Below are positions 1 to 64,000 of a stretch of 64,000 nucleotides of DNA, in pieces. Where the stretch lies: IMG/VR virus record IMGVR_UViG_3300042731_000990, positions 4,514 through 68,513 of that record, one strand, 5' to 3'. Position 1 is the stretch's first letter, and every line of letters starts with the position of its first letter. This stretch comes from a virus. Below the pieces are notes generated by a model that made no database searches, was not told the origin of the DNA, and saw only the letters and a program-made list of their open reading frames with translations. The position numbers and the translations under genes are program-made.

Positions 1-564
1 ACTAAGGGTACACCTGTAGAGAATGATATAGATCCTATACAAGCTTACATTAATGCTTTTGATGCTGTTGTTTGGTCTATCTTCCAACTTAAAGAAGCTT
101 GTGATGAGTTGGTAGTTGTATATATTCCTGGTAATCATGATAGACTTTCTTCTTGGCATTTAGCTCATGCTTTAGAGAAGCACATTGATGAGCCAAATAT
201 TACATTTGATGTGGAGTACAGTGAACGTAAGGTACACTTGTACGGTGACAATTTCCTAGCATTTGAGCATGGTGATGTAAATACCTCTAACTCTGATAGA
301 GTATATGCTGCAGAGTTTCCTGAAGAGTGGGGTAGAACAATTTATAGAACATTATACACTGGTCATTATCACCAAAAAAAGACTTCTGTCTTTGTTACTG
401 AAAATGAGATTAACGGATTTGCTGTAAAGATCATGCCTAGCCTTTCTAACTCAGATTATTGGCACTACCACAATAAGTATGTGGGTAGTAAGAAAGCTGC
501 TGTATTAGAGGTGCATGAGTTTAGTGACGGTAAGGTTGCTGAGTTTTCTCATATAGCACGTTAA
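1..564 (+). CDS. Calcineurin-like metallophosphoesterase (5' end truncated by window edge)
   Basis: Frame is open from position 1 (TKGTPVEND...). Motifs GNHD, HGD and GHYH are present. Confidence 0.8.
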   Translation, partial: TKGTPVENDIDPIQAYINAFDAVVWSIFQLKEACDELVVVYIPGNHDRLSSWHLAHALEKHIDEPNITFDVEYSERKVHLYGDNFLAFEHGDVNTSNSDRVYAAEFPEEWGRTIYRTLYTGHYHQKKTSVFVTENEINGFAVKIMPSLSNSDYWHYHNKYVGSKKAAVLEVHEFSDGKVAEFSHIAR

Positions 565-590
565 TTTCTTTGATTCTTCCTCTATTTTCA

Positions 591-606
591 GTAAATTATT
601 AATGTA
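591..606 (+). promoter_or_regulatory. Putative phage late-promoter motif GTAAATTATTAATGTA
   Basis: Similar motif recurs upstream of other + strand units (11808, 15729, 36926, 42051, 56390). Confidence 0.45.
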
Positions 607-611
607 CCTCT

Positions 612-1196
612 ATGGATAATTATAACGCTCCGGATCTAAATGCACCTAGATACAGAAAGAAATCTTTAAGTTTTTCAAACGCAAAGTTTTTTAAAGAGTT
701 TAAAGAAAAGTATCCTGCATATAAAGATCTAGACAATAAGGTGTTGAAAGAGATTATTGCTCATTTCAACGGTCTTATTTGGGAAAATGTAATTGAAGAA
801 CGTGAGGGCATGTCTTTACCAGAAAGTTTAGGCTTTTTGTTTGTTGGTAGTTGTACTGCTAAGAAAGCATTTAATGCTGATCATACTAAGTCAGCAAAGC
901 TTGGAGTCAAGGTAAAGAACTTGAATTATGATACAGACAATAAATTATGCAAGATTGTCTATACTAATTACGCAAACAAGTATGCCTTCAAGTATAGAGA
1001 GATATGGGGTTTTCAAGCTGTAAGACAGTTTAAGAGAACAGTATCTAAAGCATACAGTGAAAACTGGCAGAAGTATATAGTGCTTGACGAGTTTATTACT
1101 ATTGCCCAGTTGTTTAGAAAGAACGATGAAAAGATGTATTCTAAAAAGCATGAGGAGAAATTGCTAGAAGAATACGATGAGTTTGAAATTGATTAA
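612..1196 (+). CDS. Basic protein, possibly the IHF/HU-like protein of crAss-like structural modules
   Basis: Lys-rich 194 aa; HU-like 'MSLPESLGFL' segment; position ahead of the tail genes. Confidence 0.5.
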   Translation: MDNYNAPDLNAPRYRKKSLSFSNAKFFKEFKEKYPAYKDLDNKVLKEIIAHFNGLIWENVIEEREGMSLPESLGFLFVGSCTAKKAFNADHTKSAKLGVKVKNLNYDTDNKLCKIVYTNYANKYAFKYREIWGFQAVRQFKRTVSKAYSENWQKYIVLDEFITIAQLFRKNDEKMYSKKHEEKLLEEYDEFEID

Positions 1197-1198
1197 TT

Positions 1199-1870
1199 AT
1201 GGCAACAATTGGAGAAGTAGTTTCTCGTGTAAGAAACAATGTTAAAGGGTCTAAGCAGGATCCTTTTTTGACTGATAGGTATTTATACAGTATCATTCTG
1301 AAATATGCTACTCTTTTAATGAGAAGACAAGATTCAGCTAACAAGTTGATGAAGTTTAATAGTGTATTTCAAACTCTCCCTTTTGTTGAGCTGATTGAAG
1401 TAGATAAGGTAGAAGCACAGTGTTCAGGTATCAAGTCTGGATGTACTATCAAACGTACTAAAGAGAAGTTACCCAGCTTTATGCAAGGATACTGGGGACC
1501 ACTCATTAGAACGGTGAGCTCTATTGATGGTGGTATTGAACTACAACCTACTCATCCTGGTACTTATACATCTATGACTAAGACCAGTTCTTTCAAGTAT
1601 AATACTACTAAGTACTTCTGGTTTTTAAATGACTATTTATACCTTCCTAATGTAGATTGGGATGCTATCAAGATTGAAGGTGTGTTTGAAGGTGATATTA
1701 CTAAGTGGAACTGTGATCCAGAAGATGACTGTGATCCTAGACACATGCAGCCTTTTAACGTACCAGACTTTTTGTTTGCAGAGATTGAGCAAATGGTATT
1801 AAATGATCTCAATGTTGTTTTGAAGACTCCAGTAGATATGGCAGATGATAAACAAAATATTGTTAGATAA
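1199..1870 (+). CDS. Virion structural protein (tail ring/adaptor-like)
   Basis: 223 aa; TAATG overlap with the next gene; synteny upstream of the tail stabilisation protein. Confidence 0.55.
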   Translation: MATIGEVVSRVRNNVKGSKQDPFLTDRYLYSIILKYATLLMRRQDSANKLMKFNSVFQTLPFVELIEVDKVEAQCSGIKSGCTIKRTKEKLPSFMQGYWGPLIRTVSSIDGGIELQPTHPGTYTSMTKTSSFKYNTTKYFWFLNDYLYLPNVDWDAIKIEGVFEGDITKWNCDPEDDCDPRHMQPFNVPDFLFAEIEQMVLNDLNVVLKTPVDMADDKQNIVR

Positions 1871-2736
1871 TGGGACAGTATACAATTCAATATAGAACGT
1901 TTAATCAGCTCTTAGAAGATGTATCTGTAGACTTTTCTGCATATGCATTAGAGGGTATGATTGAACCTCAGCAGCTCATTAAAGTTGCTACTAGAGTTAA
2001 TTATGATTTAGGTCTTAGGATTCATCAAACAAAAGAAGTAGTCTTAGATGTAGAGCATGGTAAGGCTAAGCTTCCATCTGACTTCTTTGTACTAAACTTT
2101 GGTATGTTGTCTAGTAAGGTTACAGTTACACAACCTGAACTAGGAGGTACACACATTGAAGAAGTTGTTTTAGATAAGTCTAAAGTGTCTGTAGATGATA
2201 ATGGTTGTCCTACAGACAGTACTGTATGTAAATCAGATTGTGGTAATTACTATCAATTAGTACAGAAGTTTAAGACTAAAACAGTTACATATGATAAGCT
2301 ACAAGCTATTAAAATAAAGCCTAGTAGCTCAGTATCAGCAGATTGTCCTAACACAAATTGGTCTTCTACTTATCAAGCAGAAGTTAGAAACGGTTGGGTA
2401 TATACCAGCTTCAAGACTGGTAAGTTGTACGTTAACTATCAAGGAGCTTTAGAAAATGAAGAAGGTGAGTTACTAGTAATGGATCACCCTTTGATTAATG
2501 AATACTACGAATATGCCATGAAGCAACGTATTCTTGAGAATATGTATATGAATGGTGAAGAGGTGGTTCAAAAGATGAACCTTGTAGAAGGTAGACTTAG
2601 AGCTGCACGTAATAACGCTTTATCATTAGTGAACACTCCAAACTTTGCAGAACTTAAAAAGGTATGGGAGATGAATAGAAAATCTCAATATCACAAGTAT
2701 GTAAATATGTTTAAGAGTTTTCCTACTGTAAAGTAA
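1870..2736 (+). CDS. Virion structural protein (tail tubular/ring protein-like)
   Basis: 288 aa; segments 'GKAKLPSDF' and 'GKLYVNYQG...ELLVMDHP'; synteny with crAss tail genes. Confidence 0.55.
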   Translation: MGQYTIQYRTFNQLLEDVSVDFSAYALEGMIEPQQLIKVATRVNYDLGLRIHQTKEVVLDVEHGKAKLPSDFFVLNFGMLSSKVTVTQPELGGTHIEEVVLDKSKVSVDDNGCPTDSTVCKSDCGNYYQLVQKFKTKTVTYDKLQAIKIKPSSSVSADCPNTNWSSTYQAEVRNGWVYTSFKTGKLYVNYQGALENEEGELLVMDHPLINEYYEYAMKQRILENMYMNGEEVVQKMNLVEGRLRAARNNALSLVNTPNFAELKKVWEMNRKSQYHKYVNMFKSFPTVK

Positions 2737-2747
2737 TATAGATAGAC

Positions 2748-5700
2748 ATGGCTAAGAAGAAGAATACATCTCCTGGTCTGGACCAGACGTCAATCTTTAA
2801 TAAAGGATTGATAAAAGACTTTTCAGATATTTTTACCCCTGAAGGTAGTTGGTCACATGCTCGTAATGCAGTTACTAATTCTGCTCAGGGTGACATGGGT
2901 GTCATTTCTAATGAGCCTAGTAATGTTCTATGTACTAAGGCACCTTATGATGTAATTGGTGCTATACATCTAGAAGATGACGAGTGGGTTATATATTCTA
3001 CAGATGATGTTAATAGTGAGATAGGTTTATTTAAAGAGAAGACATGTGAGTATACAAAGATTGTAAATGCTGCTTGTTTAAACTTTAATCGTGGTTATAT
3101 GATCACAGGTGCATTCAGAGAAAACTTTGATTGTACTAGACAGGTATATTGGGATGATGGTTATAATCCTTCTAGGACATTAAACATTGATGAGATCCCA
3201 TATAAAAAGACAGAAAGGATAGTAGACGGTTGTGTACAAGAAACACTTACAGATGAAATCGAATGTGAAAAACTTTTATTGGCTCCTATCTTTGAAGTAC
3301 CATGTATTGAACTTAAAAGAGGAGACAACGCTGGGACTCTTGATAATGGATCTTATCAAGCAGCAATTGCCTACTCAGTCAACGGACGAAGAGTAACAGA
3401 CTACATTGCATTATCTAATGTATGTGCTGTCTTTGATCATGATAATGACCTGGGTTCTTTAGAAGTTAGAATTACAGGCTTAGAAACAGACAGGTTTGAA
3501 GAATATGAACTTGTTATTATAGGTAATGTAGCAGCACAAGCTAATGCAAAAAGAATTGGTTTTTATAGTACCAATCAGAATGTAGTATTCTTAGATACTA
3601 TTGCTATTAGTTTACCTGCTGTACCGCTAGAAAATATACCGGTACTTAACCCTGCATATGAGAAGTCAGACAGAATGTTTGAAGTGGATGACTACTTGGT
3701 ACGTGTGGGTCTATATGAAAGATTTGATTTTAATTACCAGCCTTTAGCTAATAAGATAAAGACTGAGTGGGTAGCTGTAGCATATAAAGATGATTACTAT
3801 TATAACGGGGGTCAGAACGCTGGTTACATGCGTGATGAGCAGTATGCTTTCTTTATTAGATGGGTATACAAAACAGGAGAGAGATCTTTTTCATATCACA
3901 TACCTGGTAGAAAAGCTAATGCTGCTGATATATCTACTGTTGGTGGAGCTGATGTAATCTATCCATCAAAGAATAAAAAATGGCAGGTATACAATACAGC
4001 TAGTATTACAAGTACCACACAACAATCATTACAAGACAACGGTACTATCATTGCCAGAGGTAAGATGGGTTACTGGGAGTCTACAGAAAAATATCCTGAT
4101 AGAAACTCAGAACGTTGGGGTGAACTATGTGGTAAAAACATTAGACATCATAAGATGCCTGATGATAGAATTATTCCTAGACACACAGATGACGGTAAGA
4201 TTGTAATCATTGCTCCACAGTTTAGCAACATTGCACCACCATTAGATAACAATGGTAATGTTATTGAAGATGTAGTAGGATATGAGATCTTAAGAGGTTC
4301 TCGTCTTGGTAATAAAACTATTGTAGGTAAGGGTCTTATTAATAACATGGGTGAGTACACTGTACCGGGTAACAATGATGAGAATGAAAAGACTTTGTTT
4401 GTTAACTATCCATTTAATGATCTTAGAGAGGATGACTATTTAACCTCATTTTTTGTTAGAGGTGCTAGTTTACTTAATAATAGTGATTTAGGAACTGAGC
4501 GTGTAAGACCTTTTGATAGCTATAACCAAAAAAGATACTTTTCTTTTCACTCTCCTGAACTTTCTTTTTACAGAACTTTTTTGTCTGCACCAGAACTTAA
4601 GATTTATGGAGAAGCAACTGGTACAGCAAAAGGTACCTTTATAGAACCTAGCAAACATCCTAAGAATGTAATTATTTCTAATACAGCTGGTCTTATTTCT
4701 GTATTACTTGGTTTAGGATATTTAGATAGATACTTAAGGGGAAACAGAACATATACTATTCCAGGTGGAAATAGTTATGGTACGTTTACTACTTACTTGA
4801 ACACTCTAGCAAAGAATGTACCTTTTGCTAGTTACATTCCTGGTTTAGGTCAATATGCTGCTTTTGTAGGTAAAGCTACTACAACTCGTTTAGAGTCTAG
4901 TGACTATAATAATTTACCAGGCGCGTTGCGTAAGTTTATGTTTATTCCAGCATTAATAACTGGATTGTCTGAAGGTGCTGATATATTCTTACAGAGAATG
5001 TACGATATGTTACAGCCTAGACAACATGCATTACAACATGTGTCTCATGGTTTTTATAATAAGTTTAAACCTGCACAAGATGGTCAGACTAGACGTTTGA
5101 TTAAAGATTCTGTATATGCCAAACCTCATGTTCAACAGTTAAATTCTGATGTTACTGTAAATAACTTATTTAGAACGAGGACAGCTGTATTAGAATTAGG
5201 TAGAGATTTAGAAAACCCTAAAACTATTGATACATCAAGATATACTCTTAATGATATTGATAAAGATACTACATTATACTTAGGTGAAAGAGATCGTTTA
5301 TACAATCCTTATAAGAACTTTACAGATCAGATTAGTACTACAATTGCTTCTCATTACTGTGCTTTAAAAATAGATAATGAAAATCAGTATGGTCAGTTAT
5401 CCAGTGTAGTACAATTACCTACAGGTTGTTTAGATAAAGTAGTTGTGGGTAGTGTTAATCAAAGATATACATCTTCTATTGTATTTGGTGGTGATACATA
5501 CATTAATCGTTATACTGAGAAGAACACAATGCCGTTCTTTAATAACTGGTTAACTACTCAACCAGATGGTTTTGCATTTGATTATACAAACTATATTAAT
5601 GTTCCTTATCCTAAATACTGGATGAATTCAGAACAGTGGGATCTTGGAGACTTTTTCCAAGGTCTTGGTACAGGTTTAGGTAACTGGGCAAGTAATTTGT

Positions 5701-7487
5701 TTAGAAGAGATGAGAATGATGAACTAAGAGAATCTATTCCTGGTATACAAACTTTACCTTCTAATATGCATAATTTAGATATGCGTAGACACGCAGGTAC
5801 TTTGTTTACTCTTGGTGTAAGACACGGTTACATGTACTTGTTTAACTCTGGGGTAAGGGATTTTTATGTAGAGTCAGAAATTAATCTTGCTTACAGAGAT
5901 CATAAAGACAGACCAGAGACTAGACACTATGATAGTAAAGATTACACAGATTTAGATTCATTATTTGACATTGATATTATTACATCTGGTAATTACTACT
6001 TGTATGATTTTTCTTTAAGCAATAACACATTCCCTACGTTTAAATACCCTCATAGTATTTTACAAGCATCATACTACGATCCTACCGTAGCTGAAGAATG
6101 TTTTTCTTACAGACCTTACAAGATTATTTACAGCTTACCTAACAGAGATGGTAGTATTAAAGATCCGTGGATTGTATTCTTACCTAATAACTATAGAGAG
6201 TTTGGTAGTAAGCCTTCTAATATTAAGATGGCTGGTGATGGTAGTGCAATGATATTGTTTGAAAATGATTCTCCTGCTAGACTATTACCTCAAGATACAT
6301 TAAAGCTGGATCAAGGTACTAAGCTTAGTGTAGGTGATGGAGAGTTATTTAACAACCTTCAAGAGAATTTACTACGTACAGATGATGGTTATGAGTATGC
6401 AACGTGTCAAAGTGCATTTGGTGCAGCATCTACACCTGCTGGTATATTCTGGATTAGTTCTGATCAGGGTAAAATTTTCCAATACTCTAAAGGTATCAAT
6501 GAGATTTCTAGATTGAATATGAAGTGGTGGTTAAGTAAATACTTGCCATTCCAGATTGTACAGGACTTCCCAACTTTTAATCTAAGAGATAATACGGTTA
6601 TTGGTGCAGGTGTTACAACTATATACGATACTACAGAAGAGATAATATACTTTAGTAAAAAGGATTACAAGGTTAAGAAAGAGTTTGCAGCTAGATTAAT
6701 TTATGATAAGTTAGATAAGTTTGTATTAGACGGTGTGTCTCAAGTTAGACTGACAGACTCTAAGTATTTTGACAATGCTTCTTGGACTTTGAGTTATGAT
6801 ATTAAGAATAACTCTTGGATGTCATTCCATGATTGGCACCCTGATTTTGTTATTCCTGGTCAACAGCACTTCTTATCTGTTAAGTCCGGTAAGATTTATA
6901 AGCATAACAGTACATCAGAATCATTCTGTAACTTCTACGGTGTAGACTATCCGTTTGAAGTGGAGTTGTTCTCTGGTACAGGACAGATGGTGTCTACTGT
7001 ACGCAGTGTGGAATATCAACTGGAAACATATCAGTACAAGAATAATGGTACGGATGCACACCATGTATTAGACTTCAACTTTGATAGAGCTATTGTATAT
7101 AACTCTGAGCAAGTTTCTGGTTTACTTAAACTAAACTTGTCTCCTAAAAACAATGCTCCTGAAATATTAAGTTACCCAAAAACTAATACAAGTAGTATTG
7201 ATATTCTATACAGTAAGGAAGAAAACAAATACAGATTTAACCAGTTCTGGGATATTACAGATGACAGAGGTGAGTTTAGTTCACTAAGAAGAGCTATTTG
7301 GAATACGTCTCCAAGTGGATACATTAGAACACTAAACTCGTTTAATTTGGACTATACTAAAAACCCACATCAGCGTAAGAAATTTAGACACTATGTGAAC
7401 AGAGTTCTTTTGAGAAGAAATATTTCTGGTAGAAACCACATGATGTTAAACATTGCTACGATGAAGTTACAGCTATCACAACGATGA
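2748..7487 (+). CDS. Tail stabilisation/muzzle protein (P22 gp10-like)
   Basis: 1579 aa, beta-rich. N-terminal 'FNKGLIKD...HARNA', 'VYWDDGYNPSR', 'GYMRDEQYAF', and C-terminal 'WTLSY...WMSFHDW' are typical of this crAss family. Confidence 0.75.
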   Translation: MAKKKNTSPGLDQTSIFNKGLIKDFSDIFTPEGSWSHARNAVTNSAQGDMGVISNEPSNVLCTKAPYDVIGAIHLEDDEWVIYSTDDVNSEIGLFKEKTCEYTKIVNAACLNFNRGYMITGAFRENFDCTRQVYWDDGYNPSRTLNIDEIPYKKTERIVDGCVQETLTDEIECEKLLLAPIFEVPCIELKRGDNAGTLDNGSYQAAIAYSVNGRRVTDYIALSNVCAVFDHDNDLGSLEVRITGLETDRFEEYELVIIGNVAAQANAKRIGFYSTNQNVVFLDTIAISLPAVPLENIPVLNPAYEKSDRMFEVDDYLVRVGLYERFDFNYQPLANKIKTEWVAVAYKDDYYYNGGQNAGYMRDEQYAFFIRWVYKTGERSFSYHIPGRKANAADISTVGGADVIYPSKNKKWQVYNTASITSTTQQSLQDNGTIIARGKMGYWESTEKYPDRNSERWGELCGKNIRHHKMPDDRIIPRHTDDGKIVIIAPQFSNIAPPLDNNGNVIEDVVGYEILRGSRLGNKTIVGKGLINNMGEYTVPGNNDENEKTLFVNYPFNDLREDDYLTSFFVRGASLLNNSDLGTERVRPFDSYNQKRYFSFHSPELSFYRTFLSAPELKIYGEATGTAKGTFIEPSKHPKNVIISNTAGLISVLLGLGYLDRYLRGNRTYTIPGGNSYGTFTTYLNTLAKNVPFASYIPGLGQYAAFVGKATTTRLESSDYNNLPGALRKFMFIPALITGLSEGADIFLQRMYDMLQPRQHALQHVSHGFYNKFKPAQDGQTRRLIKDSVYAKPHVQQLNSDVTVNNLFRTRTAVLELGRDLENPKTIDTSRYTLNDIDKDTTLYLGERDRLYNPYKNFTDQISTTIASHYCALKIDNENQYGQLSSVVQLPTGCLDKVVVGSVNQRYTSSIVFGGDTYINRYTEKNTMPFFNNWLTTQPDGFAFDYTNYINVPYPKYWMNSEQWDLGDFFQGLGTGLGNWASNLFRRDENDELRESIPGIQTLPSNMHNLDMRRHAGTLFTLGVRHGYMYLFNSGVRDFYVESEINLAYRDHKDRPETRHYDSKDYTDLDSLFDIDIITSGNYYLYDFSLSNNTFPTFKYPHSILQASYYDPTVAEECFSYRPYKIIYSLPNRDGSIKDPWIVFLPNNYREFGSKPSNIKMAGDGSAMILFENDSPARLLPQDTLKLDQGTKLSVGDGELFNNLQENLLRTDDGYEYATCQSAFGAASTPAGIFWISSDQGKIFQYSKGINEISRLNMKWWLSKYLPFQIVQDFPTFNLRDNTVIGAGVTTIYDTTEEIIYFSKKDYKVKKEFAARLIYDKLDKFVLDGVSQVRLTDSKYFDNASWTLSYDIKNNSWMSFHDWHPDFVIPGQQHFLSVKSGKIYKHNSTSESFCNFYGVDYPFEVELFSGTGQMVSTVRSVEYQLETYQYKNNGTDAHHVLDFNFDRAIVYNSEQVSGLLKLNLSPKNNAPEILSYPKTNTSSIDILYSKEENKYRFNQFWDITDDRGEFSSLRRAIWNTSPSGYIRTLNSFNLDYTKNPHQRKKFRHYVNRVLLRRNISGRNHMMLNIATMKLQLSQR

Positions 7488-10400
7488 GAAAGAAGTTTGA
7501 CTACAGATTTGATAAAGGATTACCTGGTGGAGCTAACCAAGTAAAAGGTAGAGTAAAAGGTTCTGTTACACAGACAGGGTACAAAAGAAACTCTCCTGAC
7601 GTTAATAATGATTTTAATATTATTCCGTCTCCTTATATCACAATGGTAGGTGTAGACTTTCCTGTATACGGTGAAGATAACTTAGGTAACGGTCAGATGA
7701 TGTACCCTGGTAATGAGTATATGTTTCCAGGTGATTACGTTACAGAATTACCAGCATTTGGTAAGGGTGGTCTTAAGCAATGGTTTGCTGAGAAGTGGGT
7801 AGATGTAAAGACAGGTAAAGAGTGTGGTAGATCTGGTAAAGATAAAAACGGTAGACCTTATCCTGCATGTAGACCAAGTAGAAGAGTAAATGAAACTACT
7901 CCTAAGACTACATCAGAAATGTCAGCATCTGAAAAAGCTAAGTTTAAAAGAAAGAAGACTTCAGGTAAACGTATTGATTATAATCATAAACGTGCACAAT
8001 ATGGTGGTAGACAAGGAGATGTATTTCAAGAAGTGGATACTTATATCAAACCAGGTCAAAGAATTCAACCTAACTGGGCTCAGTCTCCAGTAAGTGTAAC
8101 TAACTATACTTTTGGTAAAAACTTAGTAGATGATGAGCCTAGATTTTCATTAGGTCTTCAAGGTACAGATATTTTAGATGAAATTAAATATCGTGCTGAC
8201 GCTATAGGTAGTATAGGTATAGGTGTAGGAAATCGTAAGGGTAAAAGTTTTAGACCTGCAGGTGAAAATTTAAGAGCAGGTCTTAGAGGTCAAGCTAGCT
8301 GGCAGGGTGTACCAGGTAATGCTATTGAAAACCTGTTTGGTAGACGCAGTGGTCTTGACTGGAGAGGAAGCTTTGAAGGAGAAGCAGGTCTTGCATATGC
8401 TAATGGTGCAGTAAGACCTTATATGAGTGTTATGCCTCAAACCAATGTTTTTTTAAATGATAATCTATCTCTTGGTATAGGTTATGAAATGAGAGGTAGA
8501 TATGATAAAAACTTTGACGAGCCTGTTTATGGTAATACTGACACAGGTAGCATAGCTCCTATAAGTCAAAGAGATGGTTACTCTGGTATGGGTAGAGGTG
8601 CTGCTAGATTTTCATTAAACTATGATTTAGGTAATGGTGACTTTATTGAAGGTTATTATGCTAAACCTGATCCTTTATATCAAGGTAGTATGCCAGGTGT
8701 ACGTGAAATGTTAGCATTAGAATCTGAACAACCTAGATTTGGTGTAAGACTTAGAAAGAGTTTTAAACAAGGTGGTCAACTACCTAAAGCTCAACAAGGT
8801 AAAAAGATTGCAGATGTAGCCAATCAAATGGTATTAAATGGTGAAGACGGTACTCGTCCACCTTTAAATATTATTGATAATATGGTTGCTCTATTTGATG
8901 AAGACGGTGTATGTAGAGATAACACTTGTGTTAATGTTGTAAAAGATATTTATAATAGAGCCGGTTATAATGTAATACCAGAAGGTGTATACAATAACAG
9001 AGCTTTTAAAGATGATTATGATTCTTATGGGTTACAATTGGTAGCTCCTCAAAATAAAGGCAGATATATTTTAGATGATTTACAGCCTGGAGATATTATA
9101 CAATATCGTCATGATTCAAATAGTGGAGGTGCTTTAGGAAAAGAGGGTTATCCTTTCCATTTAGGTGTTTATACTGAGAATGGTCAATACGTTAGTGATG
9201 GTTCTAAAGATGATCCTATTAAAAAGCAAAGTGTTTTTTATTATGATGATGGTACTTCTAAACCTCCTTTTGATGTATTTAGATTAAAACAATTAGGAGG
9301 TTCAATTCCTAAAGCTCAGGGTGGTATTTATACTGTACGACCTGGTGATACTTTTAACGGTATTGCAAATAGTACAGGTATTGGTCAAGAAGCTTTACGC
9401 GTAGCTAACCCAGGTATAGACTATAATAAAATACAAGTTGGTCAAGTTTTAGCAGCTCCTGGTTTGATGGGTCCACAAACCCCTCCTGTAGAAGCTCAGA
9501 CTAAAACAAAGAAAAAGAAAACAACAGGTAACTTATCCTTTAATGATTTGCTGTATAGACAGGCATATCAAGAATCTAAGTTTAATCCTAATGCTAAATC
9601 TCCTAAAGGTTATAAAGGATTTACACAAATAGGTTCCGGTATAATGCAGGACTACGCAAAAGCTACTGGTGATACACGTACTAATCCTTATGATCCTGAT
9701 TATGCTATTGCTGTACAGAAATGGGCAATGGATAAGTATTTAAATAATACAGGTTGGATTAAAGGTTCCGATAAAGTAAAACAAGCTAAAGCTCTTGCAG
9801 CATATAACTGGGGTCCGGGTAATACATTAAAGTATTTAAATGCTCAGAAAGAAAAAGGTACTGATATTTACGCTGATGATTTAAGTTGGGTATCTGGTAT
9901 GCCTAAAGAAACTAGAGATTACATAGATCATATTTTAGGACTTGAATACCCTACTAAAGATAAATGGGAAGCTAATTTCCAACGTGATACTACAGACTCT
10001 CCGTATAGTAAATACTATAAACAACAAGGTGGTGAAACTTTATACGATTACGTAAAAGGTTTAGGTTACAGTCCTACATTTGCGAATAGAAAAAAGATAT
10101 TTGCTGACTACTTTGATACAGAGTACACAGGTACTGCTAAACAAAATATAGAGCTTCTAAATCAGTTAAAGTCTGGTAAATTAAATATCAATGAATACGC
10201 ACAACGTGCTGATGTTCAACCTGTTAGAGAAGCTGTAATACAACAACCTGCACTTGCTCCACAACCTTCTGTAAGTAGTGAAGCGGTTAGAGGTACAGTT
10301 ATGAATCCAACACCTGCACCAGAAACTACAGCAGAACCTGTAAGTAGTTATAGAGGTGCAACATCCTTAACTACGGATGATGATTTACAAAAAATAAGAG

Positions 10401-11782
10401 ATGGTGTTGTAAGAAGAGCTTATGATGTTATTTCTGGTAAAGAAGCTCCTTATAGGTTACCTTCTAATATAGCAAATGCTCCATCAATGGAGGGTAAGAA
10501 CCCTGATAACTTTACGTGTATTGGTGGGGTTTGTTCTTTATATAAAGATGAAGGTGTTTTGGATCAGGTTATTACTAGTAACACAGAGTTTGCCAGAACT
10601 GCTTATAATTCTGGTTTTAGTAGAAAGTCTACACGATTAGAAAATCTAAAACCTGGAGACGTGATTCAGCACTATGGTAGAAATAATAATGAGGGTACTC
10701 CTATTCCTACACATGCTCAAATGTTTTTAGGTCTTGATGACGATGGTAACTATTTATTTTTTGATAACTATGAACGTACTGCTTCTAGGGCACCTAGCGA
10801 TAACAAAAGAGATGCTCTAAGAACTTACAGTCCTGAGAAAATGCAAAGCTTTGTTGAGAAAGGTAAAGCAGGTAAGTTAAATGGAGTTGCCTTTTACCAC
10901 TTGAATAAAGAGGATGCTTATGATCCTGAAGAACAAGTTAGAAGAGCTAGAGCTCAAGCTAATAAACAAAGACGTTTACCTGGTGAATTATATATAGATG
11001 AGCAGTATGATGGTAAAGATTACGATCAAGAAATACAGAGCTCTCAAGATGTACCATATATCTATAGAGGTAAAAAAGACGGGAGTGATTTTGAAAATGA
11101 TCTAGTAGGTTTATTCAACAATTCAGAAATGGATGAAAGAATGAAATCTACATTTGGTATTACAGAGCAAACGTTAAATGATATTAAACCTATTGTTTAT
11201 GGTATCATATCTCAAGAATCTAATATGGATAGAGGCGCTAGATTTGAAGGTGCTGAAGGTCTTTTAGATAAAACTAGAAAACGTGGTAGACAGATTAAAT
11301 ATAAGCTTGAAAATATTATAGCTCCTACAGGGGTTGGAGATTTATCATACGGTCCTGGTTCTGTAAGATGGAGTGGATTAAGACGTGGTGCTAAAAAACA
11401 AATAGGTAAACGCAAAAACATGACCACCCCTGAAGGTTCTTACTTTGCTATAGTTGACCTCCTTTTACAAAGTGCAAATTTAGGTGAACGTTACGTTGGT
11501 GAAGACTTAAATCCTGATTTGTTAGATAAGAACCCGTGGTATCCTGCTTTATATGCTTATAATGGTCAGATGTCTGGTAGCAGAAAAGGAAAGACCTGGG
11601 GTCTTAAGAAAGGATATACTTTTGATGGCTCAAGTTATTCTGCAGATCCTGGAAGCTATCCTGATAAAGTACAAGGGTATGCTAATCAACTTCAGAGATT
11701 TGTACCTATTGATTGGGAGCCAACTCCAGATAATTATTACGACCCTAGATTTGTACCAGTGGTCAAGCCTAAAGCCAAGTAG
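7484..11782 (+). CDS. Multidomain virion-associated peptidoglycan hydrolase/cargo polyprotein (2x NlpC/P60-like, LysM, SLT, cell-wall-binding and basic modules)
   Basis: LysM 'YTVRPGDTFNGIA...NKIQVGQVL'; SLT 'QESKFNPNAKSPKGYKGFTQI...AAYNWGPG'; two Cys...PGD(I/V)IQ...His modules; 'YTGTAKQN' binding module. Confidence 0.8.
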   Translation: MRKKFDYRFDKGLPGGANQVKGRVKGSVTQTGYKRNSPDVNNDFNIIPSPYITMVGVDFPVYGEDNLGNGQMMYPGNEYMFPGDYVTELPAFGKGGLKQWFAEKWVDVKTGKECGRSGKDKNGRPYPACRPSRRVNETTPKTTSEMSASEKAKFKRKKTSGKRIDYNHKRAQYGGRQGDVFQEVDTYIKPGQRIQPNWAQSPVSVTNYTFGKNLVDDEPRFSLGLQGTDILDEIKYRADAIGSIGIGVGNRKGKSFRPAGENLRAGLRGQASWQGVPGNAIENLFGRRSGLDWRGSFEGEAGLAYANGAVRPYMSVMPQTNVFLNDNLSLGIGYEMRGRYDKNFDEPVYGNTDTGSIAPISQRDGYSGMGRGAARFSLNYDLGNGDFIEGYYAKPDPLYQGSMPGVREMLALESEQPRFGVRLRKSFKQGGQLPKAQQGKKIADVANQMVLNGEDGTRPPLNIIDNMVALFDEDGVCRDNTCVNVVKDIYNRAGYNVIPEGVYNNRAFKDDYDSYGLQLVAPQNKGRYILDDLQPGDIIQYRHDSNSGGALGKEGYPFHLGVYTENGQYVSDGSKDDPIKKQSVFYYDDGTSKPPFDVFRLKQLGGSIPKAQGGIYTVRPGDTFNGIANSTGIGQEALRVANPGIDYNKIQVGQVLAAPGLMGPQTPPVEAQTKTKKKKTTGNLSFNDLLYRQAYQESKFNPNAKSPKGYKGFTQIGSGIMQDYAKATGDTRTNPYDPDYAIAVQKWAMDKYLNNTGWIKGSDKVKQAKALAAYNWGPGNTLKYLNAQKEKGTDIYADDLSWVSGMPKETRDYIDHILGLEYPTKDKWEANFQRDTTDSPYSKYYKQQGGETLYDYVKGLGYSPTFANRKKIFADYFDTEYTGTAKQNIELLNQLKSGKLNINEYAQRADVQPVREAVIQQPALAPQPSVSSEAVRGTVMNPTPAPETTAEPVSSYRGATSLTTDDDLQKIRDGVVRRAYDVISGKEAPYRLPSNIANAPSMEGKNPDNFTCIGGVCSLYKDEGVLDQVITSNTEFARTAYNSGFSRKSTRLENLKPGDVIQHYGRNNNEGTPIPTHAQMFLGLDDDGNYLFFDNYERTASRAPSDNKRDALRTYSPEKMQSFVEKGKAGKLNGVAFYHLNKEDAYDPEEQVRRARAQANKQRRLPGELYIDEQYDGKDYDQEIQSSQDVPYIYRGKKDGSDFENDLVGLFNNSEMDERMKSTFGITEQTLNDIKPIVYGIISQESNMDRGARFEGAEGLLDKTRKRGRQIKYKLENIIAPTGVGDLSYGPGSVRWSGLRRGAKKQIGKRKNMTTPEGSYFAIVDLLLQSANLGERYVGEDLNPDLLDKNPWYPALYAYNGQMSGSRKGKTWGLKKGYTFDGSSYSADPGSYPDKVQGYANQLQRFVPIDWEPTPDNYYDPRFVPVVKPKAK

Positions 11783-11807
11783 AATATGGTATTCTCCTAT
11801 AAATTTT

Positions 11808-11823
11808 GTATATTATAAATGAG
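11808..11823 (+). promoter_or_regulatory. Putative phage late-promoter motif GTATATTATAAATGAG
   Basis: Intergenic, 15 nt before ATG 11839; matches the recurring motif. Confidence 0.5.
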
Positions 11824-11838
11824 ATATAGTAACTAGTT

Positions 11839-13293
11839 ATGTCAAAGAATGTCCCCACTAATAAGAAGCTTTATGCTAGAGTAAAAGCAGAAGCTAAAAG
11901 AAAATTTGATAGATGGCCTTCTGCTTATGGTTCTGCCTGGCTTGTAAGAGAATACAAGAAACGTGGTGGTGGTTACCGTAAAGCTGAAATGGGTATGGAA
12001 GTAGAGAACCCTTATGCTGATATGTATAGTGTAGGTGGTGGTATTATGACTGGTGATTATGAAATGGGTTATGGGGGCATGCCTGAATATGGTTACGGTG
12101 GTCAAGAATACTCTGAAGGTGGTATGCCTGAATATAAAAAAGGTGGAGGTATTCCTCAACGTTATAGAAATTTAGGTTTTACTAAAGTAGGTGCTAAGAA
12201 AAAGTCTACACGTCCTGGTAAAAAATGGATGGTGCTTGCCAAGAAAGGTGATAAGTATAAAATTGTTCACGGTGGTGATAGCAACATGAAAGATTTTAAA
12301 CAACACGGTTCTGCTAAAAGAAAGAAAAGATTTTGGGATAGAATGGGTGGAAGAAATTCTGCTAAAGCTAAAGATCCGTTTAGCCCACTATACTGGCACA
12401 AAAGATTTGGCACATGGGCTGAAGGTGGTGAAATGGAATTTGAACCACACATGATGTATGATCCTGAAACAGGTAAAGGTTACATGGCTGAGAAATACGA
12501 AGACCATCTTAAAATGGATAAGATGGGTTTTGGACATGAAGCTCCTGAAATGGGTTATGGTGGTTACCAATATGGTAACGGTGGTTATAAGTATGCTAAA
12601 GGTGGTATAAATAATCCAGGCTTTAGAGCACTACCTCCAGAAGTACAAGATAAGATTAGAGCCAACATGAAGATGGGAGGTATGCCTTGTTATGAATGTG
12701 GTGGTTATGCTGAAGATGGTACTACTGTGGGTGTCCCTACTAAATCTATTTTTGGTCAAGCTCAAGGTGCTGAGCTTATGGATATAATTCCACCTCAAGG
12801 TTATGGAGAAGGTATGTCTGTATTTGGTAGACAGTTTGAAACTCCGGCTGAAAGTTATGGTAATGCTTTTGCTAATAAATACACTAGTGGTTATTTATTT
12901 AGAAATGGTAAATTTAACCCAACCTTACAAATTAATGATCCTAAGAGTGATTCTACTTTACAATTAGGTTTAGCAGATGCAGCTAATGCAATTACTGGTG
13001 TAGGAGCATTTATGGGTAGACGTGCTAAAGAATCACGTCAGTTACAAGATAATAAGAGACGCCAGTTTACTGATAACTTATATGATCCTATTAGAGCTGG
13101 TGAAATGGGTTCACGTGGTGATTACAATATCTCAGGTCAGTTTAGACCAGATAGAGTAGCTAACTGGAATCCTTATATGGCTGAGTCATTTAATACTACT
13201 CCTTTCTATCAAGAAGGTGGTGTAATGGAAATGTCAGACGCAGAGATAGAAAGACTAAGAGCAATGGGTGCAGACATTGAAATACTAGATTAA
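11839..13293 (+). CDS. Gly-Gly-repeat cargo protein containing small basic domains
   Basis: 484 aa; more than 12 hydrophobic-x-x-GG motifs; two K/R-rich modules. Confidence 0.7.
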   Translation: MSKNVPTNKKLYARVKAEAKRKFDRWPSAYGSAWLVREYKKRGGGYRKAEMGMEVENPYADMYSVGGGIMTGDYEMGYGGMPEYGYGGQEYSEGGMPEYKKGGGIPQRYRNLGFTKVGAKKKSTRPGKKWMVLAKKGDKYKIVHGGDSNMKDFKQHGSAKRKKRFWDRMGGRNSAKAKDPFSPLYWHKRFGTWAEGGEMEFEPHMMYDPETGKGYMAEKYEDHLKMDKMGFGHEAPEMGYGGYQYGNGGYKYAKGGINNPGFRALPPEVQDKIRANMKMGGMPCYECGGYAEDGTTVGVPTKSIFGQAQGAELMDIIPPQGYGEGMSVFGRQFETPAESYGNAFANKYTSGYLFRNGKFNPTLQINDPKSDSTLQLGLADAANAITGVGAFMGRRAKESRQLQDNKRRQFTDNLYDPIRAGEMGSRGDYNISGQFRPDRVANWNPYMAESFNTTPFYQEGGVMEMSDAEIERLRAMGADIEILD

Positions 13294-13294
13294 G

Positions 13295-15682
13295 ATGAAA
13301 AGAAAAGTTAAAATTAATAAGCTACCTAAAGGGTACATGCAAGAAGGAGGATCTGTTAATAAGACCCTTCAACCTGTACCTAGAGAGGAAGCTAACCTTG
13401 AAGCAGAAAAAGGTGAAGTAGCTTTGCTTAAACAAGGTGGTGAACCAATGACATATAACATTGGTGGTAAACGTCACTCTGAAGGTGGTACACCTCTTAA
13501 TCTAGAACCAGGCAGTAGAATTTTTTCTGATACTAAGAAGATGAAAATTAAGGATAAGAATATCCTTGCTGAGTTTGGTGCTACTAAACCTGCTACTCCT
13601 GCTAAGTTAGCTAAGAAGTATAATGTAAATGATTATCAAGCTTCTTTGGCTAATCCGTTTGCTGATGATATTGAAAAGAATACTGCACGTATGATGATTG
13701 ATAAGAATGAAGAAAAGTTAGATAACTTGTTCTTTGTTCAAGAAGCTAAGAAAGGATTTCCACAAGGTGTTCCTGGGCAGCAGATGAGTCAAGCAGGTAT
13801 GATGGCTAAGTATGGTGCAGAGTTACCAAAAGCTCAAGAAGGTGCAAGAGCAGGTTCTTCTTTAGCAGAAAGAGAAAAAAAGCTTCAAGAATTAGAGTAT
13901 CAAAGAAAAATGGTTTCTTCAAATCCTAATTTGACAGCTGTTGAAAAAGACAAACAAATGACTGAGCTTAATAGAGCAATAGCTATAGAGGCCCAGTACA
14001 TTGGTAAAATGAGACAAGAACCTGCAGCACCTCAATCTACTGAAGAGGATCCTGCTACGTCTAGTCCAACTTTTCAATGGACTAAACCTAGTCAAAATTT
14101 TGGTGATGCTATGTTTGGAGATCCTACTGCTAATTTTCCTCAAACACCAGTCTTACCATTTGATACAACTCCATATCAAGTAACACCTCCTGCATCTACA
14201 GAACCTTCATCTGCTGGTTCAGGAAGTTCTAACACATCTTCTACAAGTTCTAGTAATAGAGATTCTCAAAGTAGAGATCCTAGAATGTACGGTAGTATAG
14301 AAGCTTATGAAGGTAGTCGTGCCAATACACCTACAGGACAATCTAACAGATTTGATTACGGAAATCAATTTTTTGACAGATGGGCTACTGTAATTCCTGG
14401 CATTACAGAAATGACTAATAAAGAAGCACAGAGAGCCACTTATGAGTATATATTAAAAAACAATCCGGAGCAAGCTGCAGAAATGTGGAAAGCATTTGGA
14501 TTAACTAAAGCAGGTTTTGCAGATCCTGAACTGGCTGCTAAATATAAGGATGGTATAATTAGTGGTGATCTTACATTAGAAGATTTACAAGCTTTAGAAA
14601 AAGCTTATGTAGATGGTTATTTTGGAGCAAGACAAATGTTACCGGAAGAACCTACTCTCATACCTCCTCCTCCAAAGACCCCTCCTACAGAGATCCCTCC
14701 CACAGAGATTCCTCCTCTCACACCTCCTAGAGTAAGAGATCCTAAACCATTTGAACAGGATCTTAGAAATGAAAGATTGATTGGTAGAAACAGAATGTCA
14801 GAACGTTTACGTTTACCTTGGAGAGGTAGACTAAGAGCACGTACTGCAGATCCTACATACCAATCTGATGTTCAGCAACAGCAGAATCTTTTATCTGGTT
14901 TAAATACTGCATCAGAAGCTGCATCTACGTTTGGTGCTAATCCTGGTGCTGTAATGTCTAACGTAGCTAGGTTATCAGGTCTTACCGGTACAGAGTCTAA
15001 CAAGATTGCAGCTGCTCTACAAAGAGAGAATACGGGTATAGCTAATACATTTGAACAGTTTAATGCTAAAGAACAATCAGCTACTGATGTACGTAACATG
15101 GCAAATGCTCAAGACCTTTATGACAATACAGTTAAGGCTCAGGAAGTATTTGATGAAAAAATGAGACGTTATAACATTTTAGGTACTGCTGCTCGTAATG
15201 CTACGGATACTAACCTTGCACGTATTAAAGCAATGAATAAGTTAAATCCTTTGTTTACTATTAACACAGGGTTAGGTCCTCAGTTTGGTGATATTCAGTT
15301 TCAACCAGGTGTATCTGCAGCTATGTTTGATCCAAATCAAGCAAGTGCTTCTGAAAGTAGAAAAGAATACTTAAAAGGATTTAGACAACAAATCTTAGAA
15401 GATCCTTCTTATGGTGATTCAGATAAAAGAATAGATCTTTTGAAGAAGATAGATGAAGAGTTGATGGGTTTAGGAACTAACTCTTCTGCTAATAATCTTC
15501 AGCAACAAGCTGCTCAAATGTATGGAGCAGGAATGCAAGGTGTAGGTTTTGCTATGCCTGGTATGAATCCATTTGCTGTAGGTATTAATCCTGGATATGG
15601 TAATCCATATATGAATCCTTACGGAATGGGTATGAGATCTCCATATGGATTTAGATATGGAGGAAGATATGATGAGGAATAA
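13295..15682 (+). CDS. Putative virion cargo/ejection protein
   Basis: 795 aa; N-terminal 'NLEAEKGE...GKRHSEGG...RIFSD' module; P/S/T-rich linkers; G/M/Y/N/P-rich C-terminus. Confidence 0.65.
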   Translation: MKRKVKINKLPKGYMQEGGSVNKTLQPVPREEANLEAEKGEVALLKQGGEPMTYNIGGKRHSEGGTPLNLEPGSRIFSDTKKMKIKDKNILAEFGATKPATPAKLAKKYNVNDYQASLANPFADDIEKNTARMMIDKNEEKLDNLFFVQEAKKGFPQGVPGQQMSQAGMMAKYGAELPKAQEGARAGSSLAEREKKLQELEYQRKMVSSNPNLTAVEKDKQMTELNRAIAIEAQYIGKMRQEPAAPQSTEEDPATSSPTFQWTKPSQNFGDAMFGDPTANFPQTPVLPFDTTPYQVTPPASTEPSSAGSGSSNTSSTSSSNRDSQSRDPRMYGSIEAYEGSRANTPTGQSNRFDYGNQFFDRWATVIPGITEMTNKEAQRATYEYILKNNPEQAAEMWKAFGLTKAGFADPELAAKYKDGIISGDLTLEDLQALEKAYVDGYFGARQMLPEEPTLIPPPPKTPPTEIPPTEIPPLTPPRVRDPKPFEQDLRNERLIGRNRMSERLRLPWRGRLRARTADPTYQSDVQQQQNLLSGLNTASEAASTFGANPGAVMSNVARLSGLTGTESNKIAAALQRENTGIANTFEQFNAKEQSATDVRNMANAQDLYDNTVKAQEVFDEKMRRYNILGTAARNATDTNLARIKAMNKLNPLFTINTGLGPQFGDIQFQPGVSAAMFDPNQASASESRKEYLKGFRQQILEDPSYGDSDKRIDLLKKIDEELMGLGTNSSANNLQQQAAQMYGAGMQGVGFAMPGMNPFAVGINPGYGNPYMNPYGMGMRSPYGFRYGGRYDEE
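14681..14716 (+). repeat. 15-bp coding tandem repeat (PPTEI x2+)
   Basis: cctcctacagagatc / cctcccacagagatt / cctcct. Confidence 0.7.
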
Positions 15683-15690
15683 CCTTATCA

Positions 15691-15707
15691 TAAACCTTAT
15701 AAGTTTA
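15691..15707. promoter_or_regulatory. Imperfect palindrome TAAACCTTATAAGTTTA (putative protein-binding site)
   Basis: Related palindrome at 36856-36872; both are intergenic and upstream of the promoter-like motif. Confidence 0.4.
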
Positions 15708-15728
15708 AAAAACTTTAAAGATTTTTTA

Positions 15729-15744
15729 GTATCTTTTTAGTGTA
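15729..15744 (+). promoter_or_regulatory. Putative phage late-promoter motif GTATCTTTTTAGTGTA
   Basis: Matches the copy at 42051 at 15 of 16 positions; 13 nt before ATG 15758. Confidence 0.55.
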
Positions 15745-15757
15745 AGATCAATTACAT

Positions 15758-18514
15758 ATGGCATCATATATTGACAACATAAATGCAAACGCTGCTGTAG
15801 CTGCACCACAAGCCTTTACACCTGATTGGTCGTTTTTAGGTAAAACTCAAACGGCTCTTACAGATATGCAACGTAAAGGCTTTGAAGACTTTAGAAGCAA
15901 GTACAGCACGTTTTTAAATTCAGAGTTGTCTAGAGAAGATAATATTGCATTACGTGAGCGTTTTAAAAAACAAGCTGATCAAACAATCTCTAGAATTACT
16001 GGTACAGATCTTACAGATCCAAGAAATGTAGCTTCTGCTAAAGGTATTTTTAAACCATTAGTAGAAAATTCTCTATATACCAAAGACATTATGACTACCA
16101 AAGCTCTGCGTCAAGAGTATATGAAGGGTCAAAGTCTTATGAATGCAGCAGACGAAAGAGTTAGAGCTGCTTATAATCCTTACAGTATTCAAGAGATTCA
16201 GTATGCAATGCAAGATTTTCAAAATATGGATCCTGAAGCTGCTTTATCTTTTAGTGCCCCTCGTTACATTAACAATGTAGATTTAGAAGGATTGGCTCAA
16301 AAGTATTATGATGAAAGAGGTTGGGAAACTGTAATGGAAACCTATGATGGTAGTGGTTTATACAAGATTACTACTAAGAATGGTGAAATTATTAGAGAAG
16401 ATGTAAATAGATACTTACAGTCTAGGTTTGCTAACGATCCTTTAATTCAAGCAAACCTTGCATTAAAATCTAGAGTAGAAAGAAGAAATTATGTAGAAGC
16501 TAATCTAGATAATTTTGGAGGTGATAGAACTGCTGCAACTGCTGCATACTTACGTACTAGATATGATGAGTTAAGTACAGAAGCTCAAGAAGTTTTAGCA
16601 GAAAGAAATAATTACATCAAGTCTTTATCGTACGCAAAAGAAGAAATAGAAGAGTCTGTTGAAAGAAATGGAGCTCCTGTTTCTGAGTATCAACAGAATC
16701 TATATAATGACCTCATGACTAAGTACGAAGCTGCTGAAGAAGAAGCTAATACTGTTGATGGTGTAAAGCCTTTAAATCTTTCTGAGAATCCTACTCAAGC
16801 AGAGATACTAGGTGCTATATCTATGATAGATCAATTAGAATTTAATTCTGAAGTTGCTGTAATTGCTAATAGCCTTGCATACAGTAAAGCTGAAACTAAA
16901 ATTGATGATAGTCTTAAGAAAGTTCAGCTTACAGCAGATCTGCAAATGCGTAACATGTATGCACGTGTTCAAGCAGAACATGAAAGTAAAGTAGCTCTTA
17001 AGATGCTAGAGTTAGAAATGCAAGGTATGATGCAGGGTGGTATACAAAACACACCTATAAATATTGGAAATAGTAATGCTATACCGGAAGGTGCAGATGG
17101 TGTTGCTTATGTAGAATATAACCAGGGAACTGTTGATAATTATGCTATTCAAAGCAGACAAAATGGAGCTATGGCTATTGCACAATGGGCTGCTTTAACC
17201 GGTACAGTAATTACAGATGCAGAAGGCAATCCTATTGCGGATGAAAACATTGTTGGTTTATCTCAAGATAAATATAATGAGTATTTAGAAAAGGCTAGAG
17301 TAGTTTCTGAAAGTGGTACAAGATTAAAAAATGCAGATGGTACTGTAAACCAAGATGCTTTAGCATTAAATGCAACACTTGCTAACTACGATAAATCTAA
17401 ACTTGTATATGAAGAGGTCTTAAAGTTTGAAACTGAAAATATTTTAAATGCATTAGATTCATATAACCCGGGTGATGATGAGGTTAAGCAATTTACTTTA
17501 GGTATTATTAGAGAAATTGTTAATGACGGCTTTATTACTCCAGATCTTATTAAGGCTGAGTATGAAAAAAGAGTAAATGATCCTACTTTCATGGATAGAA
17601 TGAATTCTATTCCTCCATTTGGTAACCCTTTTAATCTTTTGGGTGCTATTGGAGATTATTTCTTTGATGATAGAGAAGATCGTTGGGAAGAAGTAATGGA
17701 AGATAAGGGTGGTGTATACGATATGTATAGTCGTAATGCTAAAGATATTAGTGGTGTTATGATGGGTGTAGATGCTACCGTAGGTGGTTTATCACGTGTT
17801 GGTACTAATCTAGGATATGCTTCAACTAAAGGTGGTCAGGTTAATTCAGTAATCAATATGGCTTTACAAGGAGTTAATCAGGATATGGGTACAGTTGTTA
17901 TAGGAGATATTCCAACAACTTTATCTGAAAATTCTCCTGCTTCTGACAAAGGTTCTGAAATTTTAAGAGCTATCACAACCAGACTAAATACATCTACAGG
18001 TAAAGGTGCTCCTAGAAACATGAGCGTTAGTATTTATAGAGATCCTTCAACAGGTAAACAATACTTAAATATTATTCCTGATCCGGCAACTATTAAAGAG
18101 CTTACAGGAACTAAAGCAAACAAAGGCGTTGCTTATGGTCAGGGAGAGGACCTGGCATTAAATGGTATTACTGTAAGACTAGAAAACGCAGGTGTTTTAC
18201 CTGAGTCTGTATATTCTATGACTACTAGTAATGTAGAAACATATATGAATCTTAATAAAGGTGCTTATACTGTTGGAGGTGATAATCCTATGCAAGGAGG
18301 TAAGATTGTAATTACCAAGTCTAGTACGGGTTATGATTATAAAGGTTATATTTGGTTGTATAAGCCTGAGTTGAATAAACATATTAAGCAACCTTTGGAC
18401 GCAGCTACTATTAAAAAACTTAAAGAAAGTGGTGATTCAGTAGATGCTATAGTTCAAAATTTAGAGCAACAATTACAAACTGTTGCAATAAGTAATATTA
18501 AAGAGCAAAACTAA
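15758..18514 (+). CDS. Large virion cargo protein preceding the virion RNAP
   Basis: 918 aa, predominantly helical/coiled; position equivalent to the gene upstream of the RNAP in crAss-like phages. Confidence 0.6.
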   Translation: MASYIDNINANAAVAAPQAFTPDWSFLGKTQTALTDMQRKGFEDFRSKYSTFLNSELSREDNIALRERFKKQADQTISRITGTDLTDPRNVASAKGIFKPLVENSLYTKDIMTTKALRQEYMKGQSLMNAADERVRAAYNPYSIQEIQYAMQDFQNMDPEAALSFSAPRYINNVDLEGLAQKYYDERGWETVMETYDGSGLYKITTKNGEIIREDVNRYLQSRFANDPLIQANLALKSRVERRNYVEANLDNFGGDRTAATAAYLRTRYDELSTEAQEVLAERNNYIKSLSYAKEEIEESVERNGAPVSEYQQNLYNDLMTKYEAAEEEANTVDGVKPLNLSENPTQAEILGAISMIDQLEFNSEVAVIANSLAYSKAETKIDDSLKKVQLTADLQMRNMYARVQAEHESKVALKMLELEMQGMMQGGIQNTPINIGNSNAIPEGADGVAYVEYNQGTVDNYAIQSRQNGAMAIAQWAALTGTVITDAEGNPIADENIVGLSQDKYNEYLEKARVVSESGTRLKNADGTVNQDALALNATLANYDKSKLVYEEVLKFETENILNALDSYNPGDDEVKQFTLGIIREIVNDGFITPDLIKAEYEKRVNDPTFMDRMNSIPPFGNPFNLLGAIGDYFFDDREDRWEEVMEDKGGVYDMYSRNAKDISGVMMGVDATVGGLSRVGTNLGYASTKGGQVNSVINMALQGVNQDMGTVVIGDIPTTLSENSPASDKGSEILRAITTRLNTSTGKGAPRNMSVSIYRDPSTGKQYLNIIPDPATIKELTGTKANKGVAYGQGEDLALNGITVRLENAGVLPESVYSMTTSNVETYMNLNKGAYTVGGDNPMQGGKIVITKSSTGYDYKGYIWLYKPELNKHIKQPLDAATIKKLKESGDSVDAIVQNLEQQLQTVAISNIKEQN

Positions 18515-18519
18515 TTGGT

Positions 18520-21500
18520 ATGGATCTTAATCTACCTGGAGGAGTTCAGCAAAACACTGAGCCTGAAAAGACTACACCATCATCTAATGATACTTATTCT
18601 ATTTTTTCTAAAGGTGTTCAGGCAAATTTAGGTACGTACGAAGGTACTGCTTTAGATCCTGCAAAACCTTTGTTTACAGAATATGCTGATCAACCTTTTG
18701 GTTTATATGAAACCAATTACTTTAGATATGCTAACCGTAGTTCATTTGATCGTTTAGGTTTTTCTCCTTTTGTAGATAATGAAGCTATATATAATGCAGA
18801 TGCTTCTTGGTATGGTGAGATAGGTAGAGGTATTAGAGGTGCTGTTGCATTGACTGGTGTTAGTGCTCTAGATACTTTACGTAGTACTGGAGATTTGTTA
18901 AGAGGAGATTGGGAGAGTTTTATATCTCCAGATACTAGTACAGCTTTAGAATTTTCAGACATCATGTCTAGATATGGATCTACTAAAGGTGGCGCCACAG
19001 GGTTTATTGCAAATAACTTAATTAGTACGGGTTTTGTAACTGGTATGGTCTTGGGTTCTATTCCTGAGTATGCTGCAGAAGCTTTAATCACTGCTGAAGC
19101 TGGTGGTGTAGGTGCCTTTGCAGGTATTGCTAATACTGGTAGAAAAATATTTAGTGGTTTAAGAACAGCAGACAAAGCACTAGATGCTGTAAAAGCTGGA
19201 AGAAAAGCTTCTACTGTTCTTAATCAAGCCGGTAAATCTCAGAAAGCTGCAGGAGCTTTTGCAAGAGTTTTGAAGCAGCAGGCTGATAATATTATCAATG
19301 TTGGAGGTAACAAGGTTGTAAACATGCTAAATCCTTTTGGTAATACTACTGACTTTTTAGTAGATATGGCCAGGGCTGCAAAAGCTGGTGAAGCATTACC
19401 TAGTTTAGCTAAAGGTTCTGGTGCAATGCTCAGAGATATGTCATTGTTTAAAGCTGCAATGACTGAAGCTACTCTTGAAGGTGGTTTTACCTCTAATGAA
19501 GTCAGAGATAGAGCTATTGCAGAATTTACAGAAAAGAATGGTAGAAGACCTAATGAAGATGAGTTAGCTCAAATTCAAGATGCAGCTAACCTAGCAGGTC
19601 ATAGAAACGTTATGGGTAACCTACCTGTAGTATTACTTACAGATAAGATGGTCTTTGAACCACTTATGAAAATGGGTAGAACTACAAGTAGAGTATTTGG
19701 TTACAATCCCGTAAGTAGCAATCTTGCTAGTAGAGGTATTAGAAACGTTGACGGTACTTTTACAAGTAAGAAAATTTCTGGTGCTAACTTTAAAGAAACC
19801 ATGAAGCTGAGAAGTAAAGCAGCTATCAAAGGTTTACTTAGTCCTAGTGGTTATGTACGTAGAGGTAAAGCTGTTTTAAAGGCAGGTGCTGGTGAAGGTA
19901 TCCAAGAGGTGTTCCAAGAAATTTCAGGTGGTGTATTTGAAGAAGAAGGACTAGAAACTGCAAGAACAGGTAGAACTAACTTCTTGTTTAACTCATATGC
20001 TGATAACTATAAGAACTTAGTAGAAGATCCTAGCCAGATGCCTTTCTGGTCTATGAGTGGTTATCTTGGTGATAACGTTATGAAGCAGTTTTCTGGACAG
20101 GGTGTAGAAACATTCTTGTCTGGTTTGTTTATTGGTGGTCTTGTAGGAGGCGGTGGTTCTAAACTTACTAAACTGATGTCTTTGTCTACTGCAAAAGGTA
20201 GAGCAAATTATCAAGCAGCTAAGGCAGAACAAGATAGCTTAACAGAGGACCTAGTAAACATTCTTAATGAGAATATTAAAGATCCTTTTGCTTTATTTAA
20301 TCCTAGAGTAAAGAATCATATTCAAGCTAAAGAACTTCTTAAAGAACAAACTGAAGCATTGCTAGCAGGGGACTTTAAGAAAGCTAAAGATATTGCAGAA
20401 GAGCTTAGATTTAATCATCTTAGCACAGCTCTACAAACCGGTACCTACGATATTTTTAAGAGTAAGTTAGAAGAGATGCGTCAGTTAGATGATGCTGGTA
20501 TCTCAGAAGCTACTGGTATTGAGAATGCAAATGAAGCTAGAGAAAGGTTAGAAGAAAGTATATCTTATGCTGAGAGTCTTAAGGAAAGATATGATCAGGC
20601 TAATAAAAAGTTTACCAATCCTTTTAATCCAACAGCATATAATCCTAATACTGAAGAGTACAATAGAAATAAGATTAACTATCTAGCTTTTGAAGATGCT
20701 CGTAGAGATTATATTTTCTTAGCAGAGTCTGCTGATAAGACTCAAGAGAGAATGCAGAACCTAAGATCTGAAATGGGTGCTTCAGGTATTACTTCTAACT
20801 GGTCTGCAGCTGATGTAGATTCTTTAACTAGTGTTGCTAATCTTAATAGAGAGATTGGTTTACTAGAAGAAGAAATTCTTGTAGGTAAAGGAGCTCAAAC
20901 AGAAGAAGAGAAAAAGTTACTTAATGAAAAGAAAGCTAAGTTAAAATCATTAAAGAGCTACAAGTCTGAGTTAGACAAGTACATTAACCTGGTTACTAAA
21001 TTAGAAACAGACAGTTCTCCAGCTGCTGATGCAAGAAGAGAGAAAGCATATGAAGCTTTGAAAGCTAAGTTTAGTAATTACGTTAATACTATTAATGAAG
21101 CTTCAGAGAATCCGCAAGAGATTAGTCAAGAAACTTTAGATAATGTTTTTGATTCTATTGTGGATCATCATCTCCTAGAAAAAGATTATGCTATTGCATC
21201 TAGATCTTTAAACATTTTAAATAATCCTGCAGCTCTTACAGAGTTGGCTTTGAGAAAAGCAGCTATTGCAGAAGATGTTTTTGTTAATAGAAGAAAGCAT
21301 ATTAGAAAGTCTGTTAAGACCTTTAAAGAAAAACTAGGTTCTAATCTAGACATTCTTAATAGACTAAAAGGATTGGGTGTTGTTATACCTCACGATCAGC
21401 TAGAAGCATTTATTGAAAAAGGTGAAATGCCTACAGAGCTTTTCTCTTTGTATAATGGTGGTGAGATTAACCTTACAAAAGGTAAGGGTAAACAAGCTAT

Positions 21501-24500
21501 GCAACTCATTACGGAGTATGCAGAAGCTCAGCAAGAAAGATATGCAGAAAAGCAGAAAGAGGCAGAAGCTGAGGCTGCAGAACAGAAGGCTAAAGAAGAA
21601 GCTGCTAAGAAAAACAATGCTACTCCTGAACAACAAGAGAACAACCGTACTGAAAGTGCTAAAGAAGATCTCAAGAAAGAAGATAAATCTTTAACAGTTG
21701 TTCAAGCATTTGCACAATTAGCTCAACAAAATAAAGGTATTGCTGTATTACTAGCCAATAGAATGGCTTATAATGAAACCCAGCAAACACAGGAAGAGTT
21801 TTTAAACACCCCTGACGGTGCTAAGATTGTTGCTATTATTCAATCTGTTGTAGAAGCATATGATGTTTCTCAGTCTACTCAACCTATTCATATATGGTTA
21901 AGAGGTAATGGAGCTGCTCAAAGTATTATTATAGCAGATGCTATTGCTAAGTACTACCCTAATGCAGAAACTTCTGATATTATTGCTCAGTTGGCAGGGT
22001 CTGTAGAAAGACGTGGTGATATTGCTAAAGCTGTAGAAGATATTGAAAACAGCTCTGATGTAATTACTTCTGTTACCAAAGTCTATGAAGATGCTACTAA
22101 TGGTTATTATGTAATTGAGATTAAGTCTAACATTGCTGGTCAGAAAAATACAGAATACTCTATTGTAGATGCTTCTGGTGCTCCTATTCAATCATTAATG
22201 GAGCCGTTAGTAGGAACAGAAGTTACTACTAGTAAAGAAGAAATTATTAATTACTTAAAAGGTTTAGGATCTACAGAGACTGCAACAACAGAAACCCCTA
22301 AAGGTAAGAAGCCTTTTGTATTTGATGGTAGAACATTATATGAAGGTCAGACACTTTACATTGGTAACCGTAAAGTAACCGTTGATAGAAATCAAACTGT
22401 TGATGAAAACGGTATTGTACAACGTCTTAGAGTAAGAGATAAAAACGGTATTGTTTTAAGAGATGCTATTACAAGCATGTCTGATGTACGTGTAGAAGCT
22501 CCTGCTAAGATTAGTAACAAAGCTCAAAGGCTTGGTAAATTTACTTTTGGAAGTACTGCTCAAAATAGAAAGCTGTCTGATAAAGAATTAACTGAGCTTA
22601 CTGAAGCAAGAATGCAGATGACTGAAGAAGAGTTCATGCAGTCTTTATCAGTAGAGGTTACTTACAATGCTCAGTATGTACCAGTTTCTCAAGCCGGTGC
22701 TCATACAAACGCTAAGTTTAATGATAAGAATGAGGAGAATCCTCGTATTAAACTTAATGCTGATAGTAGTACAAGAGAACGTGCTGAGATACAGCTTGTG
22801 TTTAAGAATCCAATGACGGGTTCTTCTATTGTTTTGTCTTACTTAAACGATCCTCTTCAATATGCATTCTTAGATAAGTCTGGTAATTATGTACCAAACT
22901 TTAACGAAGGACTTGCTACAGATTCAGAATTATTCTTTGGAGCTGAAAAGGAAATTGTAGATAGATATAAAAGACATTTGTCTTTAGTTAACTACTTAGT
23001 AGCTGAAGCTCAAAAAGGTAATACAACTTTCTCATTAGACTCTTTAGAAGGTTATGGGTTTAGACTAGGAAACTTTAGTTACAACTTTGCAACTAAACTT
23101 AATGAGCCTAAAGCAGCTTGGGAAGAGGTGGCTTCTAAATTGGGATATTCTCCTACTGACAAGGTTGTCATCTTAGATAGAAAGTTTATTAGCGGTACAG
23201 CTATTACTGAAGAAAACTTTACTGTTGTTAACGGTGAATTTGAAAAAGGTGAAGCTAAACAGTATAGAGAGGCTTTAAAATCTAACCCATATGTACTAAA
23301 TGGTTTAGGTAGATATGTAGCAATTAAACTAGTACCTGGTGCTAAACCGGTTGTTATTGAATTAAGTCCTAAGAATCTTACAGAAGAAAGGCTAGACACT
23401 CTGGTTAATCAGTTAGGTACAAAGATAGAAGACATCCGTGCTAAGCTCGCAGAAGGTAAAGATGTTACTAAAGAGGTTATTGAATTTAATGATTCTTTTA
23501 ATAACCAGTTTTATGTGGGTTATACTATATCAGCTGGTTCTAGAGCTCAAAACTTTAATGTAGCTCTTGAAGTTAGGATGAATGGTACTCTTAGAGTAAA
23601 CATATCACCTAACAATATAGGAAGAACTCAGATTGCAGGATTTGATTTCAATTTGAATGCTGCTCCTAAATCATTTGCTGAGTTGTTGTCAGCTGTTAAT
23701 ACAGCTATAGAAGCTAATAATAATCAAATTAGAAAGCCTCAAAGAGCTGCTCTTTTAAAACCGTTTGATGCTTCTATGTTCTTTGAAAATATTAACAAAG
23801 ACTTAGATGCTTCAGATCTTTCTAACTTTAAAACAAACGTAACCGCTTCTCCTTTAAAGGCCCCTTCAGTAATTATTACTCAAGCTAGTTTAGAAAATTT
23901 AGGAGGTATTGAAGGAGTTTCATTAGAAGAGGTTCCAGGCTCTAAAGTAGAATCAGAACCTGTTAATGATCAGTTAGAAGCTTTAGGTAGTGCTTCTTCA
24001 CAAGCAAGTATAGAGGCAGAAGCAGAAGGTGAAGTAGAAGCTGAAGTAGAAGTTTCAGGTATAGATCAGCAGATCAACGAGGTTAAAAAGAAAATAAAGG
24101 AAAGAAGAAAAGGTCTTAAGCCTAGTCAGGTTGCTAAGGATGAACAGTTGAAAAAACTACATCAGCAACTAAAAGATCTTAGAGATAAAAAGAATACTGC
24201 TAATAAGGTAGGTAATGACTTTACTTTTGAGAATGAGCAGCAGCTTGAAGATTTCTTAGGTTGGGTACGTGCTGTACTTCCAGATTTTATTACAGTAGAA
24301 TCTGTAGATATCATTCGTGATAGAATGGTAAAAGAAGGTATGACTGTTGGTAGGTTCTTTACACAGATCAGACCAGGTGCTAAAGGTATTTCTGAACTAG
24401 AAGGTGTGATAGAAATCACGAAAGATTCTCCTTTTAAATACCATGAAGCATTCCATGCTGTATTTAGAATGCTACTATCTGATCAAGAAATTCAGAAAGT

Positions 24501-27500
24501 TTTAAAGTTAGGTGAGAAAGAACTTAGGGCAGACCTTAGAAAGAAAGGTATGACAATGGATCAGGCAATTGCAAAGATGGTTAAAACATCTTCATTGTAT
24601 GATGGTATGTCACGTCAAGAACTTAAAGAAAGATTGATTGAAGAGTTCCTTGCTGATAAATTTGAAGAGTTCAAAAAAGATCCTAAGAATACTAAGATTA
24701 ATACTGAAGTTAAATCACTCTTCCGTAAGATTCTTGATTTCTTCATTGAGTTGTTTAATGATTACCCTGTAGATAGAATTACTAGTGTAGATCAATTATT
24801 TAGAACTATTGATTCTGGTGAACTAAAAGGACGTGGTGTTTCTAGCAATCAGTTTACAAGAGACGCAGCCTTTAGTGATAATATGGCTTATGCTGTGTTA
24901 GAGTATACAGAAGATACCGGTGGTACGGATGTAGCCAGATATCTCAATGCTGAAGATTCTCAATACATATTATCTTCTATTACAGCTCTTGTAGATAGAG
25001 CAAGAAGAGAAACAGAAGAAGGTAGTATTGAAGACCTTACTTACGAAGCTTTAGATACAGTATCTAATTTATTTGATAGTGATATTAAGACATATGAGAA
25101 CCCTGCATTGCAAAAACGTGCTGATCAGATCTATGATGTTTTAGGTAATCCTGAAGCTATTGCATCTATTGTAGAGTATGTAGAAGATCAGATTGCACAG
25201 TTTGATGCTGCAGATCAGTTTATGAAAGATAGTTTGGATGCTCTTGAGGATGAGTTTGGTGGTTCAGCTAGAAGTAGTTGGTCTGAAGAAGCAGAATCAA
25301 TTGGAGGTCTTACATCTTTGCCAACATTAGTACGTGCAGTAATTGGTACTACTCCTGTTGCAGAGATAGATGCTTTTGGTAATGAGTTCTATATAGATGC
25401 TGAAGGTAATCTTTTAACAGAGCGTATTATTGTAGCTGCTGATGCTCCTACAGTTTACAACGGTTTGGTTAGAATTTTAGCAGACTCTTCTAGTGATGTA
25501 GATATGTTTGAAAGACTACAGGCCCAAAGAGTAATGCAGTCTAAATCTACAAGTAAATCGCAAACTGTTACCTTTATTGACAAGCTGTTTGACACATTAG
25601 GTGTATCTGTATTACCAGATGGGTCTTTAGATCTAAACAATATTAAAAGACCTCAGCTTTTCCAAGCATTTGTAAGAGCCTTTGACGTAAGTAAAAGAAC
25701 TTACAACTTTATGGCTATTGATATTAAGTCTGGTAGAGTTGTAACATTTGAGTCCAACAGATCTAATGAAGCTGTAACCCAGTTACAAACTTGGCAATCT
25801 GCTCACGATGCTAATGTAGGTTCTATAACTTCTGATAGTGCTGCCCGTGCTTCTACTATTTTGAATGAAGTTAAAGATGTATTTAATGAATCTGAGTACA
25901 GTGCTAATGAAGTTGCTGAATTACTTCAAGAGTTTGCTGATATTACCGGTATAGAAATTTCTCCTGCATTTGTAGAATATTCTTATTACAAGTCTAGATG
26001 GATGGAAGGTAAATTAGATCTTGGTAGTTTAGAAGATCAAGATTTAGCCTTTGTAATTACCAACACAAAGGTTCCAGCAATGACAAAAGAAGACTTGTCA
26101 AATATTGCTAACAGCTTTACAGTAAGTAAAGGACGCCAGTTGTTCTTGAAAAACTTTGAAGACGTTGAAAGAACAGAAGAAAATCAAGCGTCATTTACAG
26201 TAGGTGGTAGATTTAAAGTATTAGCAGAAGGTAATGTGTTCTTTAATGAGAACATTGATACTACTACATTCAACAATGCTAATAATAAGAAGATTCAAAC
26301 ATATCAAGCTCGTAATGTAATTACTAAAGTTATTCAATCATTGAAAGATCCTGCAGTAAGAGAACGTATTATGAACGATCCTTACTTGGCAGAGAAGCAA
26401 TACTTATTGAGTAACGAAGACTTTATGGCTATTATTGATGAGCTCACTACTGAGAACATTGATGGTATTGGTGAAAGAAAATTATCTAGTCAAGATAAAG
26501 AGGCCTTTGGTAGCACAGATAGAGGTAGAGTATACAAGGGTATGACACCACGTGAGTTTATGACTCAGCAGTTATTTTCTTATACAAGTAAGATGAAGTC
26601 TGTTAACGGTGTTATTACTGTACCTACTTTGATCAGAATTATGGAGGCTTCTAGTCAAGGTATGACTGTAGGTCTACCTATTACAGATGCTGTTGAGTAT
26701 AACTTTAAATCAGAAAATGGTTACGAGTTTACTGATAGTTATTTAGATGCTATCATTACAGAGGTTGAAAGAGACTTGGCTAGAATTACTAGAGTTGCCG
26801 CAGAGATTGATGACCCTAGAGTTCCACAACTAATGAACTACCACAACGGTGCATTAAGAGGTTTAAAACTAGGTGAAACAGGTGATCTTATTTCAGAAGA
26901 GCTTAAACAAAAGCTTGAAGAAAAAGCTCAGAAAGGTGAAGATATTAGTGTTGCTGATGCTAAGAAACTTAGAAAAGAAATTGCTGAAGGTTTAAATGCT
27001 CAGTTTAATTTATATAAAGATAAACTTGCTAACGAGGGTATTCTTGCAGAGTCTGTGACACTGCGTCAAATGTTACCGGGTTATGCTCCTACACAAGGTT
27101 CTTCTGCTGTAGTATCTGTAAAGAAAGGAGCTTCACTAGAACTTGTAGCTCATTCTAAAGATGAAGGTAAAGCTGTTAGAGATAAGAAACTATCTCATAA
27201 TATTGCTCAGTATTTCTTTAATGATTACTTGAATACACTTGCTATTAACCAGTTGGTTACAGGTGATCCTGCTGAATCATTTAAAGGTCCTATTGATATT
27301 GTAAAACGTGCTAAAGGTTATAATGTTTCAGGTATCAAAGCTGCTCATAGCATTGTTCCTGCAGATCCTAATCTGGGTATTACAAGCACGTTTGATCAGT
27401 TAGGTGACTTAGAGCATATTACATTTGAAGATGATGCTTACACAGACGGTCAGTTTGCTGATAAACAAGATCGTGATGATGGTCAGCTTTACATGAGTGT

Positions 27501-30500
27501 AAAAGGTTTACGTCATGTATTGTTTGGTATGGGCCGTCTTACACAGTTTCAAGCTAAAGTTTTAAATAAACTAGAAAATGGTCAAAAGCTAACAGATGCT
27601 GAGGTGTTTGGTGCTTTTGGTAAGAAAGGTTCTGTACAATTCAATGCTCAAACAAACTCATTGAAGTTAGTATATTTTGACGGTAAGAACTATTTGAAAA
27701 TGTCTGCATTCTTACTTACCCCAGAGTTTGTAGATAGAATGTCTGGTAATGGTTTAGAAGGTGGTAATAATTTCTTGGCTAATCTTCTTAATAAGATTCA
27801 ATTGAGAGAAGCACAGCAAGGTAATGTTGTATTTGCATCTCCTGTGTCTGCATCTAAAGGTAGAAAAGCTAACGTTATTCCAAGAACTGGTATTACTAGT
27901 GGTAATGAATTATTAGATTCTAAATATTTCAATCCTTTAGATCCTAACTATTTATACTTGTCTACGGAAACTCCGTCTAATAAACTTAAAATTAACAACC
28001 CTACTCAGATGAGACATATAATCTTATCTGAATTAGATGGTGGTAAAAAGGTATATGTAAACGGTCAGGAGACTACAGTAGATGCTTTACGTAAAGAGTA
28101 CTTACAAAATGATAAGTCTATTCTTACATCTAGATATTTAGACAAGCGTAAACAACTGTTTGATCTGGAGGATTTCCAGAATGAAATTAGAAAATCTAGA
28201 AATCTTAAGCAGGTTACTCCTAAGCTTGAAGAGTTTAGAGAGTATGTGGTTGAAACATTAAAAGGTTTGGGAGCATCTCCTCAAGAGATTGCTGTATTTA
28301 AAGACAATACTATTGATCTGAATAACCCAATCACCCTAGAAAGATTTGAGCAATTTGTTCTTTCTATGTTTAACAAGACTGTTATACAAGATAAGTTACC
28401 TGGTTACAAGCTTACACTTGTTTCTGATTCTGGTGTTAAGGTTATTAGAAAAAGAGGTACAGCTAAAGAAAATGGTACTAGTGTAGACAGCGTTGTTAGC
28501 TATGAGTTCTTTAACAAACTTTCTAAAGAGGAGCAGGATAGCGGTGATTATTACATGGATGACTTGCGTTATGGTGTAGAAGAGTATGGTAAAGATGGTA
28601 AGACTGTAATAGGTACTTACTCTGAAATGATGATGCCTCCTCACAAGAAAGACGCTATGGGTCTAAACGGTGAGGTTACAGAAAGTGGAATGTTTGGTGT
28701 ACGTATTCCTTCACAGGATAAACACTCTGCAATTAACTTAAGAGTTGTAGACTACTTACCAGCTCATTACGGATCTGTAGGTATATTCCCTAAAGAACTT
28801 GTAGAACTATCTGGAGCTGACTTTGATATTGATTCATTATTTGTACATAGAAAAGAATTCTATAGAGATTCAGCAGGTGACGTTAAGTTCCACGGAGAAG
28901 GATCAGAACAAGATAGATTTGAAGCTTATTTAAGATTCCTTGCTAAGACTAACTCAGATGTTAAACAAGGTCTTCAAGATGGTAAGTTAAATGCTTTTGT
29001 AGCAGATGTTCTTGATGAAGTTGTAGAAGAGGTTGAATATACTTTAACAGATATTAAGACTGCAGCTAGAGAAGCTGGTCTACCTTCTACTCTGAAGGAA
29101 TATAACAAAGCGGTTAAAGAAAATAATAATGTAGACATTAACTTGTTTGCAGTGCAAAACAGACAACTGGATATTAAGATGTCTTTGTTAGGCAATAGTA
29201 TCATGGAACCTGCTTCTTTGAAAGCTTTTGAGAAGTTTGCTGACTATTTAAAAGAGAACGCTCCTGAGTATTACAATAAACTACAAGAGCAAAGACGCTT
29301 TATTAATAATGCGTTGGGTAAGGCTGAGTCTTTCTTTGATATTCATGAAGGTGCTGAAAACATTGGACCTGCAGTTAATACAGCTATTGCGTATGCTTTC
29401 TTAAACACAATGGGTGTCTCAGCTACTGATGCTGCATTTGAAATTGATGGTGTAGAGTACAAATCATTCAATAATACAGAAGCTACTGATGGTTCACGTA
29501 TTATGGATAACCTTTCTACTCTTATTACAGCAATGACGGATAACGCTAAAGAACAGTTAGCAAGTAAGTATGGTTTGAATATTGAAGCTGTTGGTCAGTT
29601 TGCGTACATGTTGTCTTTAGGGGTACCTTTTAATAAAGCGTTGTTGTTATTCCAGCAGCCTGTTGTTAAGGAGTTCTTTAGAAGAACAGCAAATGCTAGT
29701 TCTATTCTAAACTTTAATAGTGATGGTAGCCAAAAACAAATGGCTAATCTTACAGCTACTACATTTAAAGAACTAGAAATGACTTTAGGAGAAGCTTCTG
29801 AAGTTACAGAAGAGATGATGGTTAAAGATCTTTCTTTGACAGAGACTTTTGCAGATTTGGTTAAAGATGAAGATGCTATAAACTCTCAAGCTTCTGTATT
29901 AGCATTGTTTAAAAAGATATATACACAATCTCAAACGATGAGAGAGCTGGCCTCTGTTGTTAAAGTTGGTGCTGGTGTGGGTCAAACAATGGATCAGTTT
30001 GATTACAAGAATGATTCTTACAATAAGTTTGTAACTGAAGATACACTTGAAGAGATTAAGAAATCTGGTTTCCCTGTAGAAGGTTTAAAAGAAGCTATTG
30101 AGAATCATAGTATCATACAGACAGAAGCTGAGATTAGAAGAGAACTAGATGTACTATTTAAATCTTTGTTTGTTAGCAAGGCTCCGTTAGTTAAAGCTAC
30201 AATGGAATCTATTGAAAGTTCTCTAAGCACTTCTAGAACAGGTTATGGAAAAGCTAAGAAGCAAGCTCTAAATGATTTCTTAGGAGCCTTATTAGTTAAA
30301 GCTTATAAGACCGCTAACTCTTCTAACAGTAGAGTACTAAAGAATCTTAGTAACGGTTTGATTTATGAAGATCTTAAAGCTAGTCAACCTAATGTAGAAA
30401 GTGTAACAGAGATTGTAGGTTCACTGAGAAGACACTTGAAAGCTGCGGGTAAAACTAATAAGTTCATTCAGCAGTATGTGTTCTCTATTCCAGCTATTAA

Positions 30501-32085
30501 TCCTGATGGTACAGCTTCTAAGAGTAAAGGTGTAAACCAGCTTAAGTCTAATTCATTTACTAAGCTTTCACCAGAACTAGTTCAGAGACTAGAAGCTGAA
30601 ATGGCAGAGTTGCTAAGTGACGATACTGTATTAGATAATGGTTCTACTGTTAGAGATAACACTTTAGATCTAATTCATTACTTACTGGTAAAGGATGGTC
30701 TTCAGTTTAAATCAGGTAGTTTCTTACGTAGTGTACCTGCTGAAGCTTTATCTCAAATCTTTAGTGTAAATACTAGAGTTATTGAAGCTGTTAAATCTGC
30801 TGAAAGCTTTGAAGAAATAGGTTTGAATGTCTTTGGTGAGAACAATAGTGTTCGTGCTATTATGGCTGAGTTCCTATTAAACTGGGGAGAGCATGCAGCT
30901 AGCACACAGCACCTACGTTCTATATTTGATCCAGCAAAACAAAAAGTTTCTAAGAATCTTATTGAAAAGAAAAAAGAAGTAGGTTCAAGAGTTTTTGAAT
31001 TTGTAGAATCAGATGGAGATGCTAAAGGTGTTCTTAATATTTCTTTATTCAATGATTATGCAAAAGATAAAGACTTTGCATTTAGAATGGATTTGATACG
31101 TAACGCTAATTTTGAAGTCCAAACTACTGTTACAGAAAAAGGTACCCGTCACAATGTTGTATTCCCTATGTATATTAAGATAGGTAGAGATGTATACAAA
31201 TTACGTACTTGGCAACGTAGTGAGTCTGGTACTGAGCCTTTATATAATGAAGAGACTGGTGAAGTATTAGGAACTACACAAGTAGAGAAGGGTGTTACTA
31301 GAACAGTTACAGCAGAAGGTATATCAGACTTTTTAGTATCAGAAAAGAGAGCTAATGGTGACTTTAAAATTAAAGGTAATCAAGCTCAGTATGTTAAGGT
31401 TACTAAAAAAGGTGAAGCCTCTCAGAACTTTGGTGGTGCTTATGCTTTAGGTGCTATTCCAGATTACAAAGCTCCTGAAGTTCCTACAGAAACAAAAGGT
31501 AAACCTGCTAAGCCAGAAGAAACTGGTAAAGGAGTTAAATCTACAGCACCTTCTCAAGGTAATGCATGGACGTTAACACAAGATGAAACAGGTGCAACAG
31601 TAGATACTACTGAAAAGTCAACTGTTATAGAAGGTCTAAGTGAAGAAAGTCCAGCTGCTGAAATAGTTACAGAAAAAAAGGTACCTATTGATAAAGCACT
31701 TGAAATGTCTTTGCGTCAATATGGTTATATTTACCAAGAGATTAAAGATGGTAAGTACTATCTTAATGATGTAGTAGGAGGTCCTACAGTTATAGAAGAA
31801 TCTAAGTTTAACTCTTGGTTTAGCAGTCTTGAAGCAAATCGTCCACAGCAGTTAGAAAAAGCTTTAGGTGATATGTTTGAGCAGATGAATCAAGCAGCTC
31901 AAAAGAATGCAGCATCTCAGGGTTTGACACCTGCAGAGATGAAACAAAATCTAGAGAATGCTACAGGTTCTGAAATATCTACAAGATCTGGTTTTATTAG
32001 TACTATGAAAACATTACTATCTATTCCAGGTGTAGAGATTAATCTTGAGGATATCTTTGATAGAATCCAAAGTTGTTACTTATAA
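18520..32085 (+). CDS. Giant virion-packaged DNA-dependent RNA polymerase (crAss-type, single chain) with zincin-like domain
   Basis: 4521 aa. Catalytic loop GADFDID (DFDID at 28819-28833) preceded by 'GVRIPSQ'; HEAFH (HExxH) at 24442-24456. Confidence 0.9.
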   Translation: MDLNLPGGVQQNTEPEKTTPSSNDTYSIFSKGVQANLGTYEGTALDPAKPLFTEYADQPFGLYETNYFRYANRSSFDRLGFSPFVDNEAIYNADASWYGEIGRGIRGAVALTGVSALDTLRSTGDLLRGDWESFISPDTSTALEFSDIMSRYGSTKGGATGFIANNLISTGFVTGMVLGSIPEYAAEALITAEAGGVGAFAGIANTGRKIFSGLRTADKALDAVKAGRKASTVLNQAGKSQKAAGAFARVLKQQADNIINVGGNKVVNMLNPFGNTTDFLVDMARAAKAGEALPSLAKGSGAMLRDMSLFKAAMTEATLEGGFTSNEVRDRAIAEFTEKNGRRPNEDELAQIQDAANLAGHRNVMGNLPVVLLTDKMVFEPLMKMGRTTSRVFGYNPVSSNLASRGIRNVDGTFTSKKISGANFKETMKLRSKAAIKGLLSPSGYVRRGKAVLKAGAGEGIQEVFQEISGGVFEEEGLETARTGRTNFLFNSYADNYKNLVEDPSQMPFWSMSGYLGDNVMKQFSGQGVETFLSGLFIGGLVGGGGSKLTKLMSLSTAKGRANYQAAKAEQDSLTEDLVNILNENIKDPFALFNPRVKNHIQAKELLKEQTEALLAGDFKKAKDIAEELRFNHLSTALQTGTYDIFKSKLEEMRQLDDAGISEATGIENANEARERLEESISYAESLKERYDQANKKFTNPFNPTAYNPNTEEYNRNKINYLAFEDARRDYIFLAESADKTQERMQNLRSEMGASGITSNWSAADVDSLTSVANLNREIGLLEEEILVGKGAQTEEEKKLLNEKKAKLKSLKSYKSELDKYINLVTKLETDSSPAADARREKAYEALKAKFSNYVNTINEASENPQEISQETLDNVFDSIVDHHLLEKDYAIASRSLNILNNPAALTELALRKAAIAEDVFVNRRKHIRKSVKTFKEKLGSNLDILNRLKGLGVVIPHDQLEAFIEKGEMPTELFSLYNGGEINLTKGKGKQAMQLITEYAEAQQERYAEKQKEAEAEAAEQKAKEEAAKKNNATPEQQENNRTESAKEDLKKEDKSLTVVQAFAQLAQQNKGIAVLLANRMAYNETQQTQEEFLNTPDGAKIVAIIQSVVEAYDVSQSTQPIHIWLRGNGAAQSIIIADAIAKYYPNAETSDIIAQLAGSVERRGDIAKAVEDIENSSDVITSVTKVYEDATNGYYVIEIKSNIAGQKNTEYSIVDASGAPIQSLMEPLVGTEVTTSKEEIINYLKGLGSTETATTETPKGKKPFVFDGRTLYEGQTLYIGNRKVTVDRNQTVDENGIVQRLRVRDKNGIVLRDAITSMSDVRVEAPAKISNKAQRLGKFTFGSTAQNRKLSDKELTELTEARMQMTEEEFMQSLSVEVTYNAQYVPVSQAGAHTNAKFNDKNEENPRIKLNADSSTRERAEIQLVFKNPMTGSSIVLSYLNDPLQYAFLDKSGNYVPNFNEGLATDSELFFGAEKEIVDRYKRHLSLVNYLVAEAQKGNTTFSLDSLEGYGFRLGNFSYNFATKLNEPKAAWEEVASKLGYSPTDKVVILDRKFISGTAITEENFTVVNGEFEKGEAKQYREALKSNPYVLNGLGRYVAIKLVPGAKPVVIELSPKNLTEERLDTLVNQLGTKIEDIRAKLAEGKDVTKEVIEFNDSFNNQFYVGYTISAGSRAQNFNVALEVRMNGTLRVNISPNNIGRTQIAGFDFNLNAAPKSFAELLSAVNTAIEANNNQIRKPQRAALLKPFDASMFFENINKDLDASDLSNFKTNVTASPLKAPSVIITQASLENLGGIEGVSLEEVPGSKVESEPVNDQLEALGSASSQASIEAEAEGEVEAEVEVSGIDQQINEVKKKIKERRKGLKPSQVAKDEQLKKLHQQLKDLRDKKNTANKVGNDFTFENEQQLEDFLGWVRAVLPDFITVESVDIIRDRMVKEGMTVGRFFTQIRPGAKGISELEGVIEITKDSPFKYHEAFHAVFRMLLSDQEIQKVLKLGEKELRADLRKKGMTMDQAIAKMVKTSSLYDGMSRQELKERLIEEFLADKFEEFKKDPKNTKINTEVKSLFRKILDFFIELFNDYPVDRITSVDQLFRTIDSGELKGRGVSSNQFTRDAAFSDNMAYAVLEYTEDTGGTDVARYLNAEDSQYILSSITALVDRARRETEEGSIEDLTYEALDTVSNLFDSDIKTYENPALQKRADQIYDVLGNPEAIASIVEYVEDQIAQFDAADQFMKDSLDALEDEFGGSARSSWSEEAESIGGLTSLPTLVRAVIGTTPVAEIDAFGNEFYIDAEGNLLTERIIVAADAPTVYNGLVRILADSSSDVDMFERLQAQRVMQSKSTSKSQTVTFIDKLFDTLGVSVLPDGSLDLNNIKRPQLFQAFVRAFDVSKRTYNFMAIDIKSGRVVTFESNRSNEAVTQLQTWQSAHDANVGSITSDSAARASTILNEVKDVFNESEYSANEVAELLQEFADITGIEISPAFVEYSYYKSRWMEGKLDLGSLEDQDLAFVITNTKVPAMTKEDLSNIANSFTVSKGRQLFLKNFEDVERTEENQASFTVGGRFKVLAEGNVFFNENIDTTTFNNANNKKIQTYQARNVITKVIQSLKDPAVRERIMNDPYLAEKQYLLSNEDFMAIIDELTTENIDGIGERKLSSQDKEAFGSTDRGRVYKGMTPREFMTQQLFSYTSKMKSVNGVITVPTLIRIMEASSQGMTVGLPITDAVEYNFKSENGYEFTDSYLDAIITEVERDLARITRVAAEIDDPRVPQLMNYHNGALRGLKLGETGDLISEELKQKLEEKAQKGEDISVADAKKLRKEIAEGLNAQFNLYKDKLANEGILAESVTLRQMLPGYAPTQGSSAVVSVKKGASLELVAHSKDEGKAVRDKKLSHNIAQYFFNDYLNTLAINQLVTGDPAESFKGPIDIVKRAKGYNVSGIKAAHSIVPADPNLGITSTFDQLGDLEHITFEDDAYTDGQFADKQDRDDGQLYMSVKGLRHVLFGMGRLTQFQAKVLNKLENGQKLTDAEVFGAFGKKGSVQFNAQTNSLKLVYFDGKNYLKMSAFLLTPEFVDRMSGNGLEGGNNFLANLLNKIQLREAQQGNVVFASPVSASKGRKANVIPRTGITSGNELLDSKYFNPLDPNYLYLSTETPSNKLKINNPTQMRHIILSELDGGKKVYVNGQETTVDALRKEYLQNDKSILTSRYLDKRKQLFDLEDFQNEIRKSRNLKQVTPKLEEFREYVVETLKGLGASPQEIAVFKDNTIDLNNPITLERFEQFVLSMFNKTVIQDKLPGYKLTLVSDSGVKVIRKRGTAKENGTSVDSVVSYEFFNKLSKEEQDSGDYYMDDLRYGVEEYGKDGKTVIGTYSEMMMPPHKKDAMGLNGEVTESGMFGVRIPSQDKHSAINLRVVDYLPAHYGSVGIFPKELVELSGADFDIDSLFVHRKEFYRDSAGDVKFHGEGSEQDRFEAYLRFLAKTNSDVKQGLQDGKLNAFVADVLDEVVEEVEYTLTDIKTAAREAGLPSTLKEYNKAVKENNNVDINLFAVQNRQLDIKMSLLGNSIMEPASLKAFEKFADYLKENAPEYYNKLQEQRRFINNALGKAESFFDIHEGAENIGPAVNTAIAYAFLNTMGVSATDAAFEIDGVEYKSFNNTEATDGSRIMDNLSTLITAMTDNAKEQLASKYGLNIEAVGQFAYMLSLGVPFNKALLLFQQPVVKEFFRRTANASSILNFNSDGSQKQMANLTATTFKELEMTLGEASEVTEEMMVKDLSLTETFADLVKDEDAINSQASVLALFKKIYTQSQTMRELASVVKVGAGVGQTMDQFDYKNDSYNKFVTEDTLEEIKKSGFPVEGLKEAIENHSIIQTEAEIRRELDVLFKSLFVSKAPLVKATMESIESSLSTSRTGYGKAKKQALNDFLGALLVKAYKTANSSNSRVLKNLSNGLIYEDLKASQPNVESVTEIVGSLRRHLKAAGKTNKFIQQYVFSIPAINPDGTASKSKGVNQLKSNSFTKLSPELVQRLEAEMAELLSDDTVLDNGSTVRDNTLDLIHYLLVKDGLQFKSGSFLRSVPAEALSQIFSVNTRVIEAVKSAESFEEIGLNVFGENNSVRAIMAEFLLNWGEHAASTQHLRSIFDPAKQKVSKNLIEKKKEVGSRVFEFVESDGDAKGVLNISLFNDYAKDKDFAFRMDLIRNANFEVQTTVTEKGTRHNVVFPMYIKIGRDVYKLRTWQRSESGTEPLYNEETGEVLGTTQVEKGVTRTVTAEGISDFLVSEKRANGDFKIKGNQAQYVKVTKKGEASQNFGGAYALGAIPDYKAPEVPTETKGKPAKPEETGKGVKSTAPSQGNAWTLTQDETGATVDTTEKSTVIEGLSEESPAAEIVTEKKVPIDKALEMSLRQYGYIYQEIKDGKYYLNDVVGGPTVIEESKFNSWFSSLEANRPQQLEKALGDMFEQMNQAAQKNAASQGLTPAEMKQNLENATGSEISTRSGFISTMKTLLSIPGVEINLEDIFDRIQSCYL

Positions 32086-32095
32086 ATAGAATACA

Positions 32096-35000
32096 ATGGC
32101 TAAAGTTTGTTTTAATAAAAACCTAGAAGAATACAAAGAACTCCAAGGAGTCTATGGTTCAGATCTTATTGTAGATGCGGTTATAGAATCTTATCAAAAG
32201 ATAAAGAAAACAGACGCATATCCTTCTGTTGAAGACGTAGCAGCAATGCTTAATGACAAAGGTCAGGTAGTTAAAATGGATCCTGTAAAAGCTAAATTAT
32301 TTAAAGCTGCTGGAGATTCATCTCTAAATCCTCAACAACGTCAAGTTGTACAGGATCTAGCAGAGTTCCACTTAGATGTAAAGTTTGAAGAAGAGGGTCA
32401 TAAGTATACTCATGTAGGTAGTGGTAAGCAATTAGATTCTACTACTACTTTAATGAAAGGTACCTTGGACGACATGGGTCAATATGCTGTTAATAGACGT
32501 ATTGGTAATTTGTTTGATAGAATGCTTGAGGCTGCTATACTAGGTCAATCCCTTGATTCAGTAAGTCTTGTATTTAGAGAAGAAGGTAAAGACGTTAGTC
32601 TGGTTATTGAAGATTCATTAAAAGAAGAAATCTGGAATTGGGCTCAGGATGTTGTAGCAGATTTACAAGCTGAAGGTTCTGTAGTTATACCACAGTTCCG
32701 TGTAAGTAGTGAAAAAGATAATGTAGCAGGTAGTATTGATATACTCGTAGTTAAAGCTAACGGTGAGTTGGAAGTACTTGATCTTAAATCTTCTAAGAAT
32801 TCTATTACTAGTGAGAATTACATTACCCCATATCCTCTTAAAGCTTCAGATAATACTAAAGGATACAAAGGTTCTAAGATTGCAGATGAGTTAGGTGGTG
32901 ATCAATACTTAAGCACAGAACAACAACATGCTTTACAAACGGGTCTTTATGCCCGCATGTTAATGAACAAAGGTTTTGTAGTATCAAGAACAGCATCTTA
33001 CCATGTTAAGTATAAAATGAATGACGATGCTACTACAGCTGTGGGATTTGATATAGAAGGTTACAGAGAGCATAATGCTGAAACTGACATGAAGACTTAT
33101 GCTGATGTAATTGTTAAGCTGGAAGAAAGTAATCAGACAGTAGATCAAAGTGGTCAGTTATCTAGAGAAATGGGTGAAGATGGTAAGCCTGAGATAGACG
33201 TTGAAGATGATGGAGTTAAGATAAATCATTTTGAACTTGCTCTTCTTATTAAGGAAAAGATCTACACACCTTTATCTCAAAGACTGAAAACTTTACAAGA
33301 TCTTTATGATAAGCGTGTAAACATTACAGATCCAAAACGTAATCTATTTGTACCTAAGCAAGCAGAAACCATTGATGCTCTAGCAGATCTTCTTTATATG
33401 ATAGATAAGGAAGGTAAGACCGGTAAATCTTTATTGGCTTATGGTCGTTTTATGAACTATGCTATTAAAGATGTAAACAAGTTTATAGAATACGTAGGTA
33501 ACGATAGTAATTTAAATAGAGAAGTAACAGCAGGGGTATTACAAAACTTTGGGATGTTCTTAAAAAGTTATGAATCTATATTGGCTGATACAGCTACACT
33601 AGATAAATTATTACCTCCAGAACAGTTGTCAATAGTTAGTAAGCTTAAAGACAAGTTAGCAGAAGGTAGAGAAGTTTTTGAAGCTTCTAAAAAAGAGTGG
33701 CTTATTAGAAGTATTCAAAGTGGTACATCTCAAGCACTTACAAGAGAACAGATAGAAACTGCTCTTAATGAAGCTCAGGATATAGGTAGAGGTGAAGCTT
33801 TCTTAGGTGATCTTACTACAAGTACTGATCTTATCTTAAGACTTATAGATAAGAAGTATAAGCAGCAACGTATTGAAGCTGATGATGAAGCTGCTAAATT
33901 TAACGCTCAAGTAGATGAGGCTATAGCAGATCTTGTAAGACTATCTCCTACAGAACTAGGTGGTAGTAAAGCTAAAGTTGATTACAGCTTTATGTATGAA
34001 GAAGTAAACGGTGAAGCATTAATTATTGACAGATTAGGATCTAATTATACTCAAAAACTTCAAGAGCTTAAGTCAGCTTTATATAATGAAGATGGTGATT
34101 ATATTCAGTATAGAGAAATAACTGATGTCAACAAGGCTTCTCAAGATGATATAGATCATAATAAAAGAGTATTTGAAGCACGTAAAAATTATAGAGAGTT
34201 TTTGAATGCTGAGATTATTGAGAAAGGTCAGGTAAAAGACGGAAAAGATCACAGATATACAGCTGAGTTTAAAGCTGAACGAGCCAAGTATGAAATGTTA
34301 GTTGGTAAACGTTGGGTTAAAAAGGTTGGAGTTAGTGATTATGCATATAGAAGATACCGTAATAAATACTATAATGTTCTTTCTGATATTATCGTTCCTG
34401 TTAAAAACTCTAAGGGTCAAACTACAGGAGCTACTAAACGTGTTTCTATTGAAGTAGTGGATCGTAAGTATGTAGAAGCAAGAGAAGTTAGTGCTGATGG
34501 TGTTAACTACTTAAATCCTGCATACGAGAAGCTGATGAATCCTACAACAGAATTAGGTAGAGCTCAAAAGAAATTTTATGAGTTTTATATAAATGAGTGG
34601 GTGGGTAAGAAGTTATCAAGTCTACCTAATGAGTATGAAAGTTTCTTAAAACATAGAGTTCCTGTACTTGAAGATCATGTAAATAACTTTGCTAATCTAC
34701 CGGTACCTTTAAGAGTGATAGCTAAAATAGGAAAGTCTTTGTATGACTTTTTTGCAGATTGGAGTTTACCTGTACCTCAAGTCAAAAGAACAAGGCTTGA
34801 TGAAAATGGAGATATTGTAAGTGCAGTACCTTTATTTATTCCTGGGTTTAGAGGAACAGCTTCTGAACAAAAGCTAAAAGATCTTGCTGAAGCTAAGGCA
34901 AAGGCCCGTAAAGACATGTTGGATGGTAAAATCACACATGATCAGTATAGAAAGATTAAACGAGATATTAAAGATCAAGAGAAACGTATAGAAAGAATGC

Positions 35001-36616
35001 CTAAAAAGGCACGTACTGATGTAAATATAGCAGATGCTATGAAAGCTCAGAATGCACAAGTGTCTTATTACAATCACATGACACGTCTTGAAGATACTTT
35101 TGCAATATTTAAACAGGCTGCAAAGGATAGAAGTTACTATTCTAGATCTCAAACTCAAGCTGATGGTACAGAAAAAAAAGAATTTGTAAAGCCTGAAGAA
35201 GTTAGAGCTACTAAACGTTTAGATAAGTGGTTTAAAATGACTTATAATAAAGAGAACTACTTTGATAATATGGACGGAGGTCAACGTAGAATGGAAGTAG
35301 GTGTACGTAAGTTATTACAAGGTTCTTCTCTTTTGTATGTAGGTCTTAGCCCTATTGCTAACGCTTCAAACTATATTTGGGGTAGAGTGTCAACTGTTTT
35401 AGAAACTGCCGGTGGTAGATACTATAGTAGAAATGCTATGACTAAAGCTGTTAGTCTATATAATACAGAGTTTTTAGGTGGAGTTATGCTTAAGACTATG
35501 AAAGGTTTTGATAAGCAGTTTAACTTTAAATCTAATCAGTCTATGTCTAAGTATGAGGCTCTGGCTAATCACTTTAATATGGCACGTCAGCTTATGGCTG
35601 GTGAAGAAAGATCTGATGCTCCTATACCAGGTGCTTATAAGTTGCAAGATTCTGCGGAATTTAATGTCCAGTCTAAAACTGGTATGGCTATTCTGTTATC
35701 ACAAACTCTTAAGGATCAAAACGGAACTGAAATGAATGTTTATGATGCTTATGATTTTAATCAGGAAACAGGTGAAGTTACTTTGAAACCAGGAGAGTGG
35801 ACACTTATAAAAAGAGATGATCAAGGTAATATAACTGAAGAAGTATCTTTTAATTCTACAGAGAAAGCTAATCTTCAGAATTACATTTACGAGGTTAACA
35901 AGCAAATGCATGGTAACTATGCAGAAGAAGATAGAGCTGCTTGGCAAGATAATACATTTGGTACTCTAGCATTCCAATTCCATAAATGGGTTTATCCAGC
36001 TTATAAAGCTCACTTTAAACGTAGATACTATGATGAAAACTTAGGTTACTATGAAGGTCGTGTAGTAAGTTTAATAAACTTTGGTCGTGCTATACGTGAT
36101 TATGGTAGCTGGGCTGAAGCTGTATCTGCAACAGATGAACTTGCTAAAGCTAATATTAGAAAGTTAGGAGCTCAGCTAACAGTCATTGTAAGTACATTCA
36201 TTATAGCTAATATTTTGAAAGGTATAATGAAATCTGTAGGTGATGATGAAGATGAAAATAAATTTATAAGACGTAATCTCAACGCATTAAGTTTCTTAAA
36301 TGATAGATTACAAGGTGAGGCTATGTTCTTCTTTAATCCTTATGAGTTAGCTACAGCTGCAGAGAGTCCTTTTGCTTCTAGTAGATATATCAAAAACTTG
36401 TGGGATGCTTTAAGTACTACTGCAATGTCTGCTTACTATGGAATAGTTCAAGACCACGAAGAGCTTTTAGATAATAAGAATGTATACTATCAAAAAGGTA
36501 GTAGAAAAGGTAAGCTTAAACTTGCTAAAGAGTGGGGTGATGTTATACCAGCTCTTTATCAGATAAACAGATACAAAGCCTTTGATACAGTCAGTAAAGA
36601 CTACAGAGCTAATTAA
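32096..36616 (+). CDS. Large virion cargo protein with N-terminal PD-(D/E)xK nuclease-like domain
   Basis: 1506 aa; 'HKY...STT', 'AGSIDILVV...LDLKSS', 'QTGLYARML'; hydrophobic segment near the C-terminus. Confidence 0.7.
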   Translation: MAKVCFNKNLEEYKELQGVYGSDLIVDAVIESYQKIKKTDAYPSVEDVAAMLNDKGQVVKMDPVKAKLFKAAGDSSLNPQQRQVVQDLAEFHLDVKFEEEGHKYTHVGSGKQLDSTTTLMKGTLDDMGQYAVNRRIGNLFDRMLEAAILGQSLDSVSLVFREEGKDVSLVIEDSLKEEIWNWAQDVVADLQAEGSVVIPQFRVSSEKDNVAGSIDILVVKANGELEVLDLKSSKNSITSENYITPYPLKASDNTKGYKGSKIADELGGDQYLSTEQQHALQTGLYARMLMNKGFVVSRTASYHVKYKMNDDATTAVGFDIEGYREHNAETDMKTYADVIVKLEESNQTVDQSGQLSREMGEDGKPEIDVEDDGVKINHFELALLIKEKIYTPLSQRLKTLQDLYDKRVNITDPKRNLFVPKQAETIDALADLLYMIDKEGKTGKSLLAYGRFMNYAIKDVNKFIEYVGNDSNLNREVTAGVLQNFGMFLKSYESILADTATLDKLLPPEQLSIVSKLKDKLAEGREVFEASKKEWLIRSIQSGTSQALTREQIETALNEAQDIGRGEAFLGDLTTSTDLILRLIDKKYKQQRIEADDEAAKFNAQVDEAIADLVRLSPTELGGSKAKVDYSFMYEEVNGEALIIDRLGSNYTQKLQELKSALYNEDGDYIQYREITDVNKASQDDIDHNKRVFEARKNYREFLNAEIIEKGQVKDGKDHRYTAEFKAERAKYEMLVGKRWVKKVGVSDYAYRRYRNKYYNVLSDIIVPVKNSKGQTTGATKRVSIEVVDRKYVEAREVSADGVNYLNPAYEKLMNPTTELGRAQKKFYEFYINEWVGKKLSSLPNEYESFLKHRVPVLEDHVNNFANLPVPLRVIAKIGKSLYDFFADWSLPVPQVKRTRLDENGDIVSAVPLFIPGFRGTASEQKLKDLAEAKAKARKDMLDGKITHDQYRKIKRDIKDQEKRIERMPKKARTDVNIADAMKAQNAQVSYYNHMTRLEDTFAIFKQAAKDRSYYSRSQTQADGTEKKEFVKPEEVRATKRLDKWFKMTYNKENYFDNMDGGQRRMEVGVRKLLQGSSLLYVGLSPIANASNYIWGRVSTVLETAGGRYYSRNAMTKAVSLYNTEFLGGVMLKTMKGFDKQFNFKSNQSMSKYEALANHFNMARQLMAGEERSDAPIPGAYKLQDSAEFNVQSKTGMAILLSQTLKDQNGTEMNVYDAYDFNQETGEVTLKPGEWTLIKRDDQGNITEEVSFNSTEKANLQNYIYEVNKQMHGNYAEEDRAAWQDNTFGTLAFQFHKWVYPAYKAHFKRRYYDENLGYYEGRVVSLINFGRAIRDYGSWAEAVSATDELAKANIRKLGAQLTVIVSTFIIANILKGIMKSVGDDEDENKFIRRNLNALSFLNDRLQGEAMFFFNPYELATAAESPFASSRYIKNLWDALSTTAMSAYYGIVQDHEELLDNKNVYYQKGSRKGKLKLAKEWGDVIPALYQINRYKAFDTVSKDYRAN

Positions 36617-36646
36617 AAAAGAGGGAGCACAAAGCTCCCTTTTTTT
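36615..36646. terminator. Bidirectional intrinsic terminator
   Basis: A-run, AGGGAGC-acaaa-GCTCCCT, T-run, between convergent ORFs. Confidence 0.85.
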
Positions 36647-36824
36647 ATACCAATACTCCAATTTGAAAGAATAATAAACCTATCACGAGTAAGTGATGTT
36701 GGTCTGGTTCTTCTTGTTCTTCTGATTTAAATACATAAGCTTTATTTATTTTAAAGCCTAATAGAACTTCATCCTTTGGAAGGACATTCACGGAAACTCT
36801 TGTCCCTAGTGAGATTGAGTACAT
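36645..36824 (-). CDS. Small hypothetical protein (59 aa, not in ORF track)
   Basis: MYSISLGTRVSVNVLPKDEVLLGF...LLVIGLLFFQIGVLV*; ends exactly at the terminator; A/T-rich leader. Confidence 0.55.
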   Translation of the reverse strand: MYSISLGTRVSVNVLPKDEVLLGFKINKAYVFKSEEQEEPDQHHLLVIGLLFFQIGVLV

Positions 36825-36855
36825 AATTAAATTGTTTAAGGTTAATATACTAATA

Positions 36856-36872
36856 TAAACTTTTCAGGTTTA
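36856..36872. promoter_or_regulatory. Imperfect palindrome TAAACTTTTCAGGTTTA
   Basis: Same TAAACYT-N3-ARGTTTA pattern as at 15691. Confidence 0.4.
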
Positions 36873-36925
36873 TCTCCCAACCTGAGAGGGATTTTATTTT
36901 TAGTTGTTTTCCTACAGCCATTTTC

Positions 36926-36941
36926 GTATCTTATATATAGA
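36926..36941 (+). promoter_or_regulatory. Putative phage late-promoter motif GTATCTTATATATAGA
   Basis: Upstream of the lysis/two-component operon; matches the recurring motif. Confidence 0.5.
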
Positions 36942-36959
36942 TAGAAACCAACAACTTAC

Positions 36960-37211
36960 ATGATGTTTAAAAAATTAAAATCAAAGCTTATGGCGTTTGC
37001 TGATATCTTTAAAGATGAAAATGATTACAATGAAAAGACTATTATTGGTTTTATGTCATTTGCTGTTATGGTAATTTTTGCTGTAGTAGATCTTGTTACT
37101 GGATACGTAGGTAAAGACCTCGTAATTAACGAAGGGATCTATAACAGTTTTGTTATAATCACTCTAGGTAGTTTTGGTATTGCAGGCCTAGAAAAATTTG
37201 CTAAGAAATGA
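36960..37211 (+). CDS. Putative holin (2 TM)
   Basis: 83 aa; two hydrophobic helices; basic C-terminus; overlaps the next gene. Confidence 0.55.
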   Translation: MMFKKLKSKLMAFADIFKDENDYNEKTIIGFMSFAVMVIFAVVDLVTGYVGKDLVINEGIYNSFVIITLGSFGIAGLEKFAKK

Positions 37212-37678
37212 AATTAGAAGTAGTAAGAATCAGCAGTCAAGAGGACAGCACAAACGGAATTTTATTTGATGTTACAGAAGGAAGAAAGTTTTTATGCTAC
37301 ACTCTTGAAGATGAGTATAGGGAAACAAAAGTTATGTCTGAAACACGAATTCCTGCTGGCACATATAAAATCACTCTTAGAACGGTAGGAGGTCACCATG
37401 AAAGATATACTAAGAAATATGGTGAAATGCACAAGGGCATGTTATGGGTACGTGATGTGCCTAATTTTAAGTGGATCCTTATTCATACTGGTAATACTGA
37501 TGAACACACTGCTGGGTGCCTCCTTGTTGGTGATAGTCAACAAAACAATGCTATCAAGGCTGATGGTTTTGTTGGTTCAAGTACTCAGGCGTATAAAAGA
37601 ATTTATCCTCCAATTGCTGCAGCTTTGGAAGCAGGAGAAGAAGTAACCATTACTTATATAGATTACGATACGGTATAA
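37208..37678 (+). CDS. DUF5675-like putative endolysin
   Basis: 'CYTLED...RIPAGTY...VPNF..ILIHTGN...TAGCLLVG' signature. Confidence 0.75.
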   Translation: MKLEVVRISSQEDSTNGILFDVTEGRKFLCYTLEDEYRETKVMSETRIPAGTYKITLRTVGGHHERYTKKYGEMHKGMLWVRDVPNFKWILIHTGNTDEHTAGCLLVGDSQQNNAIKADGFVGSSTQAYKRIYPPIAAALEAGEEVTITYIDYDTV

Positions 37679-37696
37679 ACGAAATAAACAAAACCA

Positions 37697-37831
37697 ATGG
37701 CAAAACACATTAACAATGCTAAGTTGACAACCTCTAAGAAACGTAGACCAGGGGTGCATGCTAAAACTAAAACTAGTAAAAGTAAAAATTCAGCTAATTA
37801 CAAAAAGAAGTATAAGGGACAAGGACGATGA
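37697..37831 (+). CDS. Small highly basic peptide (44 aa, not in ORF track)
   Basis: MAKHINNAKLTTSKKRRPGVHAKTKTSKSKNSANYKKKYKGQGR*; A-rich leader; ATGA overlap with the next ORF. Confidence 0.7.
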   Translation: MAKHINNAKLTTSKKRRPGVHAKTKTSKSKNSANYKKKYKGQGR

Positions 37832-38040
37832 CAAAGAAGAGTTTACTTGATAGAGATAACATAGAGTTATTTATTCTTACACCAGAGGAGGATCAAAGAA
37901 TATCTGATCTCCTTACTTGGGATGAGACTATACAAGAGCCAGAGGACTTGTTTCTTACACAAGAATTTAAATCTCTATCTCTATGGAAAAGATTTTATCT
38001 AAGATTAAAAGTAGCCTTTTGGGTTACGTTGAGTCTATAA
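37828..38040 (+). CDS. Hypothetical protein (70 aa)
   Basis: ATGA-coupled to the previous ORF; acidic N-terminus, basic/hydrophobic C-terminus. Confidence 0.55.
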   Translation: MTKKSLLDRDNIELFILTPEEDQRISDLLTWDETIQEPEDLFLTQEFKSLSLWKRFYLRLKVAFWVTLSL

Positions 38041-38225
38041 CAGACTGGACAAGCACACGTATGGTTTATTTATTAATGTCAGCTATGTTGTTTATAGCAT
38101 GGTTGTTTAATTCATGGAACCTTGTGGGGTTTGTAGTAGTCATGTTAAATGTAAGTGTTTGGACTAGATTCTGTCCTAGTAAGTGGATCTTTGAAAAGCT
38201 AGGCTTTCAAAAAACAGATCTGTAA
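37983..38225 (+). CDS. Small 2-TM membrane protein, DUF2892/YgaP-TM-like
   Basis: Two TM helices followed by 'TRFCPSKWIFEKLG'; TAATG overlap with the kinase gene. Confidence 0.6.
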   Translation: MEKILSKIKSSLLGYVESITDWTSTRMVYLLMSAMLFIAWLFNSWNLVGFVVVMLNVSVWTRFCPSKWIFEKLGFQKTDL

Positions 38226-39127
38226 TGAGTGTTTTAGATGGTATATCTATCAGAAGTAGAATATGTCTACTCTGTGCTACTTTGATTATGCTGACTTTTT
38301 TTGTCTTTAAAACACTAGTAGTATTTCGTTATATACATCACAGTACTTTTACTCATTACTTTGAGTGGTTATCTGTTATTGCCTTTATGCCTCCTTTCTT
38401 TGTAGTTGTCAAAGAATTTTTAGAAAACAAGGAGATCATAAAACAAGATCTTGGTAAGAAGAATATATATCTAGAACATGCAGCAAAAATCATTAGACAT
38501 GATATGCACAGTGGTATCAATACTTACTTACCAAGAGGGATTAAGTCCCTTAACCGCAGACTTACTGAAGAAAATATTAAAGAACTCAAAATTGGATCAC
38601 CCCTCAAATTAATAGCAGATGGTTTACACCATGCTCAAAAAGTATATGCAGGAGTTTATGAGTTTACAAACTTAGTTAAAGAGAACGCACAGTTAAATAC
38701 CAAACCGCATAATATTAAAGAGATATTAGAAGACTACCTAAGACTAACAGCATATAAAAATCAAGTTGTCTTATCGGACAACTTACCACAAGGTTTAGAA
38801 GTAAATGAAGCTTTGTTTTGTACAGCTTTAGATAACTTTATAAGAAACGGTTTAAAGTATAATGACGCTGGTACAAAGTATGTCAAGATATACTTAGAGG
38901 CTGATTACCACAAAGGTTCTTTTATATGTGTAGAAGATAATGGCAGGGGTTTAACAGGTGAAGAGTTTATGGAACTCAGTAAACCTTATGCTAGGAAAGA
39001 AGGTCAGAAAGAATCTGGCACAGGATTGGGATTAAATATTTCTATTGAGATTTTAAGAGAGCATGGTTTTATAGTACATGCTGATAAGATAAAAGAAGGT
39101 GGTACAAAAATTTATATAAAGATTTAG
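38225..39127 (+). CDS. Membrane-bound sensor histidine kinase
   Basis: Two TM helices; H box 'IIRHDMHS'; N box 'DNFIRNGLKY'; G1 'VEDNGRG'; G2 'GTGLGL'; terminal 'GGTK'. Confidence 0.92.
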   Translation: MSVLDGISIRSRICLLCATLIMLTFFVFKTLVVFRYIHHSTFTHYFEWLSVIAFMPPFFVVVKEFLENKEIIKQDLGKKNIYLEHAAKIIRHDMHSGINTYLPRGIKSLNRRLTEENIKELKIGSPLKLIADGLHHAQKVYAGVYEFTNLVKENAQLNTKPHNIKEILEDYLRLTAYKNQVVLSDNLPQGLEVNEALFCTALDNFIRNGLKYNDAGTKYVKIYLEADYHKGSFICVEDNGRGLTGEEFMELSKPYARKEGQKESGTGLGLNISIEILREHGFIVHADKIKEGGTKIYIKI

Positions 39128-39130
39128 GAG

Positions 39131-39568
39131 ATGATTGATACATTGATGCTGATAGATGATGAGAATCTATTTCACTTGGTATTTGAAGATGCCTGCAGCA
39201 TGTTAGATATAGCTTTATCTATTGAGGCTTTAGATAGCTCTGATGAAGCAGATAAGAAGTTTAAAGCTTGGTTCCCTGATGATCCTGATCATGAAAGACC
39301 ACAGTGTGTCTTTGTTGATCTTAACATAATTGGATCTTCATACGATGGTATAGAAATGATCCGTAAAATAAATGAAGATTATGGTAACGGATGTGTTATT
39401 GGTATTATTTCTAGTAGTAGTGATCAGTCAGAGATTGAAAAAGCAAAAACAGTAGGAGCTCAGTTTTGGATTATTAAGTCTGATGACATTGAACCAAGAC
39501 TAGAAGAGTTTAAAGAAGATTATGAGGGGTATATAAATAAGACAAACCCTTTTAAAGTATATAGATAA
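39131..39568 (+). CDS. Single-domain response regulator (receiver only)
   Basis: 'LIDDE' acidic pocket; phosphoacceptor 'FVDLN'; 'DGIE'; 'IISSS'; conserved Lys in 'IIKS'; no output domain. Confidence 0.9.
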   Translation: MIDTLMLIDDENLFHLVFEDACSMLDIALSIEALDSSDEADKKFKAWFPDDPDHERPQCVFVDLNIIGSSYDGIEMIRKINEDYGNGCVIGIISSSSDQSEIEKAKTVGAQFWIIKSDDIEPRLEEFKEDYEGYINKTNPFKVYR

Positions 39569-39717
39569 TGAAGAATGTAATAAGGTTTGCTCTAGTGGTA
39601 TATGCAATAATTGCACTTACCAGTTGTAGTAAAAGTTATGAAACAGGATATGTAACTAAAGGTAATCCTGATAACAGTTACCTGGATACATGTGAAATAT
39701 ACTGCTGCGGTGATTAG
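39568..39717 (+). CDS. Small lipoprotein (49 aa, not in ORF track)
   Basis: MKNVIRFALVVYAIIALTSC lipobox; C-terminal CEIYCC; TAATG overlap with the receiver gene. Confidence 0.65.
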   Translation: MKNVIRFALVVYAIIALTSCSKSYETGYVTKGNPDNSYLDTCEIYCCGD

Positions 39718-40276
39718 TTCTAAAGACACCGTAAAGGAAGCTATACTTAAAGCCAAGTCTAAGAAAGTTTTTATAGAGGGAAACTTTGTTAAGCTGTTGG
39801 CTAAGACTTCTGATCCTGAAGTTAAAGAGTATATCCAAGAGTGTAAGAAGAAAGATCTTGCACAAAGACGTAAGCGTTTAGATATTACTAAGCAGGTCCA
39901 AGCTCAGAATAGAGAACTTGAAGAAGCTGCTGTGGTAAACAAAGCTCTACTTATTGACCTTGAAAATAAAATGGAGGAACTTGAAATCTCTAAGAAAGAA
40001 GCTGAAGGTTTACGTGATGAAGCTTTAAATGATTTAGAAGTGATGCAGAAGAAGACTCAGTTTGAGCTTATTAGCATTATAGTAAAATTAGCTCTTGCTG
40101 TTATAGTTGGAGTAGGTGTTACAACATCTGTTCTTTATATGTTTGTTTTATACCAGGGTTATGATTCTAAGATAATAGAGAGTACCTGGTCTAATTTATT
40201 TGGTATATTGTTAACTAATTCATTCAGTATAGTTGGTACCATTATGGGTGTCAAGTATGCTACAGAAAAAGAGTAA
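39692..40276 (+). CDS. Coiled-coil protein with two C-terminal TM helices (start may be GTG 39710)
   Basis: Long K/E/Q heptad region followed by two hydrophobic helices. Confidence 0.75.
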   Translation: MKYTAAVISSKDTVKEAILKAKSKKVFIEGNFVKLLAKTSDPEVKEYIQECKKKDLAQRRKRLDITKQVQAQNRELEEAAVVNKALLIDLENKMEELEISKKEAEGLRDEALNDLEVMQKKTQFELISIIVKLALAVIVGVGVTTSVLYMFVLYQGYDSKIIESTWSNLFGILLTNSFSIVGTIMGVKYATEKE

Positions 40277-40278
40277 TT

Positions 40279-40965
40279 ATGGCAGCAGCAAGATCTCATG
40301 ATGATGAGGTGTTTAAAGCAAAAAGAAGACCTAAGCGTCCAATTAAATTTAATATAACCCTTAATGAAGAGCAAAAGCATGCAAAAGCAGAGATACTTGA
40401 AAACCCAGTCACTGTCTTACAGGGTATGGCAGGAAGTGGAAAAACTTTGGTGGCAGTGCAAGTTGGGTTGGATCTCTTATTTACAAAGCAAATTGAGAAG
40501 ATTATTATTACCAGACCAACAGTTGCCAAAGAAGACATTGGTTTCCTTCCTGGAGATATCAAGGAAAAGATGGATCCGTGGCTTGCTCCTATATACCATA
40601 ACTTGTACTTACTATATGACAAAGTTAAGATTGACAAGTGTGTTGAAGAAGGCTCTATAGAGATTGTACCATTTGCTTTTATGCGTGGTAGAACTTTTAC
40701 TAATGCTGTAATTATTCTAGATGAAGCACAGAATGTTACCATGAATCAAATGGAGATGATGTTAGGACGTCTGGGTAAAGGTAGTAAAATGGTTGTGTGT
40801 GGTGATAAAGCTCAGATTGACTTACGTAATAAGAAAGATTCAGGCTTTGGTTTCTTATACACTTTAGAAGCACAGGTTAAAGGGTTTAAAGTGATTACTC
40901 TTAAAACAAATCACAGACACGAAATAGTAGAACCTATACTTAAGGTATACGAAGATTATAGATAA
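40279..40965 (+). CDS. phoH: PhoH-family ATPase
   Basis: GMAGSGKT; 'IIITRP'; 'IGFLPGD'; 'FMRGRTF'; 'DEAQN'; 'GDKAQID'. Confidence 0.95.
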   Translation: MAAARSHDDEVFKAKRRPKRPIKFNITLNEEQKHAKAEILENPVTVLQGMAGSGKTLVAVQVGLDLLFTKQIEKIIITRPTVAKEDIGFLPGDIKEKMDPWLAPIYHNLYLLYDKVKIDKCVEEGSIEIVPFAFMRGRTFTNAVIILDEAQNVTMNQMEMMLGRLGKGSKMVVCGDKAQIDLRNKKDSGFGFLYTLEAQVKGFKVITLKTNHRHEIVEPILKVYEDYR

Positions 40966-41120
40966 TGAATTGGCAATTAATGATTACAGCACACTGGCCT
41001 CATGATAGATTTGCATTAGGCTGGGAAGTACTGAACCCCACAACAGAAGTAAATTGGACTACTATTCAAGTATTCTTATTTATATTTACTATCAGGCTAG
41101 ATATATTTCCTGAAGAATAA
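40965..41120 (+). CDS. Small hypothetical protein (51 aa, not in ORF track)
   Basis: MNWQLMITAHWPHDRFALGWE...; TAATG overlap with phoH. Confidence 0.65.
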   Translation: MNWQLMITAHWPHDRFALGWEVLNPTTEVNWTTIQVFLFIFTIRLDIFPEE

Positions 41121-41167
41121 CGGTAAGTGAGGGAGAACTTAATCTCCCCCTCTCTTATCCCTTACCG
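41121..41167. terminator. Stem-loop at the end of the + strand module
   Basis: CGGTAAG...CTTACCG enclosing GGGAGA...TCTCCC; no strong U tract. Confidence 0.4.
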
Positions 41168-41349
41168 GCTTATTAATATCCATAGCAGTATGATACTTAG
41201 TGTGTACCTGGTTTAATACAATGTATACATAGCAAATTACGGAGTGAAACCGTGGAGGCACCTATGTTTTTTTTACTTGTACTGGATACTCTTCAATCCC
41301 TGTAAGCTGCAGGGCTACCTTATTATGTACACAAACCTCCCATAGTTTT

Positions 41350-41541
41350 TTAATCAGCTAATACAACGTCAACAATCTTTGTTTCAGTTACTGATTTAAC
41401 TTCAAAGTGGTATCCTTGTAGATGTGAAACAATCACTACTTCAGCATCTGTTACAGATACTGCTTCTACAATGTACTGTTCTGTGACACTACGGTCATCT
41501 TCATTTGTCCGTTTAATCTTCACGGAGTAATACTTCTTCAT
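41350..41541 (-). CDS. DUF4494-like small protein
   Basis: 'YSVKIK...TEQYIVEAVSVTDAE...ETKIVDV'. Confidence 0.7.
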   Translation of the reverse strand: MKKYYSVKIKRTNEDDRSVTEQYIVEAVSVTDAEVVIVSHLQGYHFEVKSVTETKIVDVVLAD

Positions 41542-41890
41542 CTTGAATTGTGTATTGGTTATTATTAGTGGAACGTAATTCTTTAAATAGTGCTTCTATT
41601 AGTACTAGGTAATTAATGGCATCACCAAACTTTTCATCAATCATATCTTGATCAGGTATGATATCTTCACATTCATACTCTCCTATAATTCTACGTATAG
41701 AGTATAAATGTTTTACTAAAAGCTCCCAAGCCACAGAGGTTGGTTCTTGATGCATACTAAAATCTGCTTGTTCTTTAAAGCTTTTTAAGGTGTCAGATTT
41801 TACACCATATTCTTTACCCTTAGATATAAGAACTTCTTTGCTCTTATAATATCTTTCAGTAAGTAATTTATTGAGTTCTTCAGTAGTCAT
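41513..41890 (-). CDS. Alpha-helical nucleotide-modification-associated (DUF1599/Nmad1-like) protein
   Basis: 'KGKEYG' and 'KH...EKFGDAINYLVL' motifs. Confidence 0.55.
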   Translation of the reverse strand: MTTEELNKLLTERYYKSKEVLISKGKEYGVKSDTLKSFKEQADFSMHQEPTSVAWELLVKHLYSIRRIIGEYECEDIIPDQDMIDEKFGDAINYLVLIEALFKELRSTNNNQYTIQDEEVLLRED

Positions 41891-42041
41891 GACTTTCTAT
41901 GATTTGTACAACTTTAGACCAATAGGTATCCCCAAAAGGAGCCATAGCAATTATCTGTCTTACTTGTGTAAGTGCCTGATCTCTAGTCTTATAACGATCT
42001 ATAAACTGTTTGGCTTTGAGTTTTGGATTTGGATATCCCAT
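41880..42041 (-). CDS. Small hypothetical protein (53 aa, not in ORF track)
   Basis: MGYPNPKLKAKQFIDRY...YWSKVVQIIESHDY*; overlaps the start of the next - strand gene. Confidence 0.55.
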   Translation of the reverse strand: MGYPNPKLKAKQFIDRYKTRDQALTQVRQIIAMAPFGDTYWSKVVQIIESHDY

Positions 42042-42050
42042 GATTTTACA

Positions 42051-42066
42051 GTATCTTTATAGTGTA
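42051..42066 (+). promoter_or_regulatory. Putative phage late-promoter motif GTATCTTTATAGTGTA
   Basis: Precedes the isolated + strand lipoprotein gene. Confidence 0.55.
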
Positions 42067-42087
42067 GTAACATTAAATTTACAAATT

Positions 42088-42249
42088 ATGCGGTACATAT
42101 TTATCATACTTTTAGCATTATTTGTAACAGGTTGTGCAACATCTAGCACATCATCACAAGTTACGTATGAACCTGTTACTTATACAAACTGTAATGACAC
42201 TAATTGCGATTATTACGCAACAGTGCACCACCACATTAGCATTCAGTAA
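42088..42249 (+). CDS. Small lipoprotein (53 aa)
   Basis: MRYIFIILLALFVTGC lipobox; CxxxxC and HHH in the mature part; hairpin ATAGGGTC-tga-GCCCTAT follows. Confidence 0.7.
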   Translation: MRYIFIILLALFVTGCATSSTSSQVTYEPVTYTNCNDTNCDYYATVHHHISIQ

Positions 42250-42290
42250 GACATAGGGTCTGAGCCCTATATCTACTGACATTCACTCTG

Positions 42291-43124
42291 TTAAAGTAAA
42301 TCAAATAAGTCTGTAGGCTCCTCTTGAACTTGAGGAGTTTCTACAGCTTTAACTGTTGGTACAACTTCTTGAATGATAGTTGACGGAACAGGGTTCTCAA
42401 TAACTTCTGTTGTCTGACTATTTATACAGTCGCTGAATATTCTATTCAGCTCCACATGTTTATCAGTAAAAGACATTGGACTCTGATCTTTTAGGGCATG
42501 GGTCATGTGGTTGTATAAATGCCAAGCACTATTAGTATCACCTGAGTATTGATACGTTGGGCTTTCAATTTCATTACGTACAATACTTAACTGGTGATTA
42601 CCAAGAACATTGTCCATGAATACTTTACCAATGATTTCATTTCTTAGTGAATCATTAAGTTCAGTTTCAATCATCTTATTCTTGTTATCAATAAGCTCTT
42701 TAAAGATTATACGAGCATTAGTGATTTGATCATTAATACTTGCCATTGCTTCTTGATGTGCATTACCCAAATGTTTTCTGCTGTATTCTCCATACTTGGC
42801 ACTGAGCATTCCGTTTAAACAAACAGTAACATAGGCTCCTACACCAGAGGAGAACTTACGTTGTTTGTTGTAACTATTTACCCAAGCAAACATCATTTGA
42901 ATATCTGGATCTGTTTCTGATCTCAGTAAGTGCTGACCTAAAGCAATCTGACCATTGCCAGTTGACTTATAGATACTCTTAGTAATCTCAATACCCTGAT
43001 TGTCTAGGGCTTTCTTTACTTCTGTTACAATATCCTTGTGTGGTATTGCTGCGTACCTGCCACCATGTGTGGGTACAGGAATGTTGAACAACTCTACGTT
43101 GTCAATAAATTTAGTCTTTCTCAT
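42291..43124 (-). CDS. DUF932/DUF945-like protein
   Basis: 'NSYN...GAYVTVCLNG...RKH' and 'SAWHLYNHMT'. Confidence 0.75.
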   Translation of the reverse strand: MRKTKFIDNVELFNIPVPTHGGRYAAIPHKDIVTEVKKALDNQGIEITKSIYKSTGNGQIALGQHLLRSETDPDIQMMFAWVNSYNKQRKFSSGVGAYVTVCLNGMLSAKYGEYSRKHLGNAHQEAMASINDQITNARIIFKELIDNKNKMIETELNDSLRNEIIGKVFMDNVLGNHQLSIVRNEIESPTYQYSGDTNSAWHLYNHMTHALKDQSPMSFTDKHVELNRIFSDCINSQTTEVIENPVPSTIIQEVVPTVKAVETPQVQEEPTDLFDLL

Positions 43125-45136
43125 AGGAATAACGTATACTGGTTAGTGCCTTCTATCTTTTTAATTTCGGCATCTATCTTGCTCAGATAGAATTGGTAAT
43201 TAATATTATAGTCAGCGATTGATTTTTCTTCAAACAGGTTGAAGACTGTTGTGTAATAAGGCCCTGCTTGTACTTGCTCCATTTTATCAGGATTCTCTTT
43301 GCTATGTTTAAATAGCTTTCCTCCTTTATTACTAATATAGAAACGAGTAACTTTTTGCTCCTTTGTCTTTTTGGTAGTACCAGTTGACAGATCTAGATAA
43401 TGACAATATAGATCTTGTTTTCTATTGATTCTAACACCACCACAAAAATCAAAGATATTGTGATTGGTATAGATATACTTCTCTGGTAGTATACCGTGCA
43501 CAAAGTAGTTGAATACAGCTTTCTTTATTACGAGGTATGATTTGTTCTTATGTAACGCAAGGTCATTAAACTCAAATCTACCTTTACATTTAGCAGGTGC
43601 GTAACCAAACCCTTCAGATGTAATTTTAAACAACCAAAACGGGTTATCTTTCTTTAGCTTATCCCATGTTTCCTTGTCAGTGTACTTGTAATCATAGACA
43701 GCAATGTAATTGTTTACATCTGCTAGCACAAGCTTTTGGTAAGTATCATGTTCAAGCTGGAGATTGGTTAAGTCTTCCCACTCTTTACATATCTCATAGT
43801 AAGTATCTACGTATTTACGAGGTATCAATGTTTCTAGACCGTCAGTATTCTGCATAAGAGGAATACAATCTGGTATCCGTTCAATGATCATCTCATATAA
43901 CATAGATAGACTAAGCTGACCATTCATTGTGATCTTCATAGTTAGTTCTGGATCGTACAAATAACTATTCTTGTCATTACTAAGCCCGTAAGTAGAGTTT
44001 AGAATAATCTTGTAGACGTAGTTTGTAGGATCAGACTTTGGAATTTTCTTTCTTTCATCAAAGAACCATTCATACTGCTCACAAAATTGTTCAGTAGGAA
44101 TATGTTCAGGTGACCATTTATTTCTAATAGCCAGGTTAGGATAGAAAGAAGTAACATCTGAAGACATAATGATCATCTCATCATTACTTTCATACACCCC
44201 TGCAGATCTAGCACCATGAATACCTCCTAAACCATAGTCAGTAGTACATCCCATATGATTAATGCGATGTTTAAAACCTCCTTTGGTTTGATCTACCATG
44301 ATAATAAGATCTTCAAAGACTTTAAGAACTGATTTAAAGATTGGACTGGTAAACTTCACGTACGGAAGTATGATGTTTTTTACTTTAATCATTTCCTTTT
44401 TAATAGGTTTGAGTCTCTTAATATCCTGTTTAGGTTTATTAAGTTTCTTACCTAAGAAGTAAGCAAATAGTTCTTTACTTATCCGGGGTTCACTAGCACT
44501 GTATAAAGAAATCTTGTATGTATTACTTAACTGCATACGTAACTGAATTAGCTTTTTGCTTTTATGAGCTAAGCTTTTAGTTGATGCTACATCATTGACA
44601 CAGTAAGAAAGAACCTCCTGGATCTGTTCTTTAGTATCAATAGTGTCAAGAAAATCAATGTCTGATTCTTTTAAATTATGCCAGTCTGTGGTAAACTGGG
44701 TCCACTTAAGAGAGGCCCTTTTTGCAAGGTTATCCCAGTGGTTCAGTTTGAAGATGTCTAATTGTCTAGTCTTCATTTTGTATTCACTGTAAGGAAGTCT
44801 GAAGTTTTCATCATTCCTTCCATTAATGATCTGACTAGATTTAATAAACAACTTAGAGCATACCTGATGTGGTGCAAGAGCGGTAAAGTGTTTGTGTGAA
44901 TCTAATATGTATTCAATGATTTGAGCATCATAGTCAAGATTATTAAAGCCTACAAACCAGCTTTGATTCTTAACCTCTCTTCTCATAAATTTAATTAGAT
45001 CTTGGTAATCATCTACCATGTGATGTATGATGAAGTATTCTCTTTCTTCTTCATGGTAGTCTTCAAATACTACACAGAAAAAGTTTTGAAATACCTCTAT
45101 ATCATATACCCATATTCTTCCTTTGCTATCACTCAT
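43121..45136 (-). CDS. Family B DNA polymerase with 3'-5' exonuclease
   Basis: Exonuclease 'YDIE', 'GFNNLDYD', 'YCVND'; polymerase 'DVTSFYP', 'KIILNSTYG', 'NTDG'. Confidence 0.92.
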   Translation of the reverse strand: MSDSKGRIWVYDIEVFQNFFCVVFEDYHEEEREYFIIHHMVDDYQDLIKFMRREVKNQSWFVGFNNLDYDAQIIEYILDSHKHFTALAPHQVCSKLFIKSSQIINGRNDENFRLPYSEYKMKTRQLDIFKLNHWDNLAKRASLKWTQFTTDWHNLKESDIDFLDTIDTKEQIQEVLSYCVNDVASTKSLAHKSKKLIQLRMQLSNTYKISLYSASEPRISKELFAYFLGKKLNKPKQDIKRLKPIKKEMIKVKNIILPYVKFTSPIFKSVLKVFEDLIIMVDQTKGGFKHRINHMGCTTDYGLGGIHGARSAGVYESNDEMIIMSSDVTSFYPNLAIRNKWSPEHIPTEQFCEQYEWFFDERKKIPKSDPTNYVYKIILNSTYGLSNDKNSYLYDPELTMKITMNGQLSLSMLYEMIIERIPDCIPLMQNTDGLETLIPRKYVDTYYEICKEWEDLTNLQLEHDTYQKLVLADVNNYIAVYDYKYTDKETWDKLKKDNPFWLFKITSEGFGYAPAKCKGRFEFNDLALHKNKSYLVIKKAVFNYFVHGILPEKYIYTNHNIFDFCGGVRINRKQDLYCHYLDLSTGTTKKTKEQKVTRFYISNKGGKLFKHSKENPDKMEQVQAGPYYTTVFNLFEEKSIADYNINYQFYLSKIDAEIKKIEGTNQYTLFL

Positions 45137-45687
45137 AATATAATGTTTACAGGTTGCAGCGTAAGAGTTTCTTTATTTGTATCTAACAGTGGACACAGCT
45201 CTCCAGTTGCTTTTAACTCATCAACATCCATAAATAAAAGTTTAGAGTATAGATCAAAATATCTCTCTGGATACAGATAACTGTTCATCCAGTGAAATGC
45301 TTGAGATTTAGTGTTCATATTAAAGTATTTAAGAATCTTGTCTTTATTAGCTGTACTCATTTGGCTGTAGTGACTATCTAAGAAATGATGATAGTCTTCT
45401 ACAAATGATTCTAAACTAAAGACATATGCTACTTTATTATTAGATAAATAGTGAAAGTCTACAAAGTGAAGATTATAGAATAATATAGATTTCTCAAAAT
45501 CGCGGTACTCCTGACTGTTTACCAAGTTGTAAACACAAATAAGGACATCATCATAAAATTTATAATGTTCCTCCCAAGAAGTAAAAGTATTCTCAGGTTT
45601 GTATTTAACAGATTTCTTAATGCCCAGTAAAGGATACAGGAATGTCTTAGACTTTTGAAAGAATTCCTTCTGCAATTTTGTTATCAT
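45133..45687 (-). CDS. Hypothetical protein coupled to the polymerase gene
   Basis: 184 aa; 4-nt overlaps at both ends. Confidence 0.7.
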   Translation of the reverse strand: MITKLQKEFFQKSKTFLYPLLGIKKSVKYKPENTFTSWEEHYKFYDDVLICVYNLVNSQEYRDFEKSILFYNLHFVDFHYLSNNKVAYVFSLESFVEDYHHFLDSHYSQMSTANKDKILKYFNMNTKSQAFHWMNSYLYPERYFDLYSKLLFMDVDELKATGELCPLLDTNKETLTLQPVNIIL

Positions 45688-46655
45688 AAATACACTCTGC
45701 CGGTTCTTAGTTCATATGGTAGACTAAAGTTACGGTTACTGATATGCCATTCTACTGCATCAAAGACTTTGAATGCATCATCTAATAGCTCTATAACTCT
45801 ATCATGGTTGAAGCTAAAGATACAAACTTGCTGGTATTTATCAATGACAATGAAATTAAATTCTACATCATACGAGGAGTATTCTGGTAGACTAGCTAAG
45901 GCCATGTAACTATACATACCTGCTTGCAGATCATAGTTGTAATAAGTAACAGTGTCTTTAAACTCTTTGACAGTTTTACCTGTGGTTTTAATATCATTAA
46001 TAACAATCTTCTTGTTATTATGATCTACGACAAGGTTGTCAATAAATCCACGGATGTTAAAACTATATTCTTTAAGTTCAGTAGTCATCATTATCTCTGA
46101 TTCAGAAGATAAATTGAATCCACTCTCACCTATTCTAAGTAAGTCCATAACACCTGGTGAAGACTTTAGTATTTCAGCATAGTTCTTACACTTGTCATAA
46201 GTGTCTTGGTCAACTACATCTTTACCTTTACTATTCCGGAGGTACTTAAAGTATTCAACGGACTCGTAGGTAAGAACCTTTTCTAGACGTTTACTATCTT
46301 CTTTGTAAGACTGATAGAGGTTACGGTCAATCAAGGTTTGTAGAATCAAAGTTTTATGATCAGCTAAGTTATCTGAAGCACTATCATCTAGATTAATGTG
46401 TATATGAAACAAAAGTTTAGCTACGTTATCTGTAGGAGTTTTAGAGGGGCTCACTACAAAGTTCTTTAGCAAGTTCTCTTCTTCAAGTATAAGGAGGTGT
46501 ACAAGCTTACCTTCTATAAGATGAGGTTCTAACTTCTCTTCACGTTCATCTTCTAAATAATGTTTCTGAAACAGTACTGGTGAGAACAGTAGTTTGTTAA
46601 TACCGCTGTAGCTCAAGACAGGATTGTCAAAGTAAGGATGATTAGATAAATCCAT
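45684..46655 (-). CDS. PD-(D/E)xK exonuclease (RecE/Cas4-like)
   Basis: 'LSYS', 'GKLVH', 'RGFIDNL...INDIKTT', 'YDLQAGMY'. Confidence 0.85.
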   Translation of the reverse strand: MDLSNHPYFDNPVLSYSGINKLLFSPVLFQKHYLEDEREEKLEPHLIEGKLVHLLILEEENLLKNFVVSPSKTPTDNVAKLLFHIHINLDDSASDNLADHKTLILQTLIDRNLYQSYKEDSKRLEKVLTYESVEYFKYLRNSKGKDVVDQDTYDKCKNYAEILKSSPGVMDLLRIGESGFNLSSESEIMMTTELKEYSFNIRGFIDNLVVDHNNKKIVINDIKTTGKTVKEFKDTVTYYNYDLQAGMYSYMALASLPEYSSYDVEFNFIVIDKYQQVCIFSFNHDRVIELLDDAFKVFDAVEWHISNRNFSLPYELRTGRVYL

Positions 46656-46785
46656 AAATGTTAAGTTGTTTAATAGGTTAAAGATTGATTCGGATTTTAT
46701 TCCGGTTTTAACCTGGTTAAAAATAATCTACGTGGTTGATTAAGGGGGATAATGACAATAGTGACAAAAATCCCCCTCATAAAAA

Positions 46786-47919
46786 TCATTCTTCTTTGTA
46801 ATCTATTGTGATGTCAAAGTATTTTGTAAATTCAGCTTGTCTGAACGTGTAATGTAATCTGTGATTGTATTCATTTATAATACTTTTAATAAGATTACTT
46901 TTCATGTCATTAGGAAGTTCAATACCTTCTTTCTTATACCAATCTAGTAAGTGAGCTGTAGGTGTCTCATCCCATTCATTAATGTTTAGTTGCCTAAATA
47001 TATTTCTCACATTCTTAAATCTATTGTAGTCTCTAAGAGAACTTAAAGCTTGTGTAAGTATGTAGTAAGAATAAGGTTTGGCAGCATCAGAATAGAAATC
47101 ACTTTCTGCAAATACAGTGGCACCCATAAGCCTATCTTCTTCTACAGGAGATTTAAGTAATTTAATAATCATATCAGCAGTATCCATGTTAATTGGTTCT
47201 CTGTTAGCATGAGTTTCTACAAAGTCCTCTTCAATGTATACTTGTTTACCATTCTTTAAATGGTGATACAAAGCTTCCATAATTCCACCTGCTACAAATA
47301 CGGTATCAGTAGATTGTTCATAGTCTTTACTTGTAGAAGTAAGTGTTTCTTCAAGACATTGATCAAATACATTTTTACTTTTACTCCACCAACTGGCGCG
47401 TAAAAGTTTTTTAGTATCATGACCAAAGAAATCTTCTAGACTTTTACCAGCAGTGTATTCATTACAGTATAGATTAGAATGTACTAGTTGACCAGATTCA
47501 GGTTTGTATAGTCTATCATTATATACTTTAGGTAACTTAGGAATAACAATAATATCTGCAGTAGACATTTTTCTAACACGTTTACAATTATGCTCATGAA
47601 GCATTTGTGTAAAGTTTTGAGAAGGTGTGCTCAGGTCTTTCATAAAGTATACTGTTTGACCTTTCTGCATTTTTGTAGTGTTATTATTAAAAACACCTTG
47701 AAGTTTGTCATATTTGTCTCTATTGATCTCATAGAATAATTCAGCTCTGTAGCTGTACTTATTCTCACGTTCACTGTTGTAGACAATTAAAGTACTAGGA
47801 TAGGTCCCCAAGCTTTTTACAGCTTGAGGATCTTCCACTTTATAATTACTTTCAACTGGATAGAAACGACCTACGATTGTTCCTTGCCAGTTGGTTTCTT
47901 TAGATGTTATCGCTTTCAT
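46786..47919 (-). CDS. Hypothetical protein downstream of the MoxR ATPase
   Basis: 377 aa; 1-nt overlap with the ATPase gene. Confidence 0.7.
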   Translation of the reverse strand: MKAITSKETNWQGTIVGRFYPVESNYKVEDPQAVKSLGTYPSTLIVYNSERENKYSYRAELFYEINRDKYDKLQGVFNNNTTKMQKGQTVYFMKDLSTPSQNFTQMLHEHNCKRVRKMSTADIIVIPKLPKVYNDRLYKPESGQLVHSNLYCNEYTAGKSLEDFFGHDTKKLLRASWWSKSKNVFDQCLEETLTSTSKDYEQSTDTVFVAGGIMEALYHHLKNGKQVYIEEDFVETHANREPINMDTADMIIKLLKSPVEEDRLMGATVFAESDFYSDAAKPYSYYILTQALSSLRDYNRFKNVRNIFRQLNINEWDETPTAHLLDWYKKEGIELPNDMKSNLIKSIINEYNHRLHYTFRQAEFTKYFDITIDYKEE

Positions 47920-49115
47920 TATGATACAGTCATTTTAACAATGTCAGGATTCATCATTAATTTCTGGAACTTATTACGGTTACCATTAATGATTTCTCTA
48001 ACCATTGTGTATTTTAAGTCATTAGTAAATACTTCATCTGTAAAGATGTTACTGAGTCTTTCAATGATCTTCTTATTTACAGCAGTTTTATCTGCTTCAA
48101 CAAGATTGTAATTGATAAGTCTGCGGGCAATAACAGAAGCAATATCTGCACGGTATGTCTCTTCTTTACCAATAGCTTTAGTTAATACAGCTTTAGTATT
48201 AGACCACTCATCCATTTCCATAATTTGCTTAGGGGTAACTAGTTTATCTAAACGATTATTAATAAACGTAGTAAAGAGTGTAGCAAATTCATCACCTACA
48301 GAACCTTCACCAATCATTTGAATAAGAGGTAATTGTTCTTCAAAGTTTTGAATAGTACTAATAGCATTAAAGAAAGTAGTGATAGATCTTGCGTTAGTTT
48401 CCTGAGTTACAAGCTCTGGGTGCATCAATAAGAAGTTAATACAACGGCCATCAATACCATCTTGTTCTGCCCATCTAGCCCAGCACTCAATGTCAAAGGT
48501 TAGATTGGTAGAAATGAAACGAGTCTTTTGAGCTGAATCTAGAGAGTTAACAATGTAGTCTCCGTTATCAGGATTACTGGTTAGAAGAATAGTCCATCCT
48601 TTAGGTAGTGACCAAGAGATGTAAGTTTGTCTGTCTACCAACTCCATAACTGCTTGAATGAAACGTTGATCAGCTCTATTCCAGTCATCTAGAATAAGAA
48701 TACCACCGTTTTCTTTATTAGCAATCCATTCTGGTGCAGCATAAGACATACGCTTTTTACCAGTAGCTAAGAACCCTGCATCAAGATACTGAGTAATAGA
48801 TACTTCATCTACCCATTTAGTCTGAGGTGTTTGACCAGACTTTAGTGTAGAAGGTTTTTGTTGGATCTCAAATTGTCTAACAGGATAACCAACCAAGTCA
48901 CCAATCTCTTCTATCTGTGCCAAGTTAAGTTTAACACAATCTAACTCATGTTCTTCAGCTACTTGCAATACAGTAGAAGTTTTACCAATACCTGACTCAC
49001 CTACTACCTCTACAGCTGTAGGAATCTTGTTGTTTTCCTGAAGTCTTTTATTGTTTTCAATAATGTGAGCTAAGAAATCTTTTAGTTCATTAATGTTAAG
49101 TTGAGTAGTTGCCAT
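47919..49115 (-). CDS. MoxR-like AAA+ ATPase
   Basis: GESGIGKT; 'LILDDWNRA'; 'TSNP'; 'LDSAQKTRF'. Confidence 0.85.
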   Translation of the reverse strand: MATTQLNINELKDFLAHIIENNKRLQENNKIPTAVEVVGESGIGKTSTVLQVAEEHELDCVKLNLAQIEEIGDLVGYPVRQFEIQQKPSTLKSGQTPQTKWVDEVSITQYLDAGFLATGKKRMSYAAPEWIANKENGGILILDDWNRADQRFIQAVMELVDRQTYISWSLPKGWTILLTSNPDNGDYIVNSLDSAQKTRFISTNLTFDIECWARWAEQDGIDGRCINFLLMHPELVTQETNARSITTFFNAISTIQNFEEQLPLIQMIGEGSVGDEFATLFTTFINNRLDKLVTPKQIMEMDEWSNTKAVLTKAIGKEETYRADIASVIARRLINYNLVEADKTAVNKKIIERLSNIFTDEVFTNDLKYTMVREIINGNRNKFQKLMMNPDIVKMTVS

Positions 49116-49116
49116 A

Positions 49117-50292
49117 TTAATTCAATTTAATTTTAAACCCTGGTAGGTCATCGTTAATAGTAGACTGTGAGCTGTGTGCCCACAAGATTTTACAGTTCAC
49201 ATCTTCTGGAGGCCGAGCCTCACCATCTGTGAAATAAATAATTGAGGTATACTTTCTTGGATTATCATTGAAATGATCAATGACTGGTTGGAAGCTAGTA
49301 CCACCTCTTCCGTGTACTTCATAGGTTTGAGAAGGTTTAAACTTCTTAACACTATTGATTTGAGTATCACATTCTACAATAGTAATTTCATTACCACTCT
49401 TATGAATATGATTGATCTCTTTCAGAAACTCTACAAGTTCTTCATTAGATACACTACCTGATGTATCTATAGCAACTAAAACATGGTTTCTTCTTTTGAT
49501 CTTAATACCAGGATTACCTGCATAACGTTTGTTATACTTCCTTCTACTTTTCTTTGTGTATACTATGCTGCTATTAGCAACAAATCTTCTTAAGTATCCT
49601 TTCCAGTCAAACTTAGGTGCTTCTACATCTGCAAACAGATTGTCTATAATAACCTTCAGTTCTCCTGGAATATGTCCTGCTTGTTTAGACGACACAGCTT
49701 GTGCTGTCTCACGCAGTTGATGTTCTATTTGTTTAACTACCAGTTTCTTTTCAGCTTCTGATAGTGAATCAAATTCTTTCCATGTACCGTGTATGTCTTG
49801 ATCACCTATACCTTGCATCATCTGTTGTACAGAATTAGGTTGATCCTCTGGGGTATCTTCCTCATTCTTATCATGAAGCAATTTGTAATAAGTGTCTGTA
49901 CCTGCTCTTACAGGAAGAGTCATGTCTGGAAATGAATCCATTGTAATACCACCTTCAGGTAATCTATGACGAGCAATGTATTGATTGATTTCTAGATCTG
50001 CTGCAATATTAAATAGCTTATGATCTGCATAGTTTTCTCTGGTGGTTATGTGGTTAAACGCAATATGTAAAAGTTCATGTTTAATTAAACCCCATCTGTG
50101 ATCTTCAGACAGATCAGTCCAGAAGTCTGGATTAATTACAAGCTTAGCATTAATATTTTGTTTGGCCACACCTGCTGTTGGAATACCTTTATTCCATTGT
50201 TTATTTAGCCCAACTAAAAAGAGCCCATAAAAAGGCTCTTCTAACATTAGGTTTTTTGTGGTCTTAGCTAAAGACCTTGACAAGTCTACCAT
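49117..50292 (-). CDS. DUF2201-type metallopeptidase plus VWA domain protein
   Basis: HELLH; 'NIAADLEIN'; MIDAS 'DTSGS'; 'GRGGT'; 'FTDG'. Confidence 0.88.
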   Translation of the reverse strand: MVDLSRSLAKTTKNLMLEEPFYGLFLVGLNKQWNKGIPTAGVAKQNINAKLVINPDFWTDLSEDHRWGLIKHELLHIAFNHITTRENYADHKLFNIAADLEINQYIARHRLPEGGITMDSFPDMTLPVRAGTDTYYKLLHDKNEEDTPEDQPNSVQQMMQGIGDQDIHGTWKEFDSLSEAEKKLVVKQIEHQLRETAQAVSSKQAGHIPGELKVIIDNLFADVEAPKFDWKGYLRRFVANSSIVYTKKSRRKYNKRYAGNPGIKIKRRNHVLVAIDTSGSVSNEELVEFLKEINHIHKSGNEITIVECDTQINSVKKFKPSQTYEVHGRGGTSFQPVIDHFNDNPRKYTSIIYFTDGEARPPEDVNCKILWAHSSQSTINDDLPGFKIKLN

Positions 50293-50690
50293 ATTTTAAT
50301 ATTCATTTCTTTAACAAACCCGAAGCCGTAGCCTACAAGTGTTTTATGTAGAAATATACCAATGTTATCTTCAATAAACTTTTTAGTATCTGCATTTAGG
50401 TTAGCTCTTCTAGCATAATTATAGATTCTATTTACACTAGTACCTACATCTACTGTAGCTTCTTTAACTTCTTTGTATGACTTGGGAAACTGATCTTGCC
50501 ACATTTGTTTTTTAGCGTTAGTACAGTGTTTCCAAAAGAATACCAGAGCTATAGGGTCATCTATGTTATTCTCTTCAATAATAGTTAAGGCTAGATTAAA
50601 GTCTTCTTTGTTTCTAGAACGTATTAGTTCTACAATTCCTCTGAAGCTTTCACGTACTAGTCCTCTATCTTTAACGTTTTTATCATCCAT
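50286..50690 (-). CDS. Hypothetical protein
   Basis: 134-aa ORF within the operon. Confidence 0.65.
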   Translation of the reverse strand: MDDKNVKDRGLVRESFRGIVELIRSRNKEDFNLALTIIEENNIDDPIALVFFWKHCTNAKKQMWQDQFPKSYKEVKEATVDVGTSVNRIYNYARRANLNADTKKFIEDNIGIFLHKTLVGYGFGFVKEMNIKIW

Positions 50691-50998
50691 TTAGTAGGAG
50701 TATTAATATTATCAATCCATTCTTTAGCACTGGGGATATACCCATTGCAATCTTCTTTTACATGTTGTTCTCCCACATAACGTGTGTACACAACTTTTCC
50801 TTTACTATTTGTAAAACTGGTGCCAAACACCTTTTCACATTCAAATATACCTTCACTGTGATGTCTAAACATTCTGTGCATGCTGTGACCATACCACGCT
50901 TTAGTTTCATCAAACCAGTTATGTATGTCTATATAATCTTCAGGAGCTCCTCCCCATTTACGAACAGAAGATTTAGCATGCTCATTAGGATGCGCCAT
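50657..50998 (-). CDS. DUF6915-like His-rich protein
   Basis: 'MAHPNEHAKSSVRKWGG..EDY..IHNWFD...RHHSEGI...EQHVKED'; start moved to ATG 50998. Confidence 0.75.
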   Translation of the reverse strand: MAHPNEHAKSSVRKWGGAPEDYIDIHNWFDETKAWYGHSMHRMFRHHSEGIFECEKVFGTSFTNSKGKVVYTRYVGEQHVKEDCNGYIPSAKEWIDNINTPTKWMIKTLKIED

Positions 50999-51329
50999 CT
51001 GCAAATACTTTTTGATCACTAACACCTTCTTCTTCTACTGTTCTTGCGTAGCCTTCAATATTAAATGTTACTTCTTCTAGATTTACTCTAATCCATCCGT
51101 AACCTCCTTCATTATTTACCCAATCATAGTAAAGATGTTTAGCTAATATATCATAAGCCCATTCTTCTAATACTTCTGTTTGATCTTTATCAATATCTAG
51201 ATCATTATCAGTATGAATTTCTTCAATCCATCCTGAGTCTCCACCACCTTCGTAATATATTTCAATAGAGGTAGCTCCCTCATCTACTAACTTTGTAAAC
51301 AAGGGCTTTAATTCATCTGTGTTTTCCAT
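50985..51329 (-). CDS. DUF6878-like acidic protein
   Basis: 'YEGGGDSG' and 'WVNNEGGYG'. Confidence 0.7.
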   Translation of the reverse strand: MENTDELKPLFTKLVDEGATSIEIYYEGGGDSGWIEEIHTDNDLDIDKDQTEVLEEWAYDILAKHLYYDWVNNEGGYGWIRVNLEEVTFNIEGYARTVEEEGVSDQKVFADGAS

Positions 51330-51331
51330 AA

Positions 51332-51703
51332 TTATTTTTTGTGAACTGTTATATATACTCCGGGATTTTCTTTGTCATAGGAGTATACATCAAATAAAGG
51401 AATCATTTCTTCACAGTTGTCATCATCTAACCAACCTGCATGAACCATTTCATCTTGAATAGTTTGTGCGGGATTGATGTAATCAAACTTGTGACGAGTT
51501 TTTCTTACAAACCTCATACATATTTTATAAGGTTTTTCAAGACCTTTTATTTCATCTAAAAATTCTTGTTTGTATTTAGCCCAGTAAGGTTTGGTATCTT
51601 TTCTCCATTGCTGAGTAGCTTTACTAGCAATAAACTTTCTACCGGTCCATACTCTAGAGTTTTTACTAGAAGGAACATTACCTGGGATAAACCACTCTTT
51701 CAT
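51332..51703 (-). CDS. RusA-like Holliday junction resolvase
   Basis: 'VPSSKN', 'FDYIN...QD...LDDDN', 'ENPGVYI'. Confidence 0.7.
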   Translation of the reverse strand: MKEWFIPGNVPSSKNSRVWTGRKFIASKATQQWRKDTKPYWAKYKQEFLDEIKGLEKPYKICMRFVRKTRHKFDYINPAQTIQDEMVHAGWLDDDNCEEMIPLFDVYSYDKENPGVYITVHKK

Positions 51704-51704
51704 T

Positions 51705-52667
51705 TTAGATGTTTATAGTTTCTAATAAGATCTTTTCAATAGTGTTACGTACAGAACTAAGTCCGTTTTCTTTTACACCGTCTGATATGTCTTTAGCATA
51801 AGGATAAAAGCAACCATTGATTCCATACTCAGTACGGTACTTCTCAATAGCTTTTATACCTGCTTCGTCATTGTCAAACAAGGTAATGATTTTTTTGTAT
51901 TTAGTTCTTAGGTTATTAAGTATATGAGGTCTGAGAGTACTGTTCTCACTATCAGGAGCTATTACTTCTATCTTAAAGTTCATAGCTTCAAGAGTCATAG
52001 CATCCTTAAGAGAAGAACAAATAACAAGTACATCTTTATCAAATTCTAGTTGATCAAGACCTTGTACATGTTCAGCTAACTTCATAAACTTCTTTTCAGT
52101 ACCCGGTTTGTATATCTTATAGATAGTACCAGCTTGAGTAAAGTAACCGTATGTAATCTTAGTACCAGGAAAGAATTCTCTAACTTTTTCTCCGTTACTC
52201 ATTTGATAGTAACTAAGAGGTTTCACATTATATTTTTCTAGTAGTTGTCTAGATATACCAAACATTTTCCAGAAGTCTGCATCTTCTTGAATCCAACCAC
52301 GTACAGTATGCTCTGTAATCTGAAAAGGATTCTGAGCTTTTACAGGTTGAGATATATAACCAGATTTAAGACTTTGTCTGTAGTCTTTGAGAATCTTTTG
52401 TGCAGCGTCTTTAAACGGTACATTAAAAAGTTTCTCTACCATATCTATAGCAGAACCATAGTAACCACTTGAGAAGTCTTTAAAACGATAAGCATTGGTG
52501 TTTCTATCTGCATATAAACACATGCTTGGTGTCTTCTCTTGTTTGAATACTGAATGTATCTTAATAGTCTGTCCGTGTAAACGTTCAGGAAGATTTAAAT
52601 AGTATTCAAATATCCATGTATCTGGTACCTGCTTAACATCCGTTATAATAATTTTACTACTAATCAT
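51705..52667 (-). CDS. DNA primase (crAss-type DnaG/Toprim)
   Basis: 'EKTPS...FKDF', 'SSLKD', 'FDNDEAG', 'KDISD'; likely start ATG 52667. Confidence 0.85.
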   Translation of the reverse strand: MISSKIIITDVKQVPDTWIFEYYLNLPERLHGQTIKIHSVFKQEKTPSMCLYADRNTNAYRFKDFSSGYYGSAIDMVEKLFNVPFKDAAQKILKDYRQSLKSGYISQPVKAQNPFQITEHTVRGWIQEDADFWKMFGISRQLLEKYNVKPLSYYQMSNGEKVREFFPGTKITYGYFTQAGTIYKIYKPGTEKKFMKLAEHVQGLDQLEFDKDVLVICSSLKDAMTLEAMNFKIEVIAPDSENSTLRPHILNNLRTKYKKIITLFDNDEAGIKAIEKYRTEYGINGCFYPYAKDISDGVKENGLSSVRNTIEKILLETINI

Positions 52668-52672
52668 ATCAC

Positions 52673-52680
52673 CAAATATA
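52673..52680 (-). promoter_or_regulatory. Possible Bacteroidota-type -7 element (TATATTTG)
   Basis: Matches TAnnTTTG; lies just after a terminator and 5 nt before the primase ATG. Confidence 0.35.
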
Positions 52681-52681
52681 T

Positions 52682-52719
52682 AAAAAAAGAAAAGGGAAAC
52701 ATTTCTGCTCCCCTTTTCT
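52682..52719 (-). terminator. Intrinsic terminator
   Basis: Minus strand GGGGAGCA-GAAA-TGTTTCCC followed by a T-run. Confidence 0.75.
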
Positions 52720-52761
52720 AACCATGTTAAACCTAGCACAAGTTAATTATGCAAGGTAAAT

Positions 52762-53484
52762 TTAGACATTAAATTCCCAATTAACATCTTTCTCAGCTGT
52801 TTTTTCTGAAGAAACTGAACCACCTTTTAGATTAGCTTCAATCTCTTTATCCTTAGCAGCCATGTAGATATGTGTATCTGGGTTGTACTGCTCTACAAGT
52901 TCTTCATTACCTTCTACAGCATAAGCTTTCTTACCTGCTTGAGGGATAGGAAGATATCTTTCATAACGTGGTTGAAATTCTCCATCATCATTCTGTCTGA
53001 AGTATTTCTTACCACCAATAATTACATGTAGTTTCTTTTCAGCACTAACAAGTACATGACTTGCTGCAGCTACATACTCATCAAGAGTGTTTGCTTCAAT
53101 GGTATCTAAAGTATCACGAACGCCAAGAGTATCTGCAAGGTTAGTAAGAGAACGTAATGTTTCTAAATCACGATCTCTTTGTTTACCAGCACGAGATGGC
53201 TTATTACTAAAATAGAAAGGAGCAATACGTACTTTTGCAAACTGACCTTTGTAAGTACCTTTATTAGGATTATCATAATCTCTTAATGCACCTTCAAAGT
53301 CTGGCCCTTGATCAGGACCTTCTAAGCTTAGTACTACAGTTACGTCAGGGTTTTCACCTTTATCATAACCTGCATACTGAAGTTCTAGTCCACGTAGAGA
53401 TACTAAATGATTACCTAATGATAAGATTTTACTAGTAGGATACTTGTTTCCTGTGTTTGTTGTAATGTTCTTAGATGATAACAT
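52762..53484 (-). CDS. Putative ssDNA-binding/replication accessory protein
   Basis: 240 aa; follows the AAA_24 ATPase; flexible tail ending in aromatic residues (WEFNV). Confidence 0.45.
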   Translation of the reverse strand: MLSSKNITTNTGNKYPTSKILSLGNHLVSLRGLELQYAGYDKGENPDVTVVLSLEGPDQGPDFEGALRDYDNPNKGTYKGQFAKVRIAPFYFSNKPSRAGKQRDRDLETLRSLTNLADTLGVRDTLDTIEANTLDEYVAAASHVLVSAEKKLHVIIGGKKYFRQNDDGEFQPRYERYLPIPQAGKKAYAVEGNEELVEQYNPDTHIYMAAKDKEIEANLKGGSVSSEKTAEKDVNWEFNV

Positions 53485-53498
53485 AGTTAAAAATAAAA

Positions 53499-54191
53499 TT
53501 AAAGTTCATATTCAATAAGTGCTTCAATAACAGAAGCTAAGTTGTTGGGAATGTATTCTTCATCAAACATACCCATTGGCGACTTACATGTGTTGTCACC
53601 ATTGTTCTTAGTCTCAAAGACATAGTCAATACCATCCTTTGTTTTTAATACTTTAGAGAATAGTACTACACTAAATAGACCTTCTAGAGTAAGAACATTG
53701 TCAATCATTTTACCAATAGTCTTGGCTTTGATACGTTTAGCACCATCACTATCATAAAACTCCTCACTGTGTGTAAGGAAGATAACTGTTAAGTCATCAC
53801 GCATCTTAATAGGATAAGTACTAATATCACTCATAGCTTTTGCAAGTTGAGTAAACTTATCATAACCTTTTTCATTGGCTCTTGCAAAGTATTCATATGC
53901 AAAGATGTACTGAAAATCATCAATAATCAATGTCTTTACAGACTCTTTGTTATTGATAGCATCTAAAAACTTACGCATTTTAGCAAAGTCTACACGTTCT
54001 CCACGCTCATCAAGCATGTCACTTAAACTTGCTAAGTTTTTATTTTCTTTAGAATACTTGCTTTTCCAGCCTTTAAACGGTAAAGGTTTATTAGCTGTGT
54101 TAAAGACGTAGGTTGAAGCAGGATCAAGATCCTTAATACCAGTAGATTTACCACTACCGGAATCACCTACAATCAAAATAGATTGTGCCAT
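53499..54191 (-). CDS. AAA_24 / Sak4-like P-loop ATPase
   Basis: GDSGSGKS; 'KPLPF'; 'IIDDFQY'; 'KTIGKM'; 'KSPMGMF'. Confidence 0.85.
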   Translation of the reverse strand: MAQSILIVGDSGSGKSTGIKDLDPASTYVFNTANKPLPFKGWKSKYSKENKNLASLSDMLDERGERVDFAKMRKFLDAINNKESVKTLIIDDFQYIFAYEYFARANEKGYDKFTQLAKAMSDISTYPIKMRDDLTVIFLTHSEEFYDSDGAKRIKAKTIGKMIDNVLTLEGLFSVVLFSKVLKTKDGIDYVFETKNNGDNTCKSPMGMFDEEYIPNNLASVIEALIEYEL

Positions 54192-54199
54192 AATGATTT

Positions 54200-54751
54200 T
54201 TATTTAATAGATTTCAATGCCTCTAAGAATTCTCCTAATGTTACACTAGACAGAGGCTTATCTAGCGGTAGACTTGATTTAACCGGTTGTTCAAACGCAT
54301 CTGTTAAAGATGTTTGTAAAGTTTTACTGCTAAGTTTTGGTGCTTCTACAGTAAATTCTGGCTCCTTGTATACAGGATAGTCCATTATCTTAGTAAGATT
54401 TTCTATAGGTAAGTAGTATCTTTCTTCTTTACCGGGATCTGTATCATGAATTAATACTTCAAATGGATGTCCATTGTGTACCCATTTATATAGATCTCTG
54501 GTTTCAGAAGCAGGTGTAAATGTACCTGTAGTATCATCCTTGTCTGCAAATTCAAAGTATGCGCATGGTTGAGATGTCATTTCTTTAACTTCATTCAACC
54601 ATAATAGGATAACTTTTTCACCTTTAGGCAGTCCTAAACTTTTCTTAGCAAATGATAGTGTTGCTTTAAAGATAGGCTCATCTTCTCCAATACTTGCAAA
54701 GGTAGGTGCATGAAACCTTTGCCATAATTTGTTTAATTCTCTTTGTTTCAT
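54200..54751 (-). CDS. Hypothetical protein
   Basis: 183 aa; coupled to the helicase gene. Confidence 0.7.
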   Translation of the reverse strand: MKQRELNKLWQRFHAPTFASIGEDEPIFKATLSFAKKSLGLPKGEKVILLWLNEVKEMTSQPCAYFEFADKDDTTGTFTPASETRDLYKWVHNGHPFEVLIHDTDPGKEERYYLPIENLTKIMDYPVYKEPEFTVEAPKLSSKTLQTSLTDAFEQPVKSSLPLDKPLSSVTLGEFLEALKSIK

Positions 54752-55758
54752 TAGAAATTCATTTGATTTTTACGTTTTTCTGGTTCTTGGATTTCTATTA
54801 GTTTCATTAGTTTACCATCTAATTTGAACCAAAGCATATTACCTGGTTCAGAATATCTGGTTTTAATCATATGCCATACCACAATATTGTGATCTGGTAT
54901 CATATGTTTACCTGGACCGTAAACTGTAATGTTAAATTTAGCAGGCCTGTTCATGCCAACAACTACATCTGCATGTTGCATGATAGAATCACTACCTGCA
55001 ATATCAGAATCATTGATATAGTTACCAGTCTTACCGTTTTCATTACGTGATGGGTCCAAAATATTCCTGTTAAGCTGAGATAAAATGATAAAAAGTATGT
55101 TGTTATTGTACTTATTTTTCATCTCAGTGATCATTAAAGACAGCTCAATAAGCAAATCTCTCTCTGTTTGCCTACCTGATTTACGTACTAGAAGGGTGTG
55201 ATCAAGAGTATAAATGATCTTCTTATCTGGATATACCGTACCAGAATAATAATCAATCTCTCTTTTCATTTCACTAACAGTTAGAGGTGTATCAATAACC
55301 ATAGGCATTTTACGTTTAGCCAATTGATTTTCAATAAGGTCTTCTAACTTTTTATACGTAGTATCATCAAGTGGATTAGGATTAGAGTTAATAAGATTAT
55401 AATCAAGCTTGGTAGTACCAACAAGTTGTCTAAGTGCATGTTTATCACCAGGCATCTCAAACTGAAACTCTATGATTTCTAAGTCTCTTGCAATCTTTTG
55501 ATTGAGTTGATAAGCTTCTCTAATAATCTGATCTTTAGCAAGTGTTTTACCAACACTGGAACGTGCTGCAAATACTACCATACTACCCCAGTCAATACCA
55601 CCTAGACCTTCACTATTAAACTTAGCCCATGGTGTTTGTAATGAAGTAATTAAACCTTCTTTACGTTGCTTAATTACACGTAAAGCATGGCGGTAGTTTT
55701 CTATTTGGTTTTTAGCACGAGACTCAAAACCATTATCTAAATTCTTGGATGACAGCAT
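54751..55758 (-). CDS. dnaB: DnaB-like replicative helicase
   Basis: 'AARSSVGKT', 'FQFEM', 'LDH', 'LSQLNR', 'DIAGSDSIMQHAD'. Confidence 0.85.
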   Translation of the reverse strand: MLSSKNLDNGFESRAKNQIENYRHALRVIKQRKEGLITSLQTPWAKFNSEGLGGIDWGSMVVFAARSSVGKTLAKDQIIREAYQLNQKIARDLEIIEFQFEMPGDKHALRQLVGTTKLDYNLINSNPNPLDDTTYKKLEDLIENQLAKRKMPMVIDTPLTVSEMKREIDYYSGTVYPDKKIIYTLDHTLLVRKSGRQTERDLLIELSLMITEMKNKYNNNILFIILSQLNRNILDPSRNENGKTGNYINDSDIAGSDSIMQHADVVVGMNRPAKFNITVYGPGKHMIPDHNIVVWHMIKTRYSEPGNMLWFKLDGKLMKLIEIQEPEKRKNQMNF

Positions 55759-55759
55759 G

Positions 55760-56368
55760 TTATTTAGATTTTGGAATTATAACAGGTACATCATCTGAAG
55801 TGTCATGACTATCAAACATTTCTATTTCTTTAGCCAATTCACTTATAGTCTGTGCTTTTTCCTTGTAAACAAAACTAGAAGCATTTTTCATGTATCGTTT
55901 ATCATCAGTGTTAGACCACTTGTGTAAGTAGTTTTTAGTAGCTTTAAATATATCTTCCCACTCAGTGGTTGGATAATGAGTAAAAAAGTTTTTAAATGCT
56001 CTGTTAATCTCAGCAGGTGAGCTTCTCAAAGGTCTTTTATTAGTTCCTTCACCGACACTTACTTTAGGCCAGATATCTCTGTACTTTTCTACGTTCTCTT
56101 TAAATGACGTTTGTTTAGTTACATCTTTAAGAGCCCAACGTTTTTTGAACATCTCTTGTACTTGATCTACTAAACTTTGACCAAGCATTGTAAGTTTAAC
56201 ACTTTTTACATCTACTATTTCTAATAGTCCTTTTGTTTGAAGTAAGCGTATGTCAAGACTAACTTTAGTTTCTTCAAGTGGTTTTCTCTTCTGGTTAATG
56301 CACCAGAGAACATATAGTTGGTTTGGTGAAATGCCATATTGACGGCATAATTTTTCTATGTGCTCCAT
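55760..56368 (-). CDS. Putative replication initiator/helicase-associated protein
   Basis: Winged-helix-like N-terminus; 'IWP...LR...YMKNASSF'; upstream of dnaB; likely start ATG 56368. Confidence 0.5.
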   Translation of the reverse strand: MEHIEKLCRQYGISPNQLYVLWCINQKRKPLEETKVSLDIRLLQTKGLLEIVDVKSVKLTMLGQSLVDQVQEMFKKRWALKDVTKQTSFKENVEKYRDIWPKVSVGEGTNKRPLRSSPAEINRAFKNFFTHYPTTEWEDIFKATKNYLHKWSNTDDKRYMKNASSFVYKEKAQTISELAKEIEMFDSHDTSDDVPVIIPKSK

Positions 56369-56389
56369 TGGTTTTAGGTTTAATATGTT

Positions 56390-56405
56390 GTATTTTATAT
56401 ATGTA
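56390..56405 (+). promoter_or_regulatory. Putative phage late-promoter motif GTATTTTATATATGTA
   Basis: Upstream of the two-gene + strand island. Confidence 0.5.
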
Positions 56406-56570
56406 GAGGGAACTACACGGTACAAGCAAGGTACAAAAAAATATTGACCAACCGGTCAAACAAGGCTCCCACCTTGCAACTTTAGTACGTTAAAGTTTCA
56501 CATTTTGTTTTTTGTTTTTCAATAGCAAGGTTCACGTGAGGGGGTCTTGCCTTTTATAAAAATTATTACG

Positions 56571-56888
56571 GTGGATAATAAAGTAATTTCAGCATTTGCA
56601 ACTTGGGCTTTTCCAGGTGTGTTGTCATTTTTAATCATGTTGATGTATAATGACATTAAAGAAATGAAAACAGATATTAAAGCTTTACTTGAGCAATCTG
56701 CAGGTGATAAAGTAAAAATTGAGTATCTTGAGAAAGAATTAGAATCCCTCAAAGATCAAATAACATATAACGATCTTCCTTATGATGATGATCAACAACA
56801 TAAAGAGAACATTCCAATCTATGCTGTCTTACCAAACAATAAGCAAGACGGTGTTTATACTAAGCGTATTCATCCTACAGGGGTGTAA
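56571..56888 (+). CDS. Single-TM plus coiled-coil protein (holin/antiholin-like)
   Basis: Likely GTG start at 56571; TM 'FATWAFPGVLSFLIMLMY' followed by heptads. Confidence 0.55.
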   Translation: MDNKVISAFATWAFPGVLSFLIMLMYNDIKEMKTDIKALLEQSAGDKVKIEYLEKELESLKDQITYNDLPYDDDQQHKENIPIYAVLPNNKQDGVYTKRIHPTGV

Positions 56889-57387
56889 TCCAGTAAAACA
56901 AGTTCTCAAAGATAAAAAGAAGTTAGACATTGTAGCTGTTGAAGTAATACGTCAAGGTTACTGTGTTAACGATACTGTAGTAGAAACAAGAGTAGATACT
57001 CTTTATCAATCTGATTCTTCTGCTATCAACTCTATTACTCTATATAAAGAAATTGATACAATCTTTACAGATGGCACTACTCTTCGTATAGATTCTGCTG
57101 GAATCTTATCAGTAGGTTGTCCAGTTAAAGTACAATACAAGACTGTTACAAAAACAGAAACTGTTCGTGATAAGTCTTTAGAAAATATTCTTAAGAAAGA
57201 CATTGCTAAACTAGATAGTATAAAGAAGTCTTTAGAATATGATATAAGAGAAAGAGATTTTGTTGTTAAAGAAACACAAGAAAAACTCAAACAGGCTAAC
57301 AATAAATTTAGATTGTTTATAGCTGTTCTCTTTATCATTGTTGCAGGTAGAGCATACTTAAAGTTTAAAAAGTATCTACCATTCTAG
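56821..57387 (+). CDS. Lipoprotein with C-terminal TM helix (unimolecular spanin-like)
   Basis: Lipobox 'ILQGC'; beta-rich region then coiled coil; 'FRLFIAVLFIIVAG' plus basic tail. Confidence 0.65.
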   Translation: MLSYQTISKTVFILSVFILQGCNPVKQVLKDKKKLDIVAVEVIRQGYCVNDTVVETRVDTLYQSDSSAINSITLYKEIDTIFTDGTTLRIDSAGILSVGCPVKVQYKTVTKTETVRDKSLENILKKDIAKLDSIKKSLEYDIRERDFVVKETQEKLKQANNKFRLFIAVLFIIVAGRAYLKFKKYLPF

Positions 57388-57408
57388 GTAACATTATATG
57401 CACGAGAA

Positions 57409-57439
57409 TATAAAGGGGGTCATACAGACCCCTTTTATA
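57409..57439. terminator. Bidirectional terminator
   Basis: TATAAAGGGGGTC-ataca-GACCCCTTTTATA between convergent genes. Confidence 0.8.
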
Positions 57440-57441
57440 CG

Positions 57442-57996
57442 TTATAACATATACCGTCTTCTAAAATCAGCAAGACGATCTTCAAGTTCATCACGTTCTT
57501 TAGTTAACTGTTTAGTGAACTTTGATAGTCTCTTAAGTTCAAGTTCATGACGTTCTTGTATAAGATGCATTTCTTTTTTTAAATCTTGTATTTGTCTGGT
57601 TAATAAACGATTTTTCATTTGTAAAGCAGCATCTGCACTAATACTAGATATTTGAGTAAGATCTTTCATATCATTTAACCGATATTGATCTAATGCTTTT
57701 TCTACATACTTGGTTATATCTTCATATATCTTTCTGTATGTGGTATCATATAAGTAATTCATCTCATGTTGTTTCATAGCATGAAGTACTGTAGCATGAT
57801 CTTTACCTAAAAGTTTACCAATAGCGGCTAAAGATAGATCTGAATGAACTCTTACACATGTAGCAAAAGCATGTCTAAATCTTACATTGTTTCTTTTACG
57901 AGATGATGTAATGTCATAGTCCTTAACAAGATTTTTCCATAGTTCTATCAGTACTGATTCTTGAGTAACAAGGTTTAAAATCTTTTCTTCTACCAT
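57442..57996 (-). CDS. DnaA domain IV-like HTH protein with C-terminal coiled coil
   Basis: 'SRKRNNVRFRH...SLAAIGKLLGKDHATVLHA'. Confidence 0.8.
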   Translation of the reverse strand: MVEEKILNLVTQESVLIELWKNLVKDYDITSSRKRNNVRFRHAFATCVRVHSDLSLAAIGKLLGKDHATVLHAMKQHEMNYLYDTTYRKIYEDITKYVEKALDQYRLNDMKDLTQISSISADAALQMKNRLLTRQIQDLKKEMHLIQERHELELKRLSKFTKQLTKERDELEDRLADFRRRYML

Positions 57997-58703
57997 TTTA
58001 TAGGTTCTTTATTAAGTTTAACTAGAGCTTTGTTGACTTCATTGAAAACATTGCTACAGTTCCACTTAGATTGTTTTTGATAAGCTGCACTTGCGGGGTG
58101 ACTTACTTTTAACTGTAAACAATTTTCTGGAAGCCATTGTTCCCAAGCTTGTGCTTTTTTACCTAGCATTACGTATATAATATCTTCTCTATCATACAAG
58201 TAATCTAGTATTAGACTCATAAAGTCTGTCCATACGTCATAATGTTTACCAATCTCTCCTACATTTGTAGTAAAGGCTGTATTAAGTAATAAGATACCTT
58301 GATTAGCCCATCTTGTAAGATCTGGGGTTTGATTTAGATCAAGATCTTGAGGGTCTACAGTATCTTGTATTGCTTTCATTATATATTGTAAAGACTTTTC
58401 AGGTCTATTAGTAATACCACATGAGAAAGCAAGACCATCAGCTACATTAAACTGAGGATATGGATCTTGTCCTATAAATACAACTTTAACATCTTCAAAA
58501 CCACATTCTTGAAATGGTCTAAGAATATATTTTAAGGGAGGTGTAATCCGTTTACCAGTATTTCTTATATTTACAAGGTTGTTAAGAAGATCCCTAAAGT
58601 CTTGACTGTGCATGTAACTGTGAAACACTGTTGACCAGCTGGTATTAGCAACTTTATTGTATAACTTAGTAGCAACTTCTTTAGTATCAATTTTAATTTC
58701 CAT
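57990..58703 (-). CDS. ung: Family 1 uracil-DNA glycosylase
   Basis: 'GQDPY', 'GLAFS', 'WANQGILLLN', 'SHPAS'; likely start ATG 58703. Confidence 0.93.
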   Translation of the reverse strand: MEIKIDTKEVATKLYNKVANTSWSTVFHSYMHSQDFRDLLNNLVNIRNTGKRITPPLKYILRPFQECGFEDVKVVFIGQDPYPQFNVADGLAFSCGITNRPEKSLQYIMKAIQDTVDPQDLDLNQTPDLTRWANQGILLLNTAFTTNVGEIGKHYDVWTDFMSLILDYLYDREDIIYVMLGKKAQAWEQWLPENCLQLKVSHPASAAYQKQSKWNCSNVFNEVNKALVKLNKEPIKW

Positions 58704-58707
58704 AATT

Positions 58708-58998
58708 ATGCAAGGTTCCATGCCTGTAATCCCACAAGACGCCATTATTGACATCAAAGTAAATGGTTCATTCTATTTCCGTGTAACACAAATGCTTATG
58801 TATTTGGTTAAGGATCAAGAACCACAACGTATTGCAGAGATTTTTGAGCGTATTAGTAGTAATTCTGTTCAAGAAGAACTTGAGGCTCACATTGAAACAC
58901 TAAGTGTTCTAATGAATGAGATTGAAAATCAAGCTAAAGAACAGGGTAAAGTAGAAGAGATTGACCCTTCTACTCTAGAGGATAACTCAAAGGAGTAA
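58708..58998 (+). CDS. Hypothetical protein (isolated + strand gene)
   Basis: Exactly fills the gap between two - strand genes; acidic, helical. Confidence 0.65.
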   Translation: MQGSMPVIPQDAIIDIKVNGSFYFRVTQMLMYLVKDQEPQRIAEIFERISSNSVQEELEAHIETLSVLMNEIENQAKEQGKVEEIDPSTLEDNSKE

Positions 58999-59367
58999 AC
59001 CTAACTCCATACCCATATTCATAGTCTCTTGTATACACAAGGACAATTCATCTTTAGACATTTTAGAGAATGATTTTTCTATATCATCTGCATCTGCAGA
59101 CCAAGAAAAACCAGCTCTAGCTTTTACTAGGTCTTTTACTTCTTCCATAGTATGACCTGTATGGTTAGCTATCTCGCGAAGGCTAACATGTAACTTGGAT
59201 AGTTGAGCATAAGTACCATTATCTTTAATTTTAGAGAAATGTACTTCTAGCTCTTCATCCGGTTGCAGATTTTTTATGTATTCATCATAGATCTTCTTAT
59301 CAGAAGTACTTTTAAATACCATAGTACCTTCTGCATTTTTATACATTTTGATGGTTAACGTGCGCAT
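58987..59367 (-). CDS. NinB-like protein
   Basis: 'AQLSKLH..LREIA..TGHT.EEVK', 'SFSKMSKDEL'. Confidence 0.55.
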   Translation of the reverse strand: MRTLTIKMYKNAEGTMVFKSTSDKKIYDEYIKNLQPDEELEVHFSKIKDNGTYAQLSKLHVSLREIANHTGHTMEEVKDLVKARAGFSWSADADDIEKSFSKMSKDELSLCIQETMNMGMELGLLL

Positions 59368-60451
59368 GTAAGTATTCTATATTAGATTTATCTATTCCTT
59401 TTAATGCTGAGTTGACCCAAGTCTCATCTATAGTATTAGCATAACACAGTATGTGAATAGTAGCATGATCATTAGGATTCAAACGTAATAATCTACCTAA
59501 ACGTTGAGCAGATTTTCTTTCATTACCATATGAGTGCATAATAATACCTTCTTTAAGTTCTGGTATAGTCACACCTTCATTGAGCTGTTCTACACAACTT
59601 AATGTATTTATGAGGCCGTGCTTAAAAGCCTTCAGATTATCTTCAGAATCTTTATTTTTTGAATGATAACTATGTTCACAAATTCTATCAGCTTGTGCCT
59701 GGGTATTAGCAAATACAATGCACTTATTATCAATACCTTTAAGTAAGTAATTCACATAATTTTCTTTAGTCTTAAACTCTTTAATAGATCTCATTCTATT
59801 AATGACTGCAAACTGATGTGACTTACTACCTTTAGGTGCTGATGCTATTCTTGTACAAGCATAGTTATAAGATTTAACTTCTGAAGTGTAGAAACCTCCG
59901 TTTTTCATCTTTACATATAAATCTTGCTTTTTAGATAACTCTAGCATGTGTACTTTAATACTGTACTTGTTAAGAATGTTATCTTCTACAGCTTCATCAA
60001 TCTTATATTTAAATACAATAGGACAAAATTGTTTTACCATCTGGGCCTTCTCTGTATAATCTCTTACAGGAGGAGTACCAGTTAAACCAAGTATCTTACC
60101 ATCATAAGCTTCAAGAAAAGGTTTATGATTGTATAATAAACTATGACACTCATCTAAATAAACCACATGATATGCTTTTGGATCTTGCTTATTTATAGAT
60201 AGATAAGTAGTAAAGTCTATATAATCTAGTAAATACTCTAGTTTGAATTTAACGGCATCATCTTTCCAGGATTGAAAGATGGATACTTTAGGAGCTACAA
60301 CTAAGAATCTATTCTTACCGTTGTAATGGGCGTTCATATGTTTAAGACCTATCAATGTTTTACCCACACCCATTGATATACCAAGTCCAGACCTATGTTG
60401 ACGAATTGTTTTTGTCAGGGCCTCTTCTTGTATCTTTTCTCTTTGATTCAT
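59339..60451 (-). CDS. Superfamily 2 (DExH) helicase
   Basis: 'MGVGKT', 'LDECH', 'GLTGT', 'LNEGVTIP', 'QRLGRLLR'. Confidence 0.9.
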   Translation of the reverse strand: MNQREKIQEEALTKTIRQHRSGLGISMGVGKTLIGLKHMNAHYNGKNRFLVVAPKVSIFQSWKDDAVKFKLEYLLDYIDFTTYLSINKQDPKAYHVVYLDECHSLLYNHKPFLEAYDGKILGLTGTPPVRDYTEKAQMVKQFCPIVFKYKIDEAVEDNILNKYSIKVHMLELSKKQDLYVKMKNGGFYTSEVKSYNYACTRIASAPKGSKSHQFAVINRMRSIKEFKTKENYVNYLLKGIDNKCIVFANTQAQADRICEHSYHSKNKDSEDNLKAFKHGLINTLSCVEQLNEGVTIPELKEGIIMHSYGNERKSAQRLGRLLRLNPNDHATIHILCYANTIDETWVNSALKGIDKSNIEYLHAHVNHQNV

Positions 60452-60629
60452 TTAATCTCTTCTTAAGTTCTAATTGTAAGTTTTTTGATAACACCTCTGA
60501 TCTGTGCGTTAAAAAGTAAGACTGTAATTTAGCTGGGTTATAACTTAACCAAGATGATATGCTACGAGTAGTATCATCAATAGTTAGTTTGTCACCGGGC
60601 CAGTATTTTTTACGATCTTCAAATCTCAT
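60393..60629 (-). CDS. Hypothetical protein
   Basis: 78-aa ORF overlapping both neighbours. Confidence 0.55.
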   Translation of the reverse strand: MRFEDRKKYWPGDKLTIDDTTRSISSWLSYNPAKLQSYFLTHRSEVLSKNLQLELKKRLNESKRKDTRRGPDKNNSST

Positions 60630-61032
60630 CAGTTAGTCTAGTTATAGTAAAGCCCATTTCTTGAGCTTCAGCAGGGTTGGTTTCAATCCATTCATGGCAA
60701 GTTCTGCAAGCAGACATCCAAGTACTTGTGATAAGATAATATTTACCACGTCCTTTTTTGTGGTGAATATCTGTTGCTTGACCTGTACAGCTAGGTAATC
60801 TAGCCTCACATACAGGATGTTGAGTTAAGTAATCTTTCCTAAGAAGAGTATATACATTATCTTCTTTAGCTTTTTTAGAAGACTTGGGAGAGAGAGGTGT
60901 ACGTTTTAGTTGGTTGGTTTCACCGGTTCTTAACAAGGCGGCACAACGTTGACAGTACTTCTCTCTCCCTATACTCTTCCATATGTATTGTTCAGTTTCA
61001 CAACCAGAACACATTTTCTTTTTACTCTTCAT
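60619..61032 (-). CDS. HNH-like Zn-binding nuclease
   Basis: CxxC pairs; 'DIHHKKGR'; 'CRTCH'. Confidence 0.75.
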   Translation of the reverse strand: MKSKKKMCSGCETEQYIWKSIGREKYCQRCAALLRTGETNQLKRTPLSPKSSKKAKEDNVYTLLRKDYLTQHPVCEARLPSCTGQATDIHHKKGRGKYYLITSTWMSACRTCHEWIETNPAEAQEMGFTITRLTDEI

Positions 61033-61360
61033 CTTCTTCGTCAGGATCTATTGTTTCTGTTTTATGAATCATATCAATGACTTCATTATACTCTTCAGGC
61101 ATTGTTTCTTCTAAAAGATCTACAATAGGTTTAAGAGCATCTTCAATAGATAATACCATTTTGATTTGTTCTATGTCTAGTACCTCCATAAGCTCTGCTG
61201 AAGTTATTTCCGTACTAAGTTTCATATCACCAAATTCAAATGTTACCACACCATCTGTATATCCATCATTAATTAGTTCATTAACATAAGATGCTAACTT
61301 GTTATTCTGTAGATATAAATAGATAATTTGTTTGTTTGTTAATCCGAACGTCTTGCTCAT
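61022..61360 (-). CDS. Hypothetical acidic protein
   Basis: 112 aa; coupled overlaps with neighbours. Confidence 0.65.
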   Translation of the reverse strand: MSKTFGLTNKQIIYLYLQNNKLASYVNELINDGYTDGVVTFEFGDMKLSTEITSAELMEVLDIEQIKMVLSIEDALKPIVDLLEETMPEEYNEVIDMIHKTETIDPDEEDEE

Positions 61361-61743
61361 TATTTAAGTTTTAAAAAGTTAGGTCCTAGTATGCCCTTAT
61401 CTAATAAGCAGTTAATGATATCATCTTGTGTAATACCAAGGTCTTTATCAGACATATTTGATCTAGGTAAATCTTCCATGAAGTTAATACAATTATCTGA
61501 TACAAGCTCTTTGTAAAGACGACCATTATTAAAATACTTGTTGAGTATATTTACTGAAAGCTCAAAGATTTTTTGATGCTTTAGTTCATTGATAGCTTGT
61601 AAAGCTCTCTTATGTACTTTAATAATTCTCTTCTTTTTTTGATATCCTAGATTATTGATTTCATCTCTAGTGTATATACCTAGACCAAGTATAGCTCTGA
61701 GGTAGTAAAAGTTTTGAGTTGAGTTTAAATTGTAAGTTTTCAT
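61360..61743 (-). CDS. Hypothetical protein
   Basis: 127 aa; 1-nt overlap with the next gene. Confidence 0.65.
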   Translation of the reverse strand: MKTYNLNSTQNFYYLRAILGLGIYTRDEINNLGYQKKKRIIKVHKRALQAINELKHQKIFELSVNILNKYFNNGRLYKELVSDNCINFMEDLPRSNMSDKDLGITQDDIINCLLDKGILGPNFLKLK

Positions 61744-61770
61744 AATAATTTCAGTAAAGGTTTAGAAATA

Positions 61771-61802
61771 ATGTAAAGGAGGATTTTACTCCTCCCTTAC
61801 AT
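61771..61802 (-). terminator. Stem-loop terminator
   Basis: ATGTAA-GGAGGA-ttttac-TCCTCC-TTACAT. Confidence 0.6.
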
Positions 61803-61812
61803 CTGGTATCAT

Positions 61813-62319
61813 TTAGAGGTCAAAAGCCTCTGATAAGTCTTCTTGCTGTGTTTCTACGCGTGTTACGCTACGTTGGCTAGCATTGAACTCTTTTACTTCA
61901 TCCACATTTGCATGTGGGATCAATGTATCTTGACCCAATTCAGGGTTAGCATTGATAGTGTTCTGAGATACAAAGAATGTTCTACGGTAAATAGTATTAC
62001 CATTTGCATCTAGTAGTACAGGACCTTCTGCACCAGCACGTTTAACATCACGATCTGGTGTACTGAAAGGTTCTACTTGTTCACGAATAACAATTCTACC
62101 ATCCATAACTTCACCTTCAGAAAGGTTTAGTTGTTCAAGTGTAGATACAAGACCCATAATAATAGTACTACGAGTCTTAGTGTTAATCCAACCATTAGAA
62201 ACTTCTGTAGCATCTTGTTTTAAGGTAATCCAACCGTATTCTGGATTGTTGTTAGATACGGTAATGATATTACCCATGTTGTCTCCTGCTACGTATACGT
62301 CTGAAGTTTGATTGTTCAT
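61813..62319 (-). CDS. Hypothetical protein (possible ssDNA-binding protein)
   Basis: Beta-rich 168 aa with acidic/aromatic C-terminus (EDLSEAFDL); flanked by terminators. Confidence 0.55.
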   Translation of the reverse strand: MNNQTSDVYVAGDNMGNIITVSNNNPEYGWITLKQDATEVSNGWINTKTRSTIIMGLVSTLEQLNLSEGEVMDGRIVIREQVEPFSTPDRDVKRAGAEGPVLLDANGNTIYRRTFFVSQNTINANPELGQDTLIPHANVDEVKEFNASQRSVTRVETQQEDLSEAFDL

Positions 62320-62349
62320 TTTGTTTTCCTTTTAATAAAAATTAGACAT

Positions 62350-62375
62350 AAAAAAAGCCCCACACATGTGAGGCT
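62350..62375 (-). terminator. Intrinsic terminator
   Basis: Minus strand AGCCTCACA-tg-TGTGGGGCT followed by a T-run. Confidence 0.7.
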
Positions 62376-62398
62376 ATATTGTTTGATAACTGATACGG

Positions 62399-62656
62399 TT
62401 AAGTATCATCACGATGAAAATAATCATCAGTTAATTTCTCGTCAATGTCAATATCTGGAAGTTCTAATTCATTACTGTCTATATCTTCTTCAAGTATCAT
62501 ACTCCCTGGCTTTTCTAGAATAGATCCAAAGAAAGGACTTTCTACTTCATGCCCAAAATTATAAGATATAATATTGTTTAGCTCTTCATCAGACATATCT
62601 AGATATTGTTCCAATGACAGCTCTATTACTTTTCCATTAGGTAATTGATATAACAT
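62399..62656 (-). CDS. Small acidic protein
   Basis: 'MLYQLPNGKVIELSLEQYLDMSDEEL'. Confidence 0.7.
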   Translation of the reverse strand: MLYQLPNGKVIELSLEQYLDMSDEELNNIISYNFGHEVESPFFGSILEKPGSMILEEDIDSNELELPDIDIDEKLTDDYFHRDDT

Positions 62657-62755
62657 AATCTCTTCAACTATACAGTTAAAGATACTTGTAGTATATACTA
62701 ATTACAATGTAAAAGAAAGAGCTAACGCAAATAAATTGCAGCAATATTGCTATAC

Positions 62756-63112
62756 TTATAAATACTTAGCAATATTTGGCTTAAAATAAGATGGTCCTTT
62801 TAGAATTTTACCATCTTCACGGAGAATAGGCTTACCGTCTTCTCCTAATTTGCTCATATTACTAGCGTGTATTTCATCAAAAATTGCTTCAATTTTATCT
62901 TCTAATCCATGCTTGGTAACAAGACCAAATGTAATGTACAGAATATCACCAATAGCATCAGCTATTTCTACAGTATCTTGATTGATACCTGCTTCTTTAT
63001 ATTCTTCTAGTTCTTCAAGTAATATATTAAACTTAGTGAGTACACTCTGAGCTTCAGGGTTAATGTTGAAAGACTTTTCAAATTCTTGTATCTGAGCTAT
63101 TTGTTTTCTCAT
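62756..63112 (-). CDS. MazG-like/PRA-PH NTP pyrophosphohydrolase
   Basis: 'EELEEY', 'EIADAIGD', 'SNMSK', 'REDGKILKG'. Confidence 0.88.
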   Translation of the reverse strand: MRKQIAQIQEFEKSFNINPEAQSVLTKFNILLEELEEYKEAGINQDTVEIADAIGDILYITFGLVTKHGLEDKIEAIFDEIHASNMSKLGEDGKPILREDGKILKGPSYFKPNIAKYL

Positions 63113-63408
63113 TCTAAAATAAGTTTATTGTTTACTTCTACCATAGTATAACCACAGTTATTGCAAATATATGAATGTGTATCCATCTTAGAAAGATGGT
63201 CACTAGAACAATTTACGCAATTGTGTGAATGGTTATACTTTTGTTGATCTGGATATAAAGTTTCATCAGATTCATATCTAATTCTTTCCATATACATTTC
63301 TTTTATCTTACCCATATTATCAAGGTATTTGTAAACAGGATCTAATGACTCACCTGTAAAGGTCTGTTCATATGTAATCCCGTTTTGTTTAACGGTTAAC
63401 TTTATCAT
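63109..63408 (-). CDS. Zn-ribbon protein
   Basis: CVNC...CNNC. Confidence 0.6.
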   Translation of the reverse strand: MIKLTVKQNGITYEQTFTGESLDPVYKYLDNMGKIKEMYMERIRYESDETLYPDQQKYNHSHNCVNCSSDHLSKMDTHSYICNNCGYTMVEVNNKLILE

Positions 63409-63480
63409 TCTTTCTCATTTGATAGATAAGATAGCCATTCCAGGCTACTAATAATAATATAGTTAAGACCCAATCAATCA

Positions 63481-63735
63481 TTATTTCTTATAGAAGTGGG
63501 TGTATTTACCATTTTCATCTAAAATAATAGTATCCCCGTTAACATCTAGCAAGGTAACACTTTCTATTTGTACACCCAACTGTCTTCTTCTATTAGTATC
63601 TTGTACAATAGACTGTACAATAATAAAAAATGTAGCTCCTAACGCTATTATAGCAACAGTAAGTGCTGTTATTTCTATTATTCTACTTCTTTTTATCTTT
63701 CTCCTTGTCTTTTCTATATCCATAATGAAATACAC
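63481..63735 (-). CDS. Small single-TM protein
   Basis: Basic N-terminus followed by one hydrophobic helix. Confidence 0.55.
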   Translation of the reverse strand: MYFIMDIEKTRRKIKRSRIIEITALTVAIIALGATFFIIVQSIVQDTNRRRQLGVQIESVTLLDVNGDTIILDENGKYTHFYKK

Positions 63736-64000
63736 TTATAATTATTAGTGTACTAATAACTCCTGCAAGAACCAGAAGTCCTGCTAATATATAATCCATA
63801 ATTAATCATTTTCTATACCGTACTCTTCAAGATCACGGTTACATAAGCTTATAATGTTATTCATCTATCCCGCCTTTATTAGTTAGATACATAAAATATA
63901 CACTAAGAAGTAATGTAAGTATTATTAATGTTTTCATCTCTCTTTGGTGTTAAAGAATTCAGATAAGTTATCATATAAAGATATAATTTCATTATCAGTT

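Follow-up and report, generated by a model that had tools for sequence, protein, structure and literature searches.

A conserved phage-borne trio of histidine kinase, receiver and coiled-coil membrane hairpin protein, with lysis timing as a possible output

The window, meaning the whole 64,000-nt stretch analyzed here (positions 4,514 to 68,513 of IMGVR_UViG_3300042731_000990, a metagenomic contig of an uncultured marine phage with an estimated completeness of about 58%), has uniform GC content throughout and carries a compact run of genes at 37983-40965. Coordinates follow the window's own numbering, and every feature described lies on the + strand. An earlier note described this run as a two-component signalling cassette within a lysis-phoH operon, and all of the open reading frames that it placed there are found where it placed them. 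In order, they encode a weakly YgaP-like (DUF2892) 2-TM small protein with an FCPSKW motif (37983..38225), a 2-TM histidine kinase of 300 aa (38225..39127), a receiver-only response regulator of 145 aa (39131..39568), a small secreted protein of 49 aa (39568..39717; signal peptide, LTSC lipobox), a coiled-coil/TM-hairpin protein (39692..40276, starting at GTG 39692 or at GTG 39710, the latter fitting its relatives), and a PhoH-like ATPase (40279..40965). A holin-like gene and a DUF5675 gene belong to the same tightly packed unit. The junctions are overlapping or closely packed, as had been claimed: TAATG joins the YgaP-like gene to the kinase, the regulator to the 49-aa ORF, and PhoH to a 51-aa ORF, while the kinase/regulator junction is TAGGAGATG and the coiled-coil/PhoH junction is TAATTATG.

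The upstream boundary of this lysis/signalling/PhoH unit is an intrinsic terminator (36622..36648), a clean hairpin with a GC stem and T-run that closes the preceding 1506-aa structural gene. Next come an 83-aa holin-like membrane protein (36960..37211), so called from its position; a DUF5675 protein in the endolysin slot (37208..37678), which gives a weak Tlde1-domain match (0.0055); a very basic 44-aa ORF (37697..37831), conserved in 11 other fetched loci; and a 70-aa ORF (37828..38040), whose C-terminal half corresponds to "small37", a conserved protein of about 37 aa encoded in other phages upstream of the module or of a holin. Beyond PhoH lies the 51-aa ORF (40965..41120), conserved in the same lineage as the window. 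It is the last + strand ORF before a terminator-like hairpin with a weak T-run, in a convergent intergenic region (41131..41148). The earlier note saw no terminator after the holin and endolysin genes, and this is borne out: no terminator-like site occurs from the end of the DUF5675 gene to 41131, and the single weak match falls inside a gene (37435-37462). PhoH itself is securely identified (PF02562, 218.4 bits, 9.4e-65; phrog_170, 2.2e-68), and in the window it is probably co-transcribed with the kinase, regulator and hairpin genes.

The kinase, as judged from its sequence, is a canonical class-I core (HisKA-type DHp plus HATPase_c). Pfam HATPase_c matches at 4.1e-12 (47 bits against a cut-off of 26.4), Pfam HisKA gives no match at E <= 0.1, and a PDB profile search finds HK853 at 1.4e-12. 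The AF2 model (mean pLDDT 84.3, pTM 0.68) places TM1 at 9-33, a TM2 that runs continuously into DHp helix 1 at 41-112, and DHp helix 2 at 124-150, followed by the ATP-binding domain; it has no large extracytoplasmic sensor domain, and the outer loop is very short and conserved. Foldseek returns 297 matches at E <= 0.001, with HK853 on top (3.8e-10); the best of them, HK853, CpxA and ZraS, score around 1e-10 across about 240 columns. Among 15 sequences ranging down to 37% identity, the invariant positions are H92-D93, S96-G97-I98-N99, N204/N208, D238-N-G-x-G242 and G265-x-G-L-G269, the last three of which we take, by the general consensus, to be the N, G1 and G2 boxes. Intact H, N, G1 and G2 boxes had been reported earlier. 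The N, G1 and G2 boxes are indeed invariant; in the H box, RHDMHS, only H92 (codon 38498..38500) is invariant in distant relatives (37-39% identity), with H85 and H95 varying, and H92 is the likely phospho-accepting histidine. The sensor module differs among relatives, which may be 2-TM only, PAS, GAF-PAS or fully soluble.

The regulator matches Pfam Response_reg over residues 6-117 (1.3e-07, 32.2 bits against a cut-off of 30.2). That receiver is its sole Pfam match and there is no output domain; the only natural solved relative found by PDB profile search is the two-component response regulator 3ilh (1.5e-5). D9, D10, D63, S94 (with S95 and S96) and K116 are invariant (17 sequences, and 14 sequences down to 61% identity), so the description of a receiver-only regulator with all catalytic residues holds, the active-site roles being those we presume from position in the receiver consensus. 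By alignment, D63 (codon 39317..39319, motif FVDLNI) is the likely phospho-accepting aspartate. Mean column identity is 91% in near relatives and 61-68% in distant loci, with conservation on all faces. Because the protein lacks a DNA-binding domain, its output must be protein-protein.

The coiled-coil protein, recognized earlier as a coiled-coil 2-TM protein, does combine a coiled coil with a TM hairpin: a small N-terminal helical domain leads into a continuous helix (42-155) that becomes TM1, and TM2 follows at 160-192. The TM hairpin is highly conserved. Pfam and PHROG offer no holin, antiholin or other family match, and Foldseek finds nothing of similar structure to the model (best E 2.7). 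A two-component spanin made of the 49-aa ORF and the coiled-coil protein was considered and rejected, as both TM helices of the latter are C-terminal and it has no N-terminal signal. An o-spanin role for the 49-aa ORF was likewise rejected; beyond the window the ORF is known from 3 contigs only, and its homologues in loci L001 and L005 have no lipobox Cys. Two unusual loci bear on what the hairpin protein works with. In locus L023 the trio of kinase, regulator and hairpin protein is kept although the kinase is a soluble PAS protein, and in the cellular locus L024 the N-domain of the hairpin protein (42% identity, E 1.3e-11) is fused to HisKA plus HATPase_c, that is, to a second kinase, with the hairpin replaced. 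The hairpin protein is therefore tied to the regulator or kinase core rather than to the membrane sensor.

The earlier note called for a search of viral metagenomes and a test of synteny, and the result is a recurrent three-gene order. Viral loci were fetched in sets of 19, 20 and 80, the last being the best 80 of 542 viral stretches matching the hairpin protein, with 10 of the 80 from contigs of the first set; the loci are related to each other, and their number should not be read as a number of independent events. Kinase, regulator and hairpin protein keep their order in 19/19 first-set loci as far as each contig extends. Among the hairpin-anchored loci (best 80 of 542), wherever the contig has room, the regulator lies upstream in 78/78 and the kinase in 73/73. 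The conserved unit is thus kinase, regulator and hairpin protein, with the hairpin protein as obligate third member, and its recurrence far exceeds chance. The module occurs in >100 distinct viral contigs, amid virion, terminase and lysis genes, in phages whose GC content runs from about 33% to more than 60%, and the trio is kept in 6/6 MAG loci, one of them on a phage-like contig of 60-71% GC. Across 185,579 cellular species, the sensor motifs occur in no genome and the core motifs in only 6 loci, L024 among them; the hairpin N-domain is found in 1/301 genomes of the class to which the L024 genome belongs. The pair of kinase and regulator is complete and phage-borne, as had been proposed, and neither a chimera nor bacterial contamination. 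Median dN/dS values of 0.079 (kinase), 0.048 (receiver), 0.164 (hairpin protein) and 0.183 (YgaP-like), with dS near saturation, indicate that the trio and the YgaP-like gene are under purifying selection. The literature searched contains no description of such a trio.

The rest of the cassette of 5-6 genes outlined earlier does not travel with this core. PhoH lies beside the module in only 5/80 of the hairpin-anchored loci (best 80 of 542) and is a lineage-specific neighbor outside the conserved module. The YgaP-like protein and the 49-aa ORF are lineage-specific accessories. The former, present in 28/65 hairpin-anchored loci, matches PF11127 (DUF2892, YgaP-like_TM) weakly in the window (16.1 bits against a cut-off of 25.3, E 0.012); 8/15 of its homologues match at E <= 0.1 (best 2.3e-05), and the family, whose members are usually 62 aa, conserves a C-P-S motif. 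The 49-aa ORF had been read as a Cys-rich lipoprotein belonging to the cassette; that membership is not supported, and the lipobox exists only in the window. Relatives also show a TM protein of about 53 aa upstream of the module and a C-terminal-TM protein of about 110 aa downstream.

The lysis setting described earlier recurs in many phages but not in all. Lysis genes adjoin the module in 15/20 first-set and 20/20 second-set loci (35/40 of the kinase-anchored loci). At least six arrangements of module and lysis genes are seen (upstream, downstream, interleaved), one with Phage_holin_4_1 between small37 and the YgaP-like gene, and the endolysin slot is filled by at least three proteins (DUF5675, PG_binding_1 plus Amidase_2, CHAP/NlpC-like). 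Among the hairpin-anchored loci (best 80 of 542), the less biased sample, recognized lysis genes lie within 1.5 kb in 36/80, and in 14/41 of those that are well flanked, both figures being lower bounds because the lysis reference set held 12 proteins. Many of the loci lacking near lysis genes sit amid virion, tail-fibre or terminase genes, and the MAG loci (n=6) yield one weak holin-like match, about 4 kb off. The lysis link is clearly not universal. The family of the 83-aa holin-like protein adjoins PG_binding_1/Amidase_2 endolysins in other phages, while the protein itself has no Pfam or PHROG match with a lysis annotation at E <= 0.1; it is gene position, and that only, that assigns a lysis role to this protein and to the hairpin protein.

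Our main reading, to which we give a probability of roughly 0.45, is that the phage carries a self-contained two-component relay of three obligate parts whose hairpin output acts on lysis timing. Its parts differ in strength. Kinase and receiver very probably form a functional pair; a role for the hairpin protein as partner or output of the receiver is somewhat favored; lysis timing, as the output of the trio, is the leading reading but a tentative one, and is the most likely consequence because the module stands so often in or beside holin/endolysin cassettes. We infer phosphotransfer, contact between receiver and hairpin protein, and the lysis output. The kinase would sense a membrane or envelope cue (its PAS and GAF-PAS relatives a cytoplasmic one), autophosphorylate on H92 and pass the phosphoryl group to D63 of the receiver. 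The phosphorylated receiver would dock on the hairpin protein at its N-terminal domain, the signal would pass along the coiled coil to alter the behavior of the TM hairpin in the membrane, and the result would be a shift in lysis timing, through holin/antiholin-like action or an effect on membrane energization. A bolder version, which we consider doubtful, has the phosphorylated receiver directly gating the membrane hairpin as a phosphorylation-controlled holin/antiholin-like device, with swaps of kinase sensor setting lysis to different cues and the N-domain serving as a new receiver-docking input domain; such an input domain would explain why the cellular relative wires the N-domain to a second kinase.

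The closest known counterpart is HK853-RR468 of Thermotoga maritima (PDB 3dge, 6azr), which likewise has a DHp hairpin of the four-helix-bundle type bearing the H-D motif, an ATP-binding domain of Bergerat fold (N, G1 and G2 boxes), and a stand-alone CheY-like receiver with a full acidic pocket, and whose kinase is the best match in both sequence and fold. The system described here differs in being phage-encoded and nearly absent from cellular genomes, in an H box (RHDMHSGIN) too divergent for Pfam HisKA, and in the constant linkage of the relay to a third component, an undescribed coiled-coil/TM-hairpin protein. A different wiring is found in LytSR, where LytS is a multi-TM kinase of a different family and LytR a LytTR DNA-binding regulator acting on transcription. 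No Pfam family of the LytS or LytR type is reported for the window kinase or regulator, and the receiver here, unlike LytR, has no DNA-binding domain. As outlined in the source consulted, LytSR with LrgAB/CidAB links a two-component system both to membrane proteins of holin/antiholin-like kind and to the membrane's electrical state (PMC4830213). In T4 lysis inhibition, as summarized in the sources drawn on here, holin T works with the antiholins RI and RIII (PMC11413866, PMC8385771). The likeness, inferred on the side of the trio, is a phage-encoded, signal-dependent timing of lysis that acts post-translationally on membrane lysis proteins. In those summaries, however, a periplasmic antiholin inhibits the holin directly and no phosphorylation is involved, and there is no sequence or fold relation to the trio, in which a kinase/receiver relay with exchangeable sensors would feed a membrane hairpin and in which the link to lysis is positional only. 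In HTVC023P-type pelagiphages, histidine kinases are outlined as preceding CsgF/CsgG/CsgA-type genes and FecR in curli (T8SS) clusters (PMC9599517). These too appear as kinases of uncultured marine phages conserved beside a defined gene set, but the outline, by which alone they are compared, mentions no cognate receiver or hairpin protein for them.

Lysis timing governs phage fitness and burst size, and it is known to be controlled by holin clocks and by antiholins such as T4 RI. Signal input through a kinase would add a new layer of lysis control, carried as a trio with exchangeable sensor domains in hundreds of uncultured marine phages. If this is true, many environmental phages time the killing of their hosts by sensed conditions, which bears on models of marine viral mortality, and a receiver acting on a membrane hairpin would be a new type of two-component output, in a small system of three genes that lends itself to testing. 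Should the output not be lysis, an obligate and mainly viral trio of kinase, receiver and hairpin protein is still an undescribed signalling unit.

An improbable alternative is that the phage kinase, the receiver or both connect to the two-component networks of the host, where the receiver could serve as a phosphate sink or as a decoy for host kinases or the kinase could phosphorylate host regulators, and so reprogram host physiology (e.g. phosphate-starvation or envelope-stress), with the hairpin protein as anchor or co-sensor. A receiver that lacks an output domain and is conserved on all faces (91%, or 61-68% at a distance) would suit several partners, possibly a conserved host one; many loci lie away from recognized lysis genes, and PhoH follows the module in the window's lineage. 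That adjacency, however, is seen in just 5/80 loci, and the spread of the trio from about 33% to more than 60% GC implies very different hosts, so that a host-specific target clashes with the conservation of the receiver. The obligate link to a phage-encoded partner (78/78) suggests an internal circuit.

Surveillance of the membrane or envelope apart from lysis timing is quite improbable. Here the module would sense superinfection or damage and the hairpin would alter the inner membrane, blocking incoming DNA or maintaining or dissipating the membrane potential, for superinfection exclusion or maintenance of the infection. The very short, conserved outer loop of a 2-TM kinase, the small membrane proteins that are always nearby (YgaP-like, ~53-aa TM, ~110-aa C-terminal-TM) and the position of the module outside lysis cassettes in many phages would all agree with this, but sensor modules that vary from 2-TM to PAS, GAF-PAS and soluble imply that what is sensed does not always lie at the envelope, and holin genes are repeatedly found interleaved with the module.

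Peptide communication between phages, an arbitrium-like or agr-like timing of lysis with small37 as secreted signal, the YgaP-like protein as the partner that processes or exports it, and the 2-TM kinase as receptor, is highly improbable. It draws on the absence of a large extracytoplasmic sensor domain from the kinase and on the presence of small37 upstream in 17/20 first-set and 18/20 second-set loci (the latter counted by hand), but most hairpin-anchored loci lack small37 (22/65 have one) or the YgaP-like gene (28/65), and direct reading of small37 reveals neither signal peptide nor export motif. Where small37 varies, the kinase loop stays invariant, and the loop takes another form in a clade with the same YgaP-like protein, so there is no co-variation of receptor and ligand, and in a second clade a holin gene parts small37 from the module. 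Chance capture or misassembly of a bacterial operon without function for the phage is scarcely credible: the contig is metagenomic and estimated to be about 58% complete, and sources naming the kinase say only KdpD-like or "signal transduction histidine kinase", but the module recurs in >100 distinct viral contigs amid virion, terminase and lysis genes, has almost no counterpart in the genomes of 185,579 cellular species, shows strong purifying selection, and stands in a window of uniform GC.

The window carries a real, intact and mainly viral signalling trio, made up of a histidine kinase, a receiver-only regulator (the receiver) and a protein with a coiled coil and a transmembrane (TM) hairpin (the hairpin protein). 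Twelve close-packed ORFs occupy 36960-41120, all on the + strand. The eleven with coordinates encode, in order, an 83-aa holin-like membrane protein (36960-37211), a DUF5675 protein (37208-37678; Pfam 1.2e-26), a basic 44-aa product (37697-37831), a 70-aa product (37828-38040), an 80-aa 2-TM protein that is YgaP-like (37983-38225), the kinase (300 aa, 38225-39127), the receiver (145 aa, 39131-39568), a 49-aa product (39568-39717), the hairpin protein (194 aa, 39692-40276), PhoH (40279-40965) and a 51-aa product (40965-41120). Junctions within the block read, in order, ATGA, ATGA, TAATG, TAGGAGATG, TAATG, TAATTATG, TAATG. The preceding 1506-aa gene is closed by a clean terminator at 36622-36648, and a hairpin at 41131-41148 follows the final ORF, at the switch to convergent transcription. 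With the ORFs, junctions and flanking structures all found, the sequence description in the earlier note, which had read a phage two-component cassette here, is correct. The 44-aa Lys/Arg-rich ORF is kept in 11 other fetched loci, and in L003 and L055 the module is preceded by longer basic proteins (~98 aa) of similar composition. A 79-aa ORF in the convergent region (42010-42249, + strand) has a lipoprotein-like signal (…LLALFVTGCATSS…).

The parent viral record is 68.5 kb long, with an estimated completeness of 58%. GC is even over the whole window, and its PHROG matches include virion proteins and a DNA polymerase. This polymerase is ~32% identical to those of the nearest cultured phages, a comparison that finds no close cultured relative. 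An annotated phage collection holds no record covering at least 80% of the kinase (all 24 matches are below 60% identity), and at the DNA level only PhoH matches it. A literature search outside subscription journals and supplementary files found no description of the module or trio; kinases are reported in pelagiphage curli clusters in the available text of PMC9599517.

Conserved synteny in viral contigs, proposed in the earlier note as a check, holds: a scan queried with the kinase yields 19 loci at 70-85% identity, and the order YgaP-like protein, kinase, receiver, coiled-coil protein is kept in 19/19, to the contig limits. Only in L004, L006, L007 and L008 is this gene set flanked, in the same arrangement as in the window, by PhoH and the holin-like/DUF5675 genes. 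Scanning with the coiled-coil protein as anchor finds 542 viral stretches, of which the best 80 were fetched, ten of them from contigs already in the first set. Among these best 80 of 542, the receiver lies directly upstream of the hairpin gene in 78/78 loci with at least 500 nt of room, and the kinase lies upstream in 73/73 with at least 1600 nt. The YgaP-like gene is detected in 28/65 loci of the same sample, small37 (a conserved ~37-aa protein matching the C-terminal half of the 70-aa ORF) in 22/65, and PhoH within 5/80. The 49-aa ORF occurs in 3 other contigs only, and both of its readable homologues (L001, L005) lack the lipobox Cys. The core is therefore kinase, receiver and hairpin protein, and the remaining genes are lineage accessories. 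The cassette of the earlier note is thus real, with narrower boundaries that leave PhoH, the YgaP-like protein and the 49-aa ORF outside the core; PhoH is rejected as a component of the system on both sets of loci. Purifying selection acts on each of the four module genes: median dN/dS is 0.079 (kinase), 0.048 (receiver), 0.164 (hairpin protein) and 0.183 (YgaP-like), values taken where dS is usable (8/36 kinase pairs, 25/66 regulator pairs), as synonymous sites are near saturation in most pairs. Lineages with no YgaP-like gene have a ~53-aa single-TM protein (ISIGYTAQRWY) directly 5' of the kinase, and their hairpin gene overlaps at its 3' end with the gene for a ~110-aa protein whose TM helix is C-terminal (L055 3183-3344; L068 2918-3157, 5345-5671; L075 3180-3338, 5527-5871); neither has a PHROG family.

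Judged by their motifs, kinase and receiver are both intact, and they belong to the class-I two-component pairs in which the receiver stands alone. When 16 kinases from viral loci are aligned, the loop/TM2 segment (IHHSTFTHYFEWLSVI.FMPPFF), the H-box region (YLEHA.KIIRHDMHSGINTY.PRGI) and the N, G1 and G2 boxes are all invariant. In relatives no more than 37-39% identical, H92-D93 is retained but H85 is replaced by Y and H95 by N, which makes H92 the likely phospho-acceptor. Pfam HisKA does not score on the window kinase, so its DHp is divergent. The AF2 model (mean pLDDT 84.3, pTM 0.68) places TM1 at residues 9-33, TM2 running unbroken into DHp helix 1 (41-112), and DHp helix 2 at 124-150, followed by an alpha/beta ATP-binding domain. 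A Foldseek search of PDB with this model gives 297 matches at E <= 0.001, the strongest being HK853, CpxA and ZraS (~1e-10), and a sequence profile against PDB likewise ranks HK853 first (1.4e-12). The receiver scores above the Pfam threshold, and D9, D10, D63, S94 and K116 are invariant in alignments; it is distant from solved receivers, its sole natural match being 3ilh (1.5e-5).

Searched exhaustively with a profile, 1.84 billion representatives yield 100 proteins at E <= 1e-30, many of them 400-840 aa long and matching the cytoplasmic core only. The N-termini of ten scanned relatives are 2-TM, PAS, GAF-PAS or multi-PAS, a PAS insert lies between TM2 and DHp in 5/16 aligned viral kinases, the L011 kinase is frameshifted and differs in its PAS, and a sister clade (P0137/P0107) keeps the YgaP-like neighbour with a different outer loop. 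The sensor is thus exchangeable on a constant kinase core. The His-rich loop is rejected as a universal sensor: it is invariant in 16/16 first-clade kinases, but P0137/P0107 have loops of the type EPTLFLAKFGW. A viral scan with P0199, a distant 2-TM relative, found no relatives. The frameshift that splits the L011 kinase (4271-5535), like the splits in all three genes of L026 (5950-7650), could be sequencing error or decay. L021 has two kinase paralogues upstream of one receiver (3923-5563, 6287-7510), one with 2-TM and double-PAS regions and the other with a signal peptide, and a GyrB/Toprim topoisomerase gene downstream.

Back-translated sensor motifs find no relative in 185,579 species (one genome each). 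Core motifs find six loci in cellular genomes, all in MAGs from five phyla, and the trio is kept in 6/6. A virion structural protein adjoins the trio in L022 (60-71% GC), and L025 and L026 have fibre-like genes, as judged from ORF translations. L023, which carries PrkA, a D12 methylase and a functionally unassigned PHROG, is ambiguous. L024 looks truly cellular, because T9SS-sorted surface proteins and an HTH_34/PadR regulator surround it; its N-domain occurs in 1/301 genomes of its class, namely the L024 genome itself.

The AF2 model of the hairpin protein (mean pLDDT 78.4) has a small N-terminal helical domain and a single unbroken helix (residues 42-155) that runs from a cytoplasmic coiled coil into TM1, then a four-residue turn and TM2. 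Conservation is highest in TM2 (STWSN.FGILLTN.FSI.GTIMGVKYA) and along a polar stripe of the N-terminal part (R59, R62, L63, T66, K67, Q70, N73). Foldseek of this model against PDB gives no significant match (best E 2.7), and complex prediction of the regulator with residues 1-122 gives a median score of 0.32, with one control at 0.46. Two observations favour coupling of the hairpin protein to the receiver or the kinase core over coupling to the kinase membrane sensor. The trio is retained in L023 although the kinase there is a soluble PAS protein, and in Bacteroidota-like L024 (7079-8128) the N-domain forms one protein with HisKA (25.4 bits) and HATPase_c (5e-20), which replace the hairpin. 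We infer that the N-domain may be a transferable input domain that recognises the receiver in its phosphorylated form; such a domain would be expected to be able to drive a second kinase as well as a membrane hairpin. In a search for longer fusions of the N-domain none scored, which is weak evidence. A triple-PAS kinase and a receiver of the same type precede the L024 fusion gene, in what looks like a cascade of kinase, receiver and second kinase.

The best-supported mechanism, to which we give a probability of roughly 45%, is an output from receiver to hairpin protein that affects lysis timing: the phosphorylated receiver would act on the hairpin protein, and lysis timing would be altered. 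Lysis genes, counted over phylogenetically related loci that are not independent, touch the module in 15/20 loci of the first set, as holin-like plus DUF5675 genes upstream, as holin-like plus CHAP/NlpC-like genes downstream, or as holin-like, PG_binding_1/Amidase_2 and Phage_holin_4_1 genes on either side. They lie beside the module in 20/20 loci of the second clade, where the usual order is endolysin, small37, Phage_holin_4_1, YgaP-like protein, kinase, receiver, hairpin protein; signalling genes are therefore interleaved with holin genes. The hairpin-anchored sample (the best 80 of 542) supports the link less well: a recognised lysis gene is found no more than 1.5 kb away in 36/80 loci, and in 14/41 of those well flanked, a rate that the small reference set of lysis proteins makes an underestimate. 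The association is not universal: the remaining loci lie among tail-fibre, capsid or terminase genes, and there small membrane proteins of unknown family still flank the module. Hijacking of host signalling by the trio and a non-lytic surveillance of the membrane are both live rivals. A spanin reading of the 49-aa ORF with the coiled-coil protein is rejected because of topology and weak conservation.

A role of the trio in lysis timing would resemble T4 lysis inhibition, as described in the available text of PMC11413866 and PMC8385771, in its signal-dependent control of lysis, and bacterial LytSR/LrgAB, in that of PMC4830213, in linking a two-component system to holin-like proteins; both differ in having no homology with the trio. 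The DUF5675 protein follows the holin-like gene in the endolysin slot and has a weak Tlde1-domain match (0.0055), which together make it a candidate cell-wall hydrolase. The slot is seen at window 37208-37678, at L011 2399-3543 and in L032, L035 and L041-L043; elsewhere among phages, a PG_binding_1 plus Amidase_2 endolysin takes its place behind members of this holin-like family. In L010, L011, L012, L016-L019 and L032, a 569-aa gene resembling ribonucleotide reductase is found a few genes 5' of the lysis/signalling block, and the order ribonucleotide reductase, lysis, relay recurs across several lineages.
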